From the IMG/VR virus record IMGVR_UViG_3300031787_000011: a stretch of 64,000 nucleotides of DNA, one strand, 5' to 3'. This document shows, piece after piece, positions 1 to 64,000 of this stretch (positions within the stretch are counted from its first letter, which is position 1; each line of letters opens with the position of its first letter). The notes under the pieces are model-generated. The model ran no database searches. It was not told the DNA's origin and saw only the letters and a list, made by a program, of their open reading frames with translations. The position numbers and the translations under genes are program-made. The DNA comes from a virus.

Positions 1-168
1 TAGAATGTCCCCTTCATATATTTCATTTCCATCTGCGTCTTTGAATCCAGTGTATTGTTGTGGCTCGCTTACACCACCAGCAATTCCTTGAGGATAATCA
101 TATATATCAAAGTAAATAAATTCTTTGCAAACGAAAGAATATACTCTAAATTTATATTCGCGGATCAT
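1..168 (-). CDS. YopX-family protein (runs off the window edge)
   Basis: Manual translation MIREYKFRVYSFVCKEFIYFDIYDYPQGIAGGVSEPQQYTGFKDADGNEIYEGDIL has the KFR...QYTG.KD..G.EIYEGDI YopX signature. Confidence 0.85.
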   Translation of the reverse strand, partial: MIREYKFRVYSFVCKEFIYFDIYDYPQGIAGGVSEPQQYTGFKDADGNEIYEGDIL

Positions 169-169
169 G

Positions 170-562
170 TTACTTTAATAGCTCTGGGTTTTCAAAATAA
201 TTACCTGCAATGATACCATTCATTAAGTCTCTAAAATGCTCTGTAGTTGGATGATGGTATGAATGATAATATGGACATCTTCCTTGCCATTTATAGGCTA
301 TATCATTCCATTCTACAAGATAATTCAAGTTATCCCATTTTACAATATCACCTTCGTAGATAGGATTATCATATTTATCAGTCAATCCCGTATATTGTTG
401 AACTACCCATCTATTGTTTTTTGACCGCGCATAAAAAAACATAATATCAGACAAATTGTAAGAAATGCCCAATTTGCAGTATAAATACGGATTATCTTGA
501 TCAGCTTGTAGATATTCGTTTATAGAAGAATCCCACACTCTAAATTTAAATTCTCGGCTCAT
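170..562 (-). CDS. YopX-family protein
   Basis: REFKFRVWD...QQYTGLTDKYDNPIYEGDIV...GNYFENPELL. Confidence 0.9.
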   Translation of the reverse strand: MSREFKFRVWDSSINEYLQADQDNPYLYCKLGISYNLSDIMFFYARSKNNRWVVQQYTGLTDKYDNPIYEGDIVKWDNLNYLVEWNDIAYKWQGRCPYYHSYHHPTTEHFRDLMNGIIAGNYFENPELLK

Positions 563-567
563 ATTGT

Positions 568-771
568 TTATGGAATTTCTCTATCCGCTATCAAATATCC
601 TTTGCCTTGGCAAGTTGGGCATTCGGCGCAAACCTTTGGTGATACATAATCATAAGCTCTGTTGCATACTTCGCAAGATTTATTATCATCGACTATTTTA
701 TATGCACCTTTTTTCATCTTGTCGCAATAAGCGCATTTAAAAGGTCTTTTAGCTATGATAATTTTATTCAT
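568..771 (-). CDS. small Cys-rich (zinc-finger-like) protein
   Basis: Three CxxC motifs, ending CPTCQGKG. Confidence 0.7.
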   Translation of the reverse strand: MNKIIIAKRPFKCAYCDKMKKGAYKIVDDNKSCEVCNRAYDYVSPKVCAECPTCQGKGYLIADREIP

Positions 772-923
772 ACATTATATAACATTTTGCCACACTTTTT
801 GCACCACCAGCCTTTATGTCTGCCGAAATCATAGTGCCTAGAATGGCATTCGTCAAATGAAGAATGGTGGCATCTGCGAGTTTCCCAGAACCACCATTTG
901 AGCCATTTAAATAATGATATCAT
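768..923 (-). CDS. small hypothetical protein, 51 aa (not in ORF track)
   Basis: MISLFKWLKWWFWETRRCHHSSFDECHSRHYDFGRHKGWWCKKCGKMLYNV; fills the gap and overlaps the next gene by ATGA. Confidence 0.65.
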   Translation of the reverse strand: MISLFKWLKWWFWETRRCHHSSFDECHSRHYDFGRHKGWWCKKCGKMLYNV

Positions 924-1275
924 TGTCGTGTATTGTGCCAGTTATTTTTGGGTAGTATTGCTGAACAATATGACTTAAATTCCAAAACTCTTTAAAATCC
1001 CTATCATCAGTAATAATACACCCAAAAGATCCGCCGTAATAAATTACAGGAACTTGGCCTGTTTGTTTATATTGAGCGGTAAAATCAAGAATATCACCTT
1101 CAAAGATTCTTTGACCGTTAAAATCATTTAATCCTGTATATTCTTCTATTGTATGATAGCGACGATTGAAGCAGCAAGTCAAATGAGCAATTCCCTCTAA
1201 ACCATAGAGAGAACCAGTCATTATATATTTTTTTTCTTGTATGTTCCAGATTCTGTAAATGAATTCTCTATTCAT
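907..1275 (-). CDS. YopX-family protein
   Basis: REFIYRIWN...EEYTGLNDFNGQRIFEGDIL...ITGTIHD. Confidence 0.85.
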   Translation of the reverse strand: MNREFIYRIWNIQEKKYIMTGSLYGLEGIAHLTCCFNRRYHTIEEYTGLNDFNGQRIFEGDILDFTAQYKQTGQVPVIYYGGSFGCIITDDRDFKEFWNLSHIVQQYYPKITGTIHDNDIII

Positions 1276-1284
1276 AAAAAAAAG

Positions 1285-1348
1285 ATCCCACTAGAAGTAA
1301 GTCTGTTTCCAGAACGGGGCATGAAGCCCCTTGTCCTTCTAGCGAGAT
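1285..1348 (-). ncRNA. small three-way-junction RNA or terminator-like element
   Basis: CTAGAAG/CTTCTAG closing stem encloses GGGGC-TTCAT-GCCCC and TCTG-GAAA-CAGA hairpins; followed by a U8 tract. Confidence 0.5.
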
Positions 1349-1358
1349 AAAAATTAAA

Positions 1359-1440
1359 TGAGCGCAGCAGGAATCGAACCTGCTCCTCTGTTTCCGCTTT
1401 TTACAGCTTCGTGCCATTGCTACCAATACACCACACGCTC
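1359..1440 (-). ncRNA. tRNA-like RNA A (acceptor and T arm intact, no canonical anticodon arm)
   Basis: GAGCGTG/TGCGCTC acceptor, D-loop-like TATTGGTAGC, T arm GCAGG-TTCGATT-CCTGC; no 5-bp/7-nt anticodon arm. Confidence 0.65.
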
Positions 1441-1448
1441 AGAAAATC

Positions 1449-1566
1449 CGTGATAAGACTTTTATTTTCTATTTGTCAATAGTTTTATAAGCTTTATCAC
1501 GCTAGAGTCTCCTGATTTGTTTTCAGCGTTATGTCTACCGACACGCACTACAAATCTCCCTCTAGG
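1449..1566 (-). ncRNA. putative two-hairpin structured RNA
   Basis: CTAGAG/CTCTAG, GATTTGT/ACAAATC, GCGT..ACGC nested stems, then a CGTGATAAAG/CTTATCACG stem. Confidence 0.4.
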
Positions 1567-1595
1567 AAAATAAAATTAAAAAGAACAAAATTAAT

Positions 1596-1730
1596 TGATT
1601 GATAGTAGGATTCGAACCTACAGTCCCCACCCCTATTTAGGTTTATATGATGGTTATGCGCATACATCGCCATGAACCTATAAAACTTTGGCAGCCGATG
1701 CGCTCCTTTTCCAGTTAGGTAATACCAATC
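1596..1730 (-). ncRNA. tRNA-like RNA B with a long hairpin in place of the anticodon and variable region
   Basis: 8-bp acceptor GATTGGTA/TATCAATC, D arm CCT-AACTGGAAA-AGG, T arm GTAGG-TTCGAAT-CCTAC, internal TAGGTT...AACCTA hairpin. Confidence 0.65.
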
Positions 1731-1749
1731 AAAAAGAACTAAAAATTAT

Positions 1750-2043
1750 TGCCCATTTTTGTCGCAGTGTAAAGTGACTGGAACCATTATCACTTGGGCG
1801 CACTGTCTGGATTGCAATTGCAGATCAGGTCATTCAGTTATCTGGTATACCGAGTATTCCCAGTACCCCAGATTACGTCCCGGTTCACGACTGTCCTCAT
1901 TGCTGCAAAATCTAATGTGCAGTTTATACAGGATTTTCTGCACTAGCCTCTCTATTAGTCTTTGTTGGCTGTCCAAAGCGTCAAGCTGCGTCCTGTTGGC
2001 AAAGTTATGTTTCTGGATTTCACTATTTGTTCCATTTACTACG
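1750..2043 (-). ncRNA. ~295-nt structured ncRNA candidate, family unknown
   Basis: GC-richer, no credible ORF; helices CGTAGT/ACTGCG, TGGAAC/GTTCCA, GTGCAG/CTGCAC, CTAAT/ATTAG, ATCTGG/CCAGAT, GCCCA/TGGGC; lies inside the tRNA island. Confidence 0.55.
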
Positions 2044-2086
2044 TTTTAATTCGTCAATTAAAACACTTCAATGTCTATCAGGATCA

Positions 2087-2192
2087 ATACATTAACTAGC
2101 CCAACTATCGGTCAGATTCGAACTGACAAACCCGGCCTATTCGCCGGTACTTTACCCGCTTAAGTTACTGTCATTGTATTTATTAATGTATT
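2087..2192 (-). ncRNA. tRNA-like RNA C (D, anticodon-like and T arms; displaced acceptor stem)
   Basis: ACTT-AAGCGGGTA-AAGT, CCGGC-GAATAG-GCCGG (6-nt loop), GTCAG-TTCGAAT-CTGAC; flanks AATACATTAA/TTAATGTATT pair. Confidence 0.6.
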
Positions 2193-2218
2193 TAAAATTA
2201 TTGAATATAAAAACTCTG

Positions 2219-2772
2219 TCCAGCGAGGGGGACTTGAACCCCCACAGTGTTATTAGCACCTGCGGATTTTACTTACCACTATAGTTTTCACTACCAAAGT
2301 TCGATTGAACAAAGATTTTTAATACTTATTTGTTTTACATCGTTCGTATCCCCGATTTCTTTATTCCTTTGTTTGTGGTCTGGACTATGCCTTTACCATA
2401 ATCTAATGAGTATTTCAAGCCTGTTCGGCTATCTTAGATTTTCTAGGTAGGTGATTATAGTCTCTACACGTTTCTAATTATGAGGCTATAGAATTTATCG
2501 CAATGAAGCGGCTAGAAGGGTAACCTAGCTAGGGTGGCTGATCACGATTGCGTCAGTTGTTCCACCTTTTTTCTTCTATAATTTCTTTATCGTTTGCCTT
2601 AGACTTCGCTCGGCGTTGGGTAGAAATTATTTATTTGGACAGTGGGGTTTTCCACCGTTGCTCCAATTTTCAATAACTCATGCCGTTCACCGAATTTACA
2701 CCATACTCATACATAATTTCTCATGTATGGACCCTTAAGAGTCCGCTGCGTCTGCCATTTCGCCATCGCTGG
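2219..2772 (-). tRNA. trnL: tRNA-Leu(UAA), intron-containing (exons 2772-2740 and 2271-2219)
   Basis: Spliced form: CCAGCGA TG GCG AAATGGCAGA CGC A GCGGA CT^TAA AA TCCGC, long variable arm, GGGGG TTCAAGT CCCCC TCGCTGG A. Confidence 0.93.
2272..2739 (-). mobile_element. group I self-splicing intron, 468 nt, no ORF, inserted after U33 of tRNA-Leu
   Basis: P1 GGACU^C-UUAA-GGGUCC with U.G at the splice site; P AAATTCGGTGAA, Q AACGCCGAGCGAAG, R GTGTAGAGACTA, S AAGGCATAGTCC; terminal G (GGTAAG). Confidence 0.9.
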
Positions 2773-2807
2773 ACAGAATTTTCATATTCAGTTGTAAAGA
2801 ACAAAAT

Positions 2808-2883
2808 TGGTAGCCCATAAGAGAATCGAACTCTTGTTAATAGATTGAAAATCTACTGTCCTAAACCACTAGACGAATGGGCC
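2808..2883 (-). tRNA. tRNA-Glu(UUC)
   Basis: Cloverleaf; GTAGA-TT TTC AA-TCTAT; encoded CCA. Confidence 0.95.
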
Positions 2884-2887
2884 AAAA

Positions 2888-2964
2888 TGGTGGTCCGGGT
2901 GGGCTTCGAACCCACAACCTATCCCTTATAAAGAGATTGCTCTGCTCTATTGAGCTACCAGACC
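2888..2964 (-). tRNA. tRNA-Ile(UAU)
   Basis: ATCTC-TT TAT AA-GGGAT; encoded CCA. Confidence 0.92.
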
Positions 2965-2970
2965 AGCATT

Positions 2971-3046
2971 TGGTGGGCCTTACAGGATTTGAACCTATAA
3001 CCAAGGAATTATGAGTTCCCTGCTCTAACCGTTGAGCTAAAGGCCC
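2971..3046 (-). tRNA. tRNA with CAU anticodon, Ile2-like body (or elongator Met)
   Basis: GGGCCTTTAGCTCAACGGTTAGAGCA; GGGAA-CT CAT AA-TTCCT; CCA. Confidence 0.9.
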
Positions 3047-3070
3047 ACTAAATTTTAAAGAACAAAAAAA

Positions 3071-3270
3071 CCGTGTAGTTTTTTTCGAAAAACTACAAAA
3101 ACGGATATAACGAACCTATATCTAGTTAAGGTTTCTATAGCGAACCTGAAAAACTGTTGAGTTTTTAGTCTAAGGTAACGGACTCAACTAACCTAAAATA
3201 TTAAGCAGCGGGAAACGTATTTCCATCTTATATAATTAACACACGTTAGATATAAGAGATCTCACTGCTC
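3071..3270 (-). ncRNA. putative structured spacer RNA between tRNA-Lys and tRNA-CAU
   Basis: GAGCAGTG/CGCTGCTT enclosing TCTTATAT/ATATAAGA and GGAAA/TTTCC; also GTTGAGT/ACTCAAC, GATATA/TATATC and GTAGTTTTT/AAAAACTAC hairpins. Confidence 0.4.
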
Positions 3271-3292
3271 AAAATTTTAAAAGAACGAAAAT

Positions 3293-3367
3293 TGGTGCGA
3301 CTGCCGAGATTTGAACTCGGAACCAACGGCTTAAAAGGCCGCTGCTCTACCGTTGAGCTACAATCGC
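3293..3367 (-). tRNA. tRNA-Lys(UUU)
   Basis: GCGGC-CT TTT AA-GCCGT; CCA. Confidence 0.95.
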
Positions 3368-3370
3368 ATT

Positions 3371-3446
3371 TGGGAGCAGGTGCCAGATTCGAACTAGCGA
3401 TCTTCACGTTATGAGCGTGACGAGATGACCTCTTCTCCAACCTGCC
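3371..3446 (-). tRNA. tRNA-Met(CAU), initiator-like body with atypical anticodon stem
   Basis: TGGAGAAG..TCTCG D arm; TCACG-CT CAT AA-CGTGA; CCA. Confidence 0.88.
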
Positions 3447-3464
3447 GTCCTAACTTACGCTCTC

Positions 3465-3492
3465 AGTATGACCGAAGTTCCTGAGAAGTCAA
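3465..3492 (-). promoter_or_regulatory. sigma70-like promoter for the tRNA/ncRNA array
   Basis: TTGACT-N16-CATACT upstream of tRNA-Met. Confidence 0.7.
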
Positions 3493-3517
3493 GGAAAGTT
3501 GAAAAAATTTTTAGAAG

Positions 3518-3592
3518 TGGAGCCAAAGACAGGACTTGAACCTGCAACCTTTACTTTACAAAAGTATTGCTCTGCCATTGAGCTACTCTGGC
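3518..3592 (-). tRNA. tRNA-Thr(UGU)
   Basis: ATACT-TT TGT AA-AGTAA; CCA. Confidence 0.93.
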
Positions 3593-3599
3593 TTTAAAA

Positions 3600-4022
3600 T
3601 TAATGCTTAATCATTCTGCCGCCAACAATATTACTCTTTTTAAAAGATTTAAAATGATTGCTGTCATCAAGATCATGTCCTTTGATATAATACTTATCCT
3701 CTTCTAGGATGTCTACTTTGCGCCAATCTGTCTTGCCGTCATCTTTCTTATACACAAATTCAACAACATTTGGAACTCTTGTTGAGATCTGAGTCGGCTC
3801 AACGTAGCCTTGCCCCTCATTGACAATTGAAATAACTTTTTTGCCAATTACAGAATGAGCAAAAACAATAAAATCAACCATAGCTTTAGTTGGATCAACC
3901 GACAAAGATTTAAAATTCCCTAAAAGCTTATTTAAAAAAGCCTTATTTGGAACTTCTATTTCCAAAATTGGAGAATCATAATACTGCTCTTCATTGGTGA
4001 TGAATTGTATGTATGCTTTCAT
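3600..4022 (-). CDS. protein with C-terminal WYL-like domain
   Basis: VVEFVYKKDDGKTDWRKV...YIKGHDLDDSNHFKSFKKSNI resembles the WYL pattern F.Y...G....R.V...yl.g.d......r.F..drI. Confidence 0.65.
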   Translation of the reverse strand: MKAYIQFITNEEQYYDSPILEIEVPNKAFLNKLLGNFKSLSVDPTKAMVDFIVFAHSVIGKKVISIVNEGQGYVEPTQISTRVPNVVEFVYKKDDGKTDWRKVDILEEDKYYIKGHDLDDSNHFKSFKKSNIVGGRMIKH

Positions 4023-4023
4023 G

Positions 4024-4161
4024 TTATTTTTCTGATAAAAACTTCTCTACAATTAAAAATAAAACAAAATTAACAGCCACGCCAACCAACATACCATAAA
4101 GTACAGACACAATGAGTCCAATTACAATAGTTGATCCTACGGCTATATTATAAATTTTCAT
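4024..4161 (-). CDS. small membrane protein, 45 aa
   Basis: MKIYNIAVGSTIVIGLIVSVLYGMLVGVAVNFVLFLIVEKFLSEK; start placed downstream of tRNA-Gln. Confidence 0.6.
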   Translation of the reverse strand: MKIYNIAVGSTIVIGLIVSVLYGMLVGVAVNFVLFLIVEKFLSEK

Positions 4162-4166
4162 AAAAA

Positions 4167-4240
4167 TGGCAGGGGATGAGGGAATCGAACCCCCACAAAG
4201 AGCTTCAAAGACTCCTGCACTACCATTATGCAAATCCCCA
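4167..4240 (-). tRNA. tRNA-Gln(UUG)
   Basis: GGAGT-CT TTG AA-GCTCT; U1-U72 mismatch; CCA. Confidence 0.93.
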
Positions 4241-4242
4241 AT

Positions 4243-4316
4243 TGGAGCGAGTAGGGGGAATCGAACCCCCATAGCAAGTTTGGAAAACTCGAACTTTACC
4301 ATTAAGCTATACTCGC
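4243..4316 (-). tRNA. tRNA-Gly(UCC)
   Basis: CGAGT-TT TCC AA-ACTTG; CCA. Confidence 0.95.
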
Positions 4317-4322
4317 AAAAAC

Positions 4323-4643
4323 TTACTTCTTCTTTTTCTTTTTCTCTTCTTCTCTTATCTTATTATCTTCTATCATTTTGTCCAATCTTTTATAAGCATT
4401 TTCTTTGGTGGTGCAAGTATATCCATCGCTGCCCCAAGCGTTGGAACTTGGATAATATTCACTAGCAGGATACATTTGTCCGCCAATAGCATAACCGTTA
4501 TGAGATTGTATTTTTACTACCTCATAATGTTTTCTTTCTGGAGAATCATTAAAGAATCTCTCGTAAATAGCAAAATCTCCTTCTCGGTGAATTTGCTTGT
4601 GAGAAAAGTTCTTGCTAGTAAAAGCCTTTTCTATTTTTTTCAT
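4323..4643 (-). CDS. hypothetical protein
   Basis: 106-aa ORF coupled by ATGA to the upstream gene. Confidence 0.75.
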   Translation of the reverse strand: MKKIEKAFTSKNFSHKQIHREGDFAIYERFFNDSPERKHYEVVKIQSHNGYAIGGQMYPASEYYPSSNAWGSDGYTCTTKENAYKRLDKMIEDNKIREEEKKKKKK

Positions 4644-5359
4644 GGGTTTTCTTGGCTATAACGGTGGATTGCTTCTTGGCACCATTTTAATGGATTGCCA
4701 GAAAAATTATTCCATCCAATATGACCTAACTTTATGGTTGGGTCAATCAAAACTTTTCCTCCAAGTTCGCGCCAGATTGAGCAGAACCCCCAGTCTTCGC
4801 TCTCATAAATTCCATTATGAACTCCAGATCTGAAGAAATTATAAAAAGTATCTAACTGACCGTAGCCATCAATATCGTTTTTATATTTCAACTCTGGTCT
4901 GCTGGAAGCTATTTTTGAGAAAACTTCCCTCTTTATCATCAAAAAACCAGTAGGAAGATAAGTAGTTTCAATTAAACCATCTTGATTGAAATTTATTTCG
5001 CCTCCGAAAGGGTAATCTACAGCCTCTTCTCCTGCAAAAGCCCGATTCCAAACGTAATACTTTTTAGGATAAACTCCAGCGATTACTTCTTTATTGTGTC
5101 TAAGAAGCTTAACAACAGACTCTGGCTCAAATTCAATATCAGAATCAATAAACAATAAATGAGAGCAGTCTGAATCAAGAAAATGCGCCGCCGCAGCATT
5201 TCTGGCTCTTGGAATCAAGCTCTCAAATACTATAGGATAAAGACAGTAGTTGATGTTTTTGTCTCTTAAATAATGAGTCAGCCTGATCAAGCTGATCATG
5301 AATTCTGTATTCGCCATATGGTTGTAGCAAATAACAGGAATAAAAAGTTTTTCTTTCAT
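4640..5359 (-). CDS. glycosyltransferase, GT-A/GT2-like
   Basis: SLIPRARN, LLFIDSDI (DxD), TGFLMIKREVF, SEDWGFC. Confidence 0.85.
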   Translation of the reverse strand: MKEKLFIPVICYNHMANTEFMISLIRLTHYLRDKNINYCLYPIVFESLIPRARNAAAAHFLDSDCSHLLFIDSDIEFEPESVVKLLRHNKEVIAGVYPKKYYVWNRAFAGEEAVDYPFGGEINFNQDGLIETTYLPTGFLMIKREVFSKIASSRPELKYKNDIDGYGQLDTFYNFFRSGVHNGIYESEDWGFCSIWRELGGKVLIDPTIKLGHIGWNNFSGNPLKWCQEAIHRYSQENP

Positions 5360-5565
5360 TTGTTGTTTTTAGAAGCGTTCATAATTTGTTCAAGATTTTC
5401 TTTGACTCTAATGCCAGTTGGGCTTCCATCTTTGGTATAAATAATGGTGTGAATCTTACTTGGCTCGATAGATGTTACATTATCTAAATTAACAAGAATA
5501 GGAATATAATCCCTGCCGTTATCATGAGTAGTGTCCAATGCGTGGACTTTGATTAAGTGCGCCAT
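5356..5565 (-). CDS. hypothetical protein (FlbD-like small fold possible)
   Basis: ILVNLDNVTSIEP...IRVKENLEQI. Confidence 0.6.
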   Translation of the reverse strand: MAHLIKVHALDTTHDNGRDYIPILVNLDNVTSIEPSKIHTIIYTKDGSPTGIRVKENLEQIMNASKNNK

Positions 5566-5566
5566 A

Positions 5567-6457
5567 TTATTTATTCAACATTTTCAAAATAGCAAGGTCT
5601 TTGCTCTTCAATTCAACATCCCAGAATACCTCGTCGTTGTATTGTGGAGGAGTATGCAAAGCATAATCAGCGTGTTTTCTTGTGCCATCAATACCCTCGC
5701 TGTAGTGGAATACAGGAGTCGTATTCCAAGTCGAGTAGGCCAAGTCGAAAGCTTCGCGCTCTGGAACTCCATGATTGCAGAAAGAGTGGTGCAAATTATC
5801 AAAGGTCACAGGAATTTGAGCTTTTTGATAAAAATATTTATAAAGGTTTTTAATGCTCCAAACGCCATCTTTGTTATCGTTTACTTCTACGACAAGACGA
5901 CTTTTTACATTGTGGGGAAGTCTATCGTAATTCCTAATGAAATCATTGGAAATTATTTCGGGGTCTTCATCTCGGCGACAATGGATGTTCAATGGGGCAT
6001 CATAAGACTGAGGCAAGCCAATAAGATCAAATAGCTCCGCATGAGAAGCAAGATCTCTGGTGCTGTTGGAAATCACCTCTTCTTTTGGGCTAGTGAGACT
6101 AATATACTCTGAAGGATGAGCTGAAATCTTTAGCCCCGTCTCTTTGATGGCGTTAGCGATGGAAGACAAAGACTCAAAAATAGCCGCAGCATTTGGCAGA
6201 TCTTGCAATTTAACGTCTACGGAAGGATGATTAATAACTGGCGTAAGGTCTGAAGATAATCTATAACTGCTGAATCCGCTGGCCTTGCAGTAACGAATTA
6301 CTTTTTCTGTGACAAGAAAGTTATTAAGAATGCGAGCAGAAAGGATTTCTAGAGCTTGCTGGCGTGGTAGCGCAGAAAACCTAGAAAAAGTCATAGTTTG
6401 GAATTTATGGCCCTCGTCTTGAAGACGCAAAGAAATGCAGCAAAGTCCCAGTCGCAT
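5567..6457 (-). CDS. uvsE: UV damage endonuclease
   Basis: RLGLCC, YRLSSDL, SAHPSEY, NIH, LVVEVND, TFDNLHH, FHYSE, HAD, DVELKSKD. Confidence 0.93.
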   Translation of the reverse strand: MRLGLCCISLRLQDEGHKFQTMTFSRFSALPRQQALEILSARILNNFLVTEKVIRYCKASGFSSYRLSSDLTPVINHPSVDVKLQDLPNAAAIFESLSSIANAIKETGLKISAHPSEYISLTSPKEEVISNSTRDLASHAELFDLIGLPQSYDAPLNIHCRRDEDPEIISNDFIRNYDRLPHNVKSRLVVEVNDNKDGVWSIKNLYKYFYQKAQIPVTFDNLHHSFCNHGVPEREAFDLAYSTWNTTPVFHYSEGIDGTRKHADYALHTPPQYNDEVFWDVELKSKDLAILKMLNK

Positions 6458-6463
6458 GGTGCA

Positions 6464-6491
6464 AGTATGGCCTAAATTTAGCCGAAGTCAA
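6464..6491 (-). promoter_or_regulatory. sigma70-like promoter, leaderless spacing
   Basis: TTGACT-N16-CATACT-N6-ATG. Confidence 0.7.
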
Positions 6492-7020
6492 GAGAATCTT
6501 CCAGATTGTGAATTATTTTTTTTACTACAAATATTTTTTCTTTTTCAGATTTATTTAACTCCTGGCATTTGAGCTTTGCTTCTTCTTGATTTTCGTAAAG
6601 ACCAAGATTAATGCAAACAATAGGCACTTTAGATTTTCTGCCGTCTATTTGGATTTCAGTAATTCTAGCAATACAAAAAGACTTTTTTGACGAGGCTTTT
6701 TTTAATTTAACCATCAATTTAGGTAATGGAGTGTCTTCCCCAATATCAATGCCAAAATCTTGTTTGACTAAATCTCTTTGCAATTCTGCTAAAATATAAT
6801 GACCAGCGTTAGCTAAAACTTTATAAGATAAAGAAATAAAAGTATATCCCGGGACATCCTTGTCTTCCAAACGAACCAAAAGACCAATTTCTTTATTAGA
6901 ATTTAATGCCCACTCTACAGCACGGGTAGAGGCTTCAAAAATAGTTTCTTCTAAGGAATCTAGCTCCTCTATTTCTATTTTTTTCTTCCAATCTGCGCTA
7001 TAGGCGACATATTTTTTCAC
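6478..7020 (-). CDS. hypothetical protein
   Basis: 180-aa ORF, GTG start, GTGTAA motif 8 nt upstream. Confidence 0.75.
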   Translation of the reverse strand: MKKYVAYSADWKKKIEIEELDSLEETIFEASTRAVEWALNSNKEIGLLVRLEDKDVPGYTFISLSYKVLANAGHYILAELQRDLVKQDFGIDIGEDTPLPKLMVKLKKASSKKSFCIARITEIQIDGRKSKVPIVCINLGLYENQEEAKLKCQELNKSEKEKIFVVKKIIHNLEDSLDFG

Positions 7021-7033
7021 AACTATAATTACA

Positions 7034-7165
7034 CTATCTAAAGTCTTCTAGTTTGAAGTCGCTATTCCGTTGTGGTTTATTGGCCTTTTTTTTGCGCTTT
7101 AAATCTAAATTTTCGAATTCCTTTCTTTTGAAAGAACCTTTTTTGGCAAATTTATCTTGTTTCAT
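7034..7165 (-). CDS. small basic protein, 43 aa (not in ORF track)
   Basis: MKQDKFAKKGSFKRKEFENLDLKRKKKANKPQRNSDFKLEDFR fills the gap. Confidence 0.55.
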   Translation of the reverse strand: MKQDKFAKKGSFKRKEFENLDLKRKKKANKPQRNSDFKLEDFR

Positions 7166-7166
7166 A

Positions 7167-7400
7167 TCAATTTCCTTTATGAGAATATTCTACTATATCA
7201 AATAGAAAACTCTTGAATTGATCGAAATCTTGCCTATCAGCTTCGGCTATTAAATTCCGATCTACTTTGCTGATGTAATCATCAAGAGAACTGGCCCAAT
7301 AAGATGGAATAGTTATTGTGCGGCCATCAAAAGAAAGATCGTCATGCTTAATAACGATGCTCCTCTTAGGTTTTGCCTCTATGTACAACTCTTTTTGCAT
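7167..7400 (-). CDS. hypothetical protein
   Basis: ORF in co-oriented run. Confidence 0.7.
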   Translation of the reverse strand: MQKELYIEAKPKRSIVIKHDDLSFDGRTITIPSYWASSLDDYISKVDRNLIAEADRQDFDQFKSFLFDIVEYSHKGN

Positions 7401-7442
7401 ACTTTATTATAGAGTTGCAATATGTGATTTCAAAATTAAACT

Positions 7443-7628
7443 TTACTCACCTTTCTTGAAAGTATCCATAAGCTCTCTAACAGAAACAAGCATTTTGTCC
7501 AACGTGGCGACTCTATTAGAATAAAGTAATTCTGTTTTTTGCTGCTCTGCTAAAATCAATTTTTCTAATTGCTTGATTTTTTTATGAGTTTCTGTGGGTT
7601 TTGTTCTTTCAAATTCTGAGATATTCAT
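7443..7628 (-). CDS. hypothetical coiled-coil protein
   Basis: ORF coupled to the upstream gene. Confidence 0.65.
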   Translation of the reverse strand: MNISEFERTKPTETHKKIKQLEKLILAEQQKTELLYSNRVATLDKMLVSVRELMDTFKKGE

Positions 7629-8215
7629 TTGATTAAGAAAAATTTTTCGACAAAATAAAGTTTTGATTGCGAAAACGTAAGAAAATTACGAATATTGCGA
7701 AACATGAATTTCACAAAAGAAGCATAAGGGCGCAAAATGTATTTATATTTTCTCGTTTTGGTAAATTCATACCAGTCTTTTAATTTTTTATCAAACTCCA
7801 AATCCTTTTTTTTTCTTTCGGCATTATCTCTTGCCTCAAAGTCAACAAGCTCGACAGAAGAAATTTTACCATCAATAAATACAGCTTTATATTCTATGGA
7901 GTAATCGTAGTCAGTATCTTGGGAATGCTGGTAATCATAGAAGTTTATAGTTATTGTGCGTATTAACTCCTCCTTCCACTTCTTTGTGGTTTTGAAATAC
8001 CCCATCTTGGCAACGAAGCCTGTGGCATTTTTGTCGCCTTCAATCCACTCACCTTCTGAGCGTTGTATAAATAATTGACCATTTTTGTCAATTTCATACC
8101 AATCTAAAGCAGAATCTAGATCTTTAGTTTGGAAGTCTTTCGAGCCAGAATAACCTTTTGGATCATTTGGCATTGGAAGTGGATATTCGCAAATTATTGT
8201 ATCGTACATTCCCAT
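7625..8215 (-). CDS. hypothetical phage protein
   Basis: MGMYDTI.CEYPLP...FQTKDL N-terminus of a kind I recall from uncharacterised phage proteins. Confidence 0.75.
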   Translation of the reverse strand: MGMYDTIICEYPLPMPNDPKGYSGSKDFQTKDLDSALDWYEIDKNGQLFIQRSEGEWIEGDKNATGFVAKMGYFKTTKKWKEELIRTITINFYDYQHSQDTDYDYSIEYKAVFIDGKISSVELVDFEARDNAERKKKDLEFDKKLKDWYEFTKTRKYKYILRPYASFVKFMFRNIRNFLTFSQSKLYFVEKFFLIK

Positions 8216-8436
8216 TATAGTGTCCTCATTATTTCTTTTCTTTGCTTTTCAGAATAAGAAAGCCAGTTTTTGATTTGCTCAGTTGTTCTGCCGCAAGCGA
8301 CACAAATATCATTCTTTAACTTGCATATTCTTACACATGGAGATGAAATTTTATTGCTCCAGTTTATTTCGCTAAAATTATCACGAAATTGCCGACTGAA
8401 GCAATTCCTTGGCTTGTCTCCTTTTCCCGCACTCAT
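8215..8436 (-). CDS. DUF1289-like Cys protein with N-terminal GKGDKPR peptide
   Basis: SPCVRICKL...CVACGRTTEQIKNW. Confidence 0.75.
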   Translation of the reverse strand: MSAGKGDKPRNCFSRQFRDNFSEINWSNKISSPCVRICKLKNDICVACGRTTEQIKNWLSYSEKQRKEIMRTL

Positions 8437-8630
8437 AACTTGGCAAGTTCTTTTATAGCAAATTCGATATCTAAAGTTATTTGCTTCGGTATCAAACCGG
8501 CTTCGTCCATTGTCCTATTGTCTTCTCCTATGCGCCATTTATTAAAATTGTTTAGTCTTTCTGAGACGTCTTTAGGCGTCATTGGCAGACCAGAGAATTG
8601 TTTTGATTTTGATGCCTTCTTTCTTGCCAT
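8433..8630 (-). CDS. hypothetical protein
   Basis: Likely start at MARKKASK. Confidence 0.55.
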   Translation of the reverse strand: MARKKASKSKQFSGLPMTPKDVSERLNNFNKWRIGEDNRTMDEAGLIPKQITLDIEFAIKELAKL

Positions 8631-8787
8631 AATTTGCTCCATAATTATTTTTCTTTTCAAAAAAGTCAAAAAGATCAGCTTTTATTTTTTCTGCGTCTTC
8701 ATGAGAAAATGATTTTGGCAATTCTATTGATAAGTTTACGCCTTTATTGCTCGCACAAGAAACATTATCTTGATTGTTGTTTTGCAT
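8572..8787 (-). CDS. hypothetical protein
   Basis: ORF in co-oriented run; overlaps neighbours. Confidence 0.45.
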   Translation of the reverse strand: MQNNNQDNVSCASNKGVNLSIELPKSFSHEDAEKIKADLFDFFEKKNNYGANYGKKEGIKIKTILWSANDA

Positions 8788-9166
8788 ATAAAACTTTGTT
8801 GTAGCTTTCTATATAAGACTCAATATTACTTTTACCAATTGGATTCATACTATGGACAACATAAGGGGGGTGCGCGATGTTGCGCTCCATGCAGTAGCTT
8901 ATAAGCCACTTAGCGCAATCATACCCGGTCTTCTCTTGGTATTTATCATAATCTATCTTGTCGTTGTTTAATCCATCTCCATAATGACAATAAGCTAAAT
9001 CATGATCATAGCAAACAAATCTAGGTAAACCTCGTAAAGTAATTAAATCTACAAATTCTTTGTAATTTCTTGCAACAGAATAATGTTGATTAACTGGAAT
9101 ATCTGCCCAAGTTACATCGGTTGGAAGGCGAATATCATCAAGGAATAAATTATACTTAGTGATCAT
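8765..9166 (-). CDS. cyclic-phosphate-processing receiver-domain protein
   Basis: LFLDDIR, YDHDL, TGYDCAKWL, VHSMNPIG motifs. Confidence 0.85.
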   Translation of the reverse strand: MITKYNLFLDDIRLPTDVTWADIPVNQHYSVARNYKEFVDLITLRGLPRFVCYDHDLAYCHYGDGLNNDKIDYDKYQEKTGYDCAKWLISYCMERNIAHPPYVVHSMNPIGKSNIESYIESYNKVLYAKQQSR

Positions 9167-9837
9167 AGTTCAAATGCCGCAATCGTATGCTCGAAAGGAT
9201 TTCCTTCGATATTCTTTACGAGACGCAACATCTCGGCGGCAATTTCTCGGATTTCTTTCTGAGCATCAGGCTTATTACGCAAGCTCAAAAAGTGATAGAA
9301 TGATCGCCAATTAAACATAACATCAGCTTGAATTTGAGAATTATAAGTCTTGAAGTAACGAGCAGACTCTTTAGCCCTCTTGCGACCCAATGCAGGTTCA
9401 AGGTCTTTTATACATTGATGATAAAGATTGTTGCCAAGTTGAGTGTAGTCTTCAAGAATCTTAGCCCATTTATCGTTTTGAACTCCTTCTTGTTCAAAAT
9501 TAGATTCAATATCTCCCCAATCACTAGGAATTAAATACTTATCTTCCTTTATCTCCTTATACCTAGCAGATTCGCCATTAACAGATACACCGACACGATG
9601 CTTAATGAGATGAATATGACTAGCAATATCAGTATCCACCAAGAAATGAAGACTAGACTTTTCAAAAGGAGTGTGATGCCCCGCATCAGCGAGCATTTTA
9701 AGGAGTTTAGGAATTCTATTAATCTTATCTTCATTTAAATCTCTGCTGGTGGAAGTCCATGCAGAACAGGCGTGAATTTGATCGCTACCATAATAACCAA
9801 TCAACTGTACTTTATTATCGTTTTTATCGTTAATCAT
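9163..9837 (-). CDS. thyX: FAD-dependent thymidylate synthase
   Basis: GHHTPFE, HLIKHR...NGESARY, NWRSFYHFLSLR...AQKEIR. Confidence 0.93.
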   Translation of the reverse strand: MINDKNDNKVQLIGYYGSDQIHACSAWTSTSRDLNEDKINRIPKLLKMLADAGHHTPFEKSSLHFLVDTDIASHIHLIKHRVGVSVNGESARYKEIKEDKYLIPSDWGDIESNFEQEGVQNDKWAKILEDYTQLGNNLYHQCIKDLEPALGRKRAKESARYFKTYNSQIQADVMFNWRSFYHFLSLRNKPDAQKEIREIAAEMLRLVKNIEGNPFEHTIAAFEL

Positions 9838-9969
9838 ATTCTTGTAAGTACGCTAAATTAATATGAGGTAAATTTTTAAAAAGTCAAGTTTTTACCAAGC
9901 AAAATTTAATTTTTCTAAAACTTCTTTAACTCTAGAGTTCGAAAATGCGAATCCCCTATAACATGTATT

Positions 9970-10149
9970 TCATTGTATCTCATATTTCTTTTTTATTTGG
10001 CGATGAATTTCTTTATTAACCTTGCATTTGCAAGAATCCATCTTTTTGTTGCCGGGTCCGATTAAGTCGCCTTTCCAAGTGTAGCAGTAATGCCAACCTT
10101 GGCTTATTTCTTCTGGAGTTAGCGGATTTGATTCAAGCTTGTTTTCCAT
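9970..10149 (-). CDS. small hypothetical protein, 59 aa (not in ORF track)
   Basis: MENKLESNPLTPEEISQGWHYCYTWKGDLIGPGNKKMDSCKC... Confidence 0.6.
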   Translation of the reverse strand: MENKLESNPLTPEEISQGWHYCYTWKGDLIGPGNKKMDSCKCKVNKEIHRQIKKKYEIQ

Positions 10150-10508
10150 GGGTCAACTTTTGGTTGTTCAATTATAATAGCGGGATTGCATTCATCTTTT
10201 TTGACATCCAGCCACTTTATTTTGAAATTGCCATTTTCATCTCCTGACATTTCTAATTTTCGATCATTAATATGAAAAATAATGCCAGAAACATGAAGAG
10301 CTTGAGTCGGAGTATTAGTTCCTAATCCAAGATATCCTGAGCCTCCTCCAATACCAACGCTGCCACGCTCGTCAACTCTTAAAACTTCTCTACCAAGAGC
10401 TAAATCTTTTGGTGGTTGAGGATTCTCTTCTGATTTAGCTAGAGACGGTGTCGTAGAGGCGGCGACAAAGCCTCCGAATAAAGTTTTGAAAAAATCTTTG
10501 CGATTCAT
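10119..10508 (-). CDS. protein with Tat-like signal and a GIGT..P...LHV fibre-type motif
   Basis: MNRKDFFKTLFGGFVAA..SLA; GSVGIG, GYLGLGTNTPTQALHVSG. Confidence 0.6.
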   Translation of the reverse strand: MNRKDFFKTLFGGFVAASTTPSLAKSEENPQPPKDLALGREVLRVDERGSVGIGGGSGYLGLGTNTPTQALHVSGIIFHINDRKLEMSGDENGNFKIKWLDVKKDECNPAIIIEQPKVDPWKTSLNQIR

Positions 10509-10520
10509 ACTGATATTATA

Positions 10521-11102
10521 TTAATCCTCCTCCTCTTCAGCAAATTTTTGATCTGGATGATAAACAAATTCTGGACCATCGTAGCCGTACCCTGTGTCGC
10601 CATGATCGTGATAATCATCAGGACATTGACCATCATACATTACTTCTTCAAGATATTTTTCACCACGCTGATCAACTCCATATTGAATAGTTAATTTTTT
10701 AGGATCAAATTCAGTTATCTCACTCCAATAATAAATGTAATTAAACTTCATGTCGTGAGACCACCAAATATTTACTTCGCCTACGTTATCAGGTTCTTGC
10801 GGTATATAATTACAACCGCCGCCTTCTTCGAATTTAAATTGATTCCAATCTGACGTTTCAAAGACAGGTTTTTCGTGATTTTGAATATATTCGTCACCTC
10901 CTAAATATACTTTTATATCATCTCTGCCATCTTTAAAATCAAAATAAGGACAAGTCTCATAAACATCACCGCCACTATAACATTCATCGCTTTCAATGAA
11001 CATTTCCTCAAACATTTCTTGAGTTTGATCTGGCATTGGGCCAGCGATAGTATCGCGGCTATATTCGTATGTGCCGCGCATCCAAATTTTAATTTTTAAC
11101 AT
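10521..11102 (-). CDS. acidic hypothetical protein
   Basis: 193-aa ORF. Confidence 0.75.
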   Translation of the reverse strand: MLKIKIWMRGTYEYSRDTIAGPMPDQTQEMFEEMFIESDECYSGGDVYETCPYFDFKDGRDDIKVYLGGDEYIQNHEKPVFETSDWNQFKFEEGGGCNYIPQEPDNVGEVNIWWSHDMKFNYIYYWSEITEFDPKKLTIQYGVDQRGEKYLEEVMYDGQCPDDYHDHGDTGYGYDGPEFVYHPDQKFAEEEED

Positions 11103-11105
11103 AAA

Positions 11106-11330
11106 TTAAGAAGTTTTCCAATTAGAACTAGTAGTATCAGAAGAAGTAATCGTATAACTTATATAGGGAGAAGGCGCTCCCCAAGGATAAGGAATAAGAT
11201 ATGGTTGATTATTATATCCTAAAACGTTTTTAAGTTGAGAATAAAGATTCTGAGCCTCTTCCATAGAGAGAGTAACTTCTTTATCTTTAATCTTAAGGTT
11301 TATAGAAATTGCTATAGATGAAGAATCCAT
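11106..11330 (-). CDS. hypothetical protein
   Basis: ORF in co-oriented run. Confidence 0.6.
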   Translation of the reverse strand: MDSSSIAISINLKIKDKEVTLSMEEAQNLYSQLKNVLGYNNQPYLIPYPWGAPSPYISYTITSSDTTSSNWKTS

Positions 11331-11366
11331 GCAAGATTATAAAATAAGTCTTTGGTTTTTACAAAT

Positions 11367-11588
11367 TTAATCGTGAATGTTTATGCCCCGGATGTTAATT
11401 TCATCATGCAAAAGAGCGCGAATAGAACAAAGAGCTTCATCGGCAGATTTAAATTCATGACCGTATTTTATATAACTTCGCAACTTATCCTCGAAATGAC
11501 CAATAGCAGCAACCATGTCGGGTGCTTGATTTGCCATTTCAAATGCTCTTTGATCTTCGGGTAGATTAAATTCTAGAATTGCTTTCAT
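11367..11588 (-). CDS. hypothetical phage protein
   Basis: MKAILEFNLPED N-terminus. Confidence 0.75.
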   Translation of the reverse strand: MKAILEFNLPEDQRAFEMANQAPDMVAAIGHFEDKLRSYIKYGHEFKSADEALCSIRALLHDEINIRGINIHD

Positions 11589-11633
11589 TTTTGTTAAGCT
11601 AGTGTAAAACTTGCAACCGTTTGCTTAAAGTAT

Positions 11634-11903
11634 ATGTCATACCTAATAACTATGAAATATCTATTATACACGATACTCCTAGGGTTCTCGTTGACATCTA
11701 TAGCTCAAGATGCACCCAAGCCACCAAAAAGTCAAGAAAGAAAAGGGCCTCCCAAGGAATTACTTGAAAAATACGACACAAATAAAGACGGAAAGCTAGA
11801 CAAAGAAGAAAGATCTAAAATCTCCGAGGAAGACAAAAAAAGATTTGCTCCAAGGCGTAAAGGACCAAAGGGACCACCTCCTCCTCCTCATAAGAAGGAT
11901 TAA
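11634..11903 (+). CDS. secreted EF-hand protein
   Basis: Signal peptide ending SIA-Q; EF-hand loop DTNKDGKLDKEE. Confidence 0.8.
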   Translation: MSYLITMKYLLYTILLGFSLTSIAQDAPKPPKSQERKGPPKELLEKYDTNKDGKLDKEERSKISEEDKKRFAPRRKGPKGPPPPPHKKD

Positions 11904-11915
11904 TTAAAACAAACA

Positions 11916-11942
11916 GCCCGTAGAGAAATCTGCGGGTTTTTT
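11916..11942 (+). terminator. intrinsic terminator
   Basis: GCCCGTAGA-GAAA-TCTGCGGGT then T tract. Confidence 0.8.
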
Positions 11943-11964
11943 ATTTAGGGTGTAATGATTTTTG

Positions 11965-12918
11965 ATGAAAAGGTTTCTGATTTTATTAATAGCGCTTTTA
12001 GCGTCTGGGTGTTTTTCTACAGTGCCTCCTGCTAGGCCTTCTACAGCTAACCAGCAGATAATAGATAACCAAGAAAAAAAGCTAGATAAAACTTTAGATC
12101 AAATAGAAAAAAACGAAAAGGGTAAAAAAATCCAAACATCTACTTTGGCTCAAGGTATTCAATACTCCTTGACTCAAGTAACTAATCCACCAGTCCAAGT
12201 AGAGACAGCAAAATCTTTAAACGAAAGAGTAGTTTCAATTGTCGGATCACCTCATATCGACGAAATCAAAAGAATAAAAGCTACTGTTGATTTATTAAAT
12301 TCAGCAATAGAAGAAGAAAGAAAAAAAGGCCTAGAACTTTTGGCCCAGCGCGACGAAATAATCAGCAAATTGCAAAAGGAAAAAGTTGAGTTAAATGAAA
12401 AGTACGACGATCAACTTTGGCAAATGTCAGATAAAGCTAAAAAAGTAGCCGAAGAAGCTGACGCCGCAAAAGCTACTCTAAATTCTATGAGTGGAATGTT
12501 TGGTTTAAATGCTGTATTTTGGGGGTTGAAAAAGTTTTTCCTAAGCGCCTTAACTGCAATAATTATATTCTCTGTACTGTTCTTAATTCTTCGTTTGCTT
12601 GCGACAATCAATCCTATTGCAGCGGCTGCGTTTTCTATTTTTGACATGCTTGGTTCTTTGATTATTTCTTTATTCAAAGGCCTTACTCCGAAGGCATTCG
12701 AAATGAGTAATCTTATAAGCAAAGAAAAATTTGATGAATACAAAACGCCATTAATTAAAATTATAGATGTAATTCAAGATTTAAAAGTGGAACAAGAAAA
12801 ACATCCTGATAAGACATTCAGTATGCAAAATATTTTAGACCAGTTAGATCGAGATATGGATAAAACTGAAAAAGATTTAGTGCAACAAATTTTAAAGGAA
12901 TTGAGATGGAAAAAATAA
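11965..12918 (+). CDS. lipoprotein with coiled coil and C-terminal TM segments (spanin-like candidate)
   Basis: Lipobox LASGC, long coiled coil, two hydrophobic helices; GTGTAA 9 nt upstream. Confidence 0.6.
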   Translation: MKRFLILLIALLASGCFSTVPPARPSTANQQIIDNQEKKLDKTLDQIEKNEKGKKIQTSTLAQGIQYSLTQVTNPPVQVETAKSLNERVVSIVGSPHIDEIKRIKATVDLLNSAIEEERKKGLELLAQRDEIISKLQKEKVELNEKYDDQLWQMSDKAKKVAEEADAAKATLNSMSGMFGLNAVFWGLKKFFLSALTAIIIFSVLFLILRLLATINPIAAAAFSIFDMLGSLIISLFKGLTPKAFEMSNLISKEKFDEYKTPLIKIIDVIQDLKVEQEKHPDKTFSMQNILDQLDRDMDKTEKDLVQQILKELRWKK

Positions 12919-13012
12919 ACCAATCAGAAAAAGAAAATAAATATTGTTGTTTCGCTTGGCTTTCTTTTCTTTTGTTTTTTCGTGTAATATGAATATACAA
13001 ACCGCTTGATTT

Positions 13013-13615
13013 ATGGAAACTTTTGAGAAAATAATTGATGTTTTAGGTAAGATCAACTCTTCAATTGTTATTGTAGCAGCTTTCGGCGGCTATATGTTTT
13101 ATTTAATTAAGAAGTTGCAACCATTCACAACAATAATAACAGATATAGCGTCTTTAAAAGAAGAGATAGAATCAATTTCAAAAGAATTAAAGCCGAATGG
13201 CGGCAAAAGCATGAAAGACCAGCTTAATGATTTACAAGCTTCAACAAAAACAATACTACATAGGCAAAGATGGATATTAGATAACAGAGAAGAGCCAATA
13301 TTTGAAACGGATGAAAAAGGAAATTTTACATGGGCGAATGATTCTTTAATTAGACTAACTGATAGATTATTTAAAGATTTAGAAAATAATAATTGGATAA
13401 ATGCCCTTTGCGAAAAAACTAGAGATGAAGTTAACGAAAGTTGGCAGCTAGCTATAGAAAATAAAAGAAATTTTGAACACGATATAGTAATTATAGATAG
13501 TGAAAATAGAGCTTTTAATGCAAAATGTCACGCAGTCCGTCAAGATGACGGAAAATACATAGGAAAATTAATATATATAAAAGAAATAGAAGAAAAAAGT
13601 AAAAAATGTAAGTGA
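13013..13615 (+). CDS. membrane protein with PAS domain
   Basis: N-terminal TM, coiled coil with PNGGKS, then IFETDEKGNFTWAND...NWINAL PAS pattern. Confidence 0.75.
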   Translation: METFEKIIDVLGKINSSIVIVAAFGGYMFYLIKKLQPFTTIITDIASLKEEIESISKELKPNGGKSMKDQLNDLQASTKTILHRQRWILDNREEPIFETDEKGNFTWANDSLIRLTDRLFKDLENNNWINALCEKTRDEVNESWQLAIENKRNFEHDIVIIDSENRAFNAKCHAVRQDDGKYIGKLIYIKEIEEKSKKCK

Positions 13616-13618
13616 TTG

Positions 13619-14905
13619 TTAATTAAATTCTCTGTAATTAATTCCCCCATAAACAACAGAGTCAGAAGCTCCTAAAGGCTGGCAAGATAAAACAAGAACA
13701 TCTTTTCTTCCAGTTATAGAAGACCCAAGTTTTAATAAAGATTTCAAAGAGTCAGCTTGTATGTCTGTCTTAGCTTGAGCATATCCTCCAGCAATACTAA
13801 ATCCACCAGAAATCACGGTTCCATTCGGGGCTACAGCATATTCTAAAGAAGAGTTATTTACTCCTGAATAAGTCAAATTATTTATTCCAGAAGGATTTAA
13901 ATGTAACTGCCATTCATAATTATCATTACTAACAGTTAAAAGACTAAGATCCAAAACATCTATTGTAGCTGATAAATATCCAGTTTTTAATCTCGTTGCA
14001 ATTATTGCGTTTGTGACATTTTTTGTGGCTGTAACGGCTGAGCCTCTAGTAGAAACATAAGAATTAAGAGCCACTTCTTCTCTTCCTCCTTCACTAATAA
14101 CAGCAGAGCAAATGCAATTAATAGTTGAAGCCGCGCCAGTTCCATCGTTAATTATTTGATATCTTAATGGAAGATTTGGATTTGACATGTAAACAGTTGT
14201 CAAATTATTAGCATTTAACAACTCATGAACGTAATATGTTGTTCCATTTACATTAAAACCAAATCTTACTCTTCCTACGCCAAGCCATTCGAAGTCTATG
14301 ATAAATATTTGAGTCTTCGTAAAATCTAAAGTTATTTTACTTGGCCCAGTGCCGTCCATCTTGTCTATATTCCAAGCGGATTGAGCGTATGGATTGTCTG
14401 ATGCGCTACCGCCAGTATAAGTTCTTCTTACTAAATTAATTGTTCCGGCATTATTTTCAAGAAATAAACCATTATTATCATCAAAATAACCCATCCTTGA
14501 TATAATTCCAGTTCCTCCGCCAGATGCTTTAAGTATGCCAGTAATAAATATCAATTGACTCTTAGAAGGTTGATAATTAAACCTCATAAAAGTCTGGCGA
14601 GTTCTTTTACCAGCAGTATTTAATGAAACTCCTAAAGTTGTAGACGCCGTATTAGTGGAATGTGTCGATGTTGTTCCTGAGCCGCTTTCTTGAATATCAT
14701 CCCAATATAATGGTTGATTGTCAAAAATTTGCTTGCTGTTAAAGATCATTTCGGGATTAGAAACTCTTTGTCTTCCAAAAGCATCTGACCCAGCGGCGCC
14801 GCCAGCAAAGTCTGTGGAGTGTATTGGCCTATATTTATTTAATGAAACATCATAAAGAGTCGGGCAATCTACATGTTCAGGGTTGTCTAAATTAAAACTG
14901 GACAT
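13619..14905 (-). CDS. probable virion structural protein
   Basis: DAFGRQRVSNP, DFEWLGVGRVRFG; G/S/T-rich beta-type composition; GTGTAA 8 nt upstream. Confidence 0.7.
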   Translation of the reverse strand: MSSFNLDNPEHVDCPTLYDVSLNKYRPIHSTDFAGGAAGSDAFGRQRVSNPEMIFNSKQIFDNQPLYWDDIQESGSGTTSTHSTNTASTTLGVSLNTAGKRTRQTFMRFNYQPSKSQLIFITGILKASGGGTGIISRMGYFDDNNGLFLENNAGTINLVRRTYTGGSASDNPYAQSAWNIDKMDGTGPSKITLDFTKTQIFIIDFEWLGVGRVRFGFNVNGTTYYVHELLNANNLTTVYMSNPNLPLRYQIINDGTGAASTINCICSAVISEGGREEVALNSYVSTRGSAVTATKNVTNAIIATRLKTGYLSATIDVLDLSLLTVSNDNYEWQLHLNPSGINNLTYSGVNNSSLEYAVAPNGTVISGGFSIAGGYAQAKTDIQADSLKSLLKLGSSITGRKDVLVLSCQPLGASDSVVYGGINYREFN

Positions 14906-14928
14906 AACCCTATTTACACTAGTTTTAG

Positions 14929-15501
14929 TTACTTATACTTATTAAAAAAATCTATTTTAAACTGAGAAAAATCTTTCCACAAGACTTTCGGAGCAGAATA
15001 ATTTAGTTCTTTGATCCCTCTCTTTTTGTCATAAATGAATTTTTTAAGCCACTTTGAGGTATTTTCAGGGGAAGAGTCGGTATAAATAATAGCCTCAGAT
15101 TTTTGGCTAATACAAAAAGTATAAGCTGGTTTTGCTTGCTTCTTCTCGTAGCCAGAAACCGTATCAATAAATATATCTGGATAAGGAAAAGAATCTACTC
15201 CAGAAAAGAAAATATCTCTGCTCTTACATTCGCAAGGCATTTTACTTTCGCCAATCAAGATGTCTTTATCTTGTGTGCCGTACTTTTTGCGAGAAGCTTT
15301 TACATCTTTTCTAGTGGAAAGCCATTCACTATATTGTTCTTCTGAGCAATCGTCTGGATTAAGTTCTAATCCAATAGATTCAAAAAAGATAGGAATGCCT
15401 TCTTCTTTTAGTTTTTTTGCTAAGATTGATTGAAATTTTAAACCAGTTTGAAGTTCTTTATAGAATAGTTCATGGTTGTCTAGCCAATTTTTTTGAGCCA
15501 T
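14929..15501 (-). CDS. possible PD-(D/E)XK nuclease
   Basis: DKDILI...ECKSR. Confidence 0.5.
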   Translation of the reverse strand: MAQKNWLDNHELFYKELQTGLKFQSILAKKLKEEGIPIFFESIGLELNPDDCSEEQYSEWLSTRKDVKASRKKYGTQDKDILIGESKMPCECKSRDIFFSGVDSFPYPDIFIDTVSGYEKKQAKPAYTFCISQKSEAIIYTDSSPENTSKWLKKFIYDKKRGIKELNYSAPKVLWKDFSQFKIDFFNKYK

Positions 15502-15508
15502 TATATTT

Positions 15509-15862
15509 TTAATCTCCCTTTTCTATTCTGTAGCTATCATCATCGAAGTGTTGGGTGCTGAATTCAAATAATTCGGTATCTTCTAGGGCTTGCATTTGGT
15601 GCTTTAACCCAACTGGAATATGGAAATGATCTCCTTTTCTAAGAAGAATCTTGTGAGCAAGAGGCATCTCTTCATGCCATCCATAATACAAAAGCAGCCT
15701 TCCACTTTGGACGTAGAAAGTTTCATCTTTGATCTTATGGTAATGCCAACTGCACTTGCGATCTTTAATAATATAAAGTATTTTACCGCAATACTTCTCA
15801 TTATTAACTATCCACTTTTCAAAACCCCATCCTTTGGGGACAATATGAAGTTTTTCTTGCAT
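15509..15862 (-). CDS. cupin (sugar isomerase-like)
   Basis: VPKGWG.E, SWHYHKIKDETF, H.PVGLKH. Confidence 0.85.
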   Translation of the reverse strand: MQEKLHIVPKGWGFEKWIVNNEKYCGKILYIIKDRKCSWHYHKIKDETFYVQSGRLLLYYGWHEEMPLAHKILLRKGDHFHIPVGLKHQMQALEDTELFEFSTQHFDDDSYRIEKGD

Positions 15863-16065
15863 TATTTAGCTTTTCTTAATACTTTATTGTATTTAGTGAC
15901 TTTAGACTTCAAGAGTTGATTGTCTTTATTAAGTTTGACATATTCGTCGTCTACCAAATGAATAAGATCGCCAATTTGAAAATCTTGGCCTTCTTTTACT
16001 ATTTTGTAGTTCTTTTCTTGCGCGGATGAAAGTTTTGTCATATTTATTGGTTTATCGTCTTGCAT
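15862..16065 (-). CDS. hypothetical protein
   Basis: Coupled ORF. Confidence 0.65.
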   Translation of the reverse strand: MQDDKPINMTKLSSAQEKNYKIVKEGQDFQIGDLIHLVDDEYVKLNKDNQLLKSKVTKYNKVLRKAK

Positions 16066-16066
16066 G

Positions 16067-16273
16067 TTAAGATTTGCCAGAATTCTTGTCTTCTATATTT
16101 TTAATGGTGCCATAATCATTAAAAATATAATCAAACATCCACTCTTCAGCTATTTCATTCATATTTAACTTTTCAAGCAGATCGCTGTATATGCCATATT
16201 GATCTTCTTGAAGTTTTTTTATTTTGCTGCGGGTTTCTTTGATTAGATTGCGCTGTTCAGATGTAAATTTCAT
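16067..16273 (-). CDS. hypothetical protein
   Basis: Coupled ORF. Confidence 0.65.
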   Translation of the reverse strand: MKFTSEQRNLIKETRSKIKKLQEDQYGIYSDLLEKLNMNEIAEEWMFDYIFNDYGTIKNIEDKNSGKS

Positions 16274-16920
16274 ATCCAGAGAGTATCGTAGTATTTGGCA
16301 AAAAGAGCAAGACCATTTTCTTTTCTTTCATTGAGTTTGGAGGCTCTTTCCATGTATTCTTTCCAACCTTGCTTTTCCTCTATGGTCATTGGAGAGTTGT
16401 CGCTCCAAGCTTTATCAACAAACGATTTAGGAAAATCGCAGAATTTATCTCCATCAATAATAAACTCAAAAGCAAAAATCATTTCATCCAAAACGTCATT
16501 CATTTCTTTCAAGCCTTTTGCTTCTGCTCTTTCAAGTTCTTCTCCCTCAAGAACATGAAAATTAGTTGGTAAAAAACAAACGGGGATTCCAGCTTTACCC
16601 TTTTCCTTAAAATACTTAAGGCGAGGTAAAACAAATAGAGCAATATTGTATCCTAATGAATACACATCATCATCAGAAACACCATAACGAAATTTCTGGT
16701 ATCTGCACTTCGCCCACCAGCGGATTTCTCTAGGCCAATTCCTAGCTTTCCATCCAAGTCGGAAAGGAATAAGATCAAGCAAGAAGTCTACATATTTATT
16801 GTAAACATAAACATCCTCAGAAAACATACTTTCAAAAGCTTTTGCGTTTTCTTCTGCGATCTGTTTTTGGCGAGCGATCTCTTCTGGAGATCTAAAATCA
16901 AATTCTAGTTGTCGGCTCAT
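16270..16920 (-). CDS. hypothetical phage protein
   Basis: LDEMIFAFE...GLALFAKYYDTLW C-terminus. Confidence 0.75.
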   Translation of the reverse strand: MSRQLEFDFRSPEEIARQKQIAEENAKAFESMFSEDVYVYNKYVDFLLDLIPFRLGWKARNWPREIRWWAKCRYQKFRYGVSDDDVYSLGYNIALFVLPRLKYFKEKGKAGIPVCFLPTNFHVLEGEELERAEAKGLKEMNDVLDEMIFAFEFIIDGDKFCDFPKSFVDKAWSDNSPMTIEEKQGWKEYMERASKLNERKENGLALFAKYYDTLWI

Positions 16921-17660
16921 AAATCTTTGTAATTTTTAATTTCCATTTTACCGTTAGTTATGGTCATCCACTCGCTTAGGTTAGTATCTATGCAGTAATT
17001 TTCAGTTTTGCAATGAGTTTGGATTACTCCTTTGCGTCGATAAGTATGCCCAAAAATTTGAGGCATGATATTTAGTGGCGCAAATTCTCTATCGAAGTCG
17101 AGCCAAACAATACCACCTTTAGGTTGGTATCCGCCTCTTGAATAACCGGCCCCATAAAACCAGTGAAACTGCTTAGTTCTTATTTTTATATTAGCATCAT
17201 TTCCTTGGATTGTCAAATATTCATAAAGATCTTCGGAATTAACAATCGCAGGCGACAAAAAATTATAATGCAGACCAGCATGAGTGCATAAAAACTCATC
17301 AAGAAAAATAAACCAGCTAAATTTATCAACTATAGCCGGTTTATCTTCTCCGAAGATTTTGTCTATTACTTGAGCTTTGCGATACTCATATCCACTACAT
17401 GTTGTGTATTTATTAGCAAAGAAATAATGTAAATCGTGATTGCCAAAAAGAGTAAAGTTGCCGCCAGCTAAATAATCTTTGAGAAAAAAAGCGGTCTTCT
17501 CAACATCTTCATCTTCGTCTACAAAAAGACTGTCGAACCAATCGCCAAGGCAAACATTAATATCGGCAGCTTCGTGCTTTATGATTTTCGCAAGCTTATC
17601 AACTTCCTGATGGACATCAGAAAATATTAAAATCTTATTTCCTTTGCTATCTATTTTCAT
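16917..17660 (-). CDS. calcineurin-like metallophosphoesterase
   Basis: SDVH, LGDWFD, GNHD, THAG, FGHT. Confidence 0.92.
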   Translation of the reverse strand: MKIDSKGNKILIFSDVHQEVDKLAKIIKHEAADINVCLGDWFDSLFVDEDEDVEKTAFFLKDYLAGGNFTLFGNHDLHYFFANKYTTCSGYEYRKAQVIDKIFGEDKPAIVDKFSWFIFLDEFLCTHAGLHYNFLSPAIVNSEDLYEYLTIQGNDANIKIRTKQFHWFYGAGYSRGGYQPKGGIVWLDFDREFAPLNIMPQIFGHTYRRKGVIQTHCKTENYCIDTNLSEWMTITNGKMEIKNYKDL

Positions 17661-18442
17661 ATTTTTTTCAAGAAACTCAAATCTGAATCTGGTGCTGAGG
17701 GGTTATTCGGCTTGTCTAATGATTTAGATGGGTAATCACGAAAATCTCTAAAAGCTTCTATGACTAATTTTTTATTAACAAAAGAAAGCTCTATATCAGA
17801 AGGAATAGAAAATTTTTCAGTATAATTTTTATTTAATTCTGGAGAAAATCTATCTTCAAAATAATTAAAATTGCTGCTATAATTATTACCGTGAACATGA
17901 CAAAGGTAAAAATATTTGTTTATTTTTTCGATGCATTCAAAGAAAATTTTTCTAGTTTCTGGGTCTTTCAAATTATGAAATTCGAAAAGCAATCCGGTTG
18001 TTATTTCAGACATTTTTTGCATGTCTGTATTTAATAAAAATTCATATTCACAACCTTCTACGTCGCATTTAAATAATACTTTTTTTTGCGAAGAAGAAAG
18101 CAAATCTTCTGATTCATTTTGAAAATATTTATCGTAATGAGAAAAAAAATGATCGGTATCTCTAGTTTTTTTACCAGAAAGACCTTCTTTGGTGAATATT
18201 CCTTTGTCACAAGCCCAAGCTGGAAAAATTACGTTATCTATTGTATGATCAAATAAATAAGCTTTTTTATTCGTAGCCTCTATATAATCAACTTCTAAAG
18301 AAATGTCATTCCCTACTCCATAGCTAAATAAAGCTTCGCTTTGGCACAATGCTTGTATTGCGATTATGTATCCTCCATCCCATGGATAACCAAATCTAAT
18401 TTTAGGGAGTTTGACATTAAAAACAGAAAGCTGATTTATCAT
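17657..18442 (-). CDS. FkbM-like methyltransferase
   Basis: DGGY, SYGVGNDISLE, FKCDVEGCE, HVHGNNY. Confidence 0.8.
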   Translation of the reverse strand: MINQLSVFNVKLPKIRFGYPWDGGYIIAIQALCQSEALFSYGVGNDISLEVDYIEATNKKAYLFDHTIDNVIFPAWACDKGIFTKEGLSGKKTRDTDHFFSHYDKYFQNESEDLLSSSQKKVLFKCDVEGCEYEFLLNTDMQKMSEITTGLLFEFHNLKDPETRKIFFECIEKINKYFYLCHVHGNNYSSNFNYFEDRFSPELNKNYTEKFSIPSDIELSFVNKKLVIEAFRDFRDYPSKSLDKPNNPSAPDSDLSFLKKI

Positions 18443-18453
18443 ATTAATTTATA

Positions 18454-19422
18454 TTAATATTTTTCGTTATAATAAACAATAGTTTTTTTAATTGATTGCC
18501 TAAAATTAGATATTGTCCAATTCGGAAAATTAAATAAAAAATCTGAATTGTCTATGGCATATCTAAGGTCGTGGCCTTTTCTATCCTCTACAAACTCAAA
18601 CCATCTAAAATTCAAATCTGCTTTTGTGATTTCCTTATATTCTTCAGCAAGAATATGAATCAAATCAAAATTTGAAATTTCATTATTTCCTCCAATTAAA
18701 TATTGTTTGCCAGATTTGCCATCGAAAAGTATTTCTATCAACGCCGCGACATGATCTTTCACAAAAATCCAATCTCTGATATTAGATCCATTTCCATATA
18801 ATGAAATAGGCTTCCTAGACTTAAAGCTAGAAATGCACTTAGGAATCATCTTCTCTTTGTGCTGATTCGGGCCAAAATTATTGCTGCAATTTGTAATTAT
18901 AGTAGGAAGTCCATAAGTTTTATTAAAACTTCTTACAATTAGATCGCTTGCAGCTTTGCTGGAGGCATATGGGCTATTTGGTCTATATGGGCTATCAACT
19001 GTAAAAGGCAATTCTTTTTGATTGAGACTTCCAAATACTTCATCTGTAGAAATATGAATAAATTTGTTAAGCTTGCCGTACTTTACTGCGCACTTCAATA
19101 GATTATGAGTGCCGCTTATATTAGTGTGTATGAAAGGGTCAGAATTATCAATAGAATTATCAACATGACTTTCCGCAGCAAAGTGTACAATATATTTTAT
19201 CTCATTTTCGACCAATAAATTAAAGATATTTGAGCTATTGATATCTTCAATTATGAGATTGTATCTTGAGTCTCCGCTGAAAGGCAGGTTTAGATTCGCC
19301 GCATAAGTTAATTTGTCAAGATTAATTAAAATCTTGACATCTTTATTCTTAAGCATCTCCTCAATAAAATGACTTCCGATGAAGCCGCAGCCGCCAGTAA
19401 CTAAAATATTCATATCTTCCAA
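18454..19422 (-). CDS. rmlB: dTDP-glucose 4,6-dehydratase
   Basis: TGGCGFIGS, DKLTYA, AAESHVD, STDEVFG, YASSK, RKGHDLRY. Confidence 0.95.
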   Translation of the reverse strand: MEDMNILVTGGCGFIGSHFIEEMLKNKDVKILINLDKLTYAANLNLPFSGDSRYNLIIEDINSSNIFNLLVENEIKYIVHFAAESHVDNSIDNSDPFIHTNISGTHNLLKCAVKYGKLNKFIHISTDEVFGSLNQKELPFTVDSPYRPNSPYASSKAASDLIVRSFNKTYGLPTIITNCSNNFGPNQHKEKMIPKCISSFKSRKPISLYGNGSNIRDWIFVKDHVAALIEILFDGKSGKQYLIGGNNEISNFDLIHILAEEYKEITKADLNFRWFEFVEDRKGHDLRYAIDNSDFLFNFPNWTISNFRQSIKKTIVYYNEKY

Positions 19423-20267
19423 TTATTTAAGCAATAATCTAAAGATTCTTCAACAGATTTTATTTTAATGCCTGCGTTTAATAGTTTAGTGTTACTCATT
19501 ACGCAATTAGACCGAGGAGTGCTTGCATAATTTTTATATAATTCTTCTTCATTAATTAAATTGAAATCTCTATTTTTAGCTATCGTGTTTTTTAATTTAT
19601 TGACCAAAGCTTCTGTAGTTATTGATCCAGTATTTACTACATTGTAAATTCCAAATGGAACATTTTTAACAATGCATTCTATACAGGCATTGACAAACTC
19701 TTCTTTATTAGAGATTGAGTTTTCAGCTTGCAAAAGCTTAGAATATTTAAGCATTTTGCTAATATAATTTCTAGGATTATCATTTTCTTCGAAAGGAATT
19801 CTTAATCTCCAAATGTAATTTTTTTCATATGAGGAAACGCTTATTTCGGCTAAGGCCTTCGTGCCACTATAAAAACTGCAATTGTTTTGCTTGAAAGAAA
19901 AATTTGGTTCATCTTCTTCAGTGAATCCAGAGCCGTCTGATCTTTTACCAGTATAAATACATCCACTTGACACATGTCCCAAAACTATATCATTTAATTG
20001 ACAAAAGTGAACGAGCATTTGCGGCCATAAAACATTGCCATAAAATGTTTCTTCTTTATTTAATTCGCAAGCATCAACATTGGGTTTCCCAGTATATCCG
20101 GCAGCATTTATAACATGGCTAATCTTATTAAATTTAAAAAAAGTTTGGAGTTGATCGAAAGATGTCTTTCTAGCCCCTTCCCAAGCTATAAATGAAATTT
20201 TCTTTTTAGAAAGCTGTTTTTTAAATTCGCTGCCTATATACCCACTAGATCCGAATAATAATATCAT
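19410..20267 (-). CDS. dTDP-4-dehydrorhamnose reductase or 3,5-epimerase/4-reductase
   Basis: GSSGYIG, AAGYTGKPNVDACE, SSGCIY, YSGTK, LRIPF. Confidence 0.85.
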   Translation of the reverse strand: MILLFGSSGYIGSEFKKQLSKKKISFIAWEGARKTSFDQLQTFFKFNKISHVINAAGYTGKPNVDACELNKEETFYGNVLWPQMLVHFCQLNDIVLGHVSSGCIYTGKRSDGSGFTEEDEPNFSFKQNNCSFYSGTKALAEISVSSYEKNYIWRLRIPFEENDNPRNYISKMLKYSKLLQAENSISNKEEFVNACIECIVKNVPFGIYNVVNTGSITTEALVNKLKNTIAKNRDFNLINEEELYKNYASTPRSNCVMSNTKLLNAGIKIKSVEESLDYCLNNWKI

Positions 20268-20878
20268 GATTCTTTTTTGATGAATTCTTCTACTGAAATT
20301 ATGTTAATTAATTCTTTTTTATTTGGAACAAAATAATTCCAGTTTAAAGCCGCCTTCAAAGGAACTTTATCGTACAATTTTTGAGATCCTTTTTTTAAAA
20401 TAGTACACCCGTAGTCTGTGTCAATTGTAAATATTTCTAAATTTGGATTGTTGAATCTTAGTTTAACAATGCTTTTCCAAACATCTCCGCACCATGAAAT
20501 TTGAGTGCGCGGAATTAATTGATCCTCATAGGTTGGGGGCAACGAATCATGAATCATTATGACCCCGCCTTCGTTTAATACATTGAGAGAATTGAATATG
20601 TCTCTATCAACTTGATCAGAATAGTGCAAGCCATCTATAAATACAAAATCATAAGTAATATTCTGGTTTTTAATTTTTTCAAAAAAATCATCTGAAGTCA
20701 TTATATAATTAACCGCTTCAGAAAGAGGATTTCCGGATTCTCCCGGGCCGGGATCCACGCCGTCTTTATGATTAGCTTTCACTTGGTCGATTGTAAGCCC
20801 TTCCGCAACGCCAAGTTCTAAATATTTTTGAAAGTTGTATTTTGAAATATAAAAATTAATAATATCTGTTCTGTTCAT
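20264..20878 (-). CDS. class I SAM methyltransferase
   Basis: YLELGV, FIDGLH, GGVIMIHD, WCGDVWK. Confidence 0.85.
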   Translation of the reverse strand: MNRTDIINFYISKYNFQKYLELGVAEGLTIDQVKANHKDGVDPGPGESGNPLSEAVNYIMTSDDFFEKIKNQNITYDFVFIDGLHYSDQVDRDIFNSLNVLNEGGVIMIHDSLPPTYEDQLIPRTQISWCGDVWKSIVKLRFNNPNLEIFTIDTDYGCTILKKGSQKLYDKVPLKAALNWNYFVPNKKELINIISVEEFIKKES

Positions 20879-20893
20879 GTTTATTTATATATT

Positions 20894-21745
20894 TTATTTA
20901 TTTGAAGTTAATTTTAACAAATAATTTTTGTATTCTGAATTTGGCATTTTAAATATTAAGTCTATTAAACTATTTTTATTTATAAAACCTTTCTTGAAAC
21001 ATTCCTCTTCGATATTTCCGATCATTGTTCCTTGTCTGCTTTGTATGGTTTGAATATAAGCAGAACTTTGGAATAAGGACTCTGGGGTTCCAGCGTCAAG
21101 CCAAACTGTTCCTTTTTTAAGCTTAATTACTGTCAAGTCTTCTTTTTTTAAGTAAATCTTATTAAGATCAATTATTTCTAGCTCGCCTCTGCCGGAAGGG
21201 GTTAAAGTTTTGGCGTATTCAGCAGCGTTTGTGTCATAAAAATATAATCCCGGCATGGCGTATTTACTACTTGGGAAAGGAGGCTTTTCCTCCATCGAAA
21301 TCGGATTACCATGAAAATCAAAATTAACTACTCCGTATGCCGACGGATTGGATACTTCACAGGCAAAAACAGTAGCTCCAGTATCTACTACTTCTATGTC
21401 TGATATCCCATGAAAAATATTATCTCCAAGAATTAAGCAAACGCTTTCATTCTTAATGAAATCCTCGGCGATAATTAGAGCCTGAGCTATTCCTTTTGGC
21501 TCTGGTTGTATTTTATAACAAATATCTAACCCAAGATGAGATCCGTCATTAAATAGTTTCTTATAACTGTCTATAAAATCAGGAGAAGATATTATGCAAA
21601 TTTCTCTGATCCCAAAGCTAATTAAATTAGCTAATGGATAATAAATCATTGGCTTGTCATAAACAGGAATCAATTGCTTATTGACAGAAACAGTCATTGG
21701 GTACAGCCTAGACCCTGTGCCGCCAGATAAAATTATACCTTTCAC
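20894..21745 (-). CDS. rmlA: glucose-1-phosphate thymidylyltransferase
   Basis: GIILSGGTGSRLYP, KQLIPVYDKPMIYYPL, LGDNIF, RGELEI, WLDAGT. Confidence 0.96.
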   Translation of the reverse strand: MKGIILSGGTGSRLYPMTVSVNKQLIPVYDKPMIYYPLANLISFGIREICIISSPDFIDSYKKLFNDGSHLGLDICYKIQPEPKGIAQALIIAEDFIKNESVCLILGDNIFHGISDIEVVDTGATVFACEVSNPSAYGVVNFDFHGNPISMEEKPPFPSSKYAMPGLYFYDTNAAEYAKTLTPSGRGELEIIDLNKIYLKKEDLTVIKLKKGTVWLDAGTPESLFQSSAYIQTIQSRQGTMIGNIEEECFKKGFINKNSLIDLIFKMPNSEYKNYLLKLTSNK

Positions 21746-22125
21746 ATTTGAATTATATTTCCATCTTTATCGCTATACCAAACTTCTTTCACGTTAAATT
21801 GCGAAATGACGCTTTGGCAACCACGACATGGCTTGCTAATATTAAGTTTCTTATTTCTATCTATTCTTAATACAAGCATTTTAAAATCAGAAAGATCTTC
21901 TTTGTCGGTTTTTAATAGGCAATCAAGTTCGGCATGGATGCCAACATAGCCTTCGTGGTAAGGGTGTTTTGATATTTCTGGATGAGTTCTTTTTTTATTT
22001 ATTCCTATTTTTTCTATTATTTTAGATTTGATTAAAAAAGCAAAATGGCTTGTGTTAAGATCCCTGCTTGTGGGGTAAAAAGAGTACGCTATTTTTATTG
22101 CTTTCGCAAAAACTTTTTTGTCCAC
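21742..22125 (-). CDS. zinc-dependent cytidine/dCMP-type deaminase
   Basis: HAE...SKPCRGC. Confidence 0.85.
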   Translation of the reverse strand: MDKKVFAKAIKIAYSFYPTSRDLNTSHFAFLIKSKIIEKIGINKKRTHPEISKHPYHEGYVGIHAELDCLLKTDKEDLSDFKMLVLRIDRNKKLNISKPCRGCQSVISQFNVKEVWYSDKDGNIIQM

Positions 22126-22130
22126 TCAAT

Positions 22131-22158
22131 ATGATGCCCGGGCGGGAGCAAAAGTCAA
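22131..22158 (-). promoter_or_regulatory. sigma70-like promoter
   Basis: TTGACT-N16-CATCAT-N5-GTG. Confidence 0.5.
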
Positions 22159-22213
22159 ATTTTTATTGGTAATTTTTAGATAAAATTAATAAAACCGTTA
22201 AGATCTATAGTAT

Positions 22214-25200
22214 ATGAAAATTTTTGGTCATGCGACATACGTTGGGAATAGCGGCTATAATTCTCACTGTAAGAATTTTTTCAGAAATTTAAATAAATAT
22301 CACGACATAAAAATTAGAAATTTTACTGTTTCTTCAGATTGGGCTGGCATTAATGGAAATCTTGAAAAGCCTCATGGGAAAAACATAGATAATTTAGATG
22401 AAGAAATGATAATTCTGCAAACTTTGTGGAACGACCGAAAAGAATTGCAAGATTTTCCAATACATGGATACAAAAGGGGATCTTTTAAGCATGATCTAAA
22501 CATAATTTTAGCAGAAACAAATCATTATTATTTTTATCATAAATACGATGGGCTAAAAATAGCTTACTTCGTTTGGGAAAGCACTGAAATATATGATCCA
22601 TTTTTTCAAAAATTGAAAGAATTTGACCAGATTTGGGTTCCAACGAAATGGCAAGCAAACTGTTTAATCGCCCAAGGGATGCAAAAAGATAAGGTAAAAA
22701 TTGTGCCAGAAGGCGTAGATTCTAGCGTTTTTTATCCTGAAGATATTGAATGCGAAGATGAAAAATTTAGATTCCTCATTTTTGGCAGGTGGGATAATCG
22801 CAAAAGTACGGTTGAATTAATAAGAGCTTTCAAGAATGTATTCGGAAATTATCCAAAAGTTGAATTATTAGTATCTATAAATGATAAATTTAATAGCGAC
22901 GGACTTGAATCAACTCAAAATAGACTTCAGTTTTTTGATTTAATTAGCGACAATATTAAAATATTGAATTTCCCGCCTAGAGAAGAGTATGTAAAAATCT
23001 TAAAGTCTGGGCATGTGTTTTTGTCTTGCTCCAGATCAGAAGGGTGGAATTTGCCATTGATAGAAGCTATGGCCTGCGGTATTCCTAGCATCTATTCTGA
23101 TTGCAGCGGGCAACTAGAGTTCGCTTTTGGGAAAGGAATACCAGTAAAAATTCAAAGAGAGATAGAAATGAAAAATTTTTATCCTCCCGGCACTATTTGC
23201 CAAGGGAATTGGTACGAGCCAGATTTTAAAGACTTAGAGCAAAAAATTTTAGAAGTTTATAACAATTACAAATTTTACAAAAATAAAGCTTTAGAAGAGT
23301 CAAAAGAAATAAGAGAAAAATTTTCTTGGGATAATTCTGCAAAAATAGCAAATGTTTATATTTCTGAATTGCTGAATATACCAGTAGCTCAACCAAAAGA
23401 AATCCAAAAACTAAAAATAGAGAATCAGTTAAAAAAAGTTAAGGCATTCGATGAACAAGGTTATGCTGAAATAATTGACGCAAATACTTATGAGAATAAT
23501 TGCGAAGTAGAAGAAGGCGATACCGTTTTAGATTTAGGGTGTTCTAGGGGTATATTTTACTTTAAAAATAAACATAAAAATATAAAATATTTTGGAGTAG
23601 ATGCTTGCTCTGAAGGCATTAAAGATTTCTACAGTTTTTTATTGGATGAAGATGATCCTGTAATAATAAACGCAATAATAAAAAAAGAAAAAGAAGTCGT
23701 TCTGGTAAAACCATTTTTTTACAATACAGAAAAGAAATTGGTGTCTTCGTTGTCTTTTAAAAATATAATGGCTTTGATGCCGCAAAAGATAAATTTTTTA
23801 AAATTTGATATTGAAGGAGGGGAAAAAGAAATTTTTTGCGATGAAAATGATTATAATTTATTCAAAGAAAAAGTAGAAAAATTTTCTGGAGAAATCCATA
23901 TAAAAGGAGCAGAGGGTATAACAGAAAAAGAAGCCATTAATATAATTAAAAAATTGCAGAATGATCCAGAAATTTGCTGTAAACTTCACAGCACCGATGG
24001 AAAACCAATAGATTTTTACTTTAGACCAAAATCAGGAGAATATCATGATCAAATCATAATATCAGGTATAGTAAAGAAAAATAGCAAATTTGATACTATG
24101 CCATTCAATCCATGCCGGGTTTTAGGGGAAGGAGTCTATAACATAGTGAATGAATCTCCATGCCTTGGGGATGTTGTAGCTTGGGTGCCAATGGTAGATA
24201 AATTCCAAAAGGAGAAAAGAGCAATAGTTAATTTTTATTCTCCATATGGCGAACTATTCCAATCTGTTTATCCAAATATAAATTTTGATTATTATAACAA
24301 TAAACCGCCCGAAGGAGATAAATCAGTAATTAAAATTGCTGCGTCGGATATAGGAGGCAAAAGATGGAGCCAATATAATTTACAAGAACTTGCCGCTAAG
24401 CATCTTGGCGTAAATTATGAACCTACAAGAGGAAAAATAGCTACCCCTAATAGACCAAAAAATAATTTTAAAAAGAAGTACGTTTGTATAGGGACGCAAT
24501 CGACGGCTCAATTTAAATATTGGAATAACCCAACCGGCTGGCAAGAAACAGTAGATTATTTAAAGAGCTTAGGATACGATGTGGTTTGCATAGACAAGTA
24601 TCCTCATTTCGGTCATGGAGAATACATGAATTCAATCCCGAAAGGATGCATAGATAAAACTGGAGAATTTAGTTTGATAGAAAGAGTAAATGATTTAATG
24701 CACTGTGAATTCTTTATCGGTTTAACCTCTGGCCTTTCTTGGCTGGCTTGGGCGTTAGGCAAAGATGTTGTTTTTATATCTGGAATTTCTTTGCCTCACA
24801 CAGATTTTCCAACTCCTTATAGAGTAACAAATACCAGCCCCAATCTATGCCATGGATGCGCGACAGAACCAGATTTTGTTTTTGATCAAAGCAATTGGCT
24901 ATTCTGCCCTAAAAATAAAAATTTTGAATGCACAAAAGAAATTTCTTTTTCAATGGTAAAAGAAAAAATTGACGCTTTGATAAGAGATCAAAACACAATA
25001 AAGCAAAATGTTAAAACTCCAAAGGAAAATAACTTTAATGTAGAAGTTGATTTTTCGAGGGGGGTAAGCATAAAAATAAAAGATAATAAATACAAAAACT
25101 ATATTGTTAAATTGTATTATCTTTCTAAAGGAGAGTGGCTGCCGTTTTTCGAAGATTTATCTGCAAGCTGCGGATTTGAATACGAAAACTGCATTGATTC

Positions 25201-25279
25201 TTTGGATTGGAAGTGTGAAGTTTATAAGTATGAAAATAAAAATTTTGATTTGATCTTTGAAAAGATTCATACAAGATAA
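22214..25279 (+). CDS. multidomain GT4 glycosyltransferase + FkbM methyltransferase + Aah/TibC-type O-heptosyltransferase
   Basis: SRSEGWNLPLIEAMACG; VLDLGC...FLKFDIEGGE; LGDVVAW, QSTAQFKYWNNPTGW, FIGLTSGLSWLAWA, CHGC..C..C. Confidence 0.88.
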   Translation: MKIFGHATYVGNSGYNSHCKNFFRNLNKYHDIKIRNFTVSSDWAGINGNLEKPHGKNIDNLDEEMIILQTLWNDRKELQDFPIHGYKRGSFKHDLNIILAETNHYYFYHKYDGLKIAYFVWESTEIYDPFFQKLKEFDQIWVPTKWQANCLIAQGMQKDKVKIVPEGVDSSVFYPEDIECEDEKFRFLIFGRWDNRKSTVELIRAFKNVFGNYPKVELLVSINDKFNSDGLESTQNRLQFFDLISDNIKILNFPPREEYVKILKSGHVFLSCSRSEGWNLPLIEAMACGIPSIYSDCSGQLEFAFGKGIPVKIQREIEMKNFYPPGTICQGNWYEPDFKDLEQKILEVYNNYKFYKNKALEESKEIREKFSWDNSAKIANVYISELLNIPVAQPKEIQKLKIENQLKKVKAFDEQGYAEIIDANTYENNCEVEEGDTVLDLGCSRGIFYFKNKHKNIKYFGVDACSEGIKDFYSFLLDEDDPVIINAIIKKEKEVVLVKPFFYNTEKKLVSSLSFKNIMALMPQKINFLKFDIEGGEKEIFCDENDYNLFKEKVEKFSGEIHIKGAEGITEKEAINIIKKLQNDPEICCKLHSTDGKPIDFYFRPKSGEYHDQIIISGIVKKNSKFDTMPFNPCRVLGEGVYNIVNESPCLGDVVAWVPMVDKFQKEKRAIVNFYSPYGELFQSVYPNINFDYYNNKPPEGDKSVIKIAASDIGGKRWSQYNLQELAAKHLGVNYEPTRGKIATPNRPKNNFKKKYVCIGTQSTAQFKYWNNPTGWQETVDYLKSLGYDVVCIDKYPHFGHGEYMNSIPKGCIDKTGEFSLIERVNDLMHCEFFIGLTSGLSWLAWALGKDVVFISGISLPHTDFPTPYRVTNTSPNLCHGCATEPDFVFDQSNWLFCPKNKNFECTKEISFSMVKEKIDALIRDQNTIKQNVKTPKENNFNVEVDFSRGVSIKIKDNKYKNYIVKLYYLSKGEWLPFFEDLSASCGFEYENCIDSLDWKCEVYKYENKNFDLIFEKIHTR

Positions 25280-25285
25280 AATCTA

Positions 25286-26236
25286 ATGAAAAAAAAGGTT
25301 GCTTTAATTAGTTCTTTTTGCGACAGCGACGACAAAATAAATGTATTGAATGAAAATATCAAAAAATTAAAAGCTTTTAATTTAGATATAATATTGGCAA
25401 CTCCAATATATTTACCTGATGACGTAATCAAGCTTTGTGATTATGTCTTTTATACTAAAGAAAATTTAATGTTAGAATGGCCTTTGTATAGAGAGGGATA
25501 TTGGAAAGAGATCTGCGAGATTGAGGGCAATATTGTAATTCTTTGGGAAGTCCATTCTCACTATGGGTGGGCTGGGCTGAGCCAAGTGAAAAAATTAACT
25601 GAAATAGCTCTTACTTTTGATTATGAGTATTTTTATCATTTAATTTACGACTTAGAAATAAACAGAGATGTTTTAAATGTTTTAAATGAAGAACCAAGTA
25701 ATTTAATAGCTCCTTTTAAGAGGGGAAATGTAGAATTGAACTCTTCTTTGCATTTAATGGCATTCAATAGAGAAAATGTAAAAAAATTAAATGACCATAT
25801 ATCTTTAGAAAATTATTTGGAATTTTTAAAAATACCAAAAGACAGAAGCGCTGAAGCGTTTTTAGAAAAAATAAAGTCCAGCATGAAATCTGAAACTACG
25901 GATTTCTTTGTAAGTGACAAAATTCACATCCTATATAAAAATTTTAACCATTCAGAAGTAGACGATTTAATGTTTTTTATAGAGAAAGATACTAGAAATG
26001 ATTTGCCAGAAATCAGAATCTTTTTTTATAAAAATAATAATGCTTTGGATGTGAAAGTGTCAATAAATGATAATTTAACAAAAATAGATTTGTCTAGAAA
26101 TTCTATATTTTCAAGCGGAGTTAATATTTTTGAATTAGAATCGGCTTATATATTATTAAATAATAAAAAAATAGACCTTTTAGATAAAATAAAATCAATA
26201 AAATATTCTGAAATACAGTTAAAAAAGGTTGTTTAA
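25286..26236 (+). CDS. hypothetical protein, paralog 1 (possibly glycosyltransferase-like)
   Basis: Shares KKVALISSFCD, YTKEN, YGW.GL, LIYDL, SLHLM.FNR with the next gene. Confidence 0.8.
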   Translation: MKKKVALISSFCDSDDKINVLNENIKKLKAFNLDIILATPIYLPDDVIKLCDYVFYTKENLMLEWPLYREGYWKEICEIEGNIVILWEVHSHYGWAGLSQVKKLTEIALTFDYEYFYHLIYDLEINRDVLNVLNEEPSNLIAPFKRGNVELNSSLHLMAFNRENVKKLNDHISLENYLEFLKIPKDRSAEAFLEKIKSSMKSETTDFFVSDKIHILYKNFNHSEVDDLMFFIEKDTRNDLPEIRIFFYKNNNALDVKVSINDNLTKIDLSRNSIFSSGVNIFELESAYILLNNKKIDLLDKIKSIKYSEIQLKKVV

Positions 26237-26237
26237 T

Positions 26238-27200
26238 ATGAATAAAAAAGTTGCTCTTATAAGTTCTTTTTGCGACGATCAAGAAAAGATTGATACTCTA
26301 AATGAAAATATAAAAAAATTAAAAGCTCATGGTTTGGACATTTTTTTGATTAGTCATTTGCCATTGCCGAAAGAAACAGTAAAGATTTGCGATTATATTT
26401 TTTATACAAAAGAAAATCCTGTATTAACATGGCCTGTGAAAGTGCAGATGTATTATAAGTGGTATATTTTTGAAGGAGAAAATTACATAAAATTTTATTA
26501 TCCCAGTTATGATTACGGGTGGTCTGGATTAAATCATATAAAAAAATTAACACAGATAGCTCTTACTTTTAATTATGATTATTTTTATAACTTAATATAT
26601 GATTTAGATATAGATGAAAATGTTGCTGGGGTATTAGATAATCCAGAAGCCGCTTTAGCTTGCGGGTTTGAAAGAGACAATATACGCTTAAAATTAGCAA
26701 GCTTACATTTAATGGTTTTCAATAGGCAAAAAGCTAAAAAACTGCATGAATTGATAACTTTAGAAAATTATTTAAATTTTTTAAATTCTTCTAATTTGAA
26801 AGAAGGTAAAGACGCTGAAGGGTTTTTTGTAACATTAGGCAAAGAATTAGAATATAGAATAGCTGATTTTTTTGTAAAAGATAAAATCTCAGTCAAAAGG
26901 AATGACTCTAATCATTCTAAAATAGATGGCGTAAAACTTTTTATAGAAAAAAACACAAAAAATCTTGAATCTGAAATTAAAGTTTGTGTCTATGAAAATG
27001 AAAATAACTCAAAAATAGAAATCGTGGTAAATGGAAAATCTATTTCTATAGATAAAGTTTTTAAAATTTATCCGCTGGGTTTATCTTTTTGGGATATCGA
27101 GTCTATGTTTTTGAAAGCATCAGGGCAAACACAAGATCTTATGCCAACATTAAAATCTATATCATATTCTTATATAGAGCTAGAAAAAATTAAAAAATAA
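26238..27200 (+). CDS. hypothetical protein, paralog 2
   Basis: Tandem paralog; start at MNKKVAL inferred by alignment with paralog 1. Confidence 0.8.
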   Translation: MNKKVALISSFCDDQEKIDTLNENIKKLKAHGLDIFLISHLPLPKETVKICDYIFYTKENPVLTWPVKVQMYYKWYIFEGENYIKFYYPSYDYGWSGLNHIKKLTQIALTFNYDYFYNLIYDLDIDENVAGVLDNPEAALACGFERDNIRLKLASLHLMVFNRQKAKKLHELITLENYLNFLNSSNLKEGKDAEGFFVTLGKELEYRIADFFVKDKISVKRNDSNHSKIDGVKLFIEKNTKNLESEIKVCVYENENNSKIEIVVNGKSISIDKVFKIYPLGLSFWDIESMFLKASGQTQDLMPTLKSISYSYIELEKIKK

Positions 27201-27201
27201 T

Positions 27202-27786
27202 ATGAAAAAAGTATTTATAGTAGGAGGAACATCTGGTTTTGGTCTTTCATTAGCTAAAAAATTCCACATCGAACACGAAGTAACTGTTTGCGGAAGAAGA
27301 AAAAGCTCATCTTTCAATGGAATAGTTTGCGACATGCTAGACATCAAAGAAGAAATTTTCAGAGAATATAAGCCAAATATAATAATAAATAACGGCTTCG
27401 ATAAGAAAGATTATTTAAAATCTTATCAGGGGTCTTTGAATGTATTGCGGGTTGCGTTTGATTATTTTAAAACTAAAAACAAAGGAATAATCATAAACGT
27501 AAACTCTATAAGCGGAATCGGCCCAGACACCAAAGATCCAGATTACGCCGCAGCAAAATATGCTTTGAGGGGTTATTCTGATTCCATAGCGAATGAAGCT
27601 TTCCAGCAAAATATAAAAATAATAAATTTATACCCAAGAGCTATGGCTACTGGAATGAATGTCGGCAGGCAAGATTTCAATGAGTTAATAAACCCAGATG
27701 AAGTAGCTGAACTTGTTGTGGCTTTAACAAAAACTCAATCTTTTTATACTAGTTCAATACAATTTGATAGAATAAAGAAGTCATGA
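27202..27786 (+). CDS. short-chain dehydrogenase/reductase
   Basis: GGTSGFG, INNG, YAAAK. Confidence 0.9.
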   Translation: MKKVFIVGGTSGFGLSLAKKFHIEHEVTVCGRRKSSSFNGIVCDMLDIKEEIFREYKPNIIINNGFDKKDYLKSYQGSLNVLRVAFDYFKTKNKGIIINVNSISGIGPDTKDPDYAAAKYALRGYSDSIANEAFQQNIKIINLYPRAMATGMNVGRQDFNELINPDEVAELVVALTKTQSFYTSSIQFDRIKKS

Positions 27787-28802
27787 AAGCAGCCATCCTT
27801 TTAGAAAAAAATAAGCCCATTTATGTAGACGATATACAAGCTCCTAAAAAATTATCGTTTGGGCAAGTAAAAATAAAAACAATAACTAGCGGACTGTGCG
27901 GCGCGCAATTGCAAGAAATTGCTGGCCTTAAAAATAACGAACAATTTATGCCTCATTTAATCGGGCATGAAGGCTGCGGTCTTGTGGAAGCCGTTGGCGA
28001 AGGAGTTAAAAAAGTTAAAAAGGGAGACAAAGTTGTAATGCATTGGAGAAAAGGCTCTGGGCTAGAAGCTGATTTCGCAAAATATCAATGGCATGACAAG
28101 GAGGTTTCTGGCGGAAAAGTTGTAACTCTAGCAGAAAATGTAGTCGTATCGGAAAATAGAATCACTCCAGTAGATAAAGAAATTGACGATGAGTTTTGCG
28201 CGTTGCTTGGTTGTGGATTGTCTACAGGATTTAGCGTCGTAAATAAAGATGCTAATATAAAATTTGGAGAAAGCGTTTTGGTTGTAGGATGTGGTGGCGT
28301 AGGTTTAAGTTGCATACAGGCGGCTGGGTTATCTCTTGCTGGACCTATCGTAGGAATAGATATTAACGAAGCAAAAAAAATGATGGTCGAAAATCTAGGA
28401 GCAGAATTTTACAGCCCAGTTAATGTAGAAAAGTTAATAGAGTCTAAAGCAAAATTTGATTGCATAATTGATACTACTGGAATTTTGAGTTTTATTTCTA
28501 GGCTTATTCCTTTGCTATCTAATCAAGGAAGGTGCATTTTGGTTTCCCAGCCGAAGCCAGGATCTCAATTAACAATTAGTGATCCGATTTCATTTTTCTC
28601 TAATAATGGACAAACTATCAGAACTACTCAAGCAGGAAACTTTGATCCAGATATTGATATTCCAAGATACATAAAACTTTATAAAAACAAAAAAATAAAC
28701 ATAAAATCATTGATAACTGACAGATACGACATCTTCAATATCAATGAGGCTGTAACAAAATTGAAAACTGGAGAATCTGGCAGAATAATTATAAATTTTT
28801 AA
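27783..28802 (+). CDS. zinc-binding alcohol dehydrogenase family
   Basis: GLCG, GHEGCG, GCGGVG. Confidence 0.9.
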   Translation: MKAAILLEKNKPIYVDDIQAPKKLSFGQVKIKTITSGLCGAQLQEIAGLKNNEQFMPHLIGHEGCGLVEAVGEGVKKVKKGDKVVMHWRKGSGLEADFAKYQWHDKEVSGGKVVTLAENVVVSENRITPVDKEIDDEFCALLGCGLSTGFSVVNKDANIKFGESVLVVGCGGVGLSCIQAAGLSLAGPIVGIDINEAKKMMVENLGAEFYSPVNVEKLIESKAKFDCIIDTTGILSFISRLIPLLSNQGRCILVSQPKPGSQLTISDPISFFSNNGQTIRTTQAGNFDPDIDIPRYIKLYKNKKINIKSLITDRYDIFNINEAVTKLKTGESGRIIINF

Positions 28803-28803
28803 A

Positions 28804-29994
28804 ATGAACTACGCTACAAAGCAAGATCTGATTAATTTCGAAAACTCAATTATTGATCTCTATAAAGATTGCAAGTTGCCATTTCTGTTCCACTTGTCAG
28901 GGGGAAATGAGGAGCAGTTAATTGAGATCTTCAAGGATATCAAAGATGGTGATTATGTAATCTCTAATCATAGAAATCATTATCATGCATTGCTTGCCGG
29001 AATTCCTGCCGATGAACTGCGCCAAAGAATCGTAGACGGAAGAAGTATGTTTATTTATGATAGGAAACGAAACTTCTTTACGTCTGCTATTATCGGCGGA
29101 ACTCCAGCAATTGCCGCTGGAATAGCTCTTGCTCTAAAGCGCAAAGGGTCTTCGCAGAAGGTATGGTGTTTTGTGGGGGACGGAACAGAAGATTCTGGGC
29201 ATCTTTTTGAAGCTGCTAGATATGTTTCTGGTTTTGATTTGCCATGTAAGTTTATCGTGGAAGACAATAATAGATCTGTTTGCACCCCAAAGAGCGAAAG
29301 ATGGGGAGAGTCTGTGTTGCCAGCAATGCCTTCTTGCGTTTCAAGATATAGATACGATATCACTTACCCTCACGCAAGAATTGACGAGAATATAGATCTA
29401 AAGAAAACAAAGCAAAAAACTGATGCTGAATATTTTCCTCCTCTGCTTCCAGAGCAATTGCCGCATTTCGATGTGGATCCTAATATTTCTTTCAAGAATG
29501 CTGTTACAGAGGCCATGACAGAAATCGGCAAAGCTAATTCTGTATTTATTGGATACAATGTTAAATATGGCAACGCAATGGGCAATCTAGTAAATGTAGA
29601 TAATAGCAAAAAGATTGAAACTCCTGTGGCTGAAAATCTCATGGCTGGACTTGCCATTGGTATGTCGTTCGAAGGTTTCCGTCCAGTAGTCTATTACGAA
29701 CGCCACGATTTCATGTTAGTGGCGGCAGATGCAATTATTAATCACGCTAATCATATTGAAAGAATATCTCATGGAGAATATGAGTGCCCAGTAATATTTA
29801 GAACAGTAGTCGCTGATAGCGGGCCATTCTATTCAGGGCCTACTCACTCTCAAAATTTTACAGAAGGTTTCAGAAATATGGTGTCTTTTCCTATTTATGT
29901 TCCAGATACTGGCGCAGAAGTACTACAAGCTTATAGAAAAGCATTGCATTCTAGCAGACCGTCTATGATTGTAGAGAGAAAGAGTAAGTTTTAA
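28804..29994 (+). CDS. fused ThDP-dependent E1 alpha/beta-like enzyme
   Basis: HLSGGNE, HRNHYH, GDG..EDN ThDP motif, then ETPVAE, GPTHSQ. Confidence 0.88.
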   Translation: MNYATKQDLINFENSIIDLYKDCKLPFLFHLSGGNEEQLIEIFKDIKDGDYVISNHRNHYHALLAGIPADELRQRIVDGRSMFIYDRKRNFFTSAIIGGTPAIAAGIALALKRKGSSQKVWCFVGDGTEDSGHLFEAARYVSGFDLPCKFIVEDNNRSVCTPKSERWGESVLPAMPSCVSRYRYDITYPHARIDENIDLKKTKQKTDAEYFPPLLPEQLPHFDVDPNISFKNAVTEAMTEIGKANSVFIGYNVKYGNAMGNLVNVDNSKKIETPVAENLMAGLAIGMSFEGFRPVVYYERHDFMLVAADAIINHANHIERISHGEYECPVIFRTVVADSGPFYSGPTHSQNFTEGFRNMVSFPIYVPDTGAEVLQAYRKALHSSRPSMIVERKSKF

Positions 29995-30725
29995 TGAAAA
30001 AGAAAATTTTAGTAATAGGAGACAGTTGCAGAGATGTGCATGTATATTGCTCATGTGATAGAATGAGCCCAGATAAGCCGGTCCCAGTTTTAAAGATTAT
30101 TGACCAGAACGATAATCCGGGAATGGCAAAAAATGTCTATAGGAACATAAAGTCTATAGAAGACTCATGCGATATTGTTACTAATTCAAACTGGGCAAAT
30201 ATTACTAAAACAAGATATATTCATAAGAGTACAAATCATATGTTTTTCAGACTAGACTCCGCTGAAAACATTAAGAAGTTTAATATAGAAAAGATGAACT
30301 ATGACTATGATCACATAGTTATTTCCGATTATAATAAAGGTTTTTTAAGCGAAGAAGATATTTTAACTATTTCTTCCAATCATGATTCAGTATTTCTTGA
30401 TAGCAAAAGAATTCTTGGTTCTTGGGCAGAAAAAGTAAGGTTTGTAAAAATAAATAATTTTGAATATGATAGATCGAAATGTTCTATCCCGTCATCTCTT
30501 ACAAATAAAATAATAAAAACGGCAGGAGAAGACGGGTGTTATTATTTAGGCAAAAACTATCCTGTGGCTCCCCAAGAAGTAATCGACGTCTCTGGAGCAG
30601 GGGATTCTTTCTTGGCTGGATTGGTAGTGGAATTTAGTAAAACATCAAATATAGAGAAAGCAATAGTATTTGCAAATCAATGCGCCAGTAAAGTTGTGGG
30701 TCAAAAAGGAGTAGGAATTATATAA
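29994..30725 (+). CDS. RfaE/HldE kinase-domain-like sugar kinase (PfkB family)
   Basis: LVIGD, R.SP..PVPV, ISDYNKG, DVSGAGDSF. Confidence 0.88.
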   Translation: MKKKILVIGDSCRDVHVYCSCDRMSPDKPVPVLKIIDQNDNPGMAKNVYRNIKSIEDSCDIVTNSNWANITKTRYIHKSTNHMFFRLDSAENIKKFNIEKMNYDYDHIVISDYNKGFLSEEDILTISSNHDSVFLDSKRILGSWAEKVRFVKINNFEYDRSKCSIPSSLTNKIIKTAGEDGCYYLGKNYPVAPQEVIDVSGAGDSFLAGLVVEFSKTSNIEKAIVFANQCASKVVGQKGVGII

Positions 30726-30757
30726 CTATTTGGTTAATTTAGAGTGTAATGTATGGC

Positions 30758-32942
<2,185 letters not shown>

Positions 32943-32954
32943 TTTTTTATTAAT

Positions 32955-33122
32955 ATGTACACTCTTACAAAATATCAACCTGTGGCTCTACAACCAGACT
33001 ATCAAGTTTTGGTAAGTGGAGAATATAATTTATTAGATTTAGTTCCTTGTGGATTATATGGACAAGGAGATGAGCCTAATTGTGCATTTTTAGTCGCAAC
33101 GTGCGTAGGAATAAATTTATAA
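32955..33122 (+). CDS. small hypothetical protein, 55 aa (not in ORF track)
   Basis: MYTLTKYQPVALQPDYQVLVSGEYNLLDLVPCG... Confidence 0.5.
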   Translation: MYTLTKYQPVALQPDYQVLVSGEYNLLDLVPCGLYGQGDEPNCAFLVATCVGINL

Positions 33123-33151
33123 GAAGTTAATAATAATAATTAAAATAAAAT

Positions 33152-35290
33152 ATGAAAACAGCAACAGAACAAATTTTTAATGGCACTTTCGCTCAAGTCG
33201 CAATTGGCGGCGCATACGATTCCACAAAAATAAATAGAGGAAAGCATACAGGCCAATTTAATTTAGGAGCAGGAGAAGCTGATAAATTTATTGGACCCGC
33301 ACCTCTTGGGGTAGCAAATTTTGGTGAAAGCAGCTTGGCGATACCTTCTCAGTTCGTGCATCCAGTAAAAATTACTGATGATTTATTTTGGATTTTTGGG
33401 TCGGATGTAGCTACTGCCGCCGCAACTCGCCGTGTGCAATTATGGACATGGGTGCCTTCAACTAACACTTATACATTTGTTGGCGCTATAATAAATACTT
33501 TTCCTGCTGCAACAAATCATACTGTTCGCGGAATTAGAGCTATATTAGAAAACTATACAACTGGAACAGTAGGCGTTTCTGGCACTGCTGTTACTGGATC
33601 TGGAACAACTTGGCTTACTGGTTTAAGCGTCGGAAGTCGTATTGGATTTGGTTCAACAGATCCTACCCAAATAACAACATGGTATCAAATTAGTGCTATA
33701 GGTTCTAATACAAGCATTACATTAACATCTAGTGCTGGAACTATAAGTTCTGGAACAAGTTATGTTATTCAAGATTTAATGATTGTTCAGGCCACAACAA
33801 ACGCTACAGTGACTAATGGTGGCGTATTTATTACAAAAGGATTGAGTTTTGAAGCGTTTCAAAATCCAGCAACAGTGATACCAGCAGCTACAACTGTTGA
33901 TAAAATACGCGCAGTTTATTGGTTAAAAGATGCTGCTACGATAACTAACACAACAATAGGTGGATGCGCTTTAGGAGATAGAGATTCTTGGACGCAACAA
34001 TTTATTTATTGTACTGACGGGGCGGCAACAACACTAAGAATTTTTAAATATAATATCCGCGCTCCATTAACGCCAACTTCTGGCGCGTTTACACTAACTG
34101 GAGCAGACATAGTTATAACTGGAAATCAAGCGGTTACTGGTAATATCAGCCAAGCTAATAATGGAAGAATTGCTACTTTAAATCATGGTCCAGGATCTGG
34201 AGTTTCATCTCTTTATCTTTTTACTGCTACTCGTATTATAAGAGTTGCTTTAACAAATATTGTAGCAAGTAGCACAACTTATATTTCAGATCAAATGGCT
34301 GAAGTACCTCCTGGAGGCACAAACACAAACGTTGCAACAGCTGGTTTTACAAGTATGGATATTGCTGGTTCATTGGATAAAATCGTTGTAACATCAGCAG
34401 CTTCAACTGGTACTATATTCATTACTGATTATTATACAGGTGGTCAACAAATAGATAGACGCGCATGTTGCTTATCGACACAATTACCATCATCTAATAG
34501 AGATACAGATAGTCCTATTTTTATTCATAATATTTCAGCAAATATTCCATTCGTTTGGGTAGAAGATGGATGGTTGTTTTGGATATACTCTCAAGCAGCA
34601 ACTGCAAATTCAAACGCATTAACTGTTTATCCGCTTGCTGCTGATTTAGAATTTATAGCTGATGCGCCTAATAGAATTATATGTCCTAAAATAAATCTTG
34701 GCGCGACTCCATCTAAATTATATAGAGCGTATACTAATTGCGTAGAAAATATTGGTGATAACACAATGGGTATTTGTCCTGATATGTACCGTTTACAGTA
34801 TCGCACTTCTGGCATTGATGATAATTCAGGATCATGGACTGATGTTCCTCAAAATGGAGATATTAGCGGAGTTTTACCAAGTGCTAATATACAATTTGCA
34901 TTTTTATTTAGAACTGCTGGAGTAATAATGTTACCAGCAAGAATTTTATCTTTAGCAGTTGTATACGAAACAGCAGATGCTTTGCCTAGTCAATATAGAT
35001 GGAATTTTAGCGATTTTGACACTTCAAATGGCACATTCGCTTGGATACAAACTGCTTTATTTGGATCTACTCCAGGAACTCATACGATAGATGTTTATAG
35101 AGCAGATACTGACGCATTAGTATTAACTCAATCTTCGACAGGAACTACAAATGGTAGTTTTCAATATTATAGCGGTGCTGCATGGTATACTGGTATTGGT
35201 GCAGATGCTTTAAACACAAGAAGAAGATTTGTTCCTAGCGGATCTTTACCTGGAAGTGTTGATCTTTACGCAACTATAGATGTACAATAA
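33152..35290 (+). CDS. virion structural or tail protein
   Basis: 712 aa, T/G/S/A-rich; TVGVSGTAVTGSGTTW motif typical of fibres. Confidence 0.7.
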   Translation: MKTATEQIFNGTFAQVAIGGAYDSTKINRGKHTGQFNLGAGEADKFIGPAPLGVANFGESSLAIPSQFVHPVKITDDLFWIFGSDVATAAATRRVQLWTWVPSTNTYTFVGAIINTFPAATNHTVRGIRAILENYTTGTVGVSGTAVTGSGTTWLTGLSVGSRIGFGSTDPTQITTWYQISAIGSNTSITLTSSAGTISSGTSYVIQDLMIVQATTNATVTNGGVFITKGLSFEAFQNPATVIPAATTVDKIRAVYWLKDAATITNTTIGGCALGDRDSWTQQFIYCTDGAATTLRIFKYNIRAPLTPTSGAFTLTGADIVITGNQAVTGNISQANNGRIATLNHGPGSGVSSLYLFTATRIIRVALTNIVASSTTYISDQMAEVPPGGTNTNVATAGFTSMDIAGSLDKIVVTSAASTGTIFITDYYTGGQQIDRRACCLSTQLPSSNRDTDSPIFIHNISANIPFVWVEDGWLFWIYSQAATANSNALTVYPLAADLEFIADAPNRIICPKINLGATPSKLYRAYTNCVENIGDNTMGICPDMYRLQYRTSGIDDNSGSWTDVPQNGDISGVLPSANIQFAFLFRTAGVIMLPARILSLAVVYETADALPSQYRWNFSDFDTSNGTFAWIQTALFGSTPGTHTIDVYRADTDALVLTQSSTGTTNGSFQYYSGAAWYTGIGADALNTRRRFVPSGSLPGSVDLYATIDVQ

Positions 35291-35292
35291 TT

Positions 35293-35595
35293 ATGAATCT
35301 TACAGCGGGTGGATCATCTATTCAATTTGTAAGAGATACTGGCTCGCCAAATGCCGTACAAAATTTCTTAGCTGATGGAAAAGTGCAAGGAGTTCAATCG
35401 TCAAGCGGCTTGCCGTTTAATTATATATTTCAACTTGCTCAAAGATCTACTCAATTTACTTACTTTATTGTCGCAGGAAATCAATTTTGGATAAAAATAT
35501 CAGGAGCTTGGAAAACAGGCACAATGTTTGTAAAAGTGGCTGGTATCTGGAAATCTACAACTCCATATATTAAAATTGGAGGAGTTTGGAAATAA
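35293..35595 (+). CDS. small tail-associated protein
   Basis: Three IK.gG.WK repeats at the C-terminus. Confidence 0.7.
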   Translation: MNLTAGGSSIQFVRDTGSPNAVQNFLADGKVQGVQSSSGLPFNYIFQLAQRSTQFTYFIVAGNQFWIKISGAWKTGTMFVKVAGIWKSTTPYIKIGGVWK

Positions 35596-35625
35596 TATAT
35601 CTGTATTCTGGTGTAATTAAATAAT

Positions 35626-36150
35626 ATGAAAGTAGTTGACATAGCTCAAGAAATTTATTTAGACCTGAATAGTCCAAGTGATTTAAGTATCGCGGCTATA
35701 TCTTTTTGGGTTAGAGCTAATGTTGGAGCATTAAATAGTTTTTTATTTTCTAATTTTGCTGTGAACGGAACTACTTACGAGATAGTAGATGCTGATAACA
35801 ATAATGCCGAAATAGATATCAATGCTGTGGCAATATTAAAAAAGATGTATATGATACATCGTTACGCTGTAATAATTAGATCTAAATTAACTTCTACAGA
35901 TTCAGACGACGTAATAGAAGTAACTCACAATGATACAAAAGTAAGAAAAATAGACAAAAATCAAATCATTAAAACAGTTAGCGCCGAAAAGAAACAAGAA
36001 GAAGAATCTCTAAAACTTTTAATTAGCGCGTATAGAAGCAAGCAATTTACTCCAGAGCAAGTTGTTGGAGATGATATTGTCGCTGGGGCTTTTCCAGACA
36101 ATTATCCATATATTAGGTCTGGTAGAACTTACGGATATACTGCTTATTAA
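35626..36150 (+). CDS. hypothetical (probable late) protein
   Basis: 174 aa; GTGTAA 9 nt upstream. Confidence 0.7.
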   Translation: MKVVDIAQEIYLDLNSPSDLSIAAISFWVRANVGALNSFLFSNFAVNGTTYEIVDADNNNAEIDINAVAILKKMYMIHRYAVIIRSKLTSTDSDDVIEVTHNDTKVRKIDKNQIIKTVSAEKKQEEESLKLLISAYRSKQFTPEQVVGDDIVAGAFPDNYPYIRSGRTYGYTAY

Positions 36151-36344
36151 AAACCTCTGTTTTCTTTTATTATTTTTTCTATTTGAGTTATTTCAAAAAC
36201 AATCTTTTGCTTTAAGTTATTTAATTCGTTAACTATGCTAGCGGCTTGCTTTTTAGATTTAGCTTTTTCTAATTTTGCAATAAGCCTGTCAGATTCTTTT
36301 TCATAAAATTCTGCTGTCTTTAACATCATTTCTAAATGGTCCAT
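36147..36344 (-). CDS. hypothetical coiled-coil protein
   Basis: 65-aa ORF. Confidence 0.6.
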   Translation of the reverse strand: MDHLEMMLKTAEFYEKESDRLIAKLEKAKSKKQAASIVNELNNLKQKIVFEITQIEKIIKENRGF

Positions 36345-36346
36345 AT

Positions 36347-36377
36347 AAAATGAAAGAGGGGAGCTTTCGCTCCCCTC
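36347..36377 (-). terminator. intrinsic terminator
   Basis: GAGGGGAGC-GAAA-GCTCCCCTC-TTTCATTTT. Confidence 0.8.
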
Positions 36378-36388
36378 AGTTTTGTGTT

Positions 36389-36577
36389 TTAACGCTTACG
36401 TCGAGCTGCTCGCTTGCTTAGGGTTTGTGGATCTGACGCTGCCGCGAATCCGAATGAATTACGCGCAATGCGCTTGGTATCAGTTCGGTGCTGGTTGATC
36501 TTAACAACCTTCTGAACATCAGTCACTGTTAGCCTACCGCAGTCAGACTCGGTAACCGTAATAGAATACTTATTCAT
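36389..36577 (-). CDS. small basic protein
   Basis: ORF with TTGACT upstream and a terminator downstream. Confidence 0.7.
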   Translation of the reverse strand: MNKYSITVTESDCGRLTVTDVQKVVKINQHRTDTKRIARNSFGFAAASDPQTLSKRAARRKR

Positions 36578-36610
36578 AACATCTATATTCTTGCAGAAGA
36601 ATAAAAAAAG

Positions 36611-36943
36611 TCAAGTTATTTTAACAGAAATTTCTTTATTTTCTGGGTTTTCTTTTTCTGGTACACACACCTCTAAAACTCCGTTTTCTAATTCGGCAGT
36701 AATCTTTGTTAAATCGCATTCTTTTGGAAATAAAAAAGATCCTGACATAGCTTTCCTTTTGTTACCTTCGGCAGGCAAAAGGCTAACAATTACTTTGCCT
36801 TGTTTGGATTTGACAGAAACCTCATCCTTAGAAAAGCCCGGCACATCTAAAGATAAAATGTACTTATGGTTTTCTAATTCCCAAGAGTAGTTAAATGGTG
36901 AGATTATTGGATCTGAGAGAGATGAATAATATGCGTTTATCAT
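36611..36943 (-). CDS. Hsp20 small heat-shock protein
   Basis: LDVPGFSKDEVSV...AELENGVLEVCVP; start at MINAYY. Confidence 0.88.
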   Translation of the reverse strand: MINAYYSSLSDPIISPFNYSWELENHKYILSLDVPGFSKDEVSVKSKQGKVIVSLLPAEGNKRKAMSGSFLFPKECDLTKITAELENGVLEVCVPEKENPENKEISVKIT

Positions 36944-36950
36944 ACTAGAG

Positions 36951-37658
36951 TCAAAAAGCAAAGGCCGTGCCGCTAGATTTGGGCCAGTTTTCGATATTTT
37001 TCTTGGTTTTGCGAGACTTGGAGAGACTTTTAGTCTCAATAAGTGGGCCATAGATGAGACTAAATAACTCATAAACAGACTGCTTGGAAAAATGACTTTC
37101 TTCGGGCGGCTTAGGAGATGTGTCTTGCCATTCTAAAACATAATCAGCAAGAGCTTCTACTTTCGGGGTGTGGGTCGCTTCTTCATTATTCACTGGAATA
37201 GAAAAAATCTTTTTAAATGGATAAGCGCTTTCTATTTCATATTTCTTAACATGAATTAAAATACCGCCATTTTTTTTCAACCAGTAAACCTCATCGTTTT
37301 CATATTCAGCATGTCTGATATCTGGAATACAAACGATTCTGTCGTTTTTTGTTTTTGGAAATTGAGATATAATTTTAGAAATTTTTCCCGTCCAGTGTGT
37401 GCCTTTAGTTTCGATGCGCTTGACTTTACCATGAAAAACTAAGAAGTCGCGTATTTTGCTCTTATCTTCTCTAGAACAAATTATTGGATCAATCCCGTAA
37501 AGAGACAAAAGAGCGTCCTTGCACTCTTCTTTGATAGAATCTGCCAAAGCAATTCTTTCGAATTCATAGCCTCTTTCCTCAAAAAGCTGCCTGAACATGT
37601 TGCATAAAGAGTCTTTGCCGTCGCCAGCTAGACCTGATATTCCTATTAGTTTATTCAT
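36951..37658 (-). CDS. deoxynucleoside monophosphate kinase-like
   Basis: IGISGLAGDGKD, ALADSIK, IPDIRH..E. Confidence 0.8.
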   Translation of the reverse strand: MNKLIGISGLAGDGKDSLCNMFRQLFEERGYEFERIALADSIKEECKDALLSLYGIDPIICSREDKSKIRDFLVFHGKVKRIETKGTHWTGKISKIISQFPKTKNDRIVCIPDIRHAEYENDEVYWLKKNGGILIHVKKYEIESAYPFKKIFSIPVNNEEATHTPKVEALADYVLEWQDTSPKPPEESHFSKQSVYELFSLIYGPLIETKSLSKSRKTKKNIENWPKSSGTAFAF

Positions 37659-38266
37659 TTGATAAATACACTCCAATCTATGTGGTTTTTAAATTCTATT
37701 AAATCTGTAGCCAAAATTGGAGGCATTGGTTTTGGTCTTCTAATTAATTTTAAACCAGCTTCTTCTGGGGTTTTGCTGCCTTTTTTAGAGTTTATATCTT
37801 TATGACAAAGAACCATATTTTCCCAAGTATTCGGGCCTCCCCTAGACTTCGGGAAAGGATGGTCTATATTCGCTTCTTCTGGTTTTAATTTTTTGCCGCT
37901 GTATTGGCAGATTCCTTTGTCTCTGATCCAAATATTATTTTTAGTAGGGCGAAATGTCTTTACTGGAATTTCAGCGTATTTAGATGAAGCAATAATCGTA
38001 GGAACTCTAATGGACATTTTGCTTGTTCTTATTTCTAAGTCGCATTCTCTGACGGGAAGAGTTATCCACTCGTCCCACTTGACAGTTTGAATGTCTTCTA
38101 CGTCAGAAAAATTTAAAGATCCGTCTTCATTTTTACCATAGATAACGTTAAGGGCTACGCAATTTGGATTAACTAATTCGCTAAATGCATCTCTGACAGA
38201 TTTAACTCCAATTGGCTGCCATCTTTTATTTAGACATAAACAAATGATTTTGTCTTCTATCCCCAT
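37655..38266 (-). CDS. HNH endonuclease
   Basis: RDKGICQYSG, IDHPFPKSRGG, WENMVLCHKDINSKKG. Confidence 0.92.
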   Translation of the reverse strand: MGIEDKIICLCLNKRWQPIGVKSVRDAFSELVNPNCVALNVIYGKNEDGSLNFSDVEDIQTVKWDEWITLPVRECDLEIRTSKMSIRVPTIIASSKYAEIPVKTFRPTKNNIWIRDKGICQYSGKKLKPEEANIDHPFPKSRGGPNTWENMVLCHKDINSKKGSKTPEEAGLKLIRRPKPMPPILATDLIEFKNHIDWSVFIK

Positions 38267-38273
38267 GCATTAG

Positions 38274-38302
38274 AATATAGTTTTTTTTCTTGTTTGCGTC
38301 AA
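38274..38302 (-). promoter_or_regulatory. sigma70-like promoter
   Basis: TTGACG-N17-TATATT-N7-ATG. Confidence 0.6.
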
Positions 38303-38341
38303 GATTTTTCTAGATTTTTTTAATTTTATTTTTAGAATAAA

Positions 38342-38488
38342 ATGATGAAGAAATCAACATCTCAAAAGACAAGAAAGAAGGCCGCTAAGAGTGCGTCTTC
38401 TTCGGGTAACGCAGGAAATACCGGCAACGCTGGAAACGTCGGCAAGGGCGGCCCGCCGAATAAGGCAGGTAAGGGCGGTAAGAAGTAA
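38342..38488 (+). CDS. 48-aa Lys/Gly/Asn-rich peptide (not in ORF track)
   Basis: MMKKSTSQKTRKKAAKSASSSGNAGNTGNAGNVGKGGPPNKAGKGGKK followed by a terminator. Confidence 0.65.
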   Translation: MMKKSTSQKTRKKAAKSASSSGNAGNTGNAGNVGKGGPPNKAGKGGKK

Positions 38489-38493
38489 AACAC

Positions 38494-38522
38494 GGCGCGA
38501 CTAAAAATCGCGCCCTTTTTTT
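38494..38522 (+). terminator. intrinsic terminator
   Basis: GGCGCGA-loop-TCGCGCC then T tract. Confidence 0.8.
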
Positions 38523-38721
38523 AATAAATTAAGAAGCCTTCGTCAGAGCAATCTTCCCAGTCTAAAGATTCTGAGGCTTTAGATTTTCTTTTGAACTGAC
38601 TATAGCACACAGCAATTCGTTGTTTTTGATTTGGGAACTCTTTGACCATAGTAGAATCTCCAGCGCATCTGCTAACAAAATCTTTTTGTTTTTCGGTTTT
38701 TTTTGGATTCATTAGTGGCAT
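38521..38721 (-). CDS. small phage protein
   Basis: MPLMNPKKTEKQKDFVSRC...EFPNQKQRIAVCYS; GTGTAA 9 nt upstream. Confidence 0.75.
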   Translation of the reverse strand: MPLMNPKKTEKQKDFVSRCAGDSTMVKEFPNQKQRIAVCYSQFKRKSKASESLDWEDCSDEGFLIY

Positions 38722-38854
38722 ATTATTCAGTTACACTAAAATTATACTTTATATTCAAAAGAAAATAAATTAAATTTGTTACTTCATTTAAGATGGAATA
38801 TATTTCTGATATTTTTTGCACATAGTGTATTACACATGCATTAGATATGAGTGA

Positions 38855-39034
38855 TTAATTTAAGGACCTAATATCAAAAATATCAACAGAAACTAAAGTA
38901 TCTCCGTTTGATACAATGAACGTCTCCTCGTCCTTTACGGCTGTAACCTCTCCGATCCATTCTCCTTCTGGATCTAAAACCTTAACTGTTTTGCCAACTA
39001 ATCTTGAATTAATATCAAGTTTGGATTCTTTCAT
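38855..39034 (-). CDS. small hypothetical protein, 59 aa (not in ORF track)
   Basis: MKESKLDINSRLVGKTVKVLDPEGEWIGEVTAVKDEETFIVSNGDTLVSVDIFDIRSLN; ATGA coupling. Confidence 0.65.
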   Translation of the reverse strand: MKESKLDINSRLVGKTVKVLDPEGEWIGEVTAVKDEETFIVSNGDTLVSVDIFDIRSLN

Positions 39035-39330
39035 TTGATTTTTATTATTTTGTCTGAGTGTGGGAATGTTATGCTTATATTTGAATAAGTTTTATTTGGA
39101 TCTAATATTTCAGCAAGAATTTTGATGGTATCTTGAGAAAACTTTTCTGCGATTTCAACATATTTGCTTTCATGGATTTCAGTAGCTGCCTTATTTGAGC
39201 AGTTGCATTTAGACAAACTATCTATACAAAAAGACAGCGCTTCTACTAATTCTGAGGATCTTGACACTTCTGTCGGGCTTGTCGAGATGGCTTTGCAAAA
39301 TTCTATTAGTCCCTTAATTTCTATTTCCAT
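39031..39330 (-). CDS. hypothetical protein
   Basis: Coupled ORF. Confidence 0.65.
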   Translation of the reverse strand: MEIEIKGLIEFCKAISTSPTEVSRSSELVEALSFCIDSLSKCNCSNKAATEIHESKYVEIAEKFSQDTIKILAEILDPNKTYSNISITFPHSDKIIKIK

Positions 39331-39667
39331 GGTTGAACATTATGTCTACAGTTTTGTATAATATTACATACACAAAATAAACAAAAAATACAAATTGAAT
39401 TTTTGATGCAGCCAAGCACATCCAAAAACCTAGGCAGTATGGGCAGCTCAGCAGCCTAGTAAAAAAATTATTGTTCTTAAGGAGCAAAAAATCAAAATAA
39501 TTTGTCTTGCCTGAGTTTTGAATTTTAAAGCACTTGTACTCGATATCCTTAGTAAAAGACAAGAGTTTTAATACCCTGCCGTACTCGACGATAAAATCGG
39601 TCTTGTAAAGCAGGATAGAAATAGCGGCGCATGAAGCTGCCTGAATAAAATTATCCTGAATGCCCAT
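39314..39667 (-). CDS. membrane protein (DUF1360-like)
   Basis: LLSCPYCLGFW plus hydrophobic segments. Confidence 0.65.
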   Translation of the reverse strand: MGIQDNFIQAASCAAISILLYKTDFIVEYGRVLKLLSFTKDIEYKCFKIQNSGKTNYFDFLLLKNNNFFTRLLSCPYCLGFWMCLAASKIQFVFFVYFVYVILYKTVDIMFNHGNRN

Positions 39668-40073
39668 ATCCGCCTTCGCCTCGCTTGGTTGCGGTTAGGT
39701 CGTTAGACTTTACAAAATTAACATGAGCGCATGGCTCGATAATAATCTGAGCAATCTTGTCTCCGACATGAACCGTAAAATCTAAATTATTGTCTGTATT
39801 ATATAAAATGACACCAATATCTCCTCTGTAATCGGAATCTATGACGCCAGCCAAAACATCAATTCCATTTTTGTATGCTAAACCAGATCTTGGAGCTATT
39901 CTTCCATAATGATTCATCGGAATAGCCATGCTGATATTGGTTTTGATAAGCTTTCTTCCAAGTCTTGGGACCACAATCGCTTCTGCTGCGTATAGATCAT
40001 ATCCAGCAGAAAACGGAGTTGCTTGCGTAGGAATCTTAGCCAAATCGCTCAGTAGTTTAATGTGTATGTCCAC
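39651..40073 (-). CDS. dut: dUTPase
   Basis: AGYDL, PRSGLA, GVIDSDYRG, IAQ, RGEGGYGHSG. Confidence 0.96.
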   Translation of the reverse strand: MDIHIKLLSDLAKIPTQATPFSAGYDLYAAEAIVVPRLGRKLIKTNISMAIPMNHYGRIAPRSGLAYKNGIDVLAGVIDSDYRGDIGVILYNTDNNLDFTVHVGDKIAQIIIEPCAHVNFVKSNDLTATKRGEGGYGHSG

Positions 40074-40079
40074 GACGGT

Positions 40080-40107
40080 ATTATGGGGCTATAGTAAAAA
40101 AAGTCAA
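40080..40107 (-). promoter_or_regulatory. sigma70-like promoter, leaderless spacing
   Basis: TTGACT-N16-CATAAT-N6-GTG. Confidence 0.7.
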
Positions 40108-40149
40108 CTTAAAATTTGATTTTTTTGATTTCTGTAGTCATATTAATGC

Positions 40150-40557
40150 GTGAACATTATTGAATGCTATCAACTGCTCAACGAATATTTTAACAACCAC
40201 AGTTGTTTCAACGTAAAGAAAAACAGAAAAGAAGTGCTTCTTGTGTCTGACGACGAGTATTCGGAAAACGCTGCTATTATTTGCGCTTTAAAAGAGATGG
40301 AAAAGGCAAACGTGCTTAGGTCGTGTATTTTGGATGGGGAAGAGTATTGGGTTCTTGTAAAACCGCTTGAGTCTTTCACTCAGTCAGTAGAGATTAGCGG
40401 CTTGGTCGCGGCTGGCATAGCTTCTGTTATTAATAATATGTGCCAAGAATTAAACAGCGAATCAGAGAAGTGCGATGTCTTAAATATCACAGAAAAAGAT
40501 TTAAAGAATTTAATTTATATCGCATCTAAGGCTACTCCAGATTCTCTAAAGAAATAA
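40150..40557 (+). CDS. hypothetical protein
   Basis: 135-aa ORF, first gene of the long plus-strand run. Confidence 0.75.
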   Translation: MNIIECYQLLNEYFNNHSCFNVKKNRKEVLLVSDDEYSENAAIICALKEMEKANVLRSCILDGEEYWVLVKPLESFTQSVEISGLVAAGIASVINNMCQELNSESEKCDVLNITEKDLKNLIYIASKATPDSLKK

Positions 40558-40558
40558 T

Positions 40559-40586
40559 TTGACTTTCCAAGAAAACAGGTCATAGT
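40559..40586 (+). promoter_or_regulatory. sigma70-like promoter for the ncRNA-sigma unit
   Basis: TTGACT-N16-CATAGT. Confidence 0.65.
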
Positions 40587-40591
40587 CAGCC

Positions 40592-41043
40592 AGATTGTTG
40601 TGCAGAGGTAGCCGGAGCAAAACCATGCTCACTTAAGAATAAAATCTTATTTAAACTCGTAAGAGACAGCAAGCCCGTTGAAAGACGATAGGAAATTGGG
40701 GGAAACTCCAGCGTGTGTTCGGGAGAGGCCGCGTCGTAACTGAATCCTATTTAAAACTACTAGAAACTTCATTCCTCTCAAAGGAAAAGGCGATGGTGGA
40801 ATGTCTGAAAAAAAGTCGCTGCGCGATCAACAGTCTAATATAGCCAAAAGTAGTCGCTAGCTAAACGGACTCACTAAAGCCGGAAATGCGATGACTGATG
40901 CGGGTACTTTTGGGGTGAATAATATCTTAGATAATAACATCTAAGCTGACCTACTATTGCTTATAGCCAACTCAAGGAAAAGTTAAAGGCGATGGTGGAA
41001 AGGTAAAGTCTCTGTGGTAACACAGAGCATCAAGGAAAAAGTT
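40592..41043 (+). ncRNA. ~440-nt structured RNA candidate (ncRNA or leader) upstream of the sigma gene
   Basis: Four GNRA-capped hairpins, further stems, exact 16-nt direct repeat, no ORF. Confidence 0.65.
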
Positions 41044-41044
41044 T

Positions 41045-41653
41045 ATGTCTAAATCAAAATCTATTAAAGATCTTGATCTTGTTTTGGTTAATAAGGTCAA
41101 AGATAATAACTGCAACGATAGTTTCGAAAAATTATCTAGTTCTTATGATAATTTTTATTTTTCTATAGCAAGAAAATATTCTCAAACTTTGATAAAAATG
41201 GGAATGAGCAAAGAAGAGATTAAATCTGAAAAAGATTTTATTCTTTACAAAGCAATTCAATCTTTTGATGCGAAGCAGAAAACGAAGTTTTCAACTTGGT
41301 TCTGCAATTGCACAAGATATCATTTCCTGAATTTTATTAATTCTAATAAAAAATATGTTCTTAATGAAGGTCTAGACGTAGATGTTTATTTAGATAGGGA
41401 TATTTTAACTGTTACAGATAAAAATAATGATTTGCTTGACTACTTGTCATCTCTTCTATCTTCTTTTAAAGATTCAAGAATAAATGAAGTTTATAAGTTA
41501 AGATACTTTTCTAACAGTGCTAAGCCTGTTACTTGGAATAAAATTGCCAAAAAGCTAAATATTAGCACCCAAACAGCGATCAACCTGCACGAAAAAGCAA
41601 GGGTTTTCTTGAAAAACAAGATTGTTAGTAAAAATTCTTTCGATTTGATTTGA
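41045..41653 (+). CDS. RNA polymerase sigma-70-family factor (regions 2 and 4)
   Basis: LYKAIQSFD...TKFSTW (region 2); VYKLRYF...TWNKIAKKLNISTQTA (region 4 HTH). Confidence 0.88.
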   Translation: MSKSKSIKDLDLVLVNKVKDNNCNDSFEKLSSSYDNFYFSIARKYSQTLIKMGMSKEEIKSEKDFILYKAIQSFDAKQKTKFSTWFCNCTRYHFLNFINSNKKYVLNEGLDVDVYLDRDILTVTDKNNDLLDYLSSLLSSFKDSRINEVYKLRYFSNSAKPVTWNKIAKKLNISTQTAINLHEKARVFLKNKIVSKNSFDLI

Positions 41654-41677
41654 CTTTTTTGTTTTTTTGGTCATAAT
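41650..41677 (+). promoter_or_regulatory. sigma70-like promoter
   Basis: TTGACT-N16-CATAAT-N9-ATG. Confidence 0.65.
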
Positions 41678-41686
41678 GTCTTCGAA

Positions 41687-41983
41687 ATGAATGCTACTAA
41701 GACTGAAAACAAGTGGGACAACCGCGAACTTGGCGCTTTGTGGACAAAGGTCAGCAAAGACAAGTCGCAGAAGTATATGACTGGTCATATTAATTCCTCT
41801 CTTGAGGGCAAGATTGACATTGTCATTTTCTCAAACAAAGAAAAGAAAACCGATAAGTCTCCCGATTTTCGGATCTATGCTTCTGATCGAGCGGACAAGC
41901 AAAAGGAGCTTGCTGGCAAGGCTGCTCCAGCACCGAAGCAAAAGGTGCAATCGGCGTCTGAGGACGACGATGGAGTTCTATAA
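41687..41983 (+). CDS. DUF736-like putative ssDNA-binding protein
   Basis: LGALW, KYMTG, NKEK..DKSPDFRI; acidic tail. Confidence 0.7.
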   Translation: MNATKTENKWDNRELGALWTKVSKDKSQKYMTGHINSSLEGKIDIVIFSNKEKKTDKSPDFRIYASDRADKQKELAGKAAPAPKQKVQSASEDDDGVL

Positions 41984-42005
41984 TAAAAAATAGAAAATCC
42001 TTTTC

Positions 42006-42035
42006 ACCTACCTATAACAATAGGTAGGTTTTTTT
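42006..42035 (+). terminator. intrinsic terminator
   Basis: ACCTACCTAT-AACA-ATAGGTAGGT then T tract. Confidence 0.8.
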
Positions 42036-43118
42036 ATGCAATTTGCTGTTCAAGTTCCTCTTAATTCTTTGAGTTTTGGGCAAGTTAGTTTTAATTTGCT
42101 TTACGAGTTTTATAAACTCGGACTTAATCCTTTTATTTTTAAAGCTTCCGATCATCAGATAGATTTTTCTGCTTATGATTTCGAGCCGGATTTCACAAAT
42201 TGGATCATTAAAAATCATAACGAAGCCCTATTAAAGCATAACAGAAATATTCCATGCATAAGACTATGGCACATTAATGATTCGATCAGAACTTATTCTA
42301 ACAAGCAAATCCTTTTGACTTTTCACGAAACAGATCAACTTACTCCTATTGAAACTAATATCTTAAAAAACAGCGAAGTATGCGTAACCTCAAAGTATAC
42401 TAAAGATGTATTTGCTAATTTTGGGATAAATTCCTCTGTCGTACATCTTGGATTTGATAATAATCATTTCAAAATACTCAATAAGAGATATTTTGATGAC
42501 GGAAGAATTACTTTTAATCTTTGCGGCAAATACGAAAAAAGAAAACATCATACCAAAATCGTAAAATCTTGGATCAAAAAATTCGGTAAAGATAAAAGGT
42601 ACTCTTTGCAATGCGCCTTGCATAATCCTTTCTATCAAGATCCATCTGAATTAAAGTCTGTATTTACAAATATGTTAGATGGAAAGCCTGTTTTTAATGT
42701 TTCGTTTTTGACTTCAATGCCCAAAAATTCTACTTATAATGATTTTTTAAATTCTTCAAATATTGTTATTGCAATGTCTGGCGCGGAAGGGTGGGGCCTT
42801 CCAGAATTCCAATCTGTTGCTCTTGGCAAGCATGCAGTTGTTTTAAATGCAACATCTTATAAAGAGTGGGCAAATAAAGAAAATTCTGTAATAGTTGAGC
42901 CTAGTAATAAAATCGAAGTCTACGATGGAAAGTTCTTTTCTAAGGGAGCGCCATTTAACCAAGGTAATATTTTTGATTTTAACGAAGAAGAATTTATCTC
43001 TGGATGCGAAGAAGCAATAAAGAGAGTTGAATCGAACAGAATTAATCATGAAGGATTAAAACTCCAAAATAAATTCAAGTATTCTGATACTGCAAATAAG
43101 TTACTAGGGATGATTTAA
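42036..43118 (+). CDS. GT-B (GT4-like) glycosyltransferase
   Basis: GKYEKRK, SGAEGWGLPEFQ. Confidence 0.85.
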   Translation: MQFAVQVPLNSLSFGQVSFNLLYEFYKLGLNPFIFKASDHQIDFSAYDFEPDFTNWIIKNHNEALLKHNRNIPCIRLWHINDSIRTYSNKQILLTFHETDQLTPIETNILKNSEVCVTSKYTKDVFANFGINSSVVHLGFDNNHFKILNKRYFDDGRITFNLCGKYEKRKHHTKIVKSWIKKFGKDKRYSLQCALHNPFYQDPSELKSVFTNMLDGKPVFNVSFLTSMPKNSTYNDFLNSSNIVIAMSGAEGWGLPEFQSVALGKHAVVLNATSYKEWANKENSVIVEPSNKIEVYDGKFFSKGAPFNQGNIFDFNEEEFISGCEEAIKRVESNRINHEGLKLQNKFKYSDTANKLLGMI

Positions 43119-43119
43119 T

Positions 43120-43494
43120 ATGCCAATTTACCTGTTCAAAAACCCAAAAACCGGCAAAGTTGTTTCTATTTTTCAGCAAATGAATGAAAATCATACTTAT
43201 TCTGAAGACGGAATTAAGTATGAAAGAATATTTACAGTTCCTAATGCTCAAATAGACGCAGATATCGACATCGATTCTTCTGAAAAGTTTATAGAAAAAA
43301 CAGGAAAAATGAAAGGCACTCTTGGCGAAATTTGGGATTATTCTCAAGAATTAAGCGATAAAAGAGCAGAAAGAAACGACGGCGTCGATCCAGTACGCCA
43401 AAAAGCAGAAGAAAAATATTCCAAAAAGCGTAGAGGAATGAAGTATAAAAGCAGGGTAAATCCTTCGGAAATGCCCAAGATTCAGCTTGACTAA
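43120..43494 (+). CDS. FmdB-like small protein
   Basis: MPIYLF..P.TG N-terminus without the cysteines. Confidence 0.6.
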   Translation: MPIYLFKNPKTGKVVSIFQQMNENHTYSEDGIKYERIFTVPNAQIDADIDIDSSEKFIEKTGKMKGTLGEIWDYSQELSDKRAERNDGVDPVRQKAEEKYSKKRRGMKYKSRVNPSEMPKIQLD

Positions 43495-43531
43495 TTCTAT
43501 TTTTCTGGAATATTGTGTAAACCATCATCCT

Positions 43532-45502
43532 ATGAGCATTCTATCTAAAGATTTTATTTCAAAATACAAAGGCAAACAACCAAACTGGGGCTTCAATGGT
43601 TTGGGCTATGTTGTCTACAAAAGAACATACGCAAGACTCAAGGAAGATGGCTCTACCGAAGAGTGGTATGAAACTGTAGAGCGTTGCGTAAATGGGGCGC
43701 AAAAGATTGGCGCTGGATACACAGAAGAAGAAGCCGAAAGAATATATGATTATGTATTTAATCTAAAGTGCAATTTTGCCGGAAGAATGCTTTGGCAGCT
43801 TGGCACATCTACAGTTGATCGCTTTGGCGCTAATTCATTGCTTAATTGCTGGGCTGTAGCGATGCGAGAACCTAATGCATTTTTGTTTCTTTTTGAGAAT
43901 CTGATGCTTGGTGGTGGAGTTGGTTATAGTATCCGCAGAGAAGACGTTCATGAGTTACCTAAAATTAAAAAAAGTGTAAAGGTTATTCATGAAGGTACTA
44001 AAGATGCTGATTACATTGTTCCTGACAAGCGTGAAGGCTGGGTTAACTTGCTATCTAAGGTCTTGGACGCTTTCTATGTCACTGGCAAGTCGTTTAGTTA
44101 TTCGACTATCCTCATTCGTGGGTATGGAGAGCCAATCAAAGGCTTTGGCGGAAAAGCTAGTGGTCCACAAATCCTTATTGATGGAATCGATAAGATCACA
44201 AAAATTTTCCAATCTAGAGAAGGCAAGAAACTTCGTTCGCTCGATGTTCTAGATGTCTGCAATATAATCGGCAGCATTGTTGTAGCTGGAAATGTGCGTC
44301 GAAGCGCCGAGATCGCTCTTGGCGATCCTGACGATATTCTTTATCTACGCGCTAAGAATTGGGGGACCGGAAATGTTCCTAACTGGCGAGCCATGAGTAA
44401 TAACACGATTTATGCTGATAGCTTCGATCATGTTCTCGAAGAGATTTGGAAAAATGGTTACGAAGTAAATCCTGATAGCGGATACGCCAACGGCGAGCCT
44501 TATGGCTTCTTCAACTTACCCTTATCTCAAAAGTTTGGGCGAATTAAAGACGGTCCTATTTCAGAAAATGGGATGTACCCAACTGATGTTGATAATTGCG
44601 AGATGACCAATCCTTGCGCCGAAATTAGTCTTTCTAATTACGAGTGCTGCAATCTTTGCGAGCTTTATCTTAATAACATCGAAAGCAAAGAAGAGCTTCT
44701 TGACTGCTCTCAGCTTCTTTATAAGACCCAAAAGGCCATAGCTTCTCTTCCTTTCATTCATGAAGAAACTAATAAGATCGTTCATAAGAATATGCGCCTG
44801 GGGCTTGGTATTACTGGTGTTTGCCAGTCTCTTCATAAGCTTGATTGGCTTGATGACTGTTACACTGCTTTGCGCGCTTTTGATAGGGCTTGGAGCAAGG
44901 AGCGTGGATGGCCTGAAAGCATTAAGCTTACAACTGTTAAGCCTTCTGGGACGCTGAGTCTTCTTGGCGGAGCCACCCCCGGAGTTCACCCAGCTTTCAG
45001 CCAGTATTACATGCGCACTGTCCGCATGTCTAGCTCTGACGCGCTTGTGCAAATTTGTAAAGACATGGGATACCATGTTGAATTCCTTGTTAATTTTGAT
45101 GGCACAGAAAACAGAGATACTGTTGTCGTATATTTCCCATGCAAAACCCCCGAGGGCTCTATTCTTACCAAAGAAATGGATGTCATTAAGCAGTTAGACA
45201 TGGTTAAGAAACTGCAAACCGATTGGGCTGACAATGCCGTTTCTGTTACCGCTTACTATAAACCAGAGGAATTGGACATTCTTAAGAATTGGCTTAAGGA
45301 AAACTATGAGCATAACATTAAGAGCGTTAGCTTCTTGCTATTTAAAAATCACGGATTTAAGCAGGCCCCCTATCAAGAGATTGATGAAGAGACCTATCTA
45401 GCTGCATCTGCTAAGGTTAAATCTATATCTACAGCTTCTATCAATAATACTGAAATGCTAGATATGGCTGAGTGCGCTACTGGCGCTTGCCCAATCCGCT
45501 AA
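43532..45502 (+). CDS. nrdJ: class II (B12-dependent) ribonucleoside-triphosphate reductase
   Basis: YKRTYAR, GRMLW, NC, GNVRRSA, TNPCAE, CNL, TVKPSGT, C-terminal CATGACPIR. Confidence 0.93.
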   Translation: MSILSKDFISKYKGKQPNWGFNGLGYVVYKRTYARLKEDGSTEEWYETVERCVNGAQKIGAGYTEEEAERIYDYVFNLKCNFAGRMLWQLGTSTVDRFGANSLLNCWAVAMREPNAFLFLFENLMLGGGVGYSIRREDVHELPKIKKSVKVIHEGTKDADYIVPDKREGWVNLLSKVLDAFYVTGKSFSYSTILIRGYGEPIKGFGGKASGPQILIDGIDKITKIFQSREGKKLRSLDVLDVCNIIGSIVVAGNVRRSAEIALGDPDDILYLRAKNWGTGNVPNWRAMSNNTIYADSFDHVLEEIWKNGYEVNPDSGYANGEPYGFFNLPLSQKFGRIKDGPISENGMYPTDVDNCEMTNPCAEISLSNYECCNLCELYLNNIESKEELLDCSQLLYKTQKAIASLPFIHEETNKIVHKNMRLGLGITGVCQSLHKLDWLDDCYTALRAFDRAWSKERGWPESIKLTTVKPSGTLSLLGGATPGVHPAFSQYYMRTVRMSSSDALVQICKDMGYHVEFLVNFDGTENRDTVVVYFPCKTPEGSILTKEMDVIKQLDMVKKLQTDWADNAVSVTAYYKPEELDILKNWLKENYEHNIKSVSFLLFKNHGFKQAPYQEIDEETYLAASAKVKSISTASINNTEMLDMAECATGACPIR

Positions 45503-45521
45503 TTACATAAAAAATTACAAA

Positions 45522-45565
45522 ATTAGGGTCTAATTTTATGGAAATTTCCATAATTAGACCCTAAT
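45522..45565. repeat. near-perfect 44-bp inverted repeat
   Basis: ATTAGGGTCTAAT-TT-TATGGAAA|TTTCCATA-ATTAGACCCTAAT. Confidence 0.85.
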
Positions 45566-45578
45566 ACATTTTAACTAT

Positions 45579-46361
45579 ATGAAATTTTACGTCAGAGGCG
45601 GGGTTGGGGATTTTCTCCAGAGTTCTTGGTTTATGATTGGTAATTCTACTCAAGAATTTATTATTCATACACACTTTCATGGAGCAGAAGAGTTTTTCAA
45701 AAGCTTTAATTTAACTAATGCTCACTTCTATTATTTTAATAACATAGAAGAACATGACGCTCAAATCGATAAGATCCTTGCTAATCACGGCGAAAATTCA
45801 ACTTCAAATATTAGAGAATGCCCAAGAGCTTTCTATTCTCTAGTAAATTTTTCCAAAGAGTCTCAAGAAAAAGCTTTAGCATTTTCAGAAAAGTTTAAGA
45901 GCAAAAAGCCAATTATAGGGATTCACCCATTCGGCAGTTTCTTTTCTTCTGATACTTATTCTAAATTTGACCTTCCGTTAAAATATTTGCCATCAGAAAT
46001 TGTTTCTGAAATCATGTCTGATGATTTTAATTATATCATTTTTGGTTCGCAATCCGAACTAGAAACTTATCCGATAAAAGAGTCTGATAATGTTCTTCAT
46101 ACAAATATGGATATCTCCTGCAGTTTAGAAGCGGTTAAGCTATGCAGCAAAGTTATAGGCACTGATAGTTGTTTCAAAGGAATGGCTGTCATGAGCAAAA
46201 TTCCTACGTTTTGCATTTTAGGAGATTTTCAAGATCCTCTAAGAGATAAGATGTTTATCAATCAGTATGAGCAAGATGAAATATTGAAAGTTTTTAGATA
46301 TAAAAATATCAATGAATCTTCTAAAGATATAATCGCAAGCATCAAAGAATTTTTAGCTTAA
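45579..46361 (+). CDS. GT9-like glycosyltransferase
   Basis: GGVGDFL, IGIHP, VIGTDS. Confidence 0.7.
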   Translation: MKFYVRGGVGDFLQSSWFMIGNSTQEFIIHTHFHGAEEFFKSFNLTNAHFYYFNNIEEHDAQIDKILANHGENSTSNIRECPRAFYSLVNFSKESQEKALAFSEKFKSKKPIIGIHPFGSFFSSDTYSKFDLPLKYLPSEIVSEIMSDDFNYIIFGSQSELETYPIKESDNVLHTNMDISCSLEAVKLCSKVIGTDSCFKGMAVMSKIPTFCILGDFQDPLRDKMFINQYEQDEILKVFRYKNINESSKDIIASIKEFLA

Positions 46362-46362
46362 A

Positions 46363-47100
46363 ATGAAAATTGATATTATTAGTTCTGTTTTCAACTGCGA
46401 TTCTTTTTTAGAAGGTTATTTCATTGATCTTATAAGTCAAACTTTTTTCAAAGAGTGTGAGCTGATACTAGTCGCCCCATTTCCTTCTGATAAACTTAAA
46501 AGAATATATAATCTATACTCTAATAGATTTAACAACATTAGATTAATTGAGCTTGATAACGATCCTGGCATTTCTAAATGTTTAAATATTGCTATACAAG
46601 CAGGAACTTCTCCATATATTACAATTGCAAATACTGACGATAGAAAAAGAAAAGATTCCTTAGAAAGACATTATTTAGAGCTTGAGCTTAACCCTGATAT
46701 AGATTTAGTCTATGCCCCTTCGCTGCTTTCTAAAAGACCTAACGAAACTTATGATTTTCATAATTGCGATTCTATTTATCCATGTTATGAATTTACTGGC
46801 ATAGATGGGCTACTAAAGCATAACTCTCCTCATAATAATCCTATGTGGAGAAGATCCATGCATGAAAAAAATGGCCTTTTTGATGAATCTTTGAAATCTT
46901 GCGCTGATTCAGATATGTGGATGAGAGCTGTTTTGAATGGTAGTAAATTTAAAATGATACCAGAAATTCTTGGGCTTTATTATTTTAATCCAGAAGGAAT
47001 GTCAACTGGAAAGAAAAACGCCAAAGAAAGACTAGAAGAAGAACGGCAAAAAGATTTAAAATATCTTAATCTAAAAAATGAACAGAAAAAGACTAGCTGA
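46363..47100 (+). CDS. GT2 glycosyltransferase
   Basis: N.AI, NTDD, PMWRRSMH...FDE..AD.DMW. Confidence 0.88.
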   Translation: MKIDIISSVFNCDSFLEGYFIDLISQTFFKECELILVAPFPSDKLKRIYNLYSNRFNNIRLIELDNDPGISKCLNIAIQAGTSPYITIANTDDRKRKDSLERHYLELELNPDIDLVYAPSLLSKRPNETYDFHNCDSIYPCYEFTGIDGLLKHNSPHNNPMWRRSMHEKNGLFDESLKSCADSDMWMRAVLNGSKFKMIPEILGLYYFNPEGMSTGKKNAKERLEEERQKDLKYLNLKNEQKKTS

Positions 47101-47833
47101 AAAAATAATACGCACAGCCTATCTTAATAAAGAAGGTCATATTGCGAGCGCCCTGTCTATTTTAGACGTAGTGTTATTTTTATACACTAGGCATATGAAA
47201 AAACACGATAGATTTGTTCTAAGCAAAGGGCACGGAAGCCTTGCTTTATATGCTGCTTTATTACAAACTGGCAAAATTACAGAAGAAGATTTTTTTAGTT
47301 TTTGCAAAGAAGACTCTAAGTTAGGAGGCCACCCATCTTCAAAAAAAATTCCGCAAGTTGAAATATCTACTGGATCTCTAGGTCACGGCTTGCCATTTTC
47401 AGTCGGGCTCGCTTTAGCTAAAAAAATAAAGAAAGAACCCGGATATGTTTATTGTTTGATTGGAGATGGCGAAGCCAATGAAGGCACCACATGGGAATCA
47501 GCCTTAATGGCTAACACCTATGAACTAGATAATCTAGTTTGTATAATGGATTTTAATAAATCTGGAGAAAGAGCTATAAAGCTAAATACTTGCGAAGAAA
47601 AATTTCAATCTTTTGGCTGGTCTCCATTTTCAATTCGCAACGGTAACAGTGAAAACGAAATATACCAAGTCTTTTCAATTTTCCCTCATTTTTCCCATGG
47701 CTGCCCAGTGTTTATTCAATTAAATACTACGAAAGGGAAAGGATGCCCTATCATGGAAAATAATCCTGAATGGCACCACAAGCACCCAACCTCAGAATCC
47801 GAAATCAACCAATTAATAGAATCTCTTTACTAA
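47078..47833 (+). CDS. transketolase N-terminal subunit
   Basis: GHIASALS, LSKGH, TGSLGHG, GDGEANEG. Confidence 0.92.
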   Translation: MNRKRLAEKIIRTAYLNKEGHIASALSILDVVLFLYTRHMKKHDRFVLSKGHGSLALYAALLQTGKITEEDFFSFCKEDSKLGGHPSSKKIPQVEISTGSLGHGLPFSVGLALAKKIKKEPGYVYCLIGDGEANEGTTWESALMANTYELDNLVCIMDFNKSGERAIKLNTCEEKFQSFGWSPFSIRNGNSENEIYQVFSIFPHFSHGCPVFIQLNTTKGKGCPIMENNPEWHHKHPTSESEINQLIESLY

Positions 47834-48730
47834 ATGAGAAAAAATTTTTATAAATACTTAACTTCTATTTTTAAATCTGACGAAAGGATAGCAATTCTTT
47901 TAGGTGATATTGGCGTTTTTTCTCTAAAGCCTGCTTTTGATCACGATCCATCAAGAGCTTACAATTTAGGAATTATGGAGCAAACAATGACTGGCGCAGC
48001 GTGTGGTCTTTCAAAGAGCGGATTTATTCCCTTTATTCATTCTATCGCCCCATTTATAACGGAAAGAAGCTATGAACAGCTCAAGTTAAATCTTGGCTAT
48101 GAGAATGTGAATGCTTTTGTTATTAGTGTTGGAAATTCTTATGATTACGCTGGGCTTGGATGTACGCATCATTGCTCAAATGATTTAAAAATTGTAAGCG
48201 CTATACCTAATTTTAAAACATTTTGCCCCGGTAATTCAAAAGACGTTGAAGAAATAATAACCAAAAACCTTAATTTTCAATGCCCAAAATATATTCGTTT
48301 GTCTGAAGTAGAAAACAATCTAACGTCGTTTCACAATTCCTACGAAGATCTTGAAGAGTTAACCCATGGCAAAAATGGCGTCTGCATAATTTTAGGTAAT
48401 GCAATAAAAGATATCTCATCTTTAGTAAAAAGCAATCCAGATTATACTATACTTTATACTTATAATGTATCTGAATTTGACGTTGCAAAACTTAATTCAA
48501 TAATTGAATCTAAAGGCATAATTAAAAAAATAACAGTCGTTGAACCATGTGCTGCGACAGATATAATTTCTAAAATTGCCTGCTCTATAAAAAATATAGA
48601 ATCTATACAATCTATTTCAGTACCAAAAATGTTTATAGAAAAATACGGAAAGAAAGAAAATATAGACAAATTCCTAGGATTAGACGACAATTCCATAATA
48701 GAAAAATTATCTAAAATTTATGCCTCCTAA
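47834..48730 (+). CDS. transketolase C-terminal subunit
   Basis: NLGIMEQ, RSYEQ, GCTHH, PKYIRL. Confidence 0.9.
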   Translation: MRKNFYKYLTSIFKSDERIAILLGDIGVFSLKPAFDHDPSRAYNLGIMEQTMTGAACGLSKSGFIPFIHSIAPFITERSYEQLKLNLGYENVNAFVISVGNSYDYAGLGCTHHCSNDLKIVSAIPNFKTFCPGNSKDVEEIITKNLNFQCPKYIRLSEVENNLTSFHNSYEDLEELTHGKNGVCIILGNAIKDISSLVKSNPDYTILYTYNVSEFDVAKLNSIIESKGIIKKITVVEPCAATDIISKIACSIKNIESIQSISVPKMFIEKYGKKENIDKFLGLDDNSIIEKLSKIYAS

Positions 48731-49445
48731 TGTAAGCGCCTATCTATCATCTATTAGACCTTATCGTTGGATGAGAATCCACGAAATGTTAGCCAAAACA
48801 GGATTAAGCTTTGAAATCGTTATCGTAGGGCCAAACGAGCCAGATTTTAGTTTGCCGAACGAGATTCGTTTTTATAAAAGCAATGTCAAGCCATCTCAGT
48901 GTTTCCATGCAGCAGCGTCAATGTGTACTGGAGAAACACTTTTGCAAGTCGTTGACGATATAGAGTATTCTGATGGCGGAATAGAAACAATGTATAAAGC
49001 GGTTTCCGGTAAAGATAATGTCATGGCAACATGCAAGTATTTCCAAAACGGCAGTTCTAATATTTATAACCAAAATATTTCTGGCAATATTCTAAATTTA
49101 TCTTATCTTCCATTGCTTCCAGTTTGCGGATTGTATAGACGCCATGTTTTCAATGATTTAGGCGGTATTGACAAGAGGTTCAATGGAGTCATGGGAGAAC
49201 TTGATTTGTATATGAGAATGAGTGTCGCCGGATACACTACTGTTTTCGTTGATTTTATTTGTAACGAAAATACAGAGCATCAAGTTAAGGAGTCGACAAG
49301 TCTATGCGGCAAATTTTGGGATCAAGATAGGCCGAAATTTATGCAATTATGGTCCACCTCTGGAGTTCTTTATCCAATCAGAAATGATATAGTTAGAAAA
49401 TATTCAGACATAGACATTCTTTCAGTAGATCAAAATTATGAATAA
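48720..49445 (+). CDS. GT2-like glycosyltransferase
   Basis: FEIVIVG, VVDD, LGGIDKRF. Confidence 0.7.
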   Translation: MPPNVSAYLSSIRPYRWMRIHEMLAKTGLSFEIVIVGPNEPDFSLPNEIRFYKSNVKPSQCFHAAASMCTGETLLQVVDDIEYSDGGIETMYKAVSGKDNVMATCKYFQNGSSNIYNQNISGNILNLSYLPLLPVCGLYRRHVFNDLGGIDKRFNGVMGELDLYMRMSVAGYTTVFVDFICNENTEHQVKESTSLCGKFWDQDRPKFMQLWSTSGVLYPIRNDIVRKYSDIDILSVDQNYE

Positions 49446-50373
49446 CACTAATTACTTTGAAAGCAAAAAAGTATTAGTCACTGGAGCCTCTGGCGTTTTG
49501 GGATACAATCTTTGCAAAAGATTATTTTCTATTCCATTCTGTGATGTGCATGTAAATTATTTAAATCCTCCAGGACCAAATTTCAAAGATCTTTTAAAAG
49601 CTTCCAACCACCACATATTTGATATAACAGATTTAGAAAAGATTAATGCTTTGCCTAAATTTGACATTATATTTCATTGCTCTGGATATGGGCAACCGCA
49701 GAAATTTATAAAAAACCCAAATAAAACCTTTGCTCTAAACACTTTGTCTTTGCAAAATTTAGTTTGCAAAGCTACCGAACAATTTATTTTTATCAGCACA
49801 AGTGAAGTGTATTCCGAAAGCGAAGGAAATTCAGAAGAATCAAATATAACTATCAATCCATCAAATACTAGAAATTGTTATATTTTAAGTAAGCTATTTG
49901 GAGAATCTTTGCTTGCTTTTGGTGATCCAAATCTAAATCATAAATCAATTAGACTTTGTTTATGCTACGGCCCAGGATTTAAAAAAGACGACAAGAGGGT
50001 CCTATCTGAATTTATCATTAAAGGTTGCGAAAATAACGAGATATCACTATTGGACGAAGGCTCTGCTTTAAGAAGCTATATTTACGTGGATGATTGTATA
50101 GAAGGTATTCTAAATATTGCAACAAAAGGCAAGCACAACATATATAATATAGGCGGCAAAGATCTATTGTCTATTAAAGAATTGGCGGAATCTATTGGAG
50201 ATATTTTAGGCTGTCAAGTAAAAATAGGAGATAAGAAAAACAAATTAGCAAATAGCCCAAACAAAGCTTGCGTAGACATTTCTAGATACGAGCAAGAATT
50301 TGGTAAACTAAATAAAACATCATTGCAAGACGGACTCAAAAAATGCATTAAATGGTACAAAAATTATGTTTAA
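49438..50373 (+). CDS. NAD-dependent epimerase/dehydratase (decarboxylase-like)
   Basis: TGASGVLG, STSEVY, YILSK, YGPG. Confidence 0.9.
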   Translation: MNNTNYFESKKVLVTGASGVLGYNLCKRLFSIPFCDVHVNYLNPPGPNFKDLLKASNHHIFDITDLEKINALPKFDIIFHCSGYGQPQKFIKNPNKTFALNTLSLQNLVCKATEQFIFISTSEVYSESEGNSEESNITINPSNTRNCYILSKLFGESLLAFGDPNLNHKSIRLCLCYGPGFKKDDKRVLSEFIIKGCENNEISLLDEGSALRSYIYVDDCIEGILNIATKGKHNIYNIGGKDLLSIKELAESIGDILGCQVKIGDKKNKLANSPNKACVDISRYEQEFGKLNKTSLQDGLKKCIKWYKNYV

Positions 50374-51277
50374 AGTTATACCTCAAGACATTCAAAGCAG
50401 ATACTCTCACCAAATAAGCCCTTTATTAATTTCTAAAATTAATAACTCTGAATTGCTATACGAGCCTTTGGATTCTGTCGAACTCCATAATTATATAGTC
50501 AATTATATTAATGTTTTATCATCGGACTTGATAAGGGCTGGAGAAGGCCGCATCTCTCATTGGGAAAGTGGATGGAAAGAAAATCTAGAAGAATTTAAAA
50601 AGACTTTAAACCCAGAATCTTTGATACCCAAGTATCACAAAAAAAATAATATTGCAAGACTTAACAAACAAATAATTAAAACCCATTCTAAAGATTTTGA
50701 TTATCATTTGCATTCTTTTTTTGTTGACGCTTTACTCCTTGAGCATATTCCAAACTACGACAAGATTTTCGAATTTGGATGCGGTACAGGATATCACTTA
50801 TTTAGACTAAACAAATACTTTTCTGATAAGCTTTATCACGGAGGAGATTGGAGCGTTGCGTCTCAGAACAATATAGCGGAGTGCTCCAACGCAATCGGAT
50901 CACACAATATCAAAGGCTTTAATTTTAATTATTTCGAGCCAGATTATTCTATTGATATTAAAGATTCACTTATCTATACCGTCGCGTCTTTGGAGCAAAT
51001 AGGAGAGAAGCATGATAAAGTGCTTGAATATTTTGTTAATAGTAAGCCCGGCTTGTGCATTCATTTTGAACCGATTCACGAAGTCTTAGATCCAGAAAAT
51101 ATTCTTGATTATTTAACTATTCAATATTTTAACAAGAGAAATTACCTAAAAAACTATCTGACTTCTTTGAGAAAACTAGAATCAGAAGGCAAAATTAGAA
51201 TTTTAGACACTAGAAGACTATATTATGGTAGCAAGTTTATTGAAGGACATACTGTAATCATATGGAAACCAGTTTAA
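50366..51277 (+). CDS. class I SAM methyltransferase
   Basis: FEFGCGTG, SLEQ, HFEP. Confidence 0.8.
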   Translation: MFKVIPQDIQSRYSHQISPLLISKINNSELLYEPLDSVELHNYIVNYINVLSSDLIRAGEGRISHWESGWKENLEEFKKTLNPESLIPKYHKKNNIARLNKQIIKTHSKDFDYHLHSFFVDALLLEHIPNYDKIFEFGCGTGYHLFRLNKYFSDKLYHGGDWSVASQNNIAECSNAIGSHNIKGFNFNYFEPDYSIDIKDSLIYTVASLEQIGEKHDKVLEYFVNSKPGLCIHFEPIHEVLDPENILDYLTIQYFNKRNYLKNYLTSLRKLESEGKIRILDTRRLYYGSKFIEGHTVIIWKPV

Positions 51278-51744
51278 AAGATATAAAAGAGTTTAAATTT
51301 GATAGCTTCGAAGATTTTCGAGGAGAAATTTTCACAACATATAAAGATTCTTTGGATGGCAAAAAGTTTGACCACGATAAGGTTTGCATTAGATATAAAA
51401 ACTGCCTAGTAGGAATCCATGGAGATTTTAATACTTGGAAGCTTGTATCTTGTTTATATGGAAGGGTTCATGCTGTGTTCGTAGATAATAGACCAGAATC
51501 TAAAGACTACAATAAACACATAACTAAAATTTTAAGCAATGAAAATAAAAAAGCTATCCTTTTGCCTCCTGGCATAGGTAATAGTTTTTATGTTTTATCA
51601 GATGTTTGTGTTTATGATTATAAACTATCTTATACTGGAGAATATACTGATTGCGACAAACAATTTACTTTAAAATGGAATGATCCAAAATATAATATTC
51701 ATTGGCCTTCTAATAATCCAATTCTAAGCGAAAGAGATAAATAA
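51262..51744 (+). CDS. rmlC: dTDP-4-dehydrorhamnose 3,5-epimerase
   Basis: FEDFRG, GIHG, KLVSC..G, YK, WNDP..NIHWP. Confidence 0.88.
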   Translation: METSLKDIKEFKFDSFEDFRGEIFTTYKDSLDGKKFDHDKVCIRYKNCLVGIHGDFNTWKLVSCLYGRVHAVFVDNRPESKDYNKHITKILSNENKKAILLPPGIGNSFYVLSDVCVYDYKLSYTGEYTDCDKQFTLKWNDPKYNIHWPSNNPILSERDK

Positions 51745-52874
51745 TGAATAATATTGTCATCACTGGAGTAACCGGGCAGGACGGAGCGAACATGGTTGAA
51801 TATTTGCTCGAAAAAACTAATTATAATATCCATGGCGTTGCCAGAAGAGCATCTAATCCCAATTATATAAATTGCCAAAAGTTCATAAACAATCCAAGAT
51901 TTAAATTTATATATGGAGATCTTTCTGATGCTGTTAGTATAGACGGCATTATTCAATCTTTAAAGCCTGATTATTTTATTAATTTTGGCGCCCAATCCTT
52001 TGTTGGGTGTAGCTGGGAAATACCCTTGCAAACATTCGACACAAATGCTACTGGAGTTGCAAGATGCTTGGAGGCTATCCGCAGACTTCATCCTAAGTGC
52101 AGATTTTATTCCGCTGGTTCTAGCGAGGAATTTGGCGACGTAGCCTATTCTCCACAAGACATTTATCATCCAATCAGAGCCAGAAGCCCATATGGAGCCT
52201 CCAAAGCCGCAGCAAGACACTTAGTTAAAGTATACAGGGAATCTTATAATTTGTACGCTGTCCATGGAATTTTATTTAATCACGAAGGAACAAAGCGAGG
52301 AGAAGAATTTGTAACAAGAAAAATATCTAAAGGTGTAGCCAGAATATATCACGCTATTAAAAACGGAAAAACGTTTGATCCGATTGAATTAGGAAATCTG
52401 GACGCTAAAAGAGATTGGTCTGACTCAGAAGACTTTGTCGATGGCGTTTGGAAAATGTTAAATCAAGAAAATTTTAGATATGATCTACAGCCTGAATTGT
52501 ATAGAGAGCAATCATATTGTAAATCCATGATTCGGAGTTTAAAAGATTACGTTCTTTCTAGCAATGAAACTCATTCTATTAGAGAATTTATTGAAATTGC
52601 ATTTAATGAAATTGGAATTGAAGGAGTTTGGCACGGAACTGGAATTTTAGAAGAATATAGTATTTCTACAAAATATGCCATCGCAAACGATCCGCTTTCT
52701 TCAGTTTTAATTAAAGTAAATGAAAAATTTTATAGACCAGCAGAAGTTGACCTGTTGATGGGCGATTCTACGCCAGCCAGAACAGAATTAAATTGGCTTC
52801 CAAAAACCGATTTTAAAGGCTTGGTGAAAAAGATGGTCGCCCACGACATATCCCTCCTTGACAAATCGCCATGA
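51744..52874 (+). CDS. gmd: GDP-mannose 4,6-dehydratase
   Basis: TGVTGQDG, AQSFV, SPYGASK, LFNHE, FVTRKI, GNLDAKRDW, RPAEVDLL. Confidence 0.95.
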   Translation: MNNIVITGVTGQDGANMVEYLLEKTNYNIHGVARRASNPNYINCQKFINNPRFKFIYGDLSDAVSIDGIIQSLKPDYFINFGAQSFVGCSWEIPLQTFDTNATGVARCLEAIRRLHPKCRFYSAGSSEEFGDVAYSPQDIYHPIRARSPYGASKAAARHLVKVYRESYNLYAVHGILFNHEGTKRGEEFVTRKISKGVARIYHAIKNGKTFDPIELGNLDAKRDWSDSEDFVDGVWKMLNQENFRYDLQPELYREQSYCKSMIRSLKDYVLSSNETHSIREFIEIAFNEIGIEGVWHGTGILEEYSISTKYAIANDPLSSVLIKVNEKFYRPAEVDLLMGDSTPARTELNWLPKTDFKGLVKKMVAHDISLLDKSP

Positions 52875-52886
52875 TCAGGTGATACT
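52858..52886 (+). promoter_or_regulatory. sigma70-like promoter for the replication genes
   Basis: TTGACA-N17-GATACT-N6-GTG. Confidence 0.7.
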
Positions 52887-52892
52887 AGGCGG

Positions 52893-53252
52893 GTGACTGC
52901 GAAAGCCAAAAAGCCTAGAAAGCTAAGTAAGCAACAGCAATTAATCATAAATTTCTTATTAGAAACTAAGTCTTGTAATTGGCCTAACGAGATGCGAATT
53001 GCAAATATGCTTATTAAAGAGCATGGCTTTGAGTGGCTCATGAGTCTTAGAGGCAGGACCAAGGTTATATCACTTGTTTGGTTTTTGGGCGAAAACGGGA
53101 AAAATTTTCTAAGAGATATCAAAAAATATCAATCCCTTTCTTTTGAAAAAGAGAAGATAATTCTAGAAGATAAACCTGTCGCTCCAGAAGTTGAAGTAAA
53201 TAAAAAACCAACCTCAATCAAAGAGTTTTTAAATCTTTTTAACAAAAAATAA
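52893..53252 (+). CDS. hypothetical protein
   Basis: First ORF of the replication run. Confidence 0.7.
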   Translation: MTAKAKKPRKLSKQQQLIINFLLETKSCNWPNEMRIANMLIKEHGFEWLMSLRGRTKVISLVWFLGENGKNFLRDIKKYQSLSFEKEKIILEDKPVAPEVEVNKKPTSIKEFLNLFNKK

Positions 53253-53253
53253 T

Positions 53254-54369
53254 ATGGCAAGACCCAAGAAAGAAGTGCAAGAAGTAGCAGAAGAATCAAA
53301 CGTTTCAGGAAAACTAAGGGTTCTAGATAGCATCCTAAGCCGCAACAAAGATCACCATTATGCTTTTGATAATAATATTGATTATGTCGTCAGCAGCGGC
53401 AGTTTGACTCTCGATATTGAAATGGGCGGTGGCATTCACCCCGGTATAGTGCGGTCTTCTGGAATCACTGAAGGAGGCAAGACCAGCAACGCTTTGGCTT
53501 TCGCTAGGAACTTCCAACTTCTTCATCCAGAAAAGGGGTGCGTAATTTACATCAAATCCGAAGGTAGACTTAGCGAGAACATCATCTCTAGGTCTGGCAT
53601 AAATACTGACCCATCTAAATGGAGAGTTATTCCTACTAACGATTACGAATTTGTAATTGATACGATGCGCGAACTAATCAAAGACAATGACGATGGAAAT
53701 CTTTATTTCTTTGTCCTTGACAGTCTTGATGCTTTAGTGCCTAGAAATGATTTGGCTAAATCAGCTACAGAAGCAAATAAAACTGCTGGCGCAGCATTGT
53801 TGACAGCCGATCTTCTTCGCAAGATGGCAGCGGCGTTTTCTTCTAGGGGGCATATTTGTTTTATAATTTCTCAAGTTCGCTCTTCTATTAAAATCAATCC
53901 TTATGAAAAAGGTGATCCAAAGGTCACCAATGCAAGCGGCGGAAACGCTGCCCTGCACTATTCAGACTGGATCCTCGAATTTCAACAACGCTGGAATAAG
54001 GATTTCATCTATGCGAACGCCAAAGGAGATGGTAATCCTGTCGGTCATTGGTGTAAAATTTCATTTAAGAAAACCCCAAATGAAAAGTCTGGCAGAGAAG
54101 TTCGTTACCCAATCAAATATGGCCGCTCTAACGGATCAAGTGTTTGGGTCGAATATGAGATTGTAGATCAACTTTTGGCCTGGGAGTTTGCCCATGCTAA
54201 AGGCGCTTGGATTACTATTACTGATGAGCTTATTAAAGAGCTTGCTGATAACAGTTTAGAAATGCCAAAGCAACATCAAGGAGAAGCCAATCTCAAAAAC
54301 TTCCTTGAAGAGCATCAAGATATAACAAAATATCTATTTAATAAATTCATAAGCGCTCTTAAAAAGTGA
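53254..54369 (+). CDS. RecA/UvsX-like recombinase
   Basis: SSGSLTLDI, GGKTS, LDSLDAL, IISQVR, GGNAALHY. Confidence 0.9.
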   Translation: MARPKKEVQEVAEESNVSGKLRVLDSILSRNKDHHYAFDNNIDYVVSSGSLTLDIEMGGGIHPGIVRSSGITEGGKTSNALAFARNFQLLHPEKGCVIYIKSEGRLSENIISRSGINTDPSKWRVIPTNDYEFVIDTMRELIKDNDDGNLYFFVLDSLDALVPRNDLAKSATEANKTAGAALLTADLLRKMAAAFSSRGHICFIISQVRSSIKINPYEKGDPKVTNASGGNAALHYSDWILEFQQRWNKDFIYANAKGDGNPVGHWCKISFKKTPNEKSGREVRYPIKYGRSNGSSVWVEYEIVDQLLAWEFAHAKGAWITITDELIKELADNSLEMPKQHQGEANLKNFLEEHQDITKYLFNKFISALKK

Positions 54370-54782
54370 AGCTTTATAATGTCTATGGAAAGGTGGTTAG
54401 CAAAAACGTCTCTCAATATTTGATTGACTGGGATGCTACCTCTCGATCCAAAGTACAATTTAATACAAAACAATTCCTAAGAACCTATTGGAAAAACCAC
54501 ATAGTGTATGAGGAGTTCCCCGTATTCGGCTCTAGGCTAAAAGTAGATATCGTTAACGCTACCCTAAGAATAGCTGTCGAAGTCCACGGCAAACAACATA
54601 CATCTTATAATAAATTTTTCCACGGTGAATCTCGTCTTAATTATTTAAAGTCTATTAAAAGAGATGTCGCTAAAGAAAAGTGGCTATCTATAAATAAATT
54701 TCAACTTGTAGAGATTTATGAAAATGAAGTCAAAGATCTTTCCGCACAATTTTTTAAAGACAAATTCAATATAATTCTTTAA
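54366..54782 (+). CDS. DUF559/Vsr-like endonuclease
   Basis: EEFPV, VD, AVEVHGKQH, RD..K..W. Confidence 0.8.
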   Translation: MKLYNVYGKVVSKNVSQYLIDWDATSRSKVQFNTKQFLRTYWKNHIVYEEFPVFGSRLKVDIVNATLRIAVEVHGKQHTSYNKFFHGESRLNYLKSIKRDVAKEKWLSINKFQLVEIYENEVKDLSAQFFKDKFNIIL

Positions 54783-56245
54783 TGGCTATATATTCTCTAC
54801 AGGTAGAAAAATATGTTTTATCTGGCCTTATCAGGCATCCAGCTTCATTTGCTGACATAGAAAATTTCATTAGTGAAAGCGATTTTATTAATGATGTTCA
54901 TTATACAATCTTTTGCGTTTTTAAGGAGACATTTAATAAAGGTGAGCAGATCGATAAGGTTCTTATTTCTCAAAAATGCAAGAATCTTGGGATTACATTC
55001 AAAGACCAATCTATTGACATTTTCAATTATGTTAATAGTATTTGCTTAATTCCCACCTCTCAAGCTGGCCTTATCGAAGGAGCCAAAGAACTTCTTAAAC
55101 TTCGCATCAGAAGAGAGATAGAGCAAACAGGTGATGAAATCAAAAAATTTGCTAATTCTTGCGCTGAAAAACCGATTGAAGAAATCATAACAGAGTCTGA
55201 TAAGATTTATAATAGTAAAATTTGCACTTATGCCTCTGAAAATAATAAACCAGAAGACATAACAAATAATGTCATAGAAATTATTGAAGAGCGCGGCAAT
55301 AATCCAATTGAAGATACTGGACTAACTAGCCCTTACGCTAATTTCAATCGTCTTTACGGTGGGATTCGCCCTGGTAATCTTTACGCTTGGGTTAGTAGAC
55401 CGAAGCACGGCAAATCAACTATTCTTAATGATCTTGCGATTAAGATTACTTCAATCAACAAAGGATGTAAGGCCCTTGTTCTTGACACTGAAATGTCTAC
55501 AATAGACATGAAGTTCAGAATAGCTTCGTCTCTAACCGGAATCCCAGTGTGGTATCTCGAAACAGGAAACTGGAAAAAGAATAATAATCTATATCAAAAA
55601 TTCGAACAAAGCAAGGATAAGATTCGCGCCCTTAATAATCAAGTTGATCATTTGCAAGTCGCAGGCAAACCAATTGAAGAAGTTGTTTCTATTGTCAAAC
55701 GTTGGTATTTTTCTAAAGTAGGTCGCGGTAATCAATGCGTTGTTGTTTACGATTATATTAAATTAACCGGCGAATCAGATAAGAACAAACAAGAATATCA
55801 GTTGATCGGTGAAAAAGTAAATGCTTTAAAAGAGCTTTGCTCAGAACTTAATATTCCTATTCTTACTGCTTGCCAATTAAATCGCACTGCAGAAAGCGGC
55901 GTTGATGACAGTAGCGCGATCTCTCAATCTGATCGCTTACAATGGTTTGCTTCATTTGTGGCTATTTTTAGACGCAAGAGCGTAGAGGAAATCGCTGACG
56001 ACGGCCCAGAATTTGGATCACATAAACTTATACCATTAGCTACCCGTTTCCAAGGTAAAGATTCTGCTGGTCATCATGATTTAGTTAGAATCCAAGAAGG
56101 CAAAAAGGTAAAGTACATGCCTAATTATATAAGTTTTGATATTAATAACTTTAACGTGCAAGAGACTGGAACTCTTGAGGATATTTTGTCTGCAAGAGCT
56201 TTGAAGCCCGAACTTGACGATTCTGGCGATGGCGAAGTTTTATGA
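54782..56245 (+). CDS. dnaB: replicative DNA helicase
   Basis: RPKHGKS, DTEM, VYDYIK, QLNR. Confidence 0.92.
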   Translation: MAIYSLQVEKYVLSGLIRHPASFADIENFISESDFINDVHYTIFCVFKETFNKGEQIDKVLISQKCKNLGITFKDQSIDIFNYVNSICLIPTSQAGLIEGAKELLKLRIRREIEQTGDEIKKFANSCAEKPIEEIITESDKIYNSKICTYASENNKPEDITNNVIEIIEERGNNPIEDTGLTSPYANFNRLYGGIRPGNLYAWVSRPKHGKSTILNDLAIKITSINKGCKALVLDTEMSTIDMKFRIASSLTGIPVWYLETGNWKKNNNLYQKFEQSKDKIRALNNQVDHLQVAGKPIEEVVSIVKRWYFSKVGRGNQCVVVYDYIKLTGESDKNKQEYQLIGEKVNALKELCSELNIPILTACQLNRTAESGVDDSSAISQSDRLQWFASFVAIFRRKSVEEIADDGPEFGSHKLIPLATRFQGKDSAGHHDLVRIQEGKKVKYMPNYISFDINNFNVQETGTLEDILSARALKPELDDSGDGEVL

Positions 56246-57177
56246 ATGACTGCGAATCTGTAAAAAAAATACTCACTGACATAGGGTATAGTTTAACTGA
56301 TCATGGCCGAGAATATAGAACAAGGCCTCTTTATCGAGACTCCGGTAACGATAACGTATTAAGAATATGGAAAAATTCTGGTCAATGGGTTGACTTCAAG
56401 GAAAACATCAGCGGATCTATAGAAGATTTAGTAAAACTTACCTTAAAACTTAAAACAATAGATGAAGCCAAGAAGTGGATTTCAGAAAAAGGAATAGACA
56501 CATCTTATTCTGAAGACCATCAGCAAAGAGTTACGACCACCCAGACAACTATTTTTGATAAATCTTTATTGATAAAGTTGTCGAGAGATGATACTTATTG
56601 GGAAGGAAGAGGTATTTCAAGTCAAACGCTTCAGCCTTTTCAGGGCGGCGTAGCTTCGACTGGTAAAATGTTTAATAGATATGTTTTCCCTATTTTTAAT
56701 TGTAAAGATGAAATAGTTGGATTTGCTGGCAGGGATGTCTCTAAGACAAGTCTAGAAGGTCGTCCGAAATGGAAGCTTATTGGAGATAAAAAAGAGTGGG
56801 CTTTTCCACTAAAAGTTAACGCTAAAGATATAAAATCTTCTAAGATAATTATTTTGGTTGAAAGCATAGGAGATATGTTGGCTCTTAGAGAAAATGGAAT
56901 CAATAATTCAATCGTATCTTTTGGCCTAAATCTATCTCCTAAAATTATCTACTCTTTAATTGGTTATAACCCTAAAAAAATTATCATTGCTTTTAATGAT
57001 GATTCCTTTAATAATGCTGCCGGAAATCTAGCCGCAGAGTCAGCGCACCAAAGACTTTTAAACTACTTTGATCCTAGTCAAGTACAAATCAAGCTGCCAT
57101 TTGGAGCAAAAGATTTCGGAGAAATGCATTTAAAAGATAGATCTTTAATTTCTAACTGGTATAATTCTATCCAATGA
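56242..57177 (+). CDS. DNA primase (DnaG-like, Toprim)
   Basis: FPI...IVGFAGR, PKW, LVESIGD, FNDD, KDFGE. Confidence 0.88.
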   Translation: MNDCESVKKILTDIGYSLTDHGREYRTRPLYRDSGNDNVLRIWKNSGQWVDFKENISGSIEDLVKLTLKLKTIDEAKKWISEKGIDTSYSEDHQQRVTTTQTTIFDKSLLIKLSRDDTYWEGRGISSQTLQPFQGGVASTGKMFNRYVFPIFNCKDEIVGFAGRDVSKTSLEGRPKWKLIGDKKEWAFPLKVNAKDIKSSKIIILVESIGDMLALRENGINNSIVSFGLNLSPKIIYSLIGYNPKKIIIAFNDDSFNNAAGNLAAESAHQRLLNYFDPSQVQIKLPFGAKDFGEMHLKDRSLISNWYNSIQ

Positions 57178-58121
57178 GCAACGTAGAAAAAGTAAAGCTG
57201 AGTGCTAGTAAAATCAAAACTGCTGAAGGATGCAGTTGGCTTTACTATACAAAATATATTCTCAAGCTACCTGACATATCAAACTCTGGAGCATCTAGAG
57301 GAACAATTTGTCATTTAATTTTTGAGCTTCTCTTAACTGACAGGCACAAGAAGTATTTTGAAGACCTATGCTCTGGTAAAGCTGGTGTTATTAAAAATCC
57401 AGCTATTCATAGGCTTATTCTAAAGCATGCCAAAAAACTAAAAGTAGACGATGAAGAGAATCTAGATTTGATTTATAACATGATTCAGACTGGTCTTCAA
57501 AGCGACTTTTTTTGCAATGGAGCGTTGCTTGTAGAAGCAGAGTCTGAGTTCAAGCTAGAAGAAGATGACTACATTATAAATGGCTTTATCGACAAGCTTG
57601 CAAAATTCAGCGACACAGAATATAAAATATACGACTACAAATCAAGCAAGGGAAAATTCTCCAAAGAAGAGATTGACTTTAATTTGCAAAATTTGATGTA
57701 TTCTTTAGCTGTATTTAAGACTAAAGGATATATTCCAGATGTATCTTTTATATTTCTTAAGTTTAAAAAACAGCCTATTCAAGAAGCGCCCAAGCCGACC
57801 GCAGAACAGCTAGAAGGCTTCAAGGCTTATTTAAGCTATGTTGCTGGTTATATTTCTTCTTTCGACGAAAAGAAAGCTATAGAAAATCTTGCCGCAAGCT
57901 CCCCAAAGAAAAAATGGATGTGTGGAAGCGATGTTCCCGGCAAGTGGATTTGCCCATCTAGATCTCCAGTTACTTATTATATTGGGGTTGATGAGAATGA
58001 TAAATTCATAAAGTCTTCATTTAAAAAAGAAGATCTAATCAACGACCCAAAGGTAAAGTTAATAAATAAAAAAGACTACAAAGGCTGCCCTTTCTGGAGG
58101 AAAGATGACCCAACTTTCTGA
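57174..58121 (+). CDS. PD-(D/E)XK (RecB/Cas4-like) exonuclease
   Basis: LSASKI...C, GTICH, GFIDKL, YDYKS, C-terminal Cys residues. Confidence 0.85.
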   Translation: MSNVEKVKLSASKIKTAEGCSWLYYTKYILKLPDISNSGASRGTICHLIFELLLTDRHKKYFEDLCSGKAGVIKNPAIHRLILKHAKKLKVDDEENLDLIYNMIQTGLQSDFFCNGALLVEAESEFKLEEDDYIINGFIDKLAKFSDTEYKIYDYKSSKGKFSKEEIDFNLQNLMYSLAVFKTKGYIPDVSFIFLKFKKQPIQEAPKPTAEQLEGFKAYLSYVAGYISSFDEKKAIENLAASSPKKKWMCGSDVPGKWICPSRSPVTYYIGVDENDKFIKSSFKKEDLINDPKVKLINKKDYKGCPFWRKDDPTF

Positions 58122-58150
58122 TTGACCATCCCTCGAAACACCGCCATAAT
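58122..58150 (+). promoter_or_regulatory. sigma70-like promoter
   Basis: TTGACC-N17-CATAAT-N5-ATG. Confidence 0.7.
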
Positions 58151-58155
58151 CCATC

Positions 58156-58920
58156 ATGTACTCGGCTGTACCTTTATTTAAGTCTCACTATAGTCTCGGT
58201 AAGTCTGTTCTAACGCTTGCGAAAGCCGGATCAAGTGAGCCTGACGAGCCGAGTTCAATAATAGATATAGCCAAGAGGCTAAAGCTTGATAAAGTTTATT
58301 TGGTTGATGATTCTATCTCTGGTTTTCTTGAGGCTTACAAATCTTGCGAAGACGCAAAGTTAAATTTTAGCTTCGGTCTTCGGTTGACTATCTGTGATGA
58401 CATGGATAATAAGACCGCTGAATCCAGAGAAAAAGAGCACAAGGTAATAGTCTTCATTAAAAAATCAGAAGGCTATCAGAATCTTATTAAGATATCTACT
58501 GTAGCAAGCACTAATGGATTTTACTATTATCCGAGAATAGACTGTAAAACTTTAAGAGAGCTTTGGAATAATGAGAATCTTTTGCTTTGCATTCCGTTCT
58601 ACGACTCTTATGTTTACAAAAACAATTTGACTTACAGTATTTGCGCCCCTGACTTCAGCTTCTGCAATCCAACCTATTTTATTGAAGACAATAATCTTCC
58701 GTTTGATGGTATATTAAAGAAGAAAGTAGAGGAAATGGTTCCTGATAAAAATCTTGTAGTCAAAGCTCAGTCTATTTATTACGAAAACAAAGAAGATTTC
58801 TTGGCATACCTTACTTTTAGGTGCATCTCAGAAAGAACAACTTTGAGCAAACCCAATTTAGAGCACTGCTCTTCAAACGAATTCTGCGCCGAATCATTCG
58901 AGGAAAAATATGGAAAATGA
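58156..58920 (+). CDS. DNA polymerase III alpha PHP domain as a separate gene
   Basis: KSHYSLGKS, GYQNLIKIST, YYYPRID. Confidence 0.85.
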   Translation: MYSAVPLFKSHYSLGKSVLTLAKAGSSEPDEPSSIIDIAKRLKLDKVYLVDDSISGFLEAYKSCEDAKLNFSFGLRLTICDDMDNKTAESREKEHKVIVFIKKSEGYQNLIKISTVASTNGFYYYPRIDCKTLRELWNNENLLLCIPFYDSYVYKNNLTYSICAPDFSFCNPTYFIEDNNLPFDGILKKKVEEMVPDKNLVVKAQSIYYENKEDFLAYLTFRCISERTTLSKPNLEHCSSNEFCAESFEEKYGK

Positions 58921-59548
58921 ACTACTGAGATTTGATAAGTCTAAAAAGCTTGTTTTTATCGATTGCGAGACATTAAATCTCTGCCTTAACTTCTGCCAAA
59001 ATCTTCCTTGGCAGATCGCCATGCTGAATACCGTTGGCGGCAAAAAGATTGACGAGAGAGATTTTTTGATTAAATGGGATACCAATCTTAAAATATCAGA
59101 AGATGCGAGACGAATCACAAGGTATCCGGAACACCTTATCCAAACAACTGGCAAGAAATTTGATGATATCTTTGATACTGTTAGGGATTGGCTTGACTCT
59201 GCTGACTATATTGTTGGTCACAACATTCTTGGCTTCGATCTATATCTCATAAAAGAGATGTATCTGTTGAAAGGATTGAAGTCGAATCATCTAGTAGACA
59301 AGATCCTAGATACTAACTGTTTAGCCAAAGGAATTAAGTATGGAATCCCAAAGCTGCAAAAAGAATCTCTGATAGAATATCAATATAAACTCCTGCACAC
59401 TTATAAAAAAGGAATCAAAACTAATCTTACCGCTCTTGGTAAAGACTATAATATTGATCATGATTATGATAATCTCCATAATGCTATAATCGATTTGGAG
59501 CTTAACCTCAAGGTCTGGAATAAAATTAAATTTCAAGTCGAAATATGA
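58910..59548 (+). CDS. DEDDh 3'-5' exonuclease (epsilon-like)
   Basis: IDCET, GHNILGFD, LHNAIID. Confidence 0.88.
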   Translation: MENELLRFDKSKKLVFIDCETLNLCLNFCQNLPWQIAMLNTVGGKKIDERDFLIKWDTNLKISEDARRITRYPEHLIQTTGKKFDDIFDTVRDWLDSADYIVGHNILGFDLYLIKEMYLLKGLKSNHLVDKILDTNCLAKGIKYGIPKLQKESLIEYQYKLLHTYKKGIKTNLTALGKDYNIDHDYDNLHNAIIDLELNLKVWNKIKFQVEI

Positions 59549-62112
59549 ACAACTTTCACGATAATTTTTCTAATGTCAAGCTTCCTTTGCATGGCGTTAG
59601 ATTGCCCGAATTCAATATCGAATCCCGCCTGAAAAAGCAGTATGGGCTGAAGGAAGATTCGTCTAACTACGATTTCTTGATGCAGGTATGCAGAACTAAC
59701 TTCAAGAAGCTTAATATCGCCAAAGAAGACTATCCTAAATATTCAGAAAGAGTAAAATATGAACTTGAAACCATTAAAGAGCTTGGATTTCTTGATTACA
59801 TTCTTCTTGTTTGGACTGTTATTAATTTTTGCAACGAAAACTCTATTCCTGTCGGTCTTGGGCGCGGCTCTGCTGCTGGTAGTCTTATTTTGTATTTATT
59901 GGGAGTTACTAAGGTAGACCCAATCAAATATGAGTTATTCTTTGAGCGTTTCATTTCCAAGATTCGAGCCAAGAAGCAAATAGTAGATGGAATCACTTAT
60001 CTTGACGGATCCTTGATGTGCGATGTCGATATCGATATCTGTTATTATAATCGCCATAAAGTCATCAAATATCTTGACCAGCTTTTCTCTGGCAGAACTT
60101 CTAAAATTCTGACGCTCACTACTTTGAGCGGTAAATTGCTTATTAAAGAATGCGGCAAAATTATTGAGGAAAAGCCAGAGTCAGAAATGAATGATGTAAG
60201 TTCTTTGATTCCGAAGGTTTTCGGGCAAGTAAAGGACTTAAAGGAAGCTTATGCTGAAGTTCCTGAATTTAAGACTTGGTGCGATAACAATCCAAGAGCC
60301 TATAAGACGGCTTTGCGTTTGCGCAATCTTATTAAGAATAAAAGCGTCCACGCCTCCGGGATGATGCTTTCATACTACCCGATAGATCAAAGCTGCCCTG
60401 TAGAGCTTACCAGCGACAAGGAACAGGTCTCCAGCTACGATATGAATTGGATTTCCATCTTCAATGTAAAGCTGGACTTGCTTGGCCTAAGAAGCGTTTC
60501 AATCGTTGATAGAGTTTGCAAGTTGGTTGGGATTAAAGTTTCTGATATTGATTTTAATGATCCCATAGTTTACCAGCAACTTCAAGATCTTAAGACTCCT
60601 CATGGGTGCTTCCAAATCGAAGCCGAAACCAACTTCAAGGTATGCAGAAAGGTAAAGCCTAAGAACCTAGAAGAACTCAGCGGTGTGCTGGCTCTTGCAA
60701 GACCTGGAGCCTTGGAGTTCGTCGATCAATATGCTAATTTTACAAATAATAATGTCTACGAACCGATTCACCCATTCTTTGATTCAGTTCTCAGCAAGAG
60801 CGGAGGCGTTGCTCTTTATCAAGAGCAGTTGATGAAAATGTCCAATAAGATCGGCTTTACGCTAGATGAAGCAGAAGTTCTTCGCCGCATCGTAGGTAAA
60901 AAGAAAGTAGAAGAAGTAAAGAAATGGAAGGAAAAGATCTCTGATAAAATCAAAGAGAATAACATAGCCCCAGAAGTCGGAGATATTTTGTGGCGCATTC
61001 TTGAAAATTCTGCTAATTATTCTTTCAATAAGTCTCACTCAATGAGCTATGCCGCTTTGGCGGCTTGTACAGTGTATCTCAAGTTCAAGCATTCCAAAGA
61101 ATTCTTCTTGGCGCTGCTTGAGATGACCAAGCACGAACCTGCTCCTTTGGAAGAAATATCTAAGATTCAAAAGGAATTGCGTCATTTCGGCATTCAACTT
61201 CTTGGGCCTCATATCTTAAAATCAGAAACAGATTTTTCTATTCAAGACAACAATATTAGATTTGGCCTTTCTTCTATTAAGGGCATTTCTGAGAAGACAA
61301 TGGATAAGCTCAAGCTTTTTAAGAGTGAGCAGTCTAGTAAATTTGAAGTTTTCCAAGCGGCTAAAGAAGTCGGCTTGTCTATTGGCGTATTATCTGCGTT
61401 GATTCAAGCTGGTGCGCTTGACGGCTTCTCTAGCTCAAGAAGCAGAGTTGTCCTAGAAGCTCAGCTATGGAATGTATTAACAGATAAAGAGAAAGTCCTT
61501 GCCATGGAGTATGGCCCTCAATGCGAAAACGACCTCCTTAAGACTGTCAAAAAACTATCAGAGACAAAAAATGAAAATGGCAAACTTCTTATCAAAGAAA
61601 CTCGTTTAGCTACTATTAAAAAGAAATATGATCCATATTTAAAGATCTATCAGCAAAATAATAAATCAGAAAGCTTTGCGAACTGGTTCTATGAAAATAA
61701 ACTGCTAGGTTATAGCTACGACAAATCTCTAAATGGCATATTCTCGCAAAAGATGCCAAATCTAATAACGACCTCTCAGGCTTTGGAGTGCTCCGATAAT
61801 CAAACTATTTATGTGGTTGGCAAGGTTGATGATTCATCTGAGTGGATATCTAAAAACGAGAAGAAAACCAGAACATTTAAGATGATTGTTTCTGATGAAT
61901 TTGGTTCCATCCCGATCCTGACTTTTAATGATAAGATAGAATTTAATAAATCAGCAAATGGTGATAAACTACCTGAGAAAGACGATATCGTTATCGTTAA
62001 AGGGCAGAAAAAGAAAGATTGTATTTTTGGCGATACAATAGGCATCCAAACCCTTAAAATCTACACAAAATTGTCTGAGTTAAAAGAAAAAAATCTTGAC
62101 AATCAAGAGTAA
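59545..62112 (+). CDS. dnaE: DNA polymerase III alpha catalytic core
   Basis: GRGSAAGSL, FERF, DVDID, HASG, KLDLLGL, YQEQLM, YSFNKSH, RFGLSSIKG. Confidence 0.93.
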   Translation: MNNFHDNFSNVKLPLHGVRLPEFNIESRLKKQYGLKEDSSNYDFLMQVCRTNFKKLNIAKEDYPKYSERVKYELETIKELGFLDYILLVWTVINFCNENSIPVGLGRGSAAGSLILYLLGVTKVDPIKYELFFERFISKIRAKKQIVDGITYLDGSLMCDVDIDICYYNRHKVIKYLDQLFSGRTSKILTLTTLSGKLLIKECGKIIEEKPESEMNDVSSLIPKVFGQVKDLKEAYAEVPEFKTWCDNNPRAYKTALRLRNLIKNKSVHASGMMLSYYPIDQSCPVELTSDKEQVSSYDMNWISIFNVKLDLLGLRSVSIVDRVCKLVGIKVSDIDFNDPIVYQQLQDLKTPHGCFQIEAETNFKVCRKVKPKNLEELSGVLALARPGALEFVDQYANFTNNNVYEPIHPFFDSVLSKSGGVALYQEQLMKMSNKIGFTLDEAEVLRRIVGKKKVEEVKKWKEKISDKIKENNIAPEVGDILWRILENSANYSFNKSHSMSYAALAACTVYLKFKHSKEFFLALLEMTKHEPAPLEEISKIQKELRHFGIQLLGPHILKSETDFSIQDNNIRFGLSSIKGISEKTMDKLKLFKSEQSSKFEVFQAAKEVGLSIGVLSALIQAGALDGFSSSRSRVVLEAQLWNVLTDKEKVLAMEYGPQCENDLLKTVKKLSETKNENGKLLIKETRLATIKKKYDPYLKIYQQNNKSESFANWFYENKLLGYSYDKSLNGIFSQKMPNLITTSQALECSDNQTIYVVGKVDDSSEWISKNEKKTRTFKMIVSDEFGSIPILTFNDKIEFNKSANGDKLPEKDDIVIVKGQKKKDCIFGDTIGIQTLKIYTKLSELKEKNLDNQE

Positions 62113-62124
62113 AACTACCATCAT
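62096..62124 (+). promoter_or_regulatory. sigma70-like promoter
   Basis: TTGACA-N17-CATCAT-N7-ATG. Confidence 0.55.
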
Positions 62125-62131
62125 ATAACGT

Positions 62132-62707
62132 ATGCTTCAATTCTACAAGCCTAACTCTAAGAATACTGGTTGCGGTTGCTCCTTTAAATACTCTGCTAAG
62201 GATGACTGTATTTTTGTTAACATGATCAAGCAAGCTAGCTGGGATGATCAAACCAAGCGAGGCTCATTTGCTGGTAACGCTCAAAATCCGAAAGCTTCTT
62301 GCTCTGTCAAGCTTAGCTTAACGGAAGCTGCTGATATTATTTCCGCAGTCCGTCGCAATGGAGAAGTAACGGCTTTTCATGATTCTGCCAAGCAAGTAAC
62401 TCGCATCAAGTTTTCTCCTTATGTTCGCCCAACTAAGGATGATCCGAGCAAGACTGCCCAGGTCGGCTACTCTTTTTCCGTATCTAAGGAGAGCAAGGAA
62501 AACGCTCAAGACAAGACATCGTTTTTAATTGGCTTTACCTTCGGAGAAGGTGTTCGTCTTGAGTCGTTTTTGTGCTTTGCTCTTGCGAAAAGCTTTGAAA
62601 AGGCTATCCAAGAGGACTATAATAGATCAGCCGCTATTCCTCCAGCAGCCACTCCTAAGAAAGAAGAGGCTCCTAAGCAGGAATCGTCGGACGACGATCT
62701 ATGGTAA
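62132..62707 (+). CDS. putative ssDNA-binding protein
   Basis: Follows dnaE; acidic tail SSDDDLW; fold not identified. Confidence 0.5.
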   Translation: MLQFYKPNSKNTGCGCSFKYSAKDDCIFVNMIKQASWDDQTKRGSFAGNAQNPKASCSVKLSLTEAADIISAVRRNGEVTAFHDSAKQVTRIKFSPYVRPTKDDPSKTAQVGYSFSVSKESKENAQDKTSFLIGFTFGEGVRLESFLCFALAKSFEKAIQEDYNRSAAIPPAATPKKEEAPKQESSDDDLW

Positions 62708-64000
62708 AAAAGAAAAAGATACTTTATCACAGCGATTTTGCTTTGTCTAAGACTGGCTTTGGTAGAAATACCAAGGCCATTCTTTCTTATTTATATAAGA
62801 CTGGTAAATATGAAATTGTATCGCTTAGTGGCGGATTAACGGTAAATCATCCTGAATTAGAAAGGACTCCGTGGAAAAGCTATGGTTGTTATCCGGTTTC
62901 TGGGCCAGCCCTAGAAGACGCTAATACAAGCTCAGATAAAAGCAGACTTTATTCTTATGGAGCATTTGAATTAGATAAAGTGGTAGAAATAGAAAAACCA
63001 GATGTATATATTGGCGTCCAAGATTTTTGGGGTGTAGATTACGCCATAGACAAGCCTTGGTTCAATAGGCTTAACCATGTACTTTGGATTACTTTAGATT
63101 CTCTGCCTATTCTTCCTTCGGCTGTAGCTGCTGCGTCAAAAGTCAAAAACTACTGGGTGTGGTCTAGTTTCGCTGAGAAAGAAATGCATAAGCTTGGGCA
63201 TACCCATGTAAAAACAGTCCATGGGGCTATTGATGTTTCTGATTTTAAGCCGCTAAGCCCAGAAGCCAAAGCTCACCTTAGAAAGAAAAATAATATAGAA
63301 GAAAATTGCTATGTCATTGGCTTCGTATTCAGAAATCAATTAAGAAAATCTGTCCCGAATTTACTGCAAGGTTTTAAAATTTTTAAGGAAAAAAATCCTC
63401 AATGCAAGACTAAACTTCTTTTCCACACTCACTGGAAAGAAGGCTGGGGCATTGAAAAGCTATGCAAAGAAACCGGGATAGATATATCAGAAATATTAAC
63501 TACTTATATTTGTAAAAAGTGTAGAAATTATGACGTTCGTCCATTTGAAGGTCATGAAGTAAATTGCAAAAAATGCCAAAGCGAAAAATCTTGCGTCACA
63601 ACATCAACGGCTTTAGGCACTACTGAGTCTCAGTTAAATGAAATCTATAATTTAATGGATGTATATTGCCATCCATTTACGAGCGGAGGCCAAGAAATTC
63701 CCATACAAGAAGCAAAACTAGCTGGACTAATTACCCTTGTAACTAATTATAGCTGCGGAGAAGAAATGTGCCATCCTGAAGCGAATTCTATCCCGCTTGC
63801 ATGGAGTCAGTACAGAGAATTCGGCACAGAATTTATTAAAGCTTCCACTTGCCCTAATTCTATTGCCGAAAAGCTCGGCGTAGTTTTTTCTATGCCAGAA
63901 GAACAAAGGATTAAAATGGGAAGGTCGGCCAGAAAATGGGCAATTGATAATTTTTCTATAACTAGCGTCGGGCAAAAAATTGAAAAGTTTTTAGACTCTT
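62701..64000 (+). CDS. GT-B glycosyltransferase with zinc-ribbon insertion (runs off the window edge; not in ORF track)
   Basis: MVKKKKILYHSDFALSKTGFGR, RNQLRK, CKKC..CKKC, HPFTSGGQEIPIQEA. Confidence 0.85.
   Translation, partial: MVKKKKILYHSDFALSKTGFGRNTKAILSYLYKTGKYEIVSLSGGLTVNHPELERTPWKSYGCYPVSGPALEDANTSSDKSRLYSYGAFELDKVVEIEKPDVYIGVQDFWGVDYAIDKPWFNRLNHVLWITLDSLPILPSAVAAASKVKNYWVWSSFAEKEMHKLGHTHVKTVHGAIDVSDFKPLSPEAKAHLRKKNNIEENCYVIGFVFRNQLRKSVPNLLQGFKIFKEKNPQCKTKLLFHTHWKEGWGIEKLCKETGIDISEILTTYICKKCRNYDVRPFEGHEVNCKKCQSEKSCVTTSTALGTTESQLNEIYNLMDVYCHPFTSGGQEIPIQEAKLAGLITLVTNYSCGEEMCHPEANSIPLAWSQYREFGTEFIKASTCPNSIAEKLGVVFSMPEEQRIKMGRSARKWAIDNFSITSVGQKIEKFLDS

Follow-up and report, generated by a model that had tools for sequence, protein, structure and literature searches.

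Probable cassettes of non-decoding tRNA-shaped and structured RNAs at the distal end of a phage tRNA array

The window analysed here is a stretch of 64,000 nucleotides from a virus (IMG/VR record IMGVR_UViG_3300031787_000011). All the tRNAs and RNA modules that concern us lie on its minus strand. ARAGORN with default settings calls eight canonical tRNAs at 2808-4316 and, with the intron option on, a further tRNA at 2772-2218 with an intron of 468 nt. The latter is an intron-split tRNA-Leu(UAA) (2219..2772), with exon 1 at 2772-2740, a group I intron at 2739-2272 and exon 2 at 2271-2219. The intron, as read from its sequence, has a P1 of GGACU/GGUCC, a U.G pair at the splice site and G as its last base, and the Rfam model Intron_gpI matches weakly at 2372-2749 (17.5 bits). 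The split gene has no encoded CCA, and relatives carry an uninterrupted tRNA-Leu(UAA) in the same slot. Directly downstream follows the module stretch (2192-1276), whose G+C content (0.39-0.47) exceeds that of the flanking genes (about 0.32). An initial annotation had placed 1285-2192 at the distal end of the tRNA operon and had seen no credible ORF in these roughly 900 nt. Both points hold: the region lies downstream of the eight canonical tRNAs on their strand, and its ORFs are of at most 96 aa and match no PHROG. Protein coding in 1285-2192 was rejected given the lack of PHROG or Pfam matches and the non-triplet indels of 1-2 nt that separate homologues. Conserved folds on the array strand, free of ORFs, likewise bear out the view that these are real, discrete, non-coding RNA modules inside the tRNA transcription unit. 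The same annotation had counted six folded units; the discrete modules are there, but they number seven, ordered 5' to 3' on the minus strand as Leu / A / Bx-B / C / D / E / F. Units that are tRNA-shaped alternate in the window with modules that are not, which is a single instance of this arrangement.

Fold z-scores computed on minimum free energies (MFE) are -5.7 for F, -4.4 for D, -2.75 for A, -2.4 for E and just -1.2 for C, so that the case for C rests on covariation instead. Scans for sigma-70 promoters and simple terminators did no better than on shuffled sequences. Motifs rich in A/U recur in the spacers at module borders; one spacer motif, RGTTCTTTW, was dismissed as a module signal for lack of enrichment within the window. 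A search of the region 1250-2800 against Rfam 15 at E<=10 gave only unit E, as a tRNA, and the weak group I match on the neighbouring intron, once matches to snoR130, IMES-5 and a tmRNA fragment had been discarded as being at chance level. Comparison of the window with phage records by blastn found tRNAs only, and we rejected a derivation of the modules from the neighbouring tRNAs, since the matches between them are only of T-arm length.

Two of the modules, B and F, probably form a conserved backbone of the operon, as judged from their order in relatives (...Glu-Leu(UAA)-B-F-Arg-Asn-Tyr), with A, C and D-E as optional inserts. Unit B (1742..1910, minus strand) is a structured RNA, about 170 nt long, that contains a pseudoknot. 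Its 5' domain comprises several helices closed by GCAG/CUGC, with invariant internal-loop bases; its 3' domain folds into an H-type pseudoknot (CAGUG/CACUG and GCCCA/UGGGY) that has a hairpin insertion and a linker rich in A. Over 75 distinct sequences, 99.1% of the cells of this predicted fold pair, where slid controls reach about 30%, and double-sided changes occur at 13 pairs, covariation that strongly supports the fold. With nhmmer we found at least 143 B loci on phage or metagenome contigs, and the metagenome scan lists at least 118. Contigs bearing B occur in a Flavobacterium MAG and in a Gammaproteobacteria assembly, and they do not decide the host. Among the loci listed, B begins 1-3 nt past the CCA of tRNA-Leu in 39 of the 58 contexts adjacent to this gene, and its next neighbour is F in 34 contexts and tRNA-Arg in 31. 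In the window, A and Bx stand between tRNA-Leu and B. Of these, Bx (1911..2085, minus strand) is a hairpin-rich 5' extension of B confined to some relatives (homologues in L271, L299, L111, L175 and L150); positions 2011-1743 of the window are 91.5% identical in L001.

Unit B has no match in Rfam at E<=10, and three identities were tried and rejected. An HDV-like (theta) ribozyme does not fit, since the 5' end of B opens a nested multi-helix domain rather than the P1 of a double pseudoknot, the linker equivalent to J4/2 (NGNNAANAA) has no conserved cytosine and no HDV-type model of Rfam matches. A K-turn in the internal loop would need a register at odds with the covarying pairs 21:97 and 22:96. 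Finally, the segment GAGGACAGUC, a candidate for CR-I of RNase P, is not conserved and is replaced by GACGGGAGUC in the L081 group.

Unit F (1286..1347, minus strand) is a highly conserved three-way junction of 62 nt, with an outer stem of 12-13 bp and the hairpins GGGGC-UUCAU-GCCCC and UCUG-GAAA-CAGA. It was found at about 58 loci, with a mean column identity of 92% over 35 variants; substitutions in its stems mostly keep pairing, with a few single mismatches, and no Rfam family matches it. On its 3' side the window has a U-run (1283-1276) and then the ATG of the next ORF at 1275. Many relatives have a tRNA-Arg(UCU) 4-5 nt past F in place of the U-run.

Among the optional inserts, unit C (1597..1730, minus strand) is a tRNA-shaped RNA of 134 nt. 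It has an acceptor of 8 bp (with G-1:C73), a D stem of 3 bp with a GG loop, a long variable hairpin and the T arm GUAGG-UUCGAAU-CCUAC at 1621-1605. Where the anticodon arm is expected, C has an elongated arm of about 46 nt in which no 7-nt loop is conserved. We propose an intramolecular loop-loop (kissing) contact, AGGUU/AACCU, which the copy in L296 carries with a compensatory change (AGAUU/AAUCU), and the loop of C appears to be sequestered by pairing within the molecule. There are 12 distinct variants, of two paralogous types, a and b, which stand in tandem in L113 and L229. Over these variants 97.6% of the cells of the fold pair, against 34-44% in slid controls, and eight pairs, one of them in the loop-loop contact, changed on both sides, against 0-1 in the controls. 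These eight compensatory pairs show that C is under selection and is not decaying. A covariance model built from C (R1) scores members of the family above 134 bits and the next best sequences, ordinary tRNAs, at 31 bits or less. Relaxed settings of ARAGORN force C into a "tRNA-Gly(GCC)" with a 38-nt intron; this anticodon was not accepted as real, since it differs between types a and b (CUGCCAA vs GUAGCCA).

Units D and E travel together, with D always 6 nt upstream of E (window, L113, L346 and L285). Unit D (1449..1565, minus strand) consists of two long hairpins, 1565-1502 and 1501-1449, and is found in four near-identical variants, of which that of L346 shows a compensatory change from CUAGAG/CUCUAG to CUAGGG/CCCUAG. 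Unit E (1359..1440, minus strand) is a tRNA-like RNA of 82 nt with an acceptor of 7 bp, a D-loop-like segment AUUGGUA and the T arm GCAGG-UUCGAUU-CCUGC at 1383-1367. It has no anticodon stem: a hairpin CUGU-11 nt-ACAG replaces the anticodon arm, and 29 nt stand where 18 are expected. The centre is nearly invariant, and E keeps an invariant CUGUAA, the letters of the anticodon loop of tRNA-Tyr. Every substitution among the four variants of E lies in a loop or keeps a pair, e.g. GCAGG/CCUGC to AUAGG/CCUAU in the T stem, and G.U to G-C and U.G to U-A in the acceptor; covariation is non-significant.

Unit A (2086..2192, minus strand) has a tRNA-like core (2174-2103) mounted on an outer helix, or inverted repeat, of 11 bp (2192-2182 with 2096-2086) that forms in the MFE fold. 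Its D arm reads ACUU, 9 nt with GG, AAGU, and its T arm (2127-2111) is GUCAG-UUCGAAU-CUGAC. At the "anticodon" position, a stem CCGGC/GCCGG bears the loop GAAUAG, which has 6 nt. The acceptor forms only 4 of 7 pairs. Six variants were found among metagenome loci, the only source of homologues: an exact 17-mer of A gave 35 chance matches in IMG/VR and no homologue. Variation clusters in the 6-nt loop, which has two alleles, (G/A)AAUAG and UC(C/G)(G/A)A(U/C), differing at 5 of 6 positions, one of them without U33, while the D arm, the T arm and the flanks hardly vary. The "anticodon" stem passes from G-C to A-U via G.U across variants, and covariation over the six is non-significant. Unit A may be partly decayed, as two positions of its acceptor never pair among the variants and in one variant (L362) a pair of the T stem and the pair closing the loop are both broken. 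The copy in L271 scores 33.8 bits as an Rfam tRNA and has a loop one nt short. In L342 and L346, the outer repeat encloses a different tRNA-like cargo.

How tRNA-like are these units? The initial annotation had credited three of them with a perfect T arm and a GG D-loop. The T arm is present in A, C and E (a 5-bp stem, with the loop UUCGAAU in A and C and UUCGAUU in E), and so is the GG, but the D arm of E is ambiguous, since the MFE fold puts its GG into an 8-bp hairpin. The annotation was right that the remodelling differs each time, with a 6-nt loop and a 4/7 acceptor in A, the arm of about 46 nt in C and 29 nt for 18 in E. The searches it suggested are divided: ARAGORN by default calls none of the three as a tRNA, and the Rfam tRNA model (RF00005, family threshold 29 bits) gives E 30.1 bits, with the anticodon arm skipped in the alignment, and no match at E<=10 for the window copies of A and C, although the L271 copy of A lies above the threshold. 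None of the three has a 5-bp stem and a 7-nt anticodon loop carrying U33 and a stable anticodon. The CCA encoded in 215 of the 254 canonical tRNAs of these arrays is absent from A, C and E, whose 3' flanks are GGG/GAG, AAU/AAA and UUU/UUA, respectively. A tmRNA, permuted forms included, was rejected: ARAGORN finds none by default, and there is only a sub-threshold permuted call and a 17-nt match of the T arm. At position 3:70, where a tmRNA has G3.U70, E has G-C and C has U-A.

A strict T-arm motif was counted across 362 kb of related arrays: 443 occurrences lie in called tRNAs, 67 lie elsewhere on the array strand and none is on the opposite strand. Hence, T-arm motifs outside called tRNAs exceed chance. 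In these arrays, about one in eight of the genes with a T arm (intron-split tRNAs and mimics) escapes standard tRNA finders, a point with a bearing on how the tRNA repertoires of phages are read. ARAGORN also misses, in the same arrays, what looks like a tRNA-Arg(UCU): its D arm is reduced, but the CU-UCU-AA loop is intact and CCA is present.

The phage of the window and its relatives, the latter of about 174 kb, belong to a group of uncultured freshwater phages. Among close relatives the cassettes are present or absent independently of each other, as in L285 (B-D-E-F), L266 (B-C-F) and L001 (B-F). Where ordinary tRNAs at these positions would have told against the initial annotation, the relatives either lack the cassettes or carry them in the same non-canonical forms. 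That annotation had favoured selection over decay and had called for covariation across related phages. Covariation is strong in B (75 sequences) and in C (12), and for C, with 97.6% pairing and eight double changes, selection is upheld; for A and E, with six and four variants and no significant covariation, this part of the claim agrees with the evidence but stands on thin ground. Taken together, the modules are very probably real, selected and non-decoding RNAs.

From what was observed (the modules, their conservation, their folds, strongest in B and C, their cassette behaviour and the absence of decoding features) we infer co-transcription, processing by RNase P, stability and some function. 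The row would be transcribed as one with the tRNAs and cut into separate stable small RNAs by the host machinery for tRNA maturation. RNase P might cleave at the tRNA-like 5' ends and enzymes of the RNase E or Z type might cut the A/U-rich spacers. Units A, C and E do not decode, and in each of them an acceptor-like helix stacks with a normal T arm; if this machinery does the cutting, the tRNA-like parts may be built-in handles for processing and stability. The acceptor and T stack is the geometry that RNase P measures in its substrates, and it amounts to 8+5 bp in C and 7+5 bp in E. Function would reside in the elaborated arms of C, in the centre of E, and in B and F as such. Several points count against this reading, among them the single instance of alternation and the chance-level scans for promoters and terminators. 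In A the 11-bp outer helix would be an obstacle to RNase P, and the acceptor is poor. Also, B and F are not always beside a tRNA or a tRNA-like unit, as in L001, where 3 nt separate B from F and the next tRNA is 9 kb off. A bare processing handle, moreover, does not explain the elaborate arm and kissing contact of C nor the invariant centre of E. As a whole, the reading of the modules as non-decoding, tRNA-processed stable RNA cassettes, including the inferred role of processing, has in our estimate a probability of about 0.5.

Other explanations deserve consideration. The initial annotation had inferred decoys or scaffolds, for example against anticodon nucleases or tRNA-sensing defence. The tRNA-shaped RNAs might indeed be decoys or sponges that titrate a host factor and thereby shield the tRNAs of phage or host. 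The factor could be a defence nuclease directed at tRNAs, a defence that senses tRNAs or an enzyme of tRNA maturation, with the swappable part of the arm tuning specificity. Phage tRNAs have been proposed to counter anticodon nucleases (PMC10264068). A constant scaffold in A and C with discrete alleles in the distal region of the anticodon arm fits such a role, as do the retention of types a and b of C together in one genome and the likeness of CUGUAA in E to the tRNA-Tyr anticodon loop. Yet, characterised anticodon nucleases are known to use an anticodon loop of 7 nt borne by a stem of 5 bp, which neither A, C nor E offers: the loop of A has 6 nt and is hypervariable, with two unrelated alleles, one without U33, that of C appears paired intramolecularly, and E lacks the stem altogether. 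Nor are the cassettes linked to any defence or counter-defence protein, and we regard decoys as a rather doubtful account. The units might instead be remnants of tRNA genes for which the phage has no further use. The never-pairing acceptor positions of A, the broken pairs in L362, the nearly tRNA-like copy in L271 and the non-significant covariation of A and E are what decaying pseudogenes would show. But the variation of A is concentrated in its loop, unlike the even scatter expected of decay, the substitutions of E keep to loops or preserve pairs, and no relative has a canonical orthologue. Decay is already improbable for C, given its pairing and compensatory changes, and for the set as a whole we consider it very unlikely.

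The polymorphism in presence and absence raises the question of whether the RNA shape is secondary and the modules are cargo of small mobile or recombining DNA elements aimed at the tRNA array in the manner of homing introns. In the slot of A, two unrelated cargos stand within the same inverted repeat of 11-12 bp (AAAUAYAUUAAU...AUUAAUGUAUU), mobile group I introns occupy different tRNAs of the same arrays, and the recurrent A/U-rich motifs at module borders would fit as well. Yet, the modules encode no transposase or endonuclease, their ORFs being tiny and not conserved, and the compensatory changes in C reveal selection on an RNA fold. Mobility would account for spread, not for function; it is compatible with processed RNA cassettes and, as the explanation itself, quite improbable. 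Lastly, the units could be unusual working tRNAs, with inserts other than group I introns removed by some activity, or with odd loops that decode. Odd tRNAs missed by ARAGORN do exist in the same arrays, such as the tRNA-Arg(UCU) with its reduced D arm, and C can be forced into a tRNA-Gly(GCC). But the forced anticodon of C is not conserved between its two types, the loop of A has 6 nt and its "anticodon" would stand for different amino acids in bodies that are nearly identical, E lacks the anticodon stem and none of the three encodes CCA. Furthermore, no RNA ligase, RtcB or CCA-adding enzyme was found in the complete relatives or among the window ORFs scanned. We find this explanation scarcely credible.

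A bolder reading of the modules can also be given, which we put forward as an unlikely one. Units A, C and E might be a new class of phage "tRNA-scaffold" RNAs with a constant body and a swappable arm, and B and F might belong to the same operon of host takeover or counter-defence. The tRNA body would then give processing, stability and access to partners that bind tRNAs, while the swappable arm (the loop alleles of A, types a and b of C) would set the host target, e.g. tRNA-directed defence nucleases or sensors. In any case, B and F are two new, well-supported RNA families with many natural variants, and the tRNA-like family C comes with a tertiary contact that can be tested. All three lend themselves to structure probing, to RNase P assays and to screens for ribozymes or ligands.

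Several known systems resemble parts of this locus. GOLLD and ROOL are non-coding RNAs of phages and prophages found near tRNA genes, several hundred nt long and with their own Rfam models. The initial annotation had taken them as the precedent. The modules share with them a non-coding nature and a place near phage tRNA genes, but are of 60-170 nt and have no match to them in Rfam at E<=10, and we prefer T4 rnaC and rnaD, discussed below, as the nearer case. Theta ribozymes, which are HDV-like, are nested and pseudoknotted RNAs lying a few nt past the 3' end of phage tRNAs, often tRNA-Leu or tRNA-Met (PMC10879173). The start of B 1-3 nt past tRNA-Leu in 39/58 contexts among the loci listed recalls them, whereas B is larger (about 170 nt, with its large 5' domain) and the tRNAs of these arrays mostly encode CCA, unlike those associated with theta ribozymes.

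The tRNA punctuation of mitochondria and MALAT1-mascRNA are examples of tRNA-like processing signals. The t-elements of plant mitochondria are such signals too (PMC1920247). As in these systems, non-decoding tRNA shapes stand here between other RNAs, and cuts by RNase P or Z could set the ends of their neighbours. Punctuation separates mRNAs or long non-coding RNAs in organelles and nuclei, whereas the neighbours in the window are small structured RNAs in a phage operon; C and E are also more elaborate than a bare signal, and their processing here is a proposal. The Y RNAs of bacteria and phages (YrlA/YrlB) have a tRNA look-alike domain, with T arm and D-loop, on a stem, and often lie near tRNA arrays. 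The core of A is mounted likewise on an outer helix; unlike in Y RNAs, the ends of C and E are at the acceptor and not at the opposite pole. The TROVE/Ro60 domain (PF05731) is absent from two complete relatives, G001 (which has no unit A) and G002, in a search whose positive controls worked, and from the window ORFs scanned, the window's phage being known for 64 kb only. A Ro60/Y RNA module was rejected on these grounds, with neither a TROVE gene nor RtcB nor any Y-RNA match in Rfam.

The closest precedent is that of rnaC and rnaD of phage T4, the stable RNAs of species 1 and 2, nearer than GOLLD and ROOL. These two T4 RNAs, unexplained for some fifty years, were shown biochemically, while the modules here are known from sequence alone. 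In T4, rnaD and rnaC follow immediately on the final tRNA of the operon and share its strand, and the modules of the window are placed likewise. T4 rnaC has a 5' part unlike tRNA and a tRNA-like 3' part, whose annotated 3' end is at the discriminator; the latter has an 8-bp acceptor (ACGGAACG/CGUUUCGU), the T arm CCGGG-UUCGAAU-CCCGG and a loop containing GG. The stack of 8+5 bp is shared by unit C, and the order of hairpins and then a tRNA-like part by the D-E pair. Rfam gives T4 rnaC a weak match resembling tRNA-Sec (17.5 bits). Homology of C to rnaC was rejected, since model R1 matches only a T4 tRNA in the T4 region L383 (19.7 bits). Nor does the window show sequence homology to rnaC or rnaD, its blastn matches in phage records being tRNAs only. 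The window differs from T4 in having three tRNA-like units together with B and F, all of which behave as cassettes. The arrangement is no oddity of T4: throughout a group of uncultured freshwater phages, tRNA-shaped RNAs that do not decode and other structured RNAs occupy this very place, with selection acting on their folds, and are reshuffled as cassettes.

The eight tRNAs that ARAGORN finds in the window (2808-4316) are all on the minus strand and the region 1285-2192 is thus downstream of them. As the initial annotation had it, this region holds no credible ORF: none on the minus strand exceeds 96 aa, and PHROG matches none. Its G+C content is 0.39-0.47, against around 0.32 in the flanking YopX-like genes. 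The discrete folded units described earlier are there, but we count seven modules, not six, all on the minus strand: A (2192-2086), with a tRNA-like core; Bx (2085-1911); B (1910-1742); C (1730-1597); D (1565-1449), two hairpins; E (1440-1359), tRNA-like; and F (1347-1286), a three-way junction, followed in the window by a U-run and then the ATG of the next gene. Three of them were said to keep the T arm while being remodelled differently each time, and this holds: A, C and E combine a T stem of 5 bp, its loop reading UUCGAAU or UUCGAUU, with GG in the D-loop, and their defects are unlike one another. Directly upstream of A lies a tRNA-Leu(UAA) (2772-2219, minus strand) with a 468-nt group I intron after U33, found by ARAGORN in intron mode and weakly by Rfam (Intron_gpI); its P1 is GGACU/GGUCC with a U.G pair, and it has a terminal G. 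The tRNA array also includes two small minus-strand ORFs of 140 and 106 aa (3600-4022 and 4323-4643), neither with a Pfam or PHROG match.

The window has no close isolated phage: its DNA-level matches are to tRNAs only, and no known phage protein is more than 32% identical to its DNA polymerase. Related IMG/VR contigs were gathered via one flanking protein and exact motifs, and a pattern from the B core retrieved at least 118 freshwater metagenome contigs. One of these, L304, is identical to the window in the 1285-2192 region. The module maps reveal a conserved backbone, Gly-Gln-Thr-Met-Lys-Met-Ile-Glu-Leu(UAA)-[B]-[F]-Arg(UCU)-Asn-Tyr, with many variable gaps between its elements. A is placed only between Leu and Bx or B, C comes after B, and D and E are always together, 6 nt apart and 5' of F. 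Cassettes are present or absent independently (B-F in L001, B-D-E-F in L285, B-C-F in L266), and L113 and L229 each have two C paralogues. We looked for relatives with ordinary tRNAs at the positions of A, C and E, which the initial annotation would have taken as contrary evidence, and found none; nor did the relatives mapped contain any ordinary tRNA orthologous to these units, whose matches to 254 distinct array tRNAs are confined to the T arm. Two B-bearing phage-like tRNA-array contigs with approximately 34% G+C are binned in a Flavobacterium sp. MAG (L384) and a Gammaproteobacteria assembly (L386), a weak and conflicting hint of the host.

Module B was found by nhmmer in at least 143 loci and has no Rfam match. 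Aligning 75 distinct sequences yields a fold of two domains. In the 5' one an invariant GCAG/CUGC closure encloses several covarying helices; the 3' one folds as an H-type pseudoknot (CAGUG/CACUG, GCCCA/UGGGY) into which a hairpin is inserted and which includes an A-rich linker. Pairing is kept in 99.1% of cells, against 28-36% with slid partners, and 13 pairs show changes on both sides (1-6 in slid controls); the pseudoknot stems vary little or not at all, and their support therefore comes from pairing potential only. B starts 1-3 nt 3' of the tRNA-Leu CCA in 39 of 58 Leu-adjacent contexts. This placement resembles that of the HDV-like theta ribozymes, a class that lies no more than 5 nt from the ends of phage tRNAs (PMC10879173), but we rejected this assignment because the 5' topology of B differs and the linker in which the catalytic C would be expected reads NGNNAANAA, lacking a conserved C. 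A partial second copy of B's first 50 nt occurs around 150-200 nt upstream of the full one in L081 (2221-2269), L119 (734-782) and L150 (792-841), and the window's Bx is possibly a duplicate of the B 5' domain that has since diverged. Elsewhere, tRNA-Leu and B are separated by a further conserved module, "G", of some 140 nt (L002 14309-14450, L001, L003; Leu-B gaps of 142-143 nt in L276, L310, L363, L374 and L337). It is not tRNA-like and has long hairpins, e.g. GCGGUUUGGG...CCCAAGCCGC, covarying in L003.

The two hairpins of D are stable (z-score -4.4, one compensatory change). The junction of F has 92% column identity over 35 variants and a z-score of -5.7. In many relatives tRNA-Arg follows 4-5 nt 3' of F, where the window has its U-run, and F is thus more than a terminator. 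A/U-rich spacers, AAUUUU(A/G)GUUCUUUU(U/A), resembling Gram-positive-type boxA, lie at cassette borders in the window (1732-1745, 1575-1595) and in relatives; by a simple count in the window the pattern is not above chance.

A census of the strict T-arm motif in 362 kb of non-redundant arrays gave 443 occurrences inside ARAGORN tRNAs, 67 outside them on the array strand and none on the opposite strand. Among the 67, 22 are intron-mode calls, most with introns of 150-500 nt (Leu, Met and others) and a few with forced "introns" of 33-46 nt, as on C. The remaining 45 include A, C and E as well as other tRNA-like units, tRNAs of odd form, and a small number of ordinary tRNAs that ARAGORN missed or that a locus end truncates. 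The odd ones include an apparent tRNA-Arg(UCU), missed by ARAGORN, in the Arg slot after F (L278 ~150-230, L281 ~3040-3120, L305, L349, L379), with a perfect acceptor, a CU-UCU-AA loop and CCA; its D arm is much reduced and its variable region long. Another tRNA-like unit, with T arm GCUGG-UUCGAAU-CCAGC, 3' UCCA and poor acceptor pairing, sits between two C copies in L113 (5180-5270, minus strand) and just before D in L346 (2050-2150, plus strand). As for introns, homologues of the tRNA-Leu intron (68-72% identity) lie beside or inside tRNA-Met(CAU) in L150, L328 and L347 and elsewhere in L215, a pattern suggestive of introns moving from one tRNA gene to another among related phages. A 666-nt insertion exactly 3' of position 33 of tRNA-Lys(UUU) in L003 (12426-13093; window 3371-3335 and 3334-3211 map either side) is probably another group I intron, and L346 23-230, with 50.2 bits, reaches the threshold of the Rfam group I model.

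Are the tRNA-like units simply decaying tRNAs? The proposal that they are under selection stands for C and is weaker for A and E. In 12 distinct copies, C has an 8-bp acceptor (G-1:C73), a short D stem, a T arm, a 6-bp stem leading into an extended arm and a long variable hairpin. The covariation across relatives proposed as a check is there: pairing holds in 97.6% of cells (34-44% with slid partners) and 8 pairs show changes on both sides (0-1 in controls), making decay of C unlikely. Its extended-arm and variable-arm loops are complementary (AGGUU/AACCU; both sides altered to AGAUU/AAUCU in L296, a U.G in L229a), which points to a kissing contact in which the would-be anticodon region would be buried. 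With a covariance model of C, family members score above 134 bits and the next best, ordinary tRNAs, mostly Arg(UCU), at most 31; T4 rnaC gave no match. Decay is possible, in part, for A. In its six variants only 62% of the acceptor cells are paired and covariation falls short of significance, and the L271 copy still scores 33.8 bits with the tRNA model, with three acceptor mismatches and a loop 1 nt short. Yet the D and T arms are invariant, and one stem pair appears as G-C, G.U and A-U. The A core lies between the two halves of an 11-bp inverted repeat able to form an outer helix, and in L342 (1511-1616) and L346 (1197-1303) this repeat surrounds a different, anticodon-less tRNA-like cargo. 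The repeat, of 11-12 bp (AAAUAYAUUAAU ... AUUAAUGUAUU; window 2182-2192, 2086-2096), brackets two unrelated tRNA-like cargos, each in different phages; it may form a stem in the RNA, or else be a terminal repeat belonging to a small mobile cassette. In the four variants of E all stem substitutions retain pairing, including a double T-stem change, in numbers too low to be significant.

The units could instead be decoys. A suggestive point is that the distal arm of A and C varies in an allele-like manner: all six A loop positions vary, as two alleles, (G/A)AAUAG and UC(C/G)(G/A)A(U/C), and C types a and b, which L113 and L229 carry in tandem, are distinguished solely by the central part of the extended arm. 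But none of A, C and E has the 7-nt anticodon loop used by known anticodon nucleases, the almost invariant centre of E forming no anticodon arm at all, and we hold decoys to be rather improbable.

CCA is encoded in 215 of the 254 canonical array tRNAs and absent from A, C and E. No TROVE/Ro60, CCA-adding enzyme, RtcB or RNA ligase was found in two complete relatives, and no RNA-related protein among the window's larger ORFs. Given these results and the precedent of T4 rnaC and rnaD, we favour reading the locus, in which tRNA-like units alternate with other modules, as a series of stable, non-decoding RNAs that would be transcribed together with the tRNAs and freed by the tRNA-maturation machinery, the tRNA-like parts presumably serving as handles for processing and stability. 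The closest precedent for such a locus is the T4 operon, where rnaD and rnaC come after the last tRNA, and where rnaC ends in an 8-bp acceptor and a T arm, with its annotated 3' end at the discriminator.

Follow-up and report, generated by a model that had tools for sequence, protein, structure and literature searches.

The gene-free gap at 40558-41044 of the window (the whole 64,000-nt stretch of viral DNA that we analyzed, IMG/VR record IMGVR_UViG_3300031787_000011) encodes a real, previously undescribed folded RNA of ~410 nt on the + strand. This RNA is common to many uncultured lake phages, is syntenic with a sigma-70-family gene in all loci, and carries two strands that change in concert between lineages. 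The reading that we favor, with a probability of roughly 0.4, is that it acts as an attenuator-like strand-exchange switch heading the sigma operon.

The gap, its promoter, and its neighbors

The gap spans 487 nt and had been described as ORF-free in an earlier, sequence-only reading of this DNA, which agrees with our finding of spurious ORFs only, none longer than 44 aa. In homologous loci, the gap ORFs vary by phage in presence, frame, and length, and a search of this gap and the homologous gaps for a conserved open frame found none. We thus rejected a protein-coding reading (translation table 11), as the ORFs of the gap are not conserved between relatives. The G+C content of the RNA is 45%, compared to 26-35% in its flanks. 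Elsewhere in the window, a gap at 38343-38488 that is also G+C-rich contains a small basic ORF, rich in Gly, and a terminator, and a G+C-rich gap at ~36380-36575 resembles a small minus-strand ORF. The elements of the locus are as follows:

40150..40557, + strand: gene for a 135-aa protein, directly upstream of the RNA in every locus examined
40559..40586, + strand: sigma-70-type RNA promoter (-35 TTGACT at 40559-64, 16-nt spacer, -10 CATAGT at 40581-86)
40593..41000, + strand: structured RNA core, ~408 nt, with a multi-helix 5' domain (P3-P6 and hairpin U1, enclosed by P1/P2) and a 3' domain made up of P7, P8, and U2
41045-41653, + strand: sigma-70-family gene, 202 aa, with an SD-like CAAGGAAAAA at 41031-41040
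42006..42035, + strand: intrinsic terminator-like hairpin and T-run, 3' of a DUF736-like gene

The promoter is the one that the sequence-only reading had named. In the first 15 aligned relatives its -35 element is invariant, and its -10 element retains A2 and T6 at a fixed position with a variable spacer; the same promoter type also precedes other genes of the window. Our analysis supports the view that the RNA is transcribed from this promoter. The predicted transcription start at ~40593 gives a leader of ~452 nt up to the sigma ATG (41045), matching the exceptional ~450-nt leader claimed before. Between hairpin U2 of the 3' domain and the sigma ATG, neither a promoter nor a terminator was found in the clade of the window, and for this reason the RNA is, in this clade, the 5' leader of the sigma mRNA. 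The terminator-like hairpin at 42006-42035 is likely the end of an RNA-sigma-DUF736 unit.

Judged from its sequence, the downstream gene product is a divergent member of the sigma-70 family. It matches Pfam Sigma70_r2 (6e-5, residues 33-102), PHROG 351 (1.8e-10), SigA in the PDB (6e-4), and, end to end, TIGR02937 (8.6e-8, positions 2-164 of 165), and it has an HTH at residues 152-179. Region 2 and region 4 (the HTH) lie within one ~200-aa protein, which places it in the family, and we call it divergent because all of these scores are below the curated cut-offs. The 135-aa protein had no match in Pfam, PHROG, or NCBIfam. Its AlphaFold model (pLDDT 82) shows an H-H-H-beta-hairpin arrangement and, in Foldseek, weakly matched winged-helix DNA-binding proteins of viruses (TM 0.6-0.7 over ~70 aa); a winged helix is predicted for the N-terminal half of the protein.

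Close cultured relatives of the phage were absent from INPHARED, both by DNA and by sigma protein; its polymerase is at most 32% identical to that of any isolate, and the conserved 23-nt pattern had no copy in the GTDB genome collection. The RNA family extends to phage clades in which sigma identity drops to 35-41%. In distant clades, the RNA and sigma are separated by a dNMP-kinase gene, in some together with a 102-aa ORF. In three distant loci, we read by eye a promoter-like site 3' of the RNA, located ~9 nt before the next gene in two of them and ~15 nt before sigma in the third, and two further loci (L020 and L183) contain 200-330 extra bases between the RNA and sigma. The strict "RNA-plus-sigma" unit of the sequence-only reading did not hold up, given the intervening dNMP-kinase gene and the 135-aa gene as the invariant neighbor. 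Since the RNA invariably follows this winged-helix gene, it is not simply a leader for the sigma ribosome site, and since genes, promoter-like sites, and extra bases intervene in relatives, a conserved core tied to that site is excluded.

These same features favor a different reading, which we deem possible but would not back: the RNA would act in trans, as a stand-alone RNA or RNP that is synthesized or processed separately and cooperates with a protein or another RNA, and its fusion to the sigma mRNA in the clade of the window would be secondary. The second promoter-like site right after the RNA, the other gene that precedes sigma, and the constant winged-helix neighbor all fit such an RNA, as do its size, its many invariant junction bases, and its GNRA loops, which recall ornate phage RNAs. 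On the other hand, no terminator or defined 3' end occurs 3' of U2 in any clade. Candidate partners would be the winged-helix protein, sigma, RNA polymerase, or, via SD-like loops, the ribosome or a CsrA-type protein; that RNA binding by the winged-helix protein is hypothetical weakens this reading.

Fold and covariation of the RNA

The conserved fold consists of the following helices, in addition to two hairpins (U1 and U2) that are described further below:

40593-40600, + strand: 5' strand of P1, pairing with 40828-40835; 7 of 8 pairs changed on both sides
40601-40605, + strand: 5' strand of P2, pairing with 40819-40823; four versions, all complementary
40615-19/40626-30, + strand: P3, with covariation; missing from a distant clade
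40634-38/40645-49, + strand: P4, with covariation
40656-65, + strand: P5, GTAA loop; P5 and its flanks nearly invariant across clades
40687..40751, + strand: P6 arm (P6 at 40687-93/40745-51), with compensatory changes
40697-40710, + strand: P6a, GAAA loop; 4 of 5 positions paired in 22/22 sequences across clades
40711-40734, + strand: P6b/c, GGGA loop, carried by the P6 arm
40819..40835, + strand: 3' strands of P2 and P1, pairing with 40601-40605 and 40593-40600
40844..40913, + strand: P7 domain, the most conserved part (outer helix; 40854-57/40900-03; 40860-61/40888-89; apical hairpin 40866-82)
40926..40945, + strand: P8; 4 of 7 pairs changed on both sides
41010..41027, + strand: P9, a subclade-specific hairpin with a GTAA loop, abutting the sigma ribosome-binding site

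Several measures support this large structured RNA, whose existence on the + strand the sequence-only reading had proposed. The RNA region is better conserved than both flanking genes (94.7% versus 86.5/81.5%, and in further comparisons 87.7% versus 81.5/79% and 76.5% versus 71/67%). Upon aligning 31 variants, we found that the 92 proposed pairs were paired in 93.4% of cells, compared to 37-49% with slid partners, and that 41 of them had changed on both sides; P5, being nearly invariant across clades, was excluded from the count of compensatory pairs. The covariation score was 0.298 versus 0.05-0.08, a value reached by 0 of 500 shuffles. Relative to shuffled sequences, the + strand folded with z = -2.45 and the - strand with z = +0.25, and we assigned the RNA to the + strand because of this strand-specific z-score and the many G-U pairs. 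The check suggested earlier, namely, looking for covariation upstream of homologous sigma genes, thus came out in favor of the RNA, which is conserved there with covariation.

P1 starts at the predicted transcription start, such that the first transcribed bases form the closing helix. Both P1 and P2 have been re-invented per lineage; P7 and P6a remain paired across clades. An initial P2 candidate (40607-12/40815-20) displayed one-sided changes only and was replaced by the covarying 40601-05/40819-23. Within P7, which was detected in distant clades by covariance model R1, an invariant 10-nt stretch (40890-99) is unpaired, 10 of 13 outer pairs changed on both sides, and most positions are paired in 22/22 sequences across clades. 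One subclade has a variant 3-bp hairpin at P5. At the place of P9, other subclades have a different hairpin with a GAAA, GCAA, or TTCG loop, and the SD sequence is paired with a UUUCC stretch in one subclade only. A NusB/S10 boxA-like motif beside P3 was dismissed, as it lies inside a covarying helix and is missing from L020 and the distant clade. The stems ATAGGA/TCCTAT (P6) and CTTAGAT/ATCTAAG (P8) of the sequence-only reading are present and maintained by compensatory changes. Its four GNRA-capped hairpins fared unevenly: P6a (40697, GAAA) has compensatory changes and P5 (CTC-GTAA-GAG) is nearly invariant, but relatives lack a hairpin in place of CGTT-GAAA-GACG at 40676 and conserve only its junction sequence, and the GTAA hairpin at 41010 (P9) is limited to a subclade.

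The sequence-only reading could not assign the RNA to a known family, and no Rfam family matches it. An Rfam scan of the whole window returned its 8 tRNAs only, a scan of positions 40300-41300 at E up to 10 returned only noise (at most 20 bits), and distant family members gave no match within the RNA. With membership defined as a score at or above the gathering threshold, no Rfam 15 family was reached, whether riboswitches, ribozymes, introns, 6S, tmRNA, RNase P, GOLLD, ROOL, HEARO, T-box, or others. A group I intron, which would have flanking exons with splice sites and a P7 G-binding core, was rejected, since RF00028 did not match at E up to 10 and the RNA starts at the predicted +1, between complete genes. 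Two short conserved motifs of the RNA bear what we take to be a weak resemblance to the group I R and S elements, and this and other likenesses (tmRNA tag region, RNase P CR-I, hairpin-ribozyme loop) were unsupported by the Rfam models and ARAGORN. 6S RNA is a single long hairpin of ~180-200 nt with a central, open-promoter-like bubble; the present fold is multi-branched, has two domains, and has no Rfam 6S match, and we rejected this identity too. The motifs of a 2023 IMG/VR structured-RNA survey (PMC10690425) are 29-151 nt long, so that no more than fragments of the present RNA could be among them.

That the RNA is a self-processing leader or ribozyme, or else serves as an origin or as a primer RNA at the strand switch, is in our estimate highly improbable. 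The complex fold and invariant junction bases would suit such an element, as would its position beside the divergent strand switch at ~40100, upstream of replication genes, and P9 as a stable hairpin capping a processed sigma mRNA. Yet no ribozyme or intron model matched at E up to 10, exons are lacking, we recognized no conserved cleavage-site motif, and iterons, an AT-rich unwinding element, or the like are not conserved. The conserved signal is strand-specific, RNA-type pairing with many G-U pairs, to which the replication origin that the sequence-only reading had offered as its alternative is a poor fit.

That reading had also raised a guide-like RNA. A guide for RNA-guided transcription with sigma would have a counterpart in dCas12f-sigmaE, where a structured RNA gene is likewise linked to a small ECF-like sigma gene, a mechanism that exists in Bacteroidetes (PMC13472631). 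However, the Cas12f/TnpB TNB domain (PF07282) was absent from both a 100%-complete, 174.5-kb relative and a 127-kb contig, whereas 8 of 14 control genomes scored. Moreover, the RNA has no guide segment or hypervariable guide-like end, its neighbors are the 135-aa winged-helix gene and the DUF736-like gene, the host type is different, and the genes here have SD sequences. The guide-like claim hence found no support and is largely refuted already; we regard it as scarcely credible.

Two strands kept identical

The exact 16-nt repeat reported in the sequence-only reading was confirmed and forms part of two hairpins:

40757..40799, + strand: hairpin U1, strand a (40757-69) paired with strand b (40787-99); 6 + 3 pairs flanking an internal loop
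40786..40801, + strand: repeat copy 1 (strand b), 16 nt, exact
40951..40998, + strand: hairpin U2, strand a' (40951-62) paired with strand b' (40987-98); 12 pairs
40985..41000, + strand: repeat copy 2 (strand b'), 16 nt, identical to copy 1

Strands b and b' are the 3' strands of paralogous hairpins, ~198 nt apart. They are identical within each RNA and differ between lineages, which amounts to ~10 sequence versions. In 43 of 45 variants, the b/b' pair is the longest internal repeat (10-17 nt, versus ~7.7 in shuffles), and in a repeat search that allowed three mismatches, 0 of 100 shuffles equaled the match count. Even the b residues in the internal loop of U1 still track b', where the partner is a'. 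U2 is retained in distant clades with quite different sequences, and the a':b' helix is weak in a few variants (L181, L183, and the L021 group). By computed duplex energies, a' binds either copy equally well and 2-3 times more stably than a binds b (in the window, -16.2 kcal/mol for both a':b and a':b' versus -7.2 for a:b; in a distant clade, -11.6 for the a' duplexes versus -3.4 for a:b). No third copy of the repeat was found, both the window and the complete relative having two. A small ORF or leader peptide from the AUG inside the repeats was rejected, as such frames comprise 2-31 codons, shift in frame, and in one variant begin with AUA at both copies.

It is improbable, in our view, that the repeats are primarily DNA operators for a sequence-specific protein (e.g., the upstream winged-helix protein) that merely overlap the RNA gene, bound as a loop (~198 bp being ~19 helical turns) and co-evolving with the protein like immunity operators. 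The near-constant spacing of 197-200 bp in most variants, the change of both copies in concert, the ever-adjoining winged-helix gene, and the extension of the identity to bases unpaired in U1 all fit such operators. But changes in b and b' are matched by changes in a and a' that pass through G-U intermediates, a constraint on RNA. There are, moreover, two copies only, non-palindromic, which lie 200-400 bp downstream of the promoter and, in distant clades, 185-214 bp from each other.

A stand-alone RNA could account for the identity as well, through a shared trans partner or through swapping between molecules in homo-oligomers, where b of one molecule would pair with a' of another. Its loops also offer possible contacts: the apical part of U1 contains an SD-like AAGGA paired to TTCC, the U2 loop displays an SD-like CAAGGAAAA, and AAGGA or GAGGA occurs in the U1 and U2 loops of most variants. 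Against it, the GGA motif of the U2 loop is lost in some clades (L186 and L187), and the complete relative genome holds no extra perfect match to b as a target in trans; a'-like sequences in the phage showed no clear enrichment. Similar GGA motifs, in loops and at the ribosome site of sigma, recall CsrA-bound leaders and CsrB/RsmZ sponges, the latter with many GGA motifs in hairpin loops. The difference is that here there are only two or three sites (two loops plus the sigma SD in the clade of the window), not all retained across clades, and that most of the conserved structure is unrelated to them.

A possible strand-exchange switch

In a four-segment attenuator, segment 2 pairs with 1 or 3 and segment 3 pairs with 2 or 4, with 1 resembling 3 and 2 resembling 4. 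The phage RNA shares with trp-leader-type attenuators and riboswitch platforms that a resembles a', that b is identical to b', and that the element sits directly after a promoter, ahead of the genes to be regulated. In the strand-exchange switch that we favor, the four segments would form either a:b plus a':b', or b:a', and the choice of the copy that captures a' would fall to the 5' domain. The RNA would most likely set the amount or timing of sigma, via translation or mRNA stability. What our analysis shows is the RNA with its fold, strand, promoter, and distribution, together with the concerted repeats, whereas the strand exchange, the sensing of a signal, the effect on sigma, and a role in timing late transcription are inferred.

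Several points argue against a switch. No output element is common to all clades, no terminator lies 3' of U2, and the fold predicted for the window leaves the sigma SD free. The genes, promoter-like sites, and extra bases that separate the RNA from sigma in relatives, and the weak a':b' helix of a few variants, count against it as well. The b:a' helix, which covariation cannot tell apart from a':b', would cross P1/P2 and thus need a pseudoknot or an opened 5' domain. Compared to known attenuators, segments 2 and 3 are far apart (~150 nt, an interval occupied by two helix strands and a conserved domain of 70 nt), an SD-sequestering output shared by all clades is lacking, there is no conserved leader peptide, and the sensing domain matches no known aptamer. 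Gene conversion, or a trans partner common to both strands, can also explain why b and b' are identical. As with the rpoS leader and the rpoH thermosensor, a leader of ~450 nt precedes the sigma gene in this clade and could gate its translation, but those leaders work by blocking the ribosome site until sRNAs or heat open them, whereas here the SD is predicted to be free and the conserved core is still present in loci where sigma appears to be transcribed from a promoter of its own.

It is conceivable, if on balance unlikely, that the RNA represents a new class of large phage RNAs that work by exchange between two strands held identical by selection, either within or between molecules. Within one molecule, the exchange would serve as a timer or sensor through which the phage is committed to its own sigma; between molecules, it would build an RNA oligomer or an RNP with the adjacent winged-helix protein. 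With GOLLD, ROOL, and OLE, large ornate RNAs that phages often carry (PMC12286853), the RNA has in common a length of several hundred nucleotides, multi-domain folds with strong covariation, an occurrence in phages and lake metagenomes, and self-complementary parts that possibly link molecules. Unlike these, it is smaller, does not match their Rfam models, is not beside tRNA genes, and is fixed between the winged-helix gene and the sigma operon; its oligomerization is hypothetical. The pRNA of phi29 is likewise a phage RNA with two distant co-varying elements, which in that case pair between molecules to build an oligomer, but it is ~120-170 nt long, is encoded at the genome end, serves packaging, and has no similarity in sequence or fold, and in the present RNA such intermolecular pairing is only a possibility.

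The RNA lends itself to experiment. Its 5' end is defined by a promoter, its fold is backed by dozens of compensatory changes, it has fixed partners in the upstream winged-helix gene and the downstream phage sigma operon, and it carries a very unusual, testable signature in two strands that stay identical across ~10 sequence versions. To our knowledge, large and intricate bacterial or phage RNAs without an Rfam match are rare, and characterized large RNAs such as riboswitches, ribozymes, and RNA cages have each yielded new biochemistry. If the RNA acts in trans, it would be a new RNP or RNA assembly in phage biology. If it gates the phage sigma, lake phages of a widespread group would have a commitment switch for late transcription that is made of RNA, and if the strand exchange is true, it would be a regulatory device without a described counterpart, spread through a large uncultured phage group.

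A conserved gap without genes ahead of a sigma gene

The sequence-only reading had singled out a long gap that begins just after a promoter and runs, without a genuine gene, to a phage sigma factor, and this layout was borne out as follows.

Features of the locus (window coordinates)
40150-40557, + strand: upstream ORF, 135 aa, winged-helix-like
40559-40586, + strand: promoter TTGACT-16 nt-CATAGT, ahead of the RNA
40593-40600 with 40828-40835: helix P1
40601-40605 with 40819-40823: helix P2
40786-40801 and 40985-41000: exact 16-nt repeat
ATG at 41045, + strand: downstream ORF, 202 aa, divergent sigma-70-family protein
41650-41677, + strand: second promoter TTGACT-16 nt-CATAAT, overlapping the sigma gene end, 9 nt before a DUF736-like gene
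42006-42035, + strand: terminator-like hairpin and T-run, after the DUF736-like gene

The 487 bases between the stop of the 135-aa ORF and the ATG of the 202-aa ORF hold only short, spurious ORFs, and the ORFs in homologous gaps vary from phage to phage among the relatives compared; leader peptides were rejected because they are not conserved. The G+C content of the gap is 45%, against 26-35% in its flanks. Another local G+C peak, which could be mistaken for a further RNA, is due to a small 48-aa ORF (38343-38488, + strand) that is very basic and rich in Gly, Asn, and Lys; after it comes a strong hairpin resembling a bidirectional terminator (38494-38514). The 202-aa protein has region 2 and an HTH at its C-terminus according to Pfam, aligns with TIGR02937 over the full length of the model, and also matches PHROG 351 and PDB SigA chains; with all sigma-family scores below curated cut-offs, it is a divergent member of the family, which numbers 851 clusters at 50% identity. 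A structure model of the 135-aa protein (pLDDT 82) predicts a winged helix in its N-terminal half and gives weak matches to viral DNA-binding winged-helix proteins.

No close cultured phage was found for the window. IMG/VR yielded 26 loci with a sigma 63-91% identical, one of them on a 174.5-kb contig rated complete, and a 23-nt pattern from the RNA matched 27 viral stretches and 28 metagenome contigs and no GTDB genome. At the DNA level, the gap is better conserved than either neighbouring gene at all three distances compared: identities of gap, sigma gene, and upstream gene are 94.7, 86.5, and 81.5% for the closest relatives, 87.7, 81.5, and 79% for intermediate ones, and 76.5, 71, and 67% for the most distant of this comparison.

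Fold and covariation of the RNA

Folding was better than in shuffles on the + strand (z = -2.45) and not on the - strand (z = +0.25), and RNAalifold on 15 variants gave 32 pairs with compensatory changes. A hand-built structure was scored on 31 distinct variants: 93.4% of cells were paired, compared to 37-49% when the 3' partners were slid by 1-3 columns; 41 of 92 pairs changed on both sides; and the covariation score was 0.298, compared to 0.05-0.08 in the slid controls. For four of five measures, none of 500 shuffles reached the observed value. Covariation is thus present upstream of sigma homologues, and the RNA runs in the direction of sigma, since numerous invariant G-U pairs would turn into A-C if the opposite strand were read. 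Some of the unpaired cells stem from one locus (L166; ERZ807358 contig, 2.9 kb, coverage ~2), where P1 and P2 join 5' strands of one lineage to 3' strands of another and both are broken; chimeric assembly or recombination is the probable cause.

P1, which starts at the predicted transcription start, was re-invented in nearly every lineage, and for P2, reading the strands sequence by sequence shows four or more complementary versions. Together they close a 5' domain containing P3, P4, P5 (GTAA loop), the P6 arm (GAAA and GGGA loops), and hairpin U1. The 3' domain consists of the P7 domain, whose 70 nt are the best conserved of the whole RNA, followed by hairpins P8 and U2, after which a variable hairpin, P9, adjoins the sigma ribosome site.

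An Rfam scan returned only the window's eight tRNAs, with noise in this region at E values up to 10; intron, ribozyme, 6S, tmRNA, and RNase P were rejected for want of a model match. A replication origin, the alternative raised from the sequence, would not produce strand-specific RNA covariation, and we consider ribozyme and origin readings together quite improbable. The suggestion of a guide-like RNA has a precedent in Cas12f/TnpB systems (PMC13472631); here, that partner is absent from the complete relative, although control genomes did give hits, and the reading is very improbable.

Gene order and transcription across clades

The RNA was re-found, both by R1 (a covariance model of the P7 domain) and by a P5-region pattern, at loci whose sigma is just 35-41% identical. 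P7 and P6a are paired across clades, in 22/22 sequences at almost every position and with as many as four types of pair, and one set of junction sequences is invariant; these distant members match no Rfam family. Their gene order is 135-aa winged-helix-like gene, RNA, dNMP-kinase gene (plus a 102-aa ORF in some), sigma, DUF736-like gene. In the window, the kinase homologue, 41% identical, lies away from the RNA (37095-37649, - strand): clades differ by rearrangements of the genes around the RNA. The upstream 135-aa gene is therefore the RNA's constant neighbour. The conserved core is independent of the ribosome site of sigma.

The proposed RNA-plus-sigma module therefore holds in part. In the window, neither promoter nor terminator was found between the RNA and the sigma ATG, the next terminator being that at 42006-42035, and since both are absent there, the RNA reads as the 5' leader of the sigma mRNA; in distant clades, however, the kinase gene intervenes. 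Three distant loci (L186, L203, and L196) carry a second promoter-like site after the RNA, ~9 nt before the next start codon, and at L187, where the RNA is immediately upstream of sigma, such a site seemingly lies between. A stand-alone RNA or RNP, which such sites would suit, is the main rival reading, only somewhat less probable than the switch discussed below.

The TTGACT-16 nt-CATAGT type also precedes other window genes. Genes on either strand, among them the tRNA cluster and those for the virion, are preceded by about a dozen TTGACTT-16 nt-CATAnT sites, often only 5-9 nt away from a start codon; the resulting mRNAs would be nearly leaderless, and host sigma or phage sigma may read the sites.

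L020 and L183 have 200-330 additional bases before sigma: the former (2640-2975) contains a 17-nt motif twice and a TTGACA-like site after U2, and the latter (1290-1500) folds strongly (-59.5 kcal/mol for 220 nt). In L185 (544-1008), ~465 ORF-free nt separate a 144-aa gene from the next ORF upstream of a sigma relative, and in L188 (1-259), 259 ORF-free nt before sigma are all that remains on a short contig. Neither stretch has a detectable copy of the RNA; each has a G/C-rich terminator-like hairpin instead, and may hold another RNA or a highly divergent version of this one. On L203, a 46-kb viral contig, a tRNA and a 3'-cut tmRNA match (8332-8712; 47.8 bits, gathering score 47) lie at a distance of ~5 kb from the RNA. 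Either the phage carries its own tmRNA, or the contig includes host DNA flanking an integration site, from which a host could be identified.

Repeated strands and a possible switch

The 16-nt repeat is beyond chance and lies in U1 and U2, which are paralogous hairpins; no third copy or obvious target was found in the phage. A search for the longest direct repeat within each variant, made without prior assumption, returned the 3' strands of these hairpins, b (U1) and b' (U2), in 43 of 45, with a length of 10-17 nt (~7.7 in shuffles) and a spacing of 185-214 nt, mostly 197-200. The sequence exists in about ten versions across lineages, so b and b' change in concert. Their 5' partners, a and a', vary yet stay complementary, via G-U intermediates. 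U1 forms just 6 + 3 (or 3 + 3) pairs, leaving the middle of b in an internal loop, whose bases nonetheless equal those of b' that pair with a'. Predicted duplexes of a' with b and of a' with b' are equally stable (-16.2 kcal/mol each in the window, -11.6 each in a distant clade), whereas a with b reaches only -7.2 and -3.4, respectively. The junction after P2 (40606-40612; GGTAGC-like, TAGC kept in all clades) is complementary to the conserved GCTA of a and a', and by this complementarity could join the pairing network as a third rival strand.

This pattern is as expected if a' chooses between two identical partners, as one strand does in four-segment attenuators, with covariation being unable to tell b:a' from b':a'. 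The same signature in b and b' would result from a partner in trans common to both, from swapping between molecules, or from gene conversion. DNA operators overlapping an RNA gene would place the repeat's role in the DNA; the complementary drift of a and a' is that of an RNA, and we hold this reading unlikely. Our leading, still tentative, explanation (probability roughly 0.4) is an RNA switch that works by strand exchange and heads the sigma operon. The RNA itself is real and represents a new family of large structured RNAs, carried by a group of large, mostly freshwater phages that have not been cultured.
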